DNA of 25,370 nt from Candidatus Thorarchaeota archaeon (GTDB lineage: Archaea > Asgardarchaeota > Thorarchaeia > Thorarchaeales > Thorarchaeaceae): NCBI GenBank assembly GCA_016839605.1, contig JAEOTX010000073.1, positions 1 through 25,370 of the forward strand. The letters run 5' to 3'. The translations under genes and the position numbers were made by a program. Numbering within the stretch: position 1 is the first letter of the stretch; each line of letters starts with the position of its first letter. Below are positions 1-25,370 of the stretch, piece after piece. The notes under the pieces were generated by a model. That model had not been told where the DNA came from and ran no database searches. It saw only the letters and a list, made by a program, of their open reading frames with translations.

Positions 1-1
1 A

Positions 2-1357
2 ATCAAAGCCTCAATCAATTCTGTTGCTCTCACATATGACTTGGTACATGATGAAGAGAATAGAGACCTAATGACTGCAAACTCAGTATTGACAGGTGAG
101 ACGATCAATCGATTCTGTCATCTACATAATAGCACTGAAGACCTGCAGGACAAGGTGAGGATGCTTCGAACTCTTGGTCAGAAATCTGGGACATGCTTTC
201 AGCGCTGTGTTGGGATGGATGCTCTAAATGCTGTTTTTCTAACCACCTATGAGATTGATGAGAAGCTTGGGACTAATTACCATCAAAGATTCATCGAGTA
301 CGTGAAGAGCGCTGAAGCACAAGATCTTGTGATTGATGGCTGCATGACAGATCCAAAGGGCGATAGAAGCAAACGCCCCTCAGAGCAGAAGAATCCAGAT
401 GTCTATGTCCATGTGACAGAGCATCGAGAAGACGGCGTGGTGATACGAGGAGCCAAAGCACATCAAACGGGAGCAGTCAACTCACATGAGCACCTTATCA
501 TGCCAACATTGGCCATGCGAAATGAGGACAAGGACTATGCCATCTGTTGTGCAGTTCCTGCAGATGCAGAGGGGATTACCTATTACTATGGTCGACAGTC
601 TTCTGACCTACGGAGACTTGACGAGAGTGAAGCTGGCGATGTTGATTGCGGAAATCCAGTTTATGGCGGTCAAGAATGTCTAGTTGTATTCAATGATGTT
701 TTCATCCCTAATGACCGAATTTTCATGAATGGGGAAAATGAATTCTGTGGTAGACTTGTTGAAGCATTTGCAGCCTATCACCGTCAGAGTTATGGTGGAT
801 GCAAGGTAGGTGTCGGTGATGTCCTAATTGGAGCAGCTGCAAGCATTGCAGAATACAACGGAGTGCCAAAGGCGTCACACATCCGTGATAAGATTACAGA
901 GATGACACACCTGAATGAAACTCTATTCTCCTGTGGAATTGCTTGTTCTGCTGCAGGAGAGCAAACTCCAGCAGGCAACTATCTCGTAGACATGCTCCTA
1001 GCTAATGTATGCAAGCAAAATGTTACTAGATTCCCATACGAGATATCCAGATTGCTTCAGGATATTGCAGGTGGGCTTTTTGTCACATGTCCGAGCGCTA
1101 AAGAAATGAGCAATCCAGAAACGCGTGAAATCATAGAGAAGTATCTTGTCGGGGCAGACCATGTCAATACTGAAGATCGGATCAAGATGATGCGGTTGAT
1201 TGAGAATCTAACGCTTGGGAGAGCGGCTGTGGGATATCTAGCGGAATCAATGCACGGAGCTGGGTCTCCTCAGGCACAAAGAATCATGATCAGTAGACTC
1301 AGTGATGTTGAGGAGAAGAAGAAGCTAGCAAAGCGTCTAGCAAATATCGAGGAATGA
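2..1357 (+). CDS. abfD: 4-hydroxybutyryl-CoA dehydratase/vinylacetyl-CoA isomerase (HpaB/AbfD family), 5'-truncated by the window
   Basis: The frame is open from position 2 (IKASINSVALTYDL...). Motifs CFQRCVGMD, HRQSYGGCK ([4Fe-4S] ligands Cys/Cys/His/Cys), MTDPKGDRS and ESMHGAGSPQAQ. Confidence 0.88.
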   Translation: MKASINSVALTYDLVHDEENRDLMTANSVLTGETINRFCHLHNSTEDLQDKVRMLRTLGQKSGTCFQRCVGMDALNAVFLTTYEIDEKLGTNYHQRFIEYVKSAEAQDLVIDGCMTDPKGDRSKRPSEQKNPDVYVHVTEHREDGVVIRGAKAHQTGAVNSHEHLIMPTLAMRNEDKDYAICCAVPADAEGITYYYGRQSSDLRRLDESEAGDVDCGNPVYGGQECLVVFNDVFIPNDRIFMNGENEFCGRLVEAFAAYHRQSYGGCKVGVGDVLIGAAASIAEYNGVPKASHIRDKITEMTHLNETLFSCGIACSAAGEQTPAGNYLVDMLLANVCKQNVTRFPYEISRLLQDIAGGLFVTCPSAKEMSNPETREIIEKYLVGADHVNTEDRIKMMRLIENLTLGRAAVGYLAESMHGAGSPQAQRIMISRLSDVEEKKKLAKRLANIEE

Positions 1358-1368
1358 TTCGTCATCTG

Positions 1369-2511
1369 TTATGTAGGGAGGATGCTTCTCATAGCCCTGA
1401 GGTTTGATAGGGCCATCTCAATTCCATTGCGCCAATCCCACGGACCAAGACCACATTCAGGTCCGGCAAAGGGAACTCTATCAGAGCCATAGAGCTGCAG
1501 AGTCTCATCTAGGTGGCGTTTCATTTCGGCTGGCTTCTGAAGGTAGTTCGCGAAGTTTCCATTCTTTATGTCATCCCATGCAGCCTTTAGATCAACATCT
1601 GTAGAAAATGAAGGTCCATCAGTCCTCACAATCGCCGCACGTACAAATTTGTCGGTTTCGACAAGCCATTCAGAATTTGCAAACATACCTACATGAGCCT
1701 CAAGAAGATTCCAATCAGCGGCAAATAGATGCTCAAAGGGTGAAGTGTGAAGATGAAGGCCTCGATAGACACCCCTAGGAACGTTGGCATAGATTCTGTT
1801 CCAACAAGAGATCATGTGGTTAAGAGATTCATCACTTCGTGTATCGGTGAAGAAATCTCCCAGACCCTCCAACCCAAAAGACGGGTCATCCATGGTGATG
1901 ACTTCCGGTCTTAGGTGCTTTGAGGAAACCAACGCACCTCTCACGTATTTTTCCACCAAATCCGTAAAGAATTCCATCAACTTCTCATCATAGCCGCGTG
2001 GAAAGCCTGCAAGCCGTTGGAGGTTCAATGCAAGCTCCAGAGGCCCTGTTATGCAAGCCTTGTAGGATATTGTTTCCACTCCGAGTGTCTGACTAAGCTT
2101 CTCCGCTCCTCTCTCTAGTGCCACAACCTCAGCAACTTTGGAAGGAACATTATCCAGAGATACTTGACCCATTGCAATTTCTGCGGCCACTCGCTGAGCA
2201 TTGGACTTCGTTACAAGCTTCTTAGATTCCACGCCTTTCTCGCCAACTATTTCCCTGAAGAGTGGCTCAAGATATTGGGTTATCATCCCTCTGCACTGAG
2301 CGAAGCTTGTGACAGACACATCAGGTCCCATTGCCTCAGCTTTTAGTCGAAAGGCTTCATTGTGGTGCGCAATGAAATAGGATACGACTTCGTGTTCAGT
2401 TTTGGGATCGCTTTCAATCATCCATGCTCCCTCAACATACTTCGACATGTCAGCATCTAATGGAAAGCTTCCTATGTCTAAAGCCCGTATTCGAGGGATG
2501 GATGAAGTCAT
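1369..2511 (-). CDS. Cobalamin-independent methionine synthase catalytic-core-like / URO-D-fold protein (archaeal variant)
   Basis: DIGSFP, ITGPLEL, MDDP, HLH and GPECGL align with the MetE-core motifs (IGSxP, LTGP, IDEP, HxC, NPDCGL). Likely start is ATG 2511 rather than 2583. Confidence 0.6.
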   Translation of the reverse strand: MTSSIPRIRALDIGSFPLDADMSKYVEGAWMIESDPKTEHEVVSYFIAHHNEAFRLKAEAMGPDVSVTSFAQCRGMITQYLEPLFREIVGEKGVESKKLVTKSNAQRVAAEIAMGQVSLDNVPSKVAEVVALERGAEKLSQTLGVETISYKACITGPLELALNLQRLAGFPRGYDEKLMEFFTDLVEKYVRGALVSSKHLRPEVITMDDPSFGLEGLGDFFTDTRSDESLNHMISCWNRIYANVPRGVYRGLHLHTSPFEHLFAADWNLLEAHVGMFANSEWLVETDKFVRAAIVRTDGPSFSTDVDLKAAWDDIKNGNFANYLQKPAEMKRHLDETLQLYGSDRVPFAGPECGLGPWDWRNGIEMALSNLRAMRSILPT

Positions 2512-2611
2512 GAAAACACATCCTACATGACTGCTGATATAGCTAGCTACATGGGCGCATTTCGATGGATTAAATACAACCACCGATTCACGATGCTATT
2601 GTGATTCAGCC

Positions 2612-3718
2612 ATGAAAACGATAACTGTGGGAACCGCGAAGAGTGAGCCTGGCAAGCTCACATACGGTCACATTGATGCTATGGATTTGCCAACTGGTAT
2701 TGTCGACAGGATACCAGTGATAATTGCCCAAGGAACCGAGGAAGGCCCCACCTTCTTCCTCACAGCGAATATTCACGGTAATGAGCTGACTGGAATTGCG
2801 ATCATTCATGAATTGATGACTGAGGACTTGGCGAAATCATTGAGGGGAACTGTGGTGGCCATTCCGACGCAGAATCCAGCAGGCTTTCGTCGCTATACGC
2901 GATATCCAGACTATGATGAGAGAGACCCCAACCGAGCATTCCCAGAAGGAAGGTTTGCTAAGAAGGAGGAGGATGACGAAGACAAGAAGTATCCAAAGCC
3001 GTATGAGCAGGTAGCAAGAAAGCTCTACGAGTACTTCGATAAATATGCGGATTATCATCTGGACTTTCACAATCACACACTGAGATCGATATCATACTCA
3101 ATTCTCGATCGAATATTCTACAAGGACGATTCCGACAAGGAAGAGGCTGAAAAGCTAGCAGAGCAGCAGAAAGGCATGGTGGAGGCTTTTGGAATGTTCG
3201 GTTCAGCGGATTTTCCAGCAAAGAAGTACATCAATCTGAAATACCACCGCTCTGCATCTGGTGCTGTCCTTAATTCGTTGAGAAGACCTGCTTTCACAGT
3301 AGAACTGGGAAGCAATAATGTTCTTGTCCCGGAAGTGATTGCCGAATCGATCAAGGGAACACGCAATGTTCTGAGATGGGCAGGTATGTTGGATGGTGCT
3401 ATGGAGGAGATATCAGATTTCGGTATCGAAAGACCTCCGAAGAGAGTAAGACGAATCGAGCATCCACGAGCACCGCAGTCAGGAATTGTGAAGCTGCTAG
3501 TTGATCCCGGTCAGTTGGTCAAAGCTGGAGACCCCATAGCAAAATTCACAGATATGCATGGCAGACCGATTGGAGATGGCTTCATACGAACTGAGCAGGA
3601 TGGCATCATGATTGCGTTGCGGGATAAAATGGATGTTTATCCCAATGATATTGTAAGCGAAATGGGTGTAGAGGATGATGAACCCATAATCGCACAATAT
3701 CCACCTCCAAAGGAGTAG
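2612..3718 (+). CDS. Succinylglutamate desuccinylase/aspartoacylase (M14 AstE/AspA) family deacylase
   Basis: HGNE, NP, DPNRAF, DFH, TVELG and a C-terminal barrel-sandwich (APQSG...GQLVKAGD). Confidence 0.88.
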   Translation: MKTITVGTAKSEPGKLTYGHIDAMDLPTGIVDRIPVIIAQGTEEGPTFFLTANIHGNELTGIAIIHELMTEDLAKSLRGTVVAIPTQNPAGFRRYTRYPDYDERDPNRAFPEGRFAKKEEDDEDKKYPKPYEQVARKLYEYFDKYADYHLDFHNHTLRSISYSILDRIFYKDDSDKEEAEKLAEQQKGMVEAFGMFGSADFPAKKYINLKYHRSASGAVLNSLRRPAFTVELGSNNVLVPEVIAESIKGTRNVLRWAGMLDGAMEEISDFGIERPPKRVRRIEHPRAPQSGIVKLLVDPGQLVKAGDPIAKFTDMHGRPIGDGFIRTEQDGIMIALRDKMDVYPNDIVSEMGVEDDEPIIAQYPPPKE

Positions 3719-3737
3719 TCTGTGGAGTGAGACCGGA

Positions 3738-4364
3738 GTGAGATTGATATTGATGAAACTTAGATCACTCCGGTGGCCGCTTCTGACAATAAGTGGAGTA
3801 TTTGTAATCATCCTTTATTGCGCCTTCACATTTATTTCTTGGGCACTTTATCCGGATGTCTATGGTCCTATAACTCACTATCTTAGCCGTCTGGGAAATT
3901 TCAATTATAGTCCATTTGGTGCCCGCTTTTACAACCTTGGTTGCATTCTGACAGGCATCGCTCTCTTTCCGTTCTATATTGGATTTTATCAGTGGTACAC
4001 GGATCGCCTGTATCAAAAGGTGCCTCTCATCTTGGGTCAGATAGTCGGCCTGTGCTCAGCTGTGGCGCTCATAATGATAGGCGTTTTCTCTGAAGATCAA
4101 GGAAGTCCCCATATGGTGGCTTCGTCAATGTTCTTTCTCCTGAACTTCATTGTGCTCATTCTTGTCAATATCGCGCTCTTATTGAATTCAGATTTCTGGA
4201 AGCTTATCGCTGTTTACGGACTTGCAATTGACTTCCTGACATTAGGTTTTCAGCTAGCCATAGGAGGTCCACTAGTTGAGTGGTTCACGGTATTTGGCTC
4301 TCTTCTCTTCGTCGGTCTGCTTTCCCTTAACACACGGATACTCAAGCTTGCTCAGTCAGAATAA
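3738..4364 (+). CDS. DUF998-like membrane protein (5-6 TM)
   Basis: HYLSRLG...YNLGCILTG, IGVFSED..H pattern and hydrophobic segments. Confidence 0.7.
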   Translation: MRLILMKLRSLRWPLLTISGVFVIILYCAFTFISWALYPDVYGPITHYLSRLGNFNYSPFGARFYNLGCILTGIALFPFYIGFYQWYTDRLYQKVPLILGQIVGLCSAVALIMIGVFSEDQGSPHMVASSMFFLLNFIVLILVNIALLLNSDFWKLIAVYGLAIDFLTLGFQLAIGGPLVEWFTVFGSLLFVGLLSLNTRILKLAQSE

Positions 4365-4382
4365 CAGTCTCGTAGATTCGTT

Positions 4383-5213
4383 CTATTTGAATGTGGAATC
4401 AACCCAATCAAGCATCGGATTCAAGCTGCCCTCCGGAAAAACGGCATGTCTTGCGCCCTTTGCCACCATGAACTCCTTGACCTCTGATTGAATCTCATCA
4501 AATATCTCTCTAGCTGCTTCAACTGTGAATAGCTCGTCTTCCTCACCAATCCCAACGAGAACTGGGAATGACAACTCTGGTGGAAAATCAAAGTCTGCTA
4601 GGATTGTTGTTCTCATGAATCGTAACGTGTATCTGAATGTGAACAAAGGATCATCTAGCCCCACCATTCCCTCACGCCGATATTCCATAATTGGCTTACT
4701 TGGAGAGAAAATTGAACTTATGAGAATCTTGAGCTTCTGCATAGCACCCAGAGGAGGATAAACTCCGGGTCTTGTTGTTCTCGCCCCGCTGAGAAGAATC
4801 GCACCATCAAAGCTGTCGATGCACGATTCCATTGCCATCACAGATGATAGAACGCCAAGACTATGACCCAGAACAACCATTCTGGAATGCCTTTCCTTCA
4901 CAAATGCAATCGTTTCGCACAGATCCTTCACATACCTCTCTCTACCCGGCGTGTCACCCCTGTTTCCATCTGAGAGTCCGTGGCCTCGAAGATCTAGTCC
5001 ATATACTGCAAAGCCTCTTGATGCAAGTGGTTTGGCAATCATGTCATACGGACCACTATATGCAGTTATTCCATGAAGAATTAGAATGGCGGTTTCTCTG
5101 GGCGCGCTTATAGGTCTCCATTCTCTAATGAAGAGGGTAATGCCGTCAGATGTAGTCAGAAGACTGTGTGGCTCACCAAACTCGCTCCGAAGACTGTGAA
5201 TATCTATGGTCAT
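4383..5213 (-). CDS. Alpha/beta hydrolase, lysophospholipase/monoacylglycerol lipase-like
   Basis: LHG, DLRGHGLS, nucleophile motif GHSLG, GEED, and catalytic His in GARH. Confidence 0.88.
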   Translation of the reverse strand: MTIDIHSLRSEFGEPHSLLTTSDGITLFIREWRPISAPRETAILILHGITAYSGPYDMIAKPLASRGFAVYGLDLRGHGLSDGNRGDTPGRERYVKDLCETIAFVKERHSRMVVLGHSLGVLSSVMAMESCIDSFDGAILLSGARTTRPGVYPPLGAMQKLKILISSIFSPSKPIMEYRREGMVGLDDPLFTFRYTLRFMRTTILADFDFPPELSFPVLVGIGEEDELFTVEAAREIFDEIQSEVKEFMVAKGARHAVFPEGSLNPMLDWVDSTFK

Positions 5214-5273
5214 GAGTCATACCTCCATGCGGAGTATATCAAGAAAGAAGCATTCTTGATATATCTAATGATT

Positions 5274-6203
5274 CTAGGGCCAGAGCCCTTCCTTGGTCAA
5301 CTTCTCTTGAAGCATGAGCTGGCTCAATCTAGGGAATTTATGCACAGGATAACAAATCAACACATTATTTGACTTGACAAATGGTGCCTGCTTTATGGCT
5401 CTAGATATCTCATCTGATTCCCTGAAATGATCGGTTACGAATTTCGCAAATACTGTAGGCTCAATGGCTGAGTGAAAAGATAGCCAATATTCATTCGGAT
5501 AATTGGTTCTCAGCCAATCGTCAACAGCGTCTCTATCAGCCTTTTGCTCGTCAATCTCAATCCTGACATAGAACTCAGTGTCTTCTCCAGCGCTTAGATT
5601 CCATCTAGCCGCAAACCAGAACGCTCCGCTTTCCGTAATGTCAGATAATGTTCTCCTCACTCTTCTTGCTGATAGCCCTGTATTGCTTGCGATATCAGTG
5701 ATTGACATTCTTGCATCATCAAGAAGTTGGCGTAACAATCTTAGATGCAGCTTTGTCAGTTCGATCTTTGATCCCTGCTGCCTAAGCAAGGTATGTATCT
5801 CAACATCTTGGACTGATTCAGGACCGCAAAGGAACTTTCGAAGGTTCATCAATCCTATCGCACCAATGTATTCTGCTAGCACTAGATATGTCCGACCCTG
5901 AATTGATGCTATCAAGCCAGTCTGTACTACTCCAGGATATCTCCCCATCTCATTAAGGAGCGTCTCTTCATCCTCTTGACCATCAGTATGGAGTAAAGCT
6001 AGGAGCAATTCTGCTTCAGTCATAGCAGGCCTCATAATGACAACGAATTCTTCAATGACACCTTGTTCGACAAGCTTCGTGACCCTCTTCCTCACGGCAT
6101 TTGCAGTCATCCCTAACTTGAGTGCCAGCTCTTGGAACGTCGCTCTGCAATTGCTATCAAGTTCTAGGATGAGTCTCTTATCAATTGGGTCCAGTGCAAA
6201 CAC
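5274..6203 (-). CDS. Tandem (two-unit) Lrp/AsnC-family transcriptional regulator
   Basis: Two AsnC HTH units: LDPIDKRLILELDSNCR...VRKRVTKL and LTKLHLRLLRQLLDDARMS...VRRTL. GTG start after a GCAGGTG context. Confidence 0.85.
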   Translation of the reverse strand: MFALDPIDKRLILELDSNCRATFQELALKLGMTANAVRKRVTKLVEQGVIEEFVVIMRPAMTEAELLLALLHTDGQEDEETLLNEMGRYPGVVQTGLIASIQGRTYLVLAEYIGAIGLMNLRKFLCGPESVQDVEIHTLLRQQGSKIELTKLHLRLLRQLLDDARMSITDIASNTGLSARRVRRTLSDITESGAFWFAARWNLSAGEDTEFYVRIEIDEQKADRDAVDDWLRTNYPNEYWLSFHSAIEPTVFAKFVTDHFRESDEISRAIKQAPFVKSNNVLICYPVHKFPRLSQLMLQEKLTKEGLWP

Positions 6204-6297
6204 CTGCTGCTATGTATCAGAAGCGTGGACGGAGAAGAATATATCTCTTAGTGATTTGAAGCGATTTAGGAAGACCCAACAGAAGGGCTGTGTCATC

Positions 6298-7107
6298 ATG
6301 TCCAACAAACGAAACGAAGAGTCATGGAACAAGTTATCAGACCACTACCAGGCAGCTCAGATTATATCCTTGGAGAATGTTCACTACAATCCGTATGGGC
6401 CTGGAGAGCGTGAGCTGGGAATCATAGGTGATGTCAAAGGACTTGACATACTTGAGGTCGGCTGTGGCGGGGGTCAGAATAGCATTGTATTGGCCAAATG
6501 GGGTGCAAAGTCTGTGGTTGGTCTGGACCAATCAGAGAAACAGCTCGAATATGCAAGACGACTCGCTGAGAGTGTCAATGTCGACGTGCAGTTCGTGAAG
6601 AGCGATATGGAAGACATATCCATCCTTGGTGACGCAACATTTGATCTGATTGTATCAATGCACGCCATGAACTATGCATCTGACATTCAAAGTGTCTTCA
6701 ATGAGTGCGCGCGGCTACTTAGAGTCGATGGCAGATTTGTGACATGCATGAACCATCCCATCTGGCTTGTGTTTGGTGAGGCGATGGAGATGAATGATCT
6801 GTCAAAGATTGTCAATTACTTCAGGAACGAGAGAGAGATTTGGGATTGGACGGACTATAATGGAGATTCCATTGCTACATTCGAGTCTACGGGCTGGCGT
6901 TTAGCCCAGATAATTAACGGTCTGATAATCGCAGGCTTTAGAATCGAAGGAATCTTTGAGCCAAAGGGCTATACACGGGAGGAAATTGAGACTCTACCCA
7001 CAGAATCTATGCCCTATCGTGAGTCTAAAGATCCGTACTACCCATTCGTTGATACGAATCAGATATTCCCCAATTCAATAATAGTATCAGCAAGGATAGA
7101 GAAGTAG
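6298..7107 (+). CDS. Class I SAM-dependent methyltransferase
   Basis: LEVGCGGG, GLDQS and FDLIVS motifs. Start is ATG 6298; the upstream extension overlaps the Lrp gene. Confidence 0.88.
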   Translation: MSNKRNEESWNKLSDHYQAAQIISLENVHYNPYGPGERELGIIGDVKGLDILEVGCGGGQNSIVLAKWGAKSVVGLDQSEKQLEYARRLAESVNVDVQFVKSDMEDISILGDATFDLIVSMHAMNYASDIQSVFNECARLLRVDGRFVTCMNHPIWLVFGEAMEMNDLSKIVNYFRNEREIWDWTDYNGDSIATFESTGWRLAQIINGLIIAGFRIEGIFEPKGYTREEIETLPTESMPYRESKDPYYPFVDTNQIFPNSIIVSARIEK

Positions 7108-7150
7108 GCTGGATAACTCCAGCTCTCTCTTTGATAATATAGTAGCGCTG

Positions 7151-8941
7151 CTACCAATCATGCATTCTATAGTATTCCTCGACCATTTTGTCTATGTTCA
7201 CTGTAGAGCCCTTAGTGGGTCCTCGTGGAAGTGGTTCACAGACAAAACGATCAGGTAGAGTATCATCTTCTCTACTGACCCCAAACTTCTCATTGAGCTT
7301 GCGCTGAAGATTCACTGAGTCGCCCATCAGTTTCTGGAGTTTCTCAGCAGAGTAGTCGACGCCCGTCCCAGACTTCAGCAAAGCAGACGCATTGTCGAAG
7401 TTGAGAACGTCCATACAGAGACCTATGTTCTTACACATAGTCATGGAATCAGTCAGGAGAGCTATCTTTTCCGAATAGGTCACCAATGCGGCTTTGCCCT
7501 CTTCCTCCATTCTCATTGCAGCCTTCTCTGTTCCAAACCGCCTCTTGGACTCCTCTAACCTGTTGGTGAGTTCGAAGTATGGTTCAGCTCTGAGATGGTC
7601 TCCGCCTCGAGATGCGATAGCATAGGTCAGACCGTATGCCTTGATTCCCCTTGGGTCACCGCATATGATGTCGAGACCCTTAACTTGCATGACGAGTTTC
7701 TGGGCTTCCTCACTGAAGTCCTTTGAGAGTTTTGTTGCACCATCAGCGAGTCGGTCACCAATGCCCTCTCGGAGGGTTAACAAGTTCACTGCATTTCTGA
7801 TGGATTCTACATCACCCCAGCTTATGCTGAGCCCGTCCAGCTCTTCAGGAGAGAGGAAGCCCTTCTCCTGACATTCAATAATCCAACCGATGACCTCAGA
7901 AGTTGATATTGAGTCAAGGCCCATTTGGTTGAGCCAGGTGTTCATCTCGAGGGCAAAGGGGAGGTCATCACTGCCAAGCCTGGAACTAAAACTACACAGA
8001 GTTTCGAACTCGGGCCCTTCGGCTTCGTACTCTCCAGCGACATAGTAACGTGAACAGTGAAGATTGCAGTTGAAGCAGGCCTTGTTCTTCACCTTGTATT
8101 CGTCAGCAAGGCGTTCTCCAGAGATATCATCAACATAGTCACAGACGCCTTCCTGAAAGTGGTTTGTGGGAAGGATTCCAATGCTGTTGAGGTCGTTCAT
8201 CAACATAGTCGTGCCCAGTCTGTACCGCTTGTCATACTCATTATGAGCAGCAATAGCATCACGCATCTTCTGCACTTCACTGAGGAACGCGATGGGTTCA
8301 GCAACTTCTACTGCGCCTAAGCCCCTGACCCCCAATGCCTTGAGTTTCTTAGAGCCCATGACAGCGCCCATACCAGTCCTACCATTCACCCGATTCCCAC
8401 TGGATACTATAGTCGCAAATAGAACGAGATTCTCCCCAGCAGGTCCAATAGCGGCGACCTCTATGGAATGATCTCTCTGGACTTTCCTGATTGAAGATGT
8501 GGTCTCTACAATAGTCTTCCCTGTCAACTCCTCACACTTGACGAACTTAACGCCATTGTTGTTTACAAGCAAGTAGGTTAGGGTTTCTGCTCTTCCGGTG
8601 ATAATGATTTGATCGAATCCTGTGAGCTTCATCTCAGCAGCGAATTGGCCTCCTGCAGCTGAGTCTCCTAGAATGCCTGTCATAGGTGACTTTGCGGTTA
8701 CAGTATAATACGCCGATGCAGGGAGGAGTGAGCCAGTGAGTGGACCAACACCAAAGATGATAATATTCTCAGGGCCAAGAGGGTCACAACTTGGATCTAG
8801 CTCTTCAAAAAGCCTCTTCGTGTTGGCGGCACGCCCACCAATGACGGATTTGATCCATGATGCGCTGGTCTTCTCAATCTTGAAGCGTTCGTCTGAGAGG
8901 TCGATTCTCAGAATATTGCCGCCATAGCCATAGCTAGCCAT
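7151..8941 (-). CDS. aor: Tungsten-dependent aldehyde:ferredoxin oxidoreductase family protein
   Basis: GYGGNILRIDLS, KSPMTG, IGPAGEN, GRTGMGAVMGSKKLKA, CFNCNLHC, GPEFET, DSIS, DPRG and RGGDH. GGGGAG SD before ATG 8941. Confidence 0.92.
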   Translation of the reverse strand: MASYGYGGNILRIDLSDERFKIEKTSASWIKSVIGGRAANTKRLFEELDPSCDPLGPENIIIFGVGPLTGSLLPASAYYTVTAKSPMTGILGDSAAGGQFAAEMKLTGFDQIIITGRAETLTYLLVNNNGVKFVKCEELTGKTIVETTSSIRKVQRDHSIEVAAIGPAGENLVLFATIVSSGNRVNGRTGMGAVMGSKKLKALGVRGLGAVEVAEPIAFLSEVQKMRDAIAAHNEYDKRYRLGTTMLMNDLNSIGILPTNHFQEGVCDYVDDISGERLADEYKVKNKACFNCNLHCSRYYVAGEYEAEGPEFETLCSFSSRLGSDDLPFALEMNTWLNQMGLDSISTSEVIGWIIECQEKGFLSPEELDGLSISWGDVESIRNAVNLLTLREGIGDRLADGATKLSKDFSEEAQKLVMQVKGLDIICGDPRGIKAYGLTYAIASRGGDHLRAEPYFELTNRLEESKRRFGTEKAAMRMEEEGKAALVTYSEKIALLTDSMTMCKNIGLCMDVLNFDNASALLKSGTGVDYSAEKLQKLMGDSVNLQRKLNEKFGVSREDDTLPDRFVCEPLPRGPTKGSTVNIDKMVEEYYRMHDW

Positions 8942-9452
8942 GCTCTCCCCTCCATGAGGTTCTAACTGCTTGGCCTTTAGTTTCGACATAGAGCCGTCGA
9001 CGTTCACTCGTGTTCATCTTGTCAGTTCTATTCTTCATTTCTGACAAAGAGATAGGAGTCTTGGAGGTCTGTGTGAAGATAATTGCACCTTCGGTACATG
9101 CATCCACACACTTCGGTCTTCCACCGCATAAGTCACAGACATAGACGAGGTCATCGAGCTGTTCTATGGCCCCTATAGGACACTTACGCTCACAAGACCC
9201 ACAGGCGTTGCAGATGGTTGGTGCAATAATAACCTCACCAAATGCTCCAATGGTCATAGCATCAACTGGACAGTCCATGCAGTAGCGCTCCTCACATTGT
9301 ACACAAACAACTGGCCCATCGATTCCTGTTTCGTAGATATGCATCACTTTCATTCTAGCTAGACGGTTTGAAACCTTACTCGTGTGGAAGAACGAACAAG
9401 CTGCCTCGCAGCTTCTACATCCAGTGCACTTACTGATATCAACATGAATCAT
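8934..9452 (-). CDS. 4Fe-4S dicluster electron-transfer subunit (DmsB/HydN-like) of AOR
   Basis: Four Cys clusters: CTGCRSCEAAC, CVQC...CMDCP, CNACGSCERKCP and CDLC...CVDAC. Overlaps the aor start by 8 nt. Confidence 0.9.
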   Translation of the reverse strand: MIHVDISKCTGCRSCEAACSFFHTSKVSNRLARMKVMHIYETGIDGPVVCVQCEERYCMDCPVDAMTIGAFGEVIIAPTICNACGSCERKCPIGAIEQLDDLVYVCDLCGGRPKCVDACTEGAIIFTQTSKTPISLSEMKNRTDKMNTSERRRLYVETKGQAVRTSWRGEHG

Positions 9453-9456
9453 GGAA

Positions 9457-9741
9457 CTAGTCCTCAGTCCATTCAAGTCTAAAGATGACTTTGCCTTCAG
9501 GATCAGGGCAGGTGAAATTCTTCACACTCTTTACCCAGTGATCATCTGGTAGGTTCTCTTTGACATTGAAAATCGGAAACACTGGCATCATGCTTTGTAA
9601 TGCCCACATGCAGACGTTGTTTCCCTCTGGAATGCTTAGCTTAGACCCTTCTACAAAGAAGTGATCACCTACCAGTACTGGCAGGTTGCAGTGCCCATCA
9701 ATGCGCTCAACAGTCACCTTGATCTTTGCCATTTTGACCAT
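9457..9741 (-). CDS. TIGR04076-family small Cys protein
   Basis: KVTVERIDGHC...VGD.F, CMWALQS..P and TCPDP...VIF.L pattern. GGAG SD. Confidence 0.8.
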   Translation of the reverse strand: MVKMAKIKVTVERIDGHCNLPVLVGDHFFVEGSKLSIPEGNNVCMWALQSMMPVFPIFNVKENLPDDHWVKSVKNFTCPDPEGKVIFRLEWTED

Positions 9742-9761
9742 CCACGCTCCACAGTAATGGG

Positions 9762-9772
9762 CCTCTTAAAGG
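9762..9772 (-). promoter_or_regulatory. Probable TATA box for the TIGR04076-ferredoxin-aor operon
   Basis: Minus-strand CCTTTAAGAGG lies about 25 nt upstream of the 9741 start, in the 63-nt intergenic gap. Confidence 0.4.
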
Positions 9773-9804
9773 GTATTGCTCAAGTCGCTCCAGCAAATTG
9801 CTCA

Positions 9805-10854
9805 TTACTTTTGTTCTGAACTTGTGAAATAGTAGGCGATGTTTGCTCCAGTCTGAACTGTCTGCATGGAACCTGGTGTACCTAGAATGTCCCCACAAGG
9901 ATAAGCCCAAATATACCCATCAATAGGCATCGTGACTTCTTCCAGCACTTCTCCGTAGAGGTCATATATCTCTGCAAAGGCATCACCTTTCCTCAGGAAC
10001 TCTCCTGGGACTTTTAGAAATCGAATGAGTCCACCTCTGTTGGCTCGCATTACCCCTTCCCATTTACACGCCCCTCCAATAATAGGAAAGCCCTCTTGAG
10101 GTTCAACCTCGCCATCCAGCATATCAAAGGCTTTCATAATATTGAGGACACCTCTTATGCCAGCGGTAGTTGATGGTTCAGATATCCATCTTCCATCAAT
10201 AAGCTCCATGAGCAGATCAGGCACTCCCTTCTTAGCCACCAGATTGGCTAGAGTAGGTGGTGAGTCTTCTTCGAAGGGTGTATCATCAACAACTGTAGTT
10301 ACTCCAAATGCCTTGGCCATCTTCCATAGTGCATCTTTGGTCTTCGGGTTTCCAACTAGGATTTCTTGAAAAATGAGAGAATCAGGGCGCGTGTTGCAAT
10401 GGATGTTTATGACCATATCCGCCTTACTCCATGCTTCTTGCCATAGTGCATAAGCAAGTCGCTCAGTCGCAGTACCATCTGGTTTGTCTGCAGTTAGCGG
10501 ACTGGCACTGCCTCCGCCTCCAAGATCTTGATTGTCAATCCAAGAAAGATACTGATGATGCATGTATGCAAGAGGATTTTCAACTGGAATGCCAATTATT
10601 GCACCTCTCAAATCTTTTGGATTCACTTTTTCACGCATGACTTTGTGAATGACCTCGACACCTTGAATCTCGATTCCATGCTGTGTGGAAACGACAAGTA
10701 GAGTGGGCCCTTTCTGAGTACCCTTCATCACAAGAACGGGGATATCAATTCTATCGGATGTATTGAGTTCAACGCCCTTGATGACTCCCTTACTTAGATC
10801 ACCTGGCTTTGCTTCTGCAGTTCCAACTTTGAGTACATCTGACATTGTTACCAC
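9805..10854 (-). CDS. Second AstE/AspA (M14) family deacylase, divergent active site
   Basis: QHGIE, ENP, NIHC and LMEL motifs plus a C-terminal barrel-sandwich. DLGG replaces the usual DLNR. Confidence 0.82.
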   Translation of the reverse strand: MVTMSDVLKVGTAEAKPGDLSKGVIKGVELNTSDRIDIPVLVMKGTQKGPTLLVVSTQHGIEIQGVEVIHKVMREKVNPKDLRGAIIGIPVENPLAYMHHQYLSWIDNQDLGGGGSASPLTADKPDGTATERLAYALWQEAWSKADMVINIHCNTRPDSLIFQEILVGNPKTKDALWKMAKAFGVTTVVDDTPFEEDSPPTLANLVAKKGVPDLLMELIDGRWISEPSTTAGIRGVLNIMKAFDMLDGEVEPQEGFPIIGGACKWEGVMRANRGGLIRFLKVPGEFLRKGDAFAEIYDLYGEVLEEVTMPIDGYIWAYPCGDILGTPGSMQTVQTGANIAYYFTSSEQK

Positions 10855-11079
10855 TAGATGATGCGATTGTGGCTACTGCATCTTATTTTTTGCGGGTTAG
10901 CTTCTTCGCTTATGCTACTGACGCCCTTTCCAATTCCTCAACATCAATTCTTGGCTCAATGCTCTTTGTCATTAAAACTCCAAGGATGGAAGACAACCTG
11001 AAGAATGCCGAACTGTTTATGTCACCGAAGTAGGATTGGAACCAAGTCCTTACAGACATATCTATGAAGGCGATGGTCA

Positions 11080-12714
11080 ATGGGTACTGAACTTGACATT
11101 CTAATCCGAAATGGCTCAATCCTTGATGGAACTGGCAAAGTCCCCTTCAAGGGGGATGTAGGAATCACACAGAAAAGAATCACCGAAATCGCTGAGAGGA
11201 TATCTAGAGACGCTGCTGAGATTATCGATGCCTCAGGGAAAGTTGTGAGCCCGGGATTCATTGACATTCACAGTCACAACGACACGGCTCTCCCTTTTGA
11301 TAATAGACTGGAATCTATGATTCGACAGGGAGTGACCACTTCTGTCATTGGCAACTGCGGTTATTCCCTAGCTCCAGTGAATGAAGACAGAATCGAGATG
11401 ATGAAGAAGGAGATAGATCTCTTTACTCCGCCAGGTCAAGATCTGGAGATAACATGGAGAACATTCGAGCAATACCTCGATACTCTTGAAAATAACAAGA
11501 CAGCTATGAATATCGTACCACTAGTTGGCTTTGGTGCAGTGAGGATAGCTATGGGCCCTGCATATGAGAACCGGAAGCCATCTTCAGACGAAATGGCTGC
11601 AATGAAACAGCTTGTTAAGGAGGCTATGGAAGCTGGAGCGTTTGGTCTCAGTACAGGGCTAATCTATGCTCCTCAAGTGTATGCAGAGACCTTGGAAGTA
11701 CTTGAACTGGCAAAGGTCGTGGCTGAATACGGCGGACTCTATTTCTCACATATACGAGGTGAAGGTGAAACTCTAATTCGTGCGGTGAAAGAGCTCATAG
11801 CCATTGTAGAGGAGTCGGGTTGTCGTGGCGGACAAATTGCTCATCATAAGGTTGCAGGTAGACCATTCTGGGGCGCTAGTAAGACAACGCTGAAAATGAT
11901 TGCAGAGGCCAATGAACGTGGACTCATGATTGCGTGCGACCAATACCCCTACAACAGGGGGGCTACATCACTCATTACTGTCCTACCTCCCTGGGTCCAT
12001 GAGGGAGGTATTGATGCCATTCTTGAAAACCTGAAAGACCATTCATCCAGAGAAAGAATCAGAAAAGATATCGAGTCAGGGATTGAGGGCTGGGAAAATA
12101 TGATCAATGAATCAGGATGGGACGGCATTTACATCTCATCTGTCAAGACAGAGAAATGGGCGGGAGTAGAAGGTTTCAGTCTTGCATCCATCAGTGAAAC
12201 GAGAGATTATGCGGATCCTGCTGACATGCTCTTCGAACTTCTTCTAGACGAAAAGGGTGAGGTCGGAATGACAATGGAGAGCATGGGAGATGAAGACATC
12301 CATCGAATAATGAAATCTACCTATACGATGGTCGGGACCGATGGAGAGGGAGTAGCACCGACAGGAGTTCTAGGCTATGGTAAACCTCATCCACGGTTTT
12401 ATGGCACTTATCCCCGTATTCTCGGAAAATACGTCAGAGAAGAGGGACACCTATCTCTTGAGGAAGCGATATGGAAGACGTCAGGCTTCCCAGCTCAGCA
12501 GCTGGGTCTCGATGAGAGAGGACGAATACAAGAAGGGATGATAGCGGATATTGTAGTGTTCAACTCTGAAACCGTGATTGACAATGCTACATTCATGGAT
12601 CCTCACCAGTTTCCCGAAGGAATTCTGGAAGTCATAGTGAATGGAACCCGAGTTGTTGCAGACGGAAAACAGAGTGATGAACTTCCAGGAGTCATTCTTC
12701 GTCACAGTACCTAG
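11080..12714 (+). CDS. N-acyl-D-amino-acid deacylase (D-aminoacylase), amidohydrolase superfamily
   Basis: PGFIDIHSH, GNCG, GLSTGLIY.P, SHIRGE, DQYPY, GTDG and HPRFYGTYPRILG. Confidence 0.9.
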   Translation: MGTELDILIRNGSILDGTGKVPFKGDVGITQKRITEIAERISRDAAEIIDASGKVVSPGFIDIHSHNDTALPFDNRLESMIRQGVTTSVIGNCGYSLAPVNEDRIEMMKKEIDLFTPPGQDLEITWRTFEQYLDTLENNKTAMNIVPLVGFGAVRIAMGPAYENRKPSSDEMAAMKQLVKEAMEAGAFGLSTGLIYAPQVYAETLEVLELAKVVAEYGGLYFSHIRGEGETLIRAVKELIAIVEESGCRGGQIAHHKVAGRPFWGASKTTLKMIAEANERGLMIACDQYPYNRGATSLITVLPPWVHEGGIDAILENLKDHSSRERIRKDIESGIEGWENMINESGWDGIYISSVKTEKWAGVEGFSLASISETRDYADPADMLFELLLDEKGEVGMTMESMGDEDIHRIMKSTYTMVGTDGEGVAPTGVLGYGKPHPRFYGTYPRILGKYVREEGHLSLEEAIWKTSGFPAQQLGLDERGRIQEGMIADIVVFNSETVIDNATFMDPHQFPEGILEVIVNGTRVVADGKQSDELPGVILRHST

Positions 12715-12777
12715 ACAATACAGGTTCTACCCAAAGAATAAATCCCGGCCTAGTAGTGAATCAAGTGCATTAGATGT

Positions 12778-14085
12778 ATGGTGAAACTCATGGTCATTGA
12801 GAAGTACAAGGAGAGAACTCCATCCTCCAAGAAGCTCTGGGAGAGAGCTGTAGGCCTATTCTGTGGCGGCATCAATCACAACATCCGAACCTTTGGTCTT
12901 GATAACTGCGATGCGTATCCACCCTATATCGCAAGGGGTGATGGATCACATATATGGGATGTAGATAACAATGAATACATCGACTGGTGGATGACTCACT
13001 ACTCTCAGATTCTGGGACACAACAACTCAGCTGTGCGAAGCGCACTAGCCGCACAAATTGAAAGGGGGATTCATTTCGGCGGTCTCAACGAGCACATGGT
13101 ATCGCTTGCTGAGAAGCTCAGAGAGGGGGTCTCTTTCTTGAAGAAGATGAGATTCTGCTCTACTGGTGCAGAGGCAACGATGTATGCAACTCGGTTGGCG
13201 CGTCTTTTCACGAAAAAGAAACTCGTAGCGAAGACCCTAGGGGGATGGCACGGTGGCAACGATGCATTGGCATATCACCTCCAGTCACCATACACCGATG
13301 AACCATACTTCAATGGTGTTTCATTCAATTTCAATGAGAGAGCCAGTTTTGACAAAGTGATGAAGGAGCATGGGAGTGATCTCGCCGCTGTAATTATCGA
13401 ACCAGTCTTGGGAGCAGGCGGTGCAGTTCCTCCAGACAATGACTTCCTACCATATCTTCGAGAACAGACGGAGAGCCGTGATATACTGTTGATCTTTGAC
13501 GAGATCATTACAGGCTTCAGATTCAGCTATGGTTCTGCAGGAGAGAATGAATTTGGAGTAATTCCTGATCTCATGACTCTGGGGAAGATTGTAGGAGGAG
13601 GAATGCATCTCGGTGTCTATGGCGGACGTGAGGATATCATGGGTCTTGCCACTCCAGGAGCAGAAGGAGGTCGTTGGGTTGGTGGAGGGACTTTCTCAAG
13701 TCACCCTCTAGCAATGACTGCAGGCTGCGCGGCACTCGACCAGCTGAAGGGAAAGAAAGACGAGTATCCTGGGCTAAACAAGAGATGTACAGATTTCAGA
13801 AATGAAGTGAACAGGATTTTCGATGAGAGTCAATACAAAGCGATTTCCACTGGGCATGGGTCTCTTGTCTATATCCATTCTCTCTATAACAGAATGGATG
13901 GCCCTCCGCTGACAGGTACCGATATAGGAAAGGAGCTTGACCACGACGCGCTTGACAAGTTCCAGAGTCTACTTATGCAAGAGGGAGTTTACGGATATCA
14001 TGGTCTAGGAGCGATGTCCTTCTCTCACACTAAGGAAGATGTTGAAAAGACCCTTGATGCAATTCGAGCTGTGGTCACCAACTGA
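12778..14085 (+). CDS. Class III PLP aminotransferase, glutamate-1-semialdehyde aminomutase-like
   Basis: ILGH, STGAEAT, WHG, IIEPV, LIFDEIITGFR, PDLMTLGKIVGGG and GGTFSSHP. Start may be 12790. Confidence 0.85.
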   Translation: MVKLMVIEKYKERTPSSKKLWERAVGLFCGGINHNIRTFGLDNCDAYPPYIARGDGSHIWDVDNNEYIDWWMTHYSQILGHNNSAVRSALAAQIERGIHFGGLNEHMVSLAEKLREGVSFLKKMRFCSTGAEATMYATRLARLFTKKKLVAKTLGGWHGGNDALAYHLQSPYTDEPYFNGVSFNFNERASFDKVMKEHGSDLAAVIIEPVLGAGGAVPPDNDFLPYLREQTESRDILLIFDEIITGFRFSYGSAGENEFGVIPDLMTLGKIVGGGMHLGVYGGREDIMGLATPGAEGGRWVGGGTFSSHPLAMTAGCAALDQLKGKKDEYPGLNKRCTDFRNEVNRIFDESQYKAISTGHGSLVYIHSLYNRMDGPPLTGTDIGKELDHDALDKFQSLLMQEGVYGYHGLGAMSFSHTKEDVEKTLDAIRAVVTN

Positions 14086-14094
14086 GGTGAGATT

Positions 14095-14532
14095 TTGGAG
14101 TTTAGGATTGAACCAATAGGATTCGTGAAGAAGCCCGAGGATGGAAGAATCTTTCTGCATATTGATTCCAGATTCTGGGATGCTACGCTTAATATTGACA
14201 AGTTCTCACATATCCATGTCATTTGGTGGGCCACAGGATTTGACATGCCTGAGTATCGAACGCACCTGCAAGATGTACCTCCTACTGAAGGAGCAGAGAA
14301 TTCTGGTGTCTTTGCCAGTCGGTCTCCAGCAAGGCCCAATGTCCTCTGCCTATCTATTGTGAAACTTGTTGCCTTGAATGAAGAAAACAGAGTCATTGAG
14401 ATAGATCAAATAGATGCAAAGGATGAGACCCCAATAGTCGACATCAAGCCCTATCTCCCCTCCTCCGATAGAGTTGATGATGCTGCGGTTCCCGAGTGGT
14501 TCAAGGATCTTAAGAAAAGATACACAAAATAA
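14095..14532 (+). CDS. trmO: tRNA (N6-threonylcarbamoyladenosine37) methyltransferase TrmO/TsaA family
   Basis: IEPIGFV, FSHIHVIWW, GVFASRSPARPN and TPIVDIKPY. GAGGTGA SD before TTG. Confidence 0.85.
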   Translation: MEFRIEPIGFVKKPEDGRIFLHIDSRFWDATLNIDKFSHIHVIWWATGFDMPEYRTHLQDVPPTEGAENSGVFASRSPARPNVLCLSIVKLVALNEENRVIEIDQIDAKDETPIVDIKPYLPSSDRVDDAAVPEWFKDLKKRYTK

Positions 14533-14552
14533 ACTGGATTTCTAGTAACAGT

Positions 14553-14602
14553 AAAAGGGAGTGAGAGTGCTCATGCCATAATAGACACGAGCACGGGCTC
14601 AC
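14553..14602 (-). terminator. Long hairpin followed by TCCCTTTT; probable 3' end of the minus-strand unit, convergent with trmO
   Basis: GTGAG-ccc-GTGCTC-GTGTC-tattat-GGCAT-GAGCAC-t-CTCAC (14602-14561), then a T-tract. Confidence 0.6.
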
Positions 14603-14641
14603 ATGAAGCGCCAAGAAGAAGGAGCTCGTAAAGAGCCAACT

Positions 14642-14740
14642 TCATTGCCCGCGGTTATACTGGTAAGCCCATGCGATGGCTCTTGTTGAGATCTTCTTTC
14701 TCGGTGCCTTCTTCCTCTTCTCATTCTTTGCTATTGCCAT
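14642..14740 (-). CDS. Small Lys/Arg-rich peptide, 32 aa (MAIAKNEKRKKAPRKKISTRAIAWAYQYNRGQ)
   Basis: ATG preceded by A-rich, apparently unpaired AAACAATAAAGGAAGTAGGTAGAC (SD-like). Below the ORF-track cutoff. Confidence 0.5.
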   Translation of the reverse strand: MAIAKNEKRKKAPRKKISTRAIAWAYQYNRGQ

Positions 14741-14755
14741 GTCTACCTACTTCCT

Positions 14756-14902
14756 TTATTGTTTGTACAGGCATGACCAAAACGCTACGCAAGGCCAATC
14801 AGGCCTCCGCGTGTAATCGTGAAAGATCGACTCAAGCGAGTAACGCTTGGCAATACGCCTGGCAATCCGTTTCCACGGATTGCGATTTTTCCTGCCTGTC
14901 AT
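14756..14902 (-). CDS. Possible small basic ORF, 48 aa (MTGRKNRNPWKRIARRIAKRYSLESIFHDYTRRPDWPCVAFWSCLYKQ)
   Basis: GAGGTG SD lies 6 nt upstream of the ATG, but the ORF coincides with a dense RNA structure. Confidence 0.35.
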   Translation of the reverse strand: MTGRKNRNPWKRIARRIAKRYSLESIFHDYTRRPDWPCVAFWSCLYKQ

Positions 14903-14961
14903 TCATTTCACCTCGTGGCTGTTACCGCCCGGTTTCCCGCGCGCTTCCAGTTAACCACGTA

Positions 14962-14987
14962 ATAGTATTACATATTACTATATATAA
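14962..14987 (-). promoter_or_regulatory. TATA box TTATATAT with an overlapping ATAGTA-N8-TACTAT palindrome
   Basis: TATA at 14987-14980 places the TSS near 14960, where the structured region begins. Confidence 0.6.
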
Positions 14988-15181
14988 GTATTGTGGGATG
15001 GTATTATTGTGTCTTCAGGGTGCAGTATGCTGGCAATTTCAGGGGAATCTCAAAACCAATGTTGCGTTTAACGAAAGCAAAAAGTCACTATTGGAGTCCT
15101 CAATATGTGAACCTGTATCGTGAGCCTAGATAGTGACTTCGTATTATATTCTGACTCGGTGTGTTCTCTGAGTGATAGAAG

Positions 15182-15646
15182 ATGATTGGAAGTGAAACAA
15201 CCGGCATTCGGAGAGAATCCGCAGCTAATCTTATGGATTTAGTAGAAAAGAATGTCAGCTCTATCGATATGCTTAGCTCACAACTCGATATGTCCACTGA
15301 AGAAACTCAGAAGATGCTCTTGCAACTAGTCGATGAGGGCAAGCTAGCTGGGAAACTCACAGCGGATGGAAGCCGATTCTTCAGGTCTGATGTTAAGACA
15401 TCAGAGGCTCCAATAATTCCATCCTCACCAGAGCCTGAAATTGAGAAAAAGGGCACAAAGCCTGGAATCTTCATTATACTATCAGGATTTATCCTGTTTG
15501 TCGTAGGAAATCTTCTCGTCAATTTGAATATTGAGTTCAGCATTCTTTGGGGCCTTGGCTCTGCTCTGCTACTAGCTGGACCCTTAGTCCTAATTGCTGG
15601 CTTAATCTATGTCAGCAAGATGAACCCCCCTCAGAAATTGAGATAG
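15182..15646 (+). CDS. PCI-like winged-helix protein with two C-terminal TM helices
   Basis: LSSQLDMSTEETQKMLLQLVDEGKLAGKL resembles a PCI/wHTH; a Pro/Glu linker and two hydrophobic segments follow. Confidence 0.65.
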   Translation: MIGSETTGIRRESAANLMDLVEKNVSSIDMLSSQLDMSTEETQKMLLQLVDEGKLAGKLTADGSRFFRSDVKTSEAPIIPSSPEPEIEKKGTKPGIFIILSGFILFVVGNLLVNLNIEFSILWGLGSALLLAGPLVLIAGLIYVSKMNPPQKLR

Positions 15647-15678
15647 CAGAAGACCGAGATTCACACCGCTCACACAGC

Positions 15679-15816
15679 TTTATTAGGAAAACATAGTGGT
15701 CTAGAAATGCAGGTAGGACGAGCCTGTCGTCACCTACGAATACGATCCCGATCCGATTCCCGGATGACCCCTACTCGTTTTGTATACCTGTTACTCACAA
15801 ACCAGAGTGAATTAAC
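15679..15816 (+). promoter_or_regulatory. TATA (TTTATTA) plus ~110-nt structured 5' leader of ssb
   Basis: GCAGGTA(15709-15)/TACCTGT(15785-91) encloses the GACGA/TCGTC, TACGAATACGA/TCGTTTTGTA and ATCCG/CGGAT helices. Confidence 0.5.
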
Positions 15817-16287
15817 ATGAGCGAACCAGAACCTATTCTTGCTATCATCTCAGACCTTAAACCCAGGATGAAGAACCTCACAATATCCTTCAAGGTTCTC
15901 TCCAAGGGAGAGGCTCGCGAGGTAACCTCAAGGCATGACGGTGAAACCCACCGTGTTGCAGACATTGTCATTGGAGACTCCAGTGGCATAGTGGTAATGC
16001 CCCTGTGGGATGACTCCATTGAGGCATTAGAGGTTGGCAAGACCTACAAGCTTGAAAATGGATATACTGGACTTTTCCAGAGGAATCTTCGCCTCAACAT
16101 CGGCAGATACGGCGTCGTCAATGAAGCTGAAGAAGCAATTGAAGAAGTCAATGAGGAGAATGATCTCTCAGCGGAAGAGCATGAACGACCACAGAGAAGA
16201 TACGACCGACGCGGTGGCGGAGGCTACGGCGGCGGGGACAGACGTGATGGTGGATATCGAGATCGCGGCCGCGATAGTAGATACTAG
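15817..16287 (+). CDS. ssb: Single-OB-fold single-stranded DNA-binding protein (crenarchaeal SSB / hSSB1-like) with acidic and RG-rich tail
   Basis: ISDLKP, KVLSKGEAREV, VIGDSSG...LWD, LENGYT.LF and LNIGRYG motifs; tail RRGGGGYGGGDRRDGGYRDRGRDSRY. Confidence 0.88.
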   Translation: MSEPEPILAIISDLKPRMKNLTISFKVLSKGEAREVTSRHDGETHRVADIVIGDSSGIVVMPLWDDSIEALEVGKTYKLENGYTGLFQRNLRLNIGRYGVVNEAEEAIEEVNEENDLSAEEHERPQRRYDRRGGGGYGGGDRRDGGYRDRGRDSRY

Positions 16288-16301
16288 AGTCAGTTTCAAC
16301 T

Positions 16302-16375
16302 AGAGGCACTGGCCTGGACTTGAGCACGATTGTTCAGGAGCTCAGCGCCTAGGCCTCTCTTCTCTTCTTTCTTTC
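16302..16375 (+). terminator. Long 3' hairpin plus pyrimidine tract after ssb
   Basis: AGAGGC(16302-07)/GCCTCT(16353-58) encloses CTTGAGCA-cgat-TGTTCAGG and is followed by CTTCTCTTCTTTCTTTC. Confidence 0.6.
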
Positions 16376-16384
16376 ACAATTCAT

Positions 16385-17290
16385 TCAAGATTCATAATAG
16401 TCAGCCAGTAGTGCCTTCATGAAATCTGAACTTTTTTTGATAATGACCATTGGATTACTCACGATGTATGAAAATCTGTATGTAATGGCTGCACTCGGCT
16501 TATTCCACACGATATACTCAGGACGAGTCAAGAAGATTTGAGACCATTCCTCACAGACGCTGTCGAATTTCTGAAGCATTGTCCGATGGTCATAGTTCAT
16601 ATGAATTGTCAAATCGAATGTGTATCGATAGGCAACCTCTCCGGTTGTGAGCATCTTGAGTTGTTGCCATGCATCATCTAGAGTTTCTCGATAGGAGTGA
16701 CGCGCATCATCTCTGTCGCGAATTGCCGCCTCTTCTTTTGCCTCTACATATTTTGAGAGATCAATTCGGAAATTCGTGACCTCGCTGCTGACAACCTTAC
16801 TATTTGGAACTAGCTGGATTGTTTCATCTGGAAGTAGAACTCGGGTGTAGTTGAGAGTGATTTCTCTCACGATCCCTTCCATTATGCCGATTCTGACATA
16901 ATCCCCTACTCTAAAGGGTCGAGCTGCTAGCACGTAGAGTCCGCTTACGATATTGCTCAAAGCTGTCGAAAATGCAAGACCCAATGCAGTTCCAAAGATT
17001 GCAGATACTGAGAGGATAGCAGCATAGCTAGCTTCAAAGAAACTCACTAGCAGCATCACAAATACAATGAAGAAAATGAGTCTAAGGATAAGAACAATGC
17101 TGGTCGCAGCTTCTTGGCCCATCCCGACAGATAAGAGTGACCTCTTTGCAACTCTAGTGACGACTATGTAGACAATGCCGATGATTACCAACGCGGCAAT
17201 CAGAAATACATACGGTGAGATTTGGTTCCAATAGAATTGCAGATAGGCTATCGGGTCAACCAGAAAATCGGGCGGAGTGTCCTGCATCAT
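16385..17290 (-). CDS. mscS: Small-conductance mechanosensitive channel (MscS family)
   Basis: GLAFSTALSNIVSGL...RPFRVGDYVRI...G.V.EI.L.YT...VPNS signature after N-terminal TM helices. Confidence 0.85.
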   Translation of the reverse strand: MMQDTPPDFLVDPIAYLQFYWNQISPYVFLIAALVIIGIVYIVVTRVAKRSLLSVGMGQEAATSIVLILRLIFFIVFVMLLVSFFEASYAAILSVSAIFGTALGLAFSTALSNIVSGLYVLAARPFRVGDYVRIGIMEGIVREITLNYTRVLLPDETIQLVPNSKVVSSEVTNFRIDLSKYVEAKEEAAIRDRDDARHSYRETLDDAWQQLKMLTTGEVAYRYTFDLTIHMNYDHRTMLQKFDSVCEEWSQIFLTRPEYIVWNKPSAAITYRFSYIVSNPMVIIKKSSDFMKALLADYYES

Positions 17291-17430
17291 CTAAATTCAC
17301 TTCATGTTTTGAAATGCTTGCCTATTTCAATTCTCCCCAAGCTACAAGAGGTGCAAATCCAAATCTATTGATAGGCTTATTAGAAGACTTTCCGTAGGTT
17401 CAATTGCCGTACGGAACTGAGGGTTAAACC

Positions 17431-18654
17431 TTGAATCGAAGTTTCTGGATTCGGATGGCCATCAAGATAATTGCCATCTTGCTTCTGCCCATTAATATCA
17501 TAATCGAGTTTGGCAGTCCAGGGTTCTACCAATACATATCTCTCATCCTAGTATTGGGTACGTATCCCTTTTTTGACGGCCTTCTTCCGACCCAGAGTTT
17601 CTTCCCCTTCGCTCCGGATCCCATCACTATTTTGCTAGCCATAGTGGTGTGTCTTCCTGGACTCTATTTCAGCCGCTGGATGGAACAACAGCCAAGGGAG
17701 CAAGCAGTGAAGAAGATGGCACTAGCTGCGGCAGTCTTCACTTCACTCATAACGTTCCCCCTTGCATTGTTTATGCCATATAATCCATTCATGCCGATGT
17801 ACGGGGGCCTCATGATGGCTCAATCAGCGGTCCCTTGGGCGATTGCTTTGTTTGTGATCCTTCCTATAATGGGCCGACACGGTTCGTATATAGACTCGGA
17901 TAGAAAAGCGGGACAGTTCTCAGACACCCCTGAACACTTAATCCATGATGGGGGTATTCGACCCGGGAAATACACAATCCTAGGCTATGCGTTAGGCATA
18001 ATTGCCCTCTGCATTCCCAACATTGGTTTTATCTATAGCTATGATTATGGATTCGGTCGTTTTAACATTCAACTGATGACACCAGTATGGATGGGAAACT
18101 ACACTCAGTGGGGCCCAGGAGGAGGTTCGTTCTATCTTTCTATCATGCCTTCCATCACTGTTTTCATGTTCTTTCTCTTAGGCATATTTACTATCATATT
18201 CGCATTCTCGATACTACAATACTTGCAGACCCACATTCCAAGAATGAGAGTACTTGCGTACGGTGCACTCTCACTGATAGCACCGTACATCTTCTTCATC
18301 ACTATCGCCCCCTATATGACAATGGTCCCTATACCTGTGCTATTGGCACTAGGATTGCCAATCGTATTCCTCATGAAGCCGATTCCACCCAGACAAACCA
18401 TCTGGGAAGACAAGAGCGTCAAGATGTGGTACGAGAAGGAACATGAGATAACAGTAATGGGAAACCAGCCTCCAATGAAGCAGATGATGCGTTCTGAGCC
18501 CTCTCCTACAGTGAAAGTTCCTTTCACCTACCTCATAGTCTCCAAGATAAGGAGCCTGCGTTCTCCGAATATGAAATCAAATCCAGTAACAAATCCTGAA
18601 AAAGCGGATTGGGCGGAAACGGAGGACTTGTGGCAATCGGATGAAGAAGAATAG
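17431..18654 (+). CDS. Uncharacterised polytopic membrane protein (~8 TM) with soluble C-terminal tail
   Basis: Long ORF, GAGGG SD before TTG, hydrophobic segments. No family recognised. Confidence 0.7.
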   Translation: MNRSFWIRMAIKIIAILLLPINIIIEFGSPGFYQYISLILVLGTYPFFDGLLPTQSFFPFAPDPITILLAIVVCLPGLYFSRWMEQQPREQAVKKMALAAAVFTSLITFPLALFMPYNPFMPMYGGLMMAQSAVPWAIALFVILPIMGRHGSYIDSDRKAGQFSDTPEHLIHDGGIRPGKYTILGYALGIIALCIPNIGFIYSYDYGFGRFNIQLMTPVWMGNYTQWGPGGGSFYLSIMPSITVFMFFLLGIFTIIFAFSILQYLQTHIPRMRVLAYGALSLIAPYIFFITIAPYMTMVPIPVLLALGLPIVFLMKPIPPRQTIWEDKSVKMWYEKEHEITVMGNQPPMKQMMRSEPSPTVKVPFTYLIVSKIRSLRSPNMKSNPVTNPEKADWAETEDLWQSDEEE

Positions 18655-18660
18655 TCCTCC

Positions 18661-20100
18661 CTATTTCTCTTCGAATACCAATGTCTTTACAACAACTGGA
18701 ACTACGACGTTTTCAATTATAGGCTCACCAATGTCCACAAAATCGCCTTCATGGAGAGAGATCTCGTCAATGGACAGGATTTCATTGGTCACTCCGGTTT
18801 CTCGCTTCATAACATTCCCCACACTATTGCCGATGTCTGTGTCATAGCACATCAAGATTGGCGTTCCATTGGCCACGGTTCTTGGTAGTCCAGCCACAAT
18901 ACCCTTGGCGAATTGAGTAAGGCTCTCATATGAAGGACGGACTGCATCTGCAAAGGCTAGTAACAGCGGATCGGTACCCTCTACAATATCAAACCTCTTG
19001 AGAGCATTCTGGATTGCGTCTCGAACTTTATCGGATGATGTCTTTCCTCTCGGAACATATGGAGTGACAACAGGCAAATTCCTCAAAGGATACTCGAGAC
19101 CTGAGGAGAGAAATGTGGTTGATCCGCTAACCTGCAGGCTTGATTGCCCTGCTCCAATCACTGTTGCGCGGATACGGTGTTCTGGCTCAGACATTGGAAT
19201 CTCATGCTTTTCGACTAGATTCCCTATTGATTTGGCCAGTAGTCGCCCTAAGTCATTGTACTCATTTGTTTCAAGCCCATAGATGAATTCTGCCACGCCA
19301 CCTGAGAACATGACTTCATCTACTTTCTCTTGGAAGTCAAGTGGAGGAGTCATCATGAGCATTTCAGTGATCTCTGACTCCTGTGTCCCTTTAATGGCCT
19401 CAATGAGAGCATCTGCAAGAGCCTGTGCCAGCAGTTGCTTCGATGAGCCATCTAGATTCTGACCGAGCTTCAATGTGAGGCCAATTTTCTCGCCAAGTCG
19501 TTTTCCAGTTTCCTCGAGTCGGATGATGGTTCCGGCGTCATCAGTGGCCACCAGGCGACCCCCAACATTGATGGCAGCGGTCGCGATGACTTTGCCACCT
19601 CTACAGACTGCGATGTTAGATGAGCCACCACCGATATCCGCATTCATAATTGTTAGCCCTGTTTCCGCAGAACGCATCACTGCTCCCGCTCCATGGGCTG
19701 CCAGAACAGATTCGAAATTGGGTCCAGCTGTCGCTGCTACGAATTTTCCTGTTTCGCCTGCTAGAGCAGCCACAATCTCCTCGGCATTCTCTTTCCGAGC
19801 AGTTTCACCAGTGATAATCACAGCACCAGTATCAATCTGAGCTAATTCGAATCCCGCATTAGCATAATCTGAGAGGATAAGTGTCCTAAGAGCTCCGAAA
19901 TCAATAGTATGAGGATCAGAGAAAGGCGTCAAGTGTATAGGCCCTTTATGGAGCACTTTCTTCTCTTTGATTTCAAACTTCTCAGTCCGACTTTTCAAAT
20001 CCCTCTCAAGGAGGATGCTACTGAAGACGACGTGTGAAGTCGACGTGCCAATGTCAACGCCGACGCTTGTCAGCAATTTCTGGTGGGTCTTTATCCGCAT
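18661..20100 (-). CDS. eutA: Ethanolamine ammonia-lyase reactivase EutA family (ASKHA ATPase)
   Basis: SVGVDIGTSTS, IDTGAVIITGETARKENA, FVAATAGP.FES..AA.G.GA, DIGGG, FSGGVA, IRATVIGAG and VPVVVKTLVF. Confidence 0.9.
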   Translation of the reverse strand: MRIKTHQKLLTSVGVDIGTSTSHVVFSSILLERDLKSRTEKFEIKEKKVLHKGPIHLTPFSDPHTIDFGALRTLILSDYANAGFELAQIDTGAVIITGETARKENAEEIVAALAGETGKFVAATAGPNFESVLAAHGAGAVMRSAETGLTIMNADIGGGSSNIAVCRGGKVIATAAINVGGRLVATDDAGTIIRLEETGKRLGEKIGLTLKLGQNLDGSSKQLLAQALADALIEAIKGTQESEITEMLMMTPPLDFQEKVDEVMFSGGVAEFIYGLETNEYNDLGRLLAKSIGNLVEKHEIPMSEPEHRIRATVIGAGQSSLQVSGSTTFLSSGLEYPLRNLPVVTPYVPRGKTSSDKVRDAIQNALKRFDIVEGTDPLLLAFADAVRPSYESLTQFAKGIVAGLPRTVANGTPILMCYDTDIGNSVGNVMKRETGVTNEILSIDEISLHEGDFVDIGEPIIENVVVPVVVKTLVFEEK

Positions 20101-20156
20101 GGTCTAGCTCGCCGTCCCGGTTGGTCTTGGCCCTGCAATGTTCTCCTTTTAGGTTT

Positions 20157-20197
20157 GCCATCACGACATCGGCATTCCAATTGCCATGTGCGATGGC
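20157..20197. repeat. Imperfect 16-bp inverted repeat in the eutA/nitroreductase divergent region
   Basis: Minus strand reads GCCATCGC-ACAT-GGCA-attggaa-TGCC-g-ATGT-c-GTGATGGC. Confidence 0.7.
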
Positions 20198-20234
20198 CTT
20201 TAATGGTAATGCCACAAGCACATCAGGATTAACC

Positions 20235-20747
20235 ATGGATGTACTAGAAGCAATTCGGGATAGAAGAAGTATTAGGAAGTACAAGGACACGGAAGTTGAA
20301 GAAGAGAAAATCAGGGTCGTCCTTGAGGCGGCGCAATGGGCACCATCCGCTTCAAACAAACAACCCTGGCACTTCATAGTAGTTCGCGATAAGCAAATGC
20401 GTGAGAAGCTTGCTGATGCCCATGCGTATGGTCGATTCATGAGGGAATCGCCCGTTGTCATTGTGGTGCTTGGCGAGCCCGCACGGCATCCCAGGTATAA
20501 CTTGGCTGATCCACACAACGCAGTTCAGAATATGCTGCTCGCAGCCTATGGGCAAGGATTGAGTACATGCTGGATGGGAGTGCGAGACACAGACATTGAG
20601 CCCATCTTTCGTAAACTCCTGAAAATCCCTGAAGATGTGAGAGTCGTTTGTTCAATTTCAGTGGGCTACGGAGATCAAGAGAGAACAAGCAATCGCAGAC
20701 CAATTGAGGAGATAGTATCTTGGGAGTCCTATGGCGGCAAGAAGTAG
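20235..20747 (+). CDS. Nitroreductase family protein
   Basis: AIRDRRSIRKY, APSASNKQPWHFIVV and NMLLAA..QGLSTCW. Start is ATG 20235, with TTTAAT about 30 nt upstream. Confidence 0.9.
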   Translation: MDVLEAIRDRRSIRKYKDTEVEEEKIRVVLEAAQWAPSASNKQPWHFIVVRDKQMREKLADAHAYGRFMRESPVVIVVLGEPARHPRYNLADPHNAVQNMLLAAYGQGLSTCWMGVRDTDIEPIFRKLLKIPEDVRVVCSISVGYGDQERTSNRRPIEEIVSWESYGGKK

Positions 20748-20774
20748 TTATGCGAAACTTGGAGGAGAACAGAC

Positions 20775-21179
20775 ATGAAGCGCGGCGAACATGACTTGGG
20801 TACTCTTCTAAGGTCAATGGAACCCAGTCTTGCAGATGAAGAGTACGTTTTTGTTTCAATGAAAGAGAGTCGACGAGCTGACTTGAACATTGACGCACTC
20901 TTGACGTTCAAGGAGAAGGAGGGAGTCACTCTTATCCTCGACAAGACCACAGCCGACTCCCACAGTCTGGAATACTTGGCGACTTGGTCAATGATTACCC
21001 TCTCTGTTCATTCCGATCTTGAGGCGATTGGCTTCATCGCGAGAGTTTCATCTGAACTTGCTAAGAAAGGAATCAGTGTAAATGTTGTTTCCGCATTCTA
21101 TCATGACCATCTATTTGTACCACATGATGAAGGGCAAGAAGCGTTGGAGATACTTCAGACCCTCTCTGAAAACCCCTAG
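20775..21179 (+). CDS. ACT-domain protein (DUF2241 plus ACT_7/CASTOR-type)
   Basis: YVF, F.EKEGVTLI, ITLSVHSDLEAIG and GISVNVVSAFYHDHLFVP. GGAGG SD. Confidence 0.85.
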   Translation: MKRGEHDLGTLLRSMEPSLADEEYVFVSMKESRRADLNIDALLTFKEKEGVTLILDKTTADSHSLEYLATWSMITLSVHSDLEAIGFIARVSSELAKKGISVNVVSAFYHDHLFVPHDEGQEALEILQTLSENP

Positions 21180-21183
21180 ATTG

Positions 21184-21675
21184 TTATAGCTGGATTATGA
21201 CTTCAGTGGCTTTCTTGCCGCTCATGTTTTCAATATCGATGCGTCCTATGTTCACCCTTTTGATTGATTTATCTGTCACCTGCTTAGCAAAGACCTTGTC
21301 CGGCTCATCTTCCAATTGCTGAATCATCACCTTCAGTGCATGCTTCTTCTCATCATCATCCGAAGCAAAAGTGACTCTTCCCTTGAACTGAGTAGTAGCA
21401 AACAGATGGTCACATTCTCCTGTGGCATAACCAAGGTCTTTCAATGCCTGGCCCCATACTCTGTTGTTCTTTTTGAGGATGTCTATCTTCTTCCCTTCTT
21501 GAGCACAATGGAAGTAGATGCAATTGTTCTCTGCATCAAAGCCATGACTTAATGTAACAAGGTATGGTTCGTCCTCAAGACTCATAGCTACAGTGATGTA
21601 CTTGGCTTGTTTTAGAATGGCAATCATTTCATCAGAATCAGTAATCGCCTTCTCTTTTCTTCGAATACCTCGCAT
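21184..21675 (-). CDS. Pyridoxamine 5'-phosphate oxidase-like FMN-binding split-barrel protein (NimA-like)
   Basis: RRKEKAI, PYLV.L, IYFHCAQEGKKIDIL..N.RV and I..MSGK. Confidence 0.85.
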   Translation of the reverse strand: MRGIRRKEKAITDSDEMIAILKQAKYITVAMSLEDEPYLVTLSHGFDAENNCIYFHCAQEGKKIDILKKNNRVWGQALKDLGYATGECDHLFATTQFKGRVTFASDDDEKKHALKVMIQQLEDEPDKVFAKQVTDKSIKRVNIGRIDIENMSGKKATEVIIQL

Positions 21676-21706
21676 CGTATCACATCCGTCTCTGCTGACG
21701 CCTTAT

Positions 21707-22447
21707 CTATTGGTTGTCTTTTGACCCAAACATGGTTGAGAGTTGAATCAGTAGCTGCCCAAAAATGTAGGTCAGTCCAACATATGGTCCTGAGAGAAAA
21801 GCGGGATCAGTCATGAGATGATAGCCAATCAACCAATCTGAGAACAGGAATAGGAGAAATCCTATTGATATACAGAATTTGTAGGAGGTCGGAAACTCGT
21901 CAAACCATTTTGTTATGGCAAATGCCAATACAGTTCCAAGAAGAAGACCGTATCCTAGTATGCCAAATCCCAGCTCAAGCATTGTTGGATTGAAGACCGT
22001 TGTCACGAAGAGCAGAATCACCAGAACCAAAACAACGAGCAATGTTACAATATTCTTAGTGATAAATCGTGGCTGCGTTATTCCGGGAGTGAGCAGTAGA
22101 TTTGATCTATCTCGAAGACCATAGAGGTAGAAGACATGACCGATTCCAAACAGGATTATTCCATTCAGAAGGGTGATTGGAGTGATGTAGAATATCCCAG
22201 CCATCAGCAAGTCTCCAATAAATCCGCAAATCATCGCAACAAGAAATAGAAATGCATAGCGCGACCACTCTTGCCAGCGAGCATCAACAAAGTTGACTAG
22301 GGCCAATATCACAATTGCAGCTGATGCGCTTAAAAACCATGGATTGGTCACCCCTGTGAATGCGGCAATCATCTCCAATCCTATAATCACAATAACAATT
22401 AGGATTCGTATGTAATCTATCTGTGAACTAAGGTACTTGTCACTCAT
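21707..22447 (-). CDS. YhhN/lysoplasmalogenase-like membrane protein
   Basis: GDLLM, G..LF.IGHVFY, G..LF..SD..I and TY..GQLLI motifs. Start is 22447 or 22468. Confidence 0.75.
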   Translation of the reverse strand: MSDKYLSSQIDYIRILIVIVIIGLEMIAAFTGVTNPWFLSASAAIVILALVNFVDARWQEWSRYAFLFLVAMICGFIGDLLMAGIFYITPITLLNGIILFGIGHVFYLYGLRDRSNLLLTPGITQPRFITKNIVTLLVVLVLVILLFVTTVFNPTMLELGFGILGYGLLLGTVLAFAITKWFDEFPTSYKFCISIGFLLFLFSDWLIGYHLMTDPAFLSGPYVGLTYIFGQLLIQLSTMFGSKDNQ

Positions 22448-22578
22448 CTGATCATCATTCTCCTGCAAATATCTCCTTCAATGGTTAGAATCATTCACTA
22501 ACACTGATGATTAAGCCTTTCGAATTCTTGACTGACTGAAAGGAATCCTTTTCTACAGGGTGCAAATCCATCCAAGCC

Positions 22579-23529
22579 ATGGTAAGCTTTCCTGATGTTG
22601 AAGCTGCATTCAAGAGAATAAAAGACTCAGTTGTGAAGACCCCTGTAATGACCTCAACGACCATTGATGCTTTAGCAGGCTCAAGAGTCTTCTTAAAATG
22701 CGAGAACTTCCAACGTGTTGGAGCGTTCAAATTCAGGGGAGCGCTCAATGCAGTTACGCTGCTCAGTGATGAGGAAAAGAAGATAGGCGTGATAACTCAT
22801 TCTTCAGGTAACCATGCACAGGCCCTAGCACTTGCATCCAAGAAACAGAATGTGAGATGTACAGTCGTCATGCCTAGCAGTTCTCCAGCTGTGAAGATGG
22901 AGGCTACTAAGGGCTATGGAGCTGAGATCGTGGTATGCGAGCCCACTTTAGCCTCTCGCGAGAGTACAGCGGCTGCGCTGATCGAGGAGCATGGATATAC
23001 CCTAGTACATGCCTACAACAACCCAAACATTGTTGCTGGAGCGGGAACGGCAGCTTATGAGTTCATCAAGGAAGTGGGGTCTCTTGATGCTATGTTTGCC
23101 CCTGTCGGTGGAGGGGGTCTCTTGAGCGGGACGTCTATTGCAACCAAGGGGCTCTTGCCACAGGCCAAAGTCATTGCAGGAGAACCAAAGGGTGCCGATG
23201 ACGCATATCGTTCATTCACTACTGGAAAGATTCATCCATCGATGAACCCGAAAACCATCGCTGATGGTCTTCTCACTTCACTATCTGAGCTTACTTTCTC
23301 AATAATCCAAAAATACGTAGATGGTATCGTAACTGTTAGTGAAGAGGAAATCGTCAATGCAATGCGTCTGCTTTGGGAAAGAATGAAGATTGTGGTAGAA
23401 CCATCAGGAGCAGTTTCTCTGGCAGCTCTTCTGCAAATATGTGACCAGTTCGAAGGACAACGAATCGGGGTCATCCTTAGTGGAGGCAATGTAGATCTTA
23501 ATCAATTCTTTTCTCACTATTCTACTTAG
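22579..23529 (+). CDS. PLP fold-type II serine racemase / Ser-Thr dehydratase (no regulatory ACT domain)
   Basis: LKCENFQRVGAFKFRGA, HSSGNH, GGGGLLSG, TIADGL, VEPS and SGGN. Confidence 0.88.
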   Translation: MVSFPDVEAAFKRIKDSVVKTPVMTSTTIDALAGSRVFLKCENFQRVGAFKFRGALNAVTLLSDEEKKIGVITHSSGNHAQALALASKKQNVRCTVVMPSSSPAVKMEATKGYGAEIVVCEPTLASRESTAAALIEEHGYTLVHAYNNPNIVAGAGTAAYEFIKEVGSLDAMFAPVGGGGLLSGTSIATKGLLPQAKVIAGEPKGADDAYRSFTTGKIHPSMNPKTIADGLLTSLSELTFSIIQKYVDGIVTVSEEEIVNAMRLLWERMKIVVEPSGAVSLAALLQICDQFEGQRIGVILSGGNVDLNQFFSHYST

Positions 23530-24134
23530 GGTGCTTCATCGTCAATAAGAAAACCGTCATCTACAGCTCTCTTAATGAGTGTCTGGGCATACTCCCATAG
23601 GTCCCTGGATCCAATCTTAAGAGGTTCCTTCTTATCCACAATCTGGGACTTGACAACACCATGTTTCTTCCATGACCAACCCTTGTTATGAAAGCTAAGA
23701 ATTAACGGTTGAATTGCATCCATCGCGAATGCAAATCGAGCCTCTGGACTTTCCCTGGCTTCATATTCCTCCCAAAGGGAATGCATCTCTACCGCTTGGT
23801 CTTCAGGAAGCAATCCAAAGATTCTAGCTGCAGCATCTTTCTCTCTCTTGGCTTTTGTCGAATTTCCCAATGTGTCGTAGAGGAATGTGTCTCCTGCGTC
23901 TATCTCAACAAGATCATGGATCAGAAGCATCTTGATAACCTTTAGGAGGTCAATTCCCTTTTCATTAGAATACTCTGAGAGCAGTATTGCCATAGCCGCA
24001 ATATGCCAGGAATGCTCAGAGTCATTCTCTTGTCGCGTACCATCTGTCAGAGCGGATTGCCGCTCGATGTGTTTGAGCTTATCAATTTCAACAATGAAAC
24101 GCATTTGCTGAGATAGTCTATCTATGTCCACCAA
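23526..24134 (-). CDS. HD-domain phosphohydrolase (YfbR/HDDC2-like)
   Basis: DKLK.IER, ENDSEHSW, IHDLVEIDAGD and LWEEYE. GGAGG SD lies 7 nt before TTG 24134. Confidence 0.88.
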   Translation of the reverse strand: MVDIDRLSQQMRFIVEIDKLKHIERQSALTDGTRQENDSEHSWHIAAMAILLSEYSNEKGIDLLKVIKMLLIHDLVEIDAGDTFLYDTLGNSTKAKREKDAAARIFGLLPEDQAVEMHSLWEEYEARESPEARFAFAMDAIQPLILSFHNKGWSWKKHGVVKSQIVDKKEPLKIGSRDLWEYAQTLIKRAVDDGFLIDDEAP

Positions 24135-24299
24135 CAGCTTTCCTCCAAGATACTTGTTTGGCCTTAAGATGGTCCATATCACTGTGTTGGAAGAGCATTA
24201 GGTTCGGTCAACTCTCCATTCGCCCGTAGTTCATTCAAATGGACGAGGAATTGGAGAAATCCAGATACGGTTTTGCAGAGTATAGTACAGGGATACAAG

Positions 24300-25370
24300 T
24301 TGAAACGCTGGATCATGCATGTTGACATGGATGCATTTTTTCGCAGCCGTGGAACAGTATAGAAATCATCCTGAGTTAGCTGGAAAGCCAGTCTGCGTCG
24401 GGCATGACCCAAAAGGTGGTCGAGGAAGGGGTGTAGTACGGACTGCATCCTACGAAGCAAGAGCATTCGGTATTCATTCAGGGATGCCTGTGTCAAAGGC
24501 ATATCGCCTATGTCCTAAAGCAGCCTTCGTCTCCGGCGAGTTCTCTTCATATAGCAAAGCATCTGCTGAAGTCATGGACGTGCTGAGAGACTACTCAGAT
24601 GAAGGACGAGTGCGAAGAGCTAGCATTGACGAGGCGTACATAGAAGCAAGTGACCTTGTGCAAGATTATGAAGGGCCATATTCATTGGCACAGACCATTC
24701 AAGGTGAAGTTCGTCTTAGAACTAAACTGCCTTGCTCAATTGGAGTAGCTCCAAACATGAGCGTGGCTAAGATAGCTACAGGGATGAATAAGCCCCTTGG
24801 GATAACCTTGGTGGGTCAAGATCCAGAAGCTGTGCTAAGGTTTCTAGCTCCATTACCAGTTGATGCACTAAATGGTGTGGGCGATAAGACAGCCCAGCGA
24901 CTTAGACGATACGAGATTGAGACACTAGGTCAGATCCATGAAATGACCATTACAGACCTTTGGCCTATGATGGGCCGCGGATCGCGTTGGTTGTATAATA
25001 GGGCACACGGCATTGACGATCGACCATTACTTGATAATGGACCACGTATCAGAAAATCCATTTCAAAGGACTTCACTTTCATGGAGGATGTTGAGCCGGA
25101 AGCAGTTGATTATCTTCATGGGACAATCACTAAGATGTGCGGCAGGATCGGGGATAGACTCCGCAAGAAATCTCTCAGGTTCAGAACGGTCACAGTCAAG
25201 ATGCGATATGCTGATTACTCAACTATCCAGAGAAGCAAGTCTATCCCGGTAGAGACTGACGACCAAGAGATGCTTCAACAGCTGGCTGTTGAGATCTTTG
25301 ATAGGAAAAGAGACCCCCACAAATACGTGCGGCTCATAGGTGTGAAGGTTTCAGGACTCACTGAAAGGGG
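24300..25370 (+). pseudogene. dinB: DNA polymerase IV (DinB/Dpo4, Y family), frameshifted at 24336-24341 and 3'-truncated by the window
   Basis: Frame A reads MKRWIMHVDMDAFF and stops at TAG 24360-62. The +1 frame reads AAVEQ...KPV...TASYEARAFGIHSGMP...SIDEAY...SIGVAPN..VAKIA...NKP...GVG.KT...VRLIGVKVS and stays open to the window end. Identity is secure; pseudogene status is uncertain. Confidence 0.8.

What the first reader, a model, noticed from the sequence alone, without database searches (positions are those of the whole stretch)
14553..14990. Unannotated ~410-nt structured RNA transcription unit between trmO and the wHTH gene
Seen on the minus strand: a TATA box (14987-80) with a predicted TSS near 14960. 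Helices are CGG-GAAA-CCG (14939-30); a perfect 9-bp GCAATCCGT-GGAA-ACGGATTGC (14883-62); CAAGCG/CGCTTG (14849-33); ACGCGGAGGCC/GGCCTTGCGT (14812-14787); ACAGGCA/TGCCTGT (14899-93 with 14773-67), which closes a multi-branch domain; AAGAGCCA/TGGCTCTT (14684-77 with 14638-31); and a 3' hairpin plus T-tract. The GNRA loops on these hairpins read on the minus strand, which supports the orientation. I could not find the RNase P (GAGGAAAGUCC), SRP helix-8 or tmRNA T-arm signatures. Inference: a novel archaeal structured RNA or a dual-function RNA/small-protein locus.
Basis: partly seen in the sequence, partly recalled or inferred. Interest (0 to 1): 0.8.

Follow-up and report, generated by a model that had tools for sequence, protein, structure and literature searches.

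The report
Micropeptide operon mRNA, not structured RNA
The flagged 410 bases are a real minus-strand transcription unit, but it is a messenger RNA for two tiny basic proteins (48 and 32 residues) of an undescribed, multi-copy micropeptide family found only in one family of Asgard (Thor) archaea, not a new structured RNA.

Summary
There is no Rfam match, and RNase P and SRP RNA lie elsewhere in the genome. The 413-nt RNA folds better than shuffles (z -4.4).

The unit is nevertheless coding.
- ORF1 (14756-14902, minus, 48 aa) follows a GAGGTGA Shine-Dalgarno site. It stays open in every homologue (dN/dS 0.35-0.6) and NCBI annotates it as a hypothetical protein in Thorarchaeota MAGs.
- ORF2 (14642-14740, 32 aa) matches a profile found in 69 of 86 genomes of this family and in 0 of 157 other Asgard genomes. 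Copies are 29-36-codon ORFs, mostly behind GGAGGT, with invariant residues spelled by up to six synonymous codons.
- Related genomes carry tandem or four-cistron versions.

The helices inside ORF1 are not conserved (62-74% paired). Orthologues fold like shuffles, with z between -2.4 and +1.2.

Three RNA elements are conserved: a 5'-terminal hairpin abutting the SD, a stem around the ORF2 stop, and a 3' hairpin with compensatory changes followed by a T-tract. These are ordinary mRNA features.

A palindrome, GTAATAnTATTAC, lies between the TATA box and the start site. It recurs at other small-gene promoters.

The peptides' function is unknown. This scan has already noted related Thorarchaeota micropeptide operons on other DNA.

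The parts
14979..14990 (-). BRE/TATA box (AATACTTATATA; TTATATATA at 14987-14979)
   Evidence: Read directly. Conserved in all units and in paralogous promoters.
14959..14971 (-). Operator-like palindrome GTAATACTATTAC between the TATA box and the start site, preceded by a further GTAATA half-site (14977-14972)
   Evidence: Present in every unit. Recurs in the own genome on contig C28 (three tandem copies) and at other small-gene promoters in relatives. The binding protein is inferred, not shown.
14914..14959 (-). 5'-terminal leader hairpin (CGUGG 14959-14955 with CCACG 14918-14914, GAAA-capped apex), ending directly at the SD. The inferred start site is about 14960-14956.
   Evidence: Folds in all 13 promoter-bearing units examined. 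In 10 of them the conserved CGUGG/CCACG stem closes it around a variable interior; in three (G005u, G015u, G011) the outer stem is altered. Helix 1 is 92.9% paired, with GC->AU double changes in 3 sequences. The start site is inferred from TATA spacing.
14908..14914 (-). Shine-Dalgarno site GAGGTGA, 5 nt before the ORF1 ATG
   Evidence: Invariant in all 11 aligned units.
14756..14902 (-). ORF1, a 48-aa basic, Trp-rich micropeptide (A-type; amphipathic RIARRIAKRY helix, ESIYxDY motif)
   Evidence: Open in all homologues. dN/dS 0.35-0.6. No frame-breaking indels. Annotated as a hypothetical protein in Thorarchaeota MAGs. A divergent homologue in G016 shares only protein-level similarity. Its motif links to the first cistron of other operons: hhalign probability 66%, E 5.8e-5.
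14743..14756 (-). Second ribosome-binding region (AAGGAAGTAGGTAG)
   Evidence: Conserved. Replaced by GGAGGA or GGAGGTGA in L028a and L017 at the same position.
14642..14740 (-). ORF2, a 32-aa Lys/Arg-rich micropeptide (C-type: MAIAK..RKK..ISTRAIAWAYQY)
   Evidence: Profile hits in 69 of 86 genomes of the family and 0 of 157 genomes of other Asgard families. Most copies shown are short ORFs behind GGAGGT. Codon position 3 varies twice as much as positions 1 and 2, and invariant S, T and A use 6, 4 and 4 codons. Broken in G011, and the start codon is lost in L028b.
14571..14645 (-). ORF3, a 24-codon frame starting in an ATGA overlap with the ORF2 stop; probably a decayed remnant of the acidic D-type cistron
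   Evidence: Its end (VLVSIMA*) lines up with the D-type ending EEVLLWEAT*, which is encoded in the homologous hairpin. Open in 5 units, broken in G011 and L030b, and not stopped at this place in L028a. Translation is doubtful.
14631..14684 (-). Stem AAGAGCCA/UGGCUCUU enclosing the last 13 codons and the stop of ORF2
   Evidence: 85.9% paired, with 3 pairs changed on both sides.
14553..14602 (-). 3' hairpin (GUGAG..GUGCUCGUGUC / GGCAUGAGCAC..CUCAC) followed by a T-tract (14556-14553); likely terminator and 3' end protection
   Evidence: 95-97% paired, with 2 pairs changed on both sides (GUGUCC/GGACAC in L028). Homologous hairpin plus T-run ends the operons elsewhere.

Best explanation
The locus is a self-contained, minus-strand mRNA of about 400 nt that encodes two micropeptides.

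Anatomy. An archaeal BRE/TATA promoter is followed by a 13-bp palindrome, GTAATACTATTAC, which sits between the TATA box and the start site. This is the position from which a repressor would block polymerase recruitment (inferred). The transcript begins with a stable GAAA-capped hairpin that ends directly at a GAGGTGA Shine-Dalgarno site.
- ORF1 (48 aa) is a cationic, Trp-rich peptide with an amphipathic Arg/Lys helix.
- ORF2 (32 aa, Lys/Arg-rich, ending ISTRAIAWAYQY...) has its own SD.
- A stem wraps the ORF2 stop, and a long hairpin with a T-tract ends the unit convergently with trmO.

Family. ORF2 belongs to a multi-copy micropeptide family restricted to this family of Thorarchaeia. Elsewhere the family sits in coupled A-B-C-D or B-C-D mini-operons. 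The window's unit is an A-C variant with a decayed D cistron.

Shown: coding conservation, SD sites, family distribution, and conserved 5' and 3' RNA stems.

Inferred: the start site, operator function, and what the peptides do. My best guess for function, at roughly 30%, is that they are trans-acting cationic peptides that are exported or act at membranes or transporters. In this genome both MFS_3 transporter paralogues are directly preceded by ORF2-type micro-ORFs. Binding of nucleic acid or ribosomes by the basic peptides is nearly as likely.
For: - ORF1 is open in 7 long and 4 short copies, with no frame-breaking indels.
- ORF1 dN/dS is 0.35-0.6 in 9 of 10 pairs.
- The GAGGTGA site is invariant.
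- NCBI calls ORF1 a hypothetical protein in six Thorarchaeota/Promethearchaeota MAG records.
- G016 carries an ORF1'/ORF2' pair plus hairpin behind the same promoter. Its DNA is too diverged for BLAST beyond the promoter, but the peptides are alike.
- The ORF2 profile hits 69 of 86 family genomes, with up to 10 copies each. It hits 30 of 43 genomes in the family against 0 of 157 in 26 other families of the phylum.
- Most hits shown are 28-32-codon ORFs with GGAGGT a few bases before the ATG.
- Codon position 3 departs from consensus 0.41 of the time, against 0.22 and 0.21 for positions 1 and 2. The invariant Ser uses six codons, including AGY and TCN.
- After duplication, copies decay in a complementary way, so each genome keeps at least one long ORF1, and 7 of 8 keep an intact ORF2.
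- L030 is a four-cistron version under one promoter.
- RNA features: the leader hairpin is in all units, and the 3' stems are 86-97% paired with compensatory changes.
- RNase P RNA and SRP RNA are found elsewhere in the genome.
- Transporter link: ORF2-type micro-ORFs lie directly upstream of both MFS_3 paralogues.
Against:
- Codon periodicity in ORF1 is weak: 20, 16 and 25 variable sites at positions 1, 2 and 3. One close pair has dN/dS above 1.
- ORF1 has no relatives outside a subclade of one genus by direct search: 5 of 86 genomes, and 2 significant representative clusters among 1.84 billion proteins. Its link to other operons rests on a 13-residue motif.
- ORF2 is broken in G011 and lacks a start in L028b, yet the surrounding nucleotides and 3' stems are kept. 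This fits an added RNA-level constraint.
- In this genome ORF1 folds unusually well (z -5.2).
- No fold, family or partner gives a function.
Confidence: 0.82

Rival explanations
1. One reading: a novel ~410-nt structured non-coding RNA with a multi-branch 5' domain closed by ACAGGCA/UGCCUGU, acting as an RNA.
For: z -4.37 for the whole unit and -5.2 for the 5' domain. GNRA-type loops are present. No Rfam match. Nucleotide conservation continues where ORF2 is broken.
Against: The helices inside the 5' domain are 62-74% paired across 11 units, and most variation is loss of pairing. The 9-bp hairpin has one pair kept in only 1 of 11 units. Orthologous 5' domains fold like shuffles. The same stretch keeps an SD-led ORF open in all copies and in a DNA-diverged paralogue. 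ORF2 is under clear protein-level selection family-wide.
Confidence: 0.04
2. Dual-function transcript: an mRNA for ORF1 (and ORF2) whose 3' portion (stem 14684-14631 plus hairpin 14602-14561) is also released as a stable 3'-derived regulatory RNA, or controls ORF2/ORF3 translation.
For: The 3' stems are the best conserved structures, with compensatory changes. They persist in G011 and L028b, where ORF2 is dead. A purine-rich run in ORF2 can pair with the CUCCUUCUUCUU run of the 3' UTR in the MFE fold.
Against: The terminal hairpin is homologous to the hairpin that overlaps the last codons of the D cistron and sits before a T-run in other operons. It is therefore explained as a terminator. The long-range purine/pyrimidine helix is only 69-78% paired (helices 12 and 14). 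No target or processing site is known.
Confidence: 0.1
3. The small ORFs are cis-acting leader or arrest peptides (regulatory uORFs) rather than trans-acting products.
For: The C-terminal dozen residues plus the stop are the most conserved part of ORF2-type peptides. In many copies the stop region doubles as the next SD. ORF2-type ORFs sit directly upstream of both MFS_3 transporter genes in this genome.
Against: In the window nothing lies downstream to regulate. The unit ends in a hairpin and T-tract, convergent with trmO. The operons examined elsewhere end the same way. Several paralogous cistrons in a row are not what an attenuator needs.
Confidence: 0.08
4. A decaying, non-functional duplicate of a micropeptide cassette (a pseudo-operon) that is conserved only because it is young.
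For: The D cistron is reduced to a doubtful 24-codon frame. ORF2 is broken in one orthologue. The cassette at this site is limited to a subclade of the genus and is absent between trmO and MscS in more distant species.
Against: ORF1 and ORF2 are intact, with SDs, promoter and terminator, in species whose units are only 72-80% identical in DNA. dN/dS is below 1. Every genome retains a long ORF1.
Confidence: 0.05

Closest known systems
Multicopy micropeptide mini-operons of Thorarchaeota
   Same: ORF2 is a full-length member of the basic ~30-aa C-type family (MA[IL]AK, K/R-rich middle, IST.AI..Y.Y). It shares SD-led coupled cistrons, a self-contained promoter and hairpin/T terminator, several copies per genome, and the link to MFS transporters.
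   Different: The window's unit starts with a 48-aa A-type peptide that carries a Trp-rich C-terminal extension found only in a subclade of one genus. It lacks the B cistron and an intact acidic D cistron. It also uses another operator (GTAATAnTATTAC instead of GGTTTGTG-N-CACAAACC or GTCAC-N5-GTGAC).
Leaderless multi-peptide bacteriocin operons and PSM-type peptides of Firmicutes (aureocin A70, enterocin L50, garvicin KS, psm-alpha). Comparison from my own knowledge and from the earlier notes, not tested.
   Same: Several tandem genes for 30-50-residue cationic, aromatic-rich peptides without signal sequences. Some paralogues are associated with a transporter gene.
   Different: No sequence similarity. 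ORF2-type peptides are far less hydrophobic. There is no transporter or immunity gene at this locus. No activity data exist, and the host is an archaeon.
Archaeal RNase P RNA (RF00373) and SRP RNA (RF01857), the known RNAs of this size
   Same: Size of 300-400 nt, GNRA-capped hairpins and a strong predicted fold.
   Different: Both are present elsewhere in this genome (158.5 and 91.4 bits). The window has no match to either, nor to any Rfam family.
5'-terminal stabilising stem-loops and hairpin/oligo-T terminators of prokaryotic mRNAs (general knowledge)
   Same: A hairpin at the very 5' end abutting the SD, and a 3' hairpin followed by a T-tract, both conserved with compensatory changes.
   Different: Their effect on stability or termination in Thorarchaeia is untested. 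Archaeal termination generally needs only oligo-T.

Membership tests
Any Rfam 15 RNA family (including RNase P, SRP, tmRNA, riboswitches, C/D sRNAs) | Covariance-model score at or above the family's gathering threshold | tested here: not met
   0 matches in the whole window. The best sub-threshold match is snoZ6 at 17.7 bits against a threshold of 35, E 0.45. RNase P and SRP RNA were found on contigs C46 and C101.
Structured non-coding RNA (generic) | Helices conserved across homologues, with compensatory changes beyond what shuffled columns give | tested here: not met
Internal helices are 62-74% paired. Only the 5' leader and 3' stems pass.
Structured non-coding RNA (generic) | Absence of conserved reading frames | tested here: not met
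   Two SD-led ORFs are conserved.
Thorarchaeial C-type micropeptide family (ORF2) | 29-36-aa ORF with N-terminal MA[IL]AK, a K/R-rich middle, and a C-terminal IST.AI..[AS]Y.Y motif near the stop | tested here: met
   ORF2 scores 73.4 bits (E 7.4e-20) with profile A6, which includes ORF2 itself and 5 orthologues, and 64.3 bits (E 6.6e-17) with the 31-row profile A7. Alignment A7.
Thorarchaeial C-type micropeptide family (ORF2) | Shine-Dalgarno site a few bases upstream of the start codon | tested here: met
   TAGGTAG lies 2 nt before the ATG, within AAGGAAGTAGGTAG. Most family members have GGAGGT(A/G)A.
Thorarchaeial C-type micropeptide family (ORF2) | Protein-level rather than nucleotide-level conservation | tested here: met
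   Codon position variability is 0.22, 0.21 and 0.41. Invariant S, T and A use 6, 4 and 4 synonymous codons.
A-type first cistron (..[TL].[ED]S[IL]Y.[DE][YF]..) | Central ESIYxDY-like motif in a ~35-aa first ORF of the operon | tested here: inconclusive
   ORF1 has ESIFHDY. hhalign of ORF1 copies against A-type ORFs of other operons gives probability 66% and E 5.8e-5 over 13 columns only. The G016 copy is intermediate.
D-type acidic last cistron | 38-40-aa acidic ORF ending EEVL[LM]WEAT*, overlapping the terminal hairpin | tested here: not met
   The window holds only a 24-codon hydrophobic frame ending VLVSIMA*. That frame is broken in G011 and L030b and not stopped at this place in L028a.
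Leaderless multi-peptide bacteriocin / PSM-like systems | Dedicated exporter or immunity gene in the same locus | tested here: not met
   The neighbours are TrmO, a PCI-like wHTH membrane protein and an OB-fold Ssb-like protein. MFS_3 genes adjoin only paralogous ORF2-type genes on C233 and C61.
Leaderless multi-peptide bacteriocin / PSM-like systems | Membrane-active or antimicrobial activity of the mature, unprocessed peptides | not testable with these tools
   Only composition is available (cationic, Trp/Tyr-rich, predicted helices). The AF2 model has pLDDT 62.
RHH (CopG-like) repressor-controlled promoter | A ribbon-helix-helix protein that binds the GTAATAnTATTAC palindrome | tested here: inconclusive
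   A 110-aa gene beside the triple palindrome array on C28 gives only a sub-threshold RHH_1 hit (15.2 bits against 20.5, E 0.021). The locus is conserved in G005. Binding was not tested.

The most novel reading that the evidence does not exclude
The window's A and C peptides belong to a Thorarchaeia-specific peptide system. Dozens of promoter-to-terminator micropeptide cassettes per lineage, switched by a few palindromic operators, would make cationic peptides that are exported by, or tune, lineage-specific MFS transporters. This would be an archaeal counterpart of leaderless bacteriocins or PSMs, or a new class of transporter-modulating microproteins in the closest prokaryotic relatives of eukaryotes.
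Probability: 0.25. Interest if true: 0.7.

Novelty: new variant of a known kind. Interest (0 to 1): 0.42.

Why it matters
As an RNA discovery it does not hold: there is no new structured RNA class here.

What remains is still useful. The gap between trmO and the wHTH gene hides two real genes. One of them, ORF2, belongs to a micropeptide family that matches no Pfam or NCBIfam model. Many of its members are only about 29 codons long, so gene callers may often miss them. The family is confined to one family of Asgard archaea and is present there in up to ten copies per genome.

Such lineage-specific, multi-copy, tightly regulated micropeptide cassettes are unexplored in archaea. They could bear on transport, competition or gene control in the group closest to eukaryotes.

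The case also shows that a strong MFE z-score and neat GNRA hairpins in a single sequence can come from a coding region.

Tried and rejected
- Rfam at gathering and at E<=10: nothing usable.
- tRNA/tmRNA scan: none.
- RNase P or SRP identity: rejected, since both lie elsewhere in the genome.
- Pfam and NCBIfam for ORF1, ORF2 and divergent copies: no family.
- HMMER profile of ORF1 against 1.84 billion representative proteins: only its own orthologue clusters, plus one repetitive 532-aa sequence (P0009) that I judged spurious.
- ESM Atlas look-up of ORF2: no usable hit.
- AlphaFold2 of ORF1 with 7 sequences: three helices at pLDDT 62, too weak for a fold search.
- Complex prediction of ORF1 with ORF2: no verdict, so it counts neither for nor against binding.
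No transcript data were obtained and read laying was not used.
- ORF1 and ORF2 as paralogues of each other: rejected (hhalign probability 1.3%).
I repeated it with references.
- Trp-rich leader peptide for trp genes, RiPP precursor, toxin-antitoxin, and ribosomal protein (eS30/eL41-like): considered from composition only. None has supporting neighbours or a profile match.
Full report
**1. What the sequence shows.**
TTATATATA lies at 14987-14979, and each named helix is at its stated place. The 413-nt RNA from 14965 to 14553 folds at -151.7 kcal/mol with z -4.37. The opposite strand gives z -3.43. No Rfam family matches at gathering score, and matches at E<=10 are noise. ARAGORN finds nothing. 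The genome's own RNase P RNA (158.5 bits) and SRP RNA (91.4 bits) are on other contigs. The locus is therefore neither of the two known archaeal RNAs of this size.

**2. Homologues.**
BLAST finds full-length copies in four other species of the same genus, at 91, 80, 80 and 72% identity, plus a partial copy at a contig end. All sit in the same place next to trmO. Protein look-ups added three more assemblies with the same synteny: MscS, OB/Ssb-like, wHTH, unit(s), TrmO, aminotransferase. The records name the organisms as Thorarchaeota/Promethearchaeota, that is, Asgard archaea. More distant species of the genus have trmO directly beside MscS with no unit between them.

**3. The unit is coding: ORF1.**
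- ORF1 is open in every copy. Seven are 'long' forms of 45-48 aa and four are 'short' 34-aa paralogues.
- The alignment has no frame-breaking indels.
- dN/dS is 0.35-0.6 in nine of ten pairs.
- NCBI already annotates the orthologues as hypothetical proteins.
- Codon periodicity is weak for ORF1 (20, 16 and 25 variable sites), so for this ORF the argument rests mainly on frame retention.

**4. The unit is coding: ORF2 and the arrangement of copies.**
ORF2 (14642-14740, 32 aa) follows a second ribosome-binding region and is conserved in seven units. In related genomes the units are duplicated in informative ways.
- G005 and G015 carry an extra promoter plus long ORF1 upstream of a short-ORF1 plus ORF2 unit.
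- L028 has two complete units, and the duplication even includes a piece of the trmO 3' end.
- L030 has four cistrons under one promoter.
- Each genome keeps at least one long ORF1, and seven of eight keep an intact ORF2. This is what selection on proteins predicts.
- In G016 the same promoter drives a pair of ORFs and a hairpin whose DNA no longer matches by BLAST, while the peptides are recognisably the same.

**5. ORF2 belongs to a large family.**
A profile of seven ORF2 copies hits 69 of 86 genomes of the taxonomic family (14 of 16 genera), with up to ten places per genome and at least four in the window's own genome. Most of the places shown are 28-32-codon ORFs of the form MALAK..KRK..RK.ISTDAITHSY.YR, with GGAGGT(A/G)A a few bases upstream of the ATG.

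A 31-sequence profile hits 30 of 43 genomes of the family but 0 of 157 genomes from 26 other families of the phylum. The matches are therefore not low-complexity noise.

Across the family, codon position 3 departs from the consensus twice as often as positions 1 and 2 (0.41 against 0.22 and 0.21). The invariant Ser, Thr and Ala are written with 6, 4 and 4 different codons.

Typical operons elsewhere have two basic paralogues (B and C) followed by an acidic D peptide ending EEVLLWEAT*. Some are preceded by an A peptide with a THESLYYDY motif. The stop region of one cistron often doubles as the SD of the next. ORF1 shares only the ESIYxDY motif with these A peptides (hhalign 66%, E 5.8e-5) and is unrelated to ORF2. 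By direct search ORF1 is limited to five species, and only its own orthologue clusters come up among 1.84 billion representative proteins.

**6. What is left of the RNA structure.**
On an alignment of 11 units, the four helices inside ORF1 are 62-74% paired, and most changes simply break pairs. One pair of the 'perfect 9-bp' hairpin is kept in 1 of 11 units. The domain-closing ACAGGCA/UGCCUGU helix is 74% paired, with a single double change.

The exceptional stability belongs to this genome's ORF1 alone (z -5.2). Six orthologous ORF1 sequences give -2.4, -0.1, +1.2, -0.4, -0.2 and -2.3. Whole units of G011 and L028b give -1.7 and -0.9.

Three elements are conserved.
- A hairpin at the very 5' end. 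In most units the CGUGG/CCACG stem closes it; the interior varies and is mostly GAAA-capped, and it ends directly at the SD.
- A stem enclosing the end of ORF2, with three pairs changed on both sides.
- A 16-bp terminal hairpin with two compensatory pairs, followed by a T-tract.

The terminal hairpin is homologous to the one that overlaps the last codons of the D cistron in other operons. In the window only a doubtful 24-codon frame remains there, starting in an ATGA overlap with the ORF2 stop. That frame is broken in G011 and L030b and is not stopped at this place in L028a. In G011 ORF2 is broken, and in L028b it has lost its start codon, yet the 3' stems persist. I read this as an RNA-level constraint on the terminator and 3' end, and I keep a modest probability for a further RNA role.

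**7. Regulation.**
The 13-bp palindrome GTAATACTATTAC (14971-14959), with a further GTAATA half-site upstream, lies between the TATA box and the inferred start site in all units. Promoter and palindrome recur, nearly identical, at other loci.
- Three tandem copies lie on own-genome contig C28, next to a divergent 110-aa gene with a sub-threshold RHH_1 match and an 87-aa secreted protein. The locus is conserved in G005.
- In three relatives the same promoter sits in front of another pair of small ORFs, upstream of what I read as a tRNA-like stretch and an eL38-like ORF.

A repressor acting at this palindrome is an inference, and the RHH-like protein is only a candidate. The B-C-D operons and the MFS-linked copies carry different palindromes.

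**8. Function.**
No family, fold or partner was obtained (the complex job gave no verdict). ORF1 has a textbook cationic amphipathic helix (W10, I13, A14, I17, A18, Y21 on one face, Arg/Lys on the other) and a Trp-rich tail. ORF2 is Lys/Arg-rich with a short aromatic C-terminal segment.

In this genome both MFS_3 ('transmembrane secretion effector') paralogues are immediately preceded by ORF2-type micro-ORFs. Earlier notes of this scan on other Thorarchaeota genomes describe a multicopy three-micropeptide operon that shares its switch or operon with a transporter. My own searches reproduce the multicopy and transporter parts of those notes. I therefore lean, weakly, towards trans-acting peptides that are exported by, or act on, membrane transporters. 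Nucleic-acid or ribosome binding is a close second. A cis-acting leader-peptide role is unlikely here, because nothing lies downstream.

**9. Verdict.**
The interpretation as a novel structured RNA fails. The locus is an mRNA for two micropeptides. It is a local A-C variant of an undescribed, Thorarchaeia-restricted, multi-copy micropeptide cassette family, with ordinary mRNA stem-loops at both ends. Expression data could not be obtained.

Noticed in passing
own genome contig C28 = L002:1130-1910 (minus strand for the promoters): Three tandem copies of the same TATA-plus-palindrome promoter lie about 180 nt apart (palindromes at L002 1145, 1326 and 1504). Beside them are a divergent 110-aa gene with a sub-threshold RHH_1 match (1571-1903, +) and an 87-aa secreted protein (728-991, -). 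The middle promoter drives about 150 nt with no convincing ORF (only frames without a Shine-Dalgarno site): a 12-bp 5' stem (GGAAUCUUCAAG/CUUGAAGGUUCC), then CCCUCCUUCUCUCU and a T-tract. This is a candidate small RNA with an anti-SD-like run. The locus is conserved in G005 (L018).
   Followed up: partly
L014, L015, L019 (G001, G002, G015), minus strands: The same promoter and palindrome drive a different conserved pair of small ORFs: 28 aa (M..G...EV.RFECRS..) and about 55 aa (..RDGTV..TVTAHILRNNGGKR.SVY..DKR). By eye, a tRNA-like stretch and an eL38-like ORF lie just downstream. The palindrome may therefore define a small-gene regulon.
   Followed up: partly
own genome C233 (L077:780-1000, minus) and C61:1644-1757 (+): Both MFS_3 transporter paralogues of this genome are directly preceded by ORF2-type micro-ORFs. 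C233 has a B-type plus C-type pair whose stop region supplies the transporter's SD. C61 has a 38-aa ORF with STRAIAYAYAY. Both sit under a different palindrome (GTCAC-N5-GTGAC).
   Followed up: partly
window 15084-15137: An 8-bp inverted repeat, GTCACTAT...ATAGTGAC, separated by 38 nt, lies between the two divergent promoters and upstream of the wHTH membrane gene (start 15182). The surrounding sequence is conserved in L004, L028 and L030.
   Followed up: no
L028:2270-2330: The tandem duplication of the unit in this assembly carried along a fragment of the trmO 3' end (CTCATTTTGTGCTGCG...). This shows that the units multiply by local tandem duplication.
   Followed up: no
window 14756-14902: This genome's ORF1 mRNA folds far better than shuffles (z -5.2, including a perfect 9-bp GGAA-capped hairpin across codons 7-15), while the long-form orthologues reach at most z -2.4 and four fold like shuffles. 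This is a lineage-specific mRNA structure of unknown meaning.
   Followed up: yes
window 14671-15123 (+): A 150-codon plus-strand ORF lies antisense to the operon and promoter. I take it to be a chance frame; I did not search it for homologues.
   Followed up: no
window 15817-16287 (+): An OB-fold Ssb-like protein (PF21473) with a C-terminal Arg/Gly/Tyr-rich (RGG-like) tail. It keeps constant synteny with the wHTH gene and the micropeptide unit.
   Followed up: no
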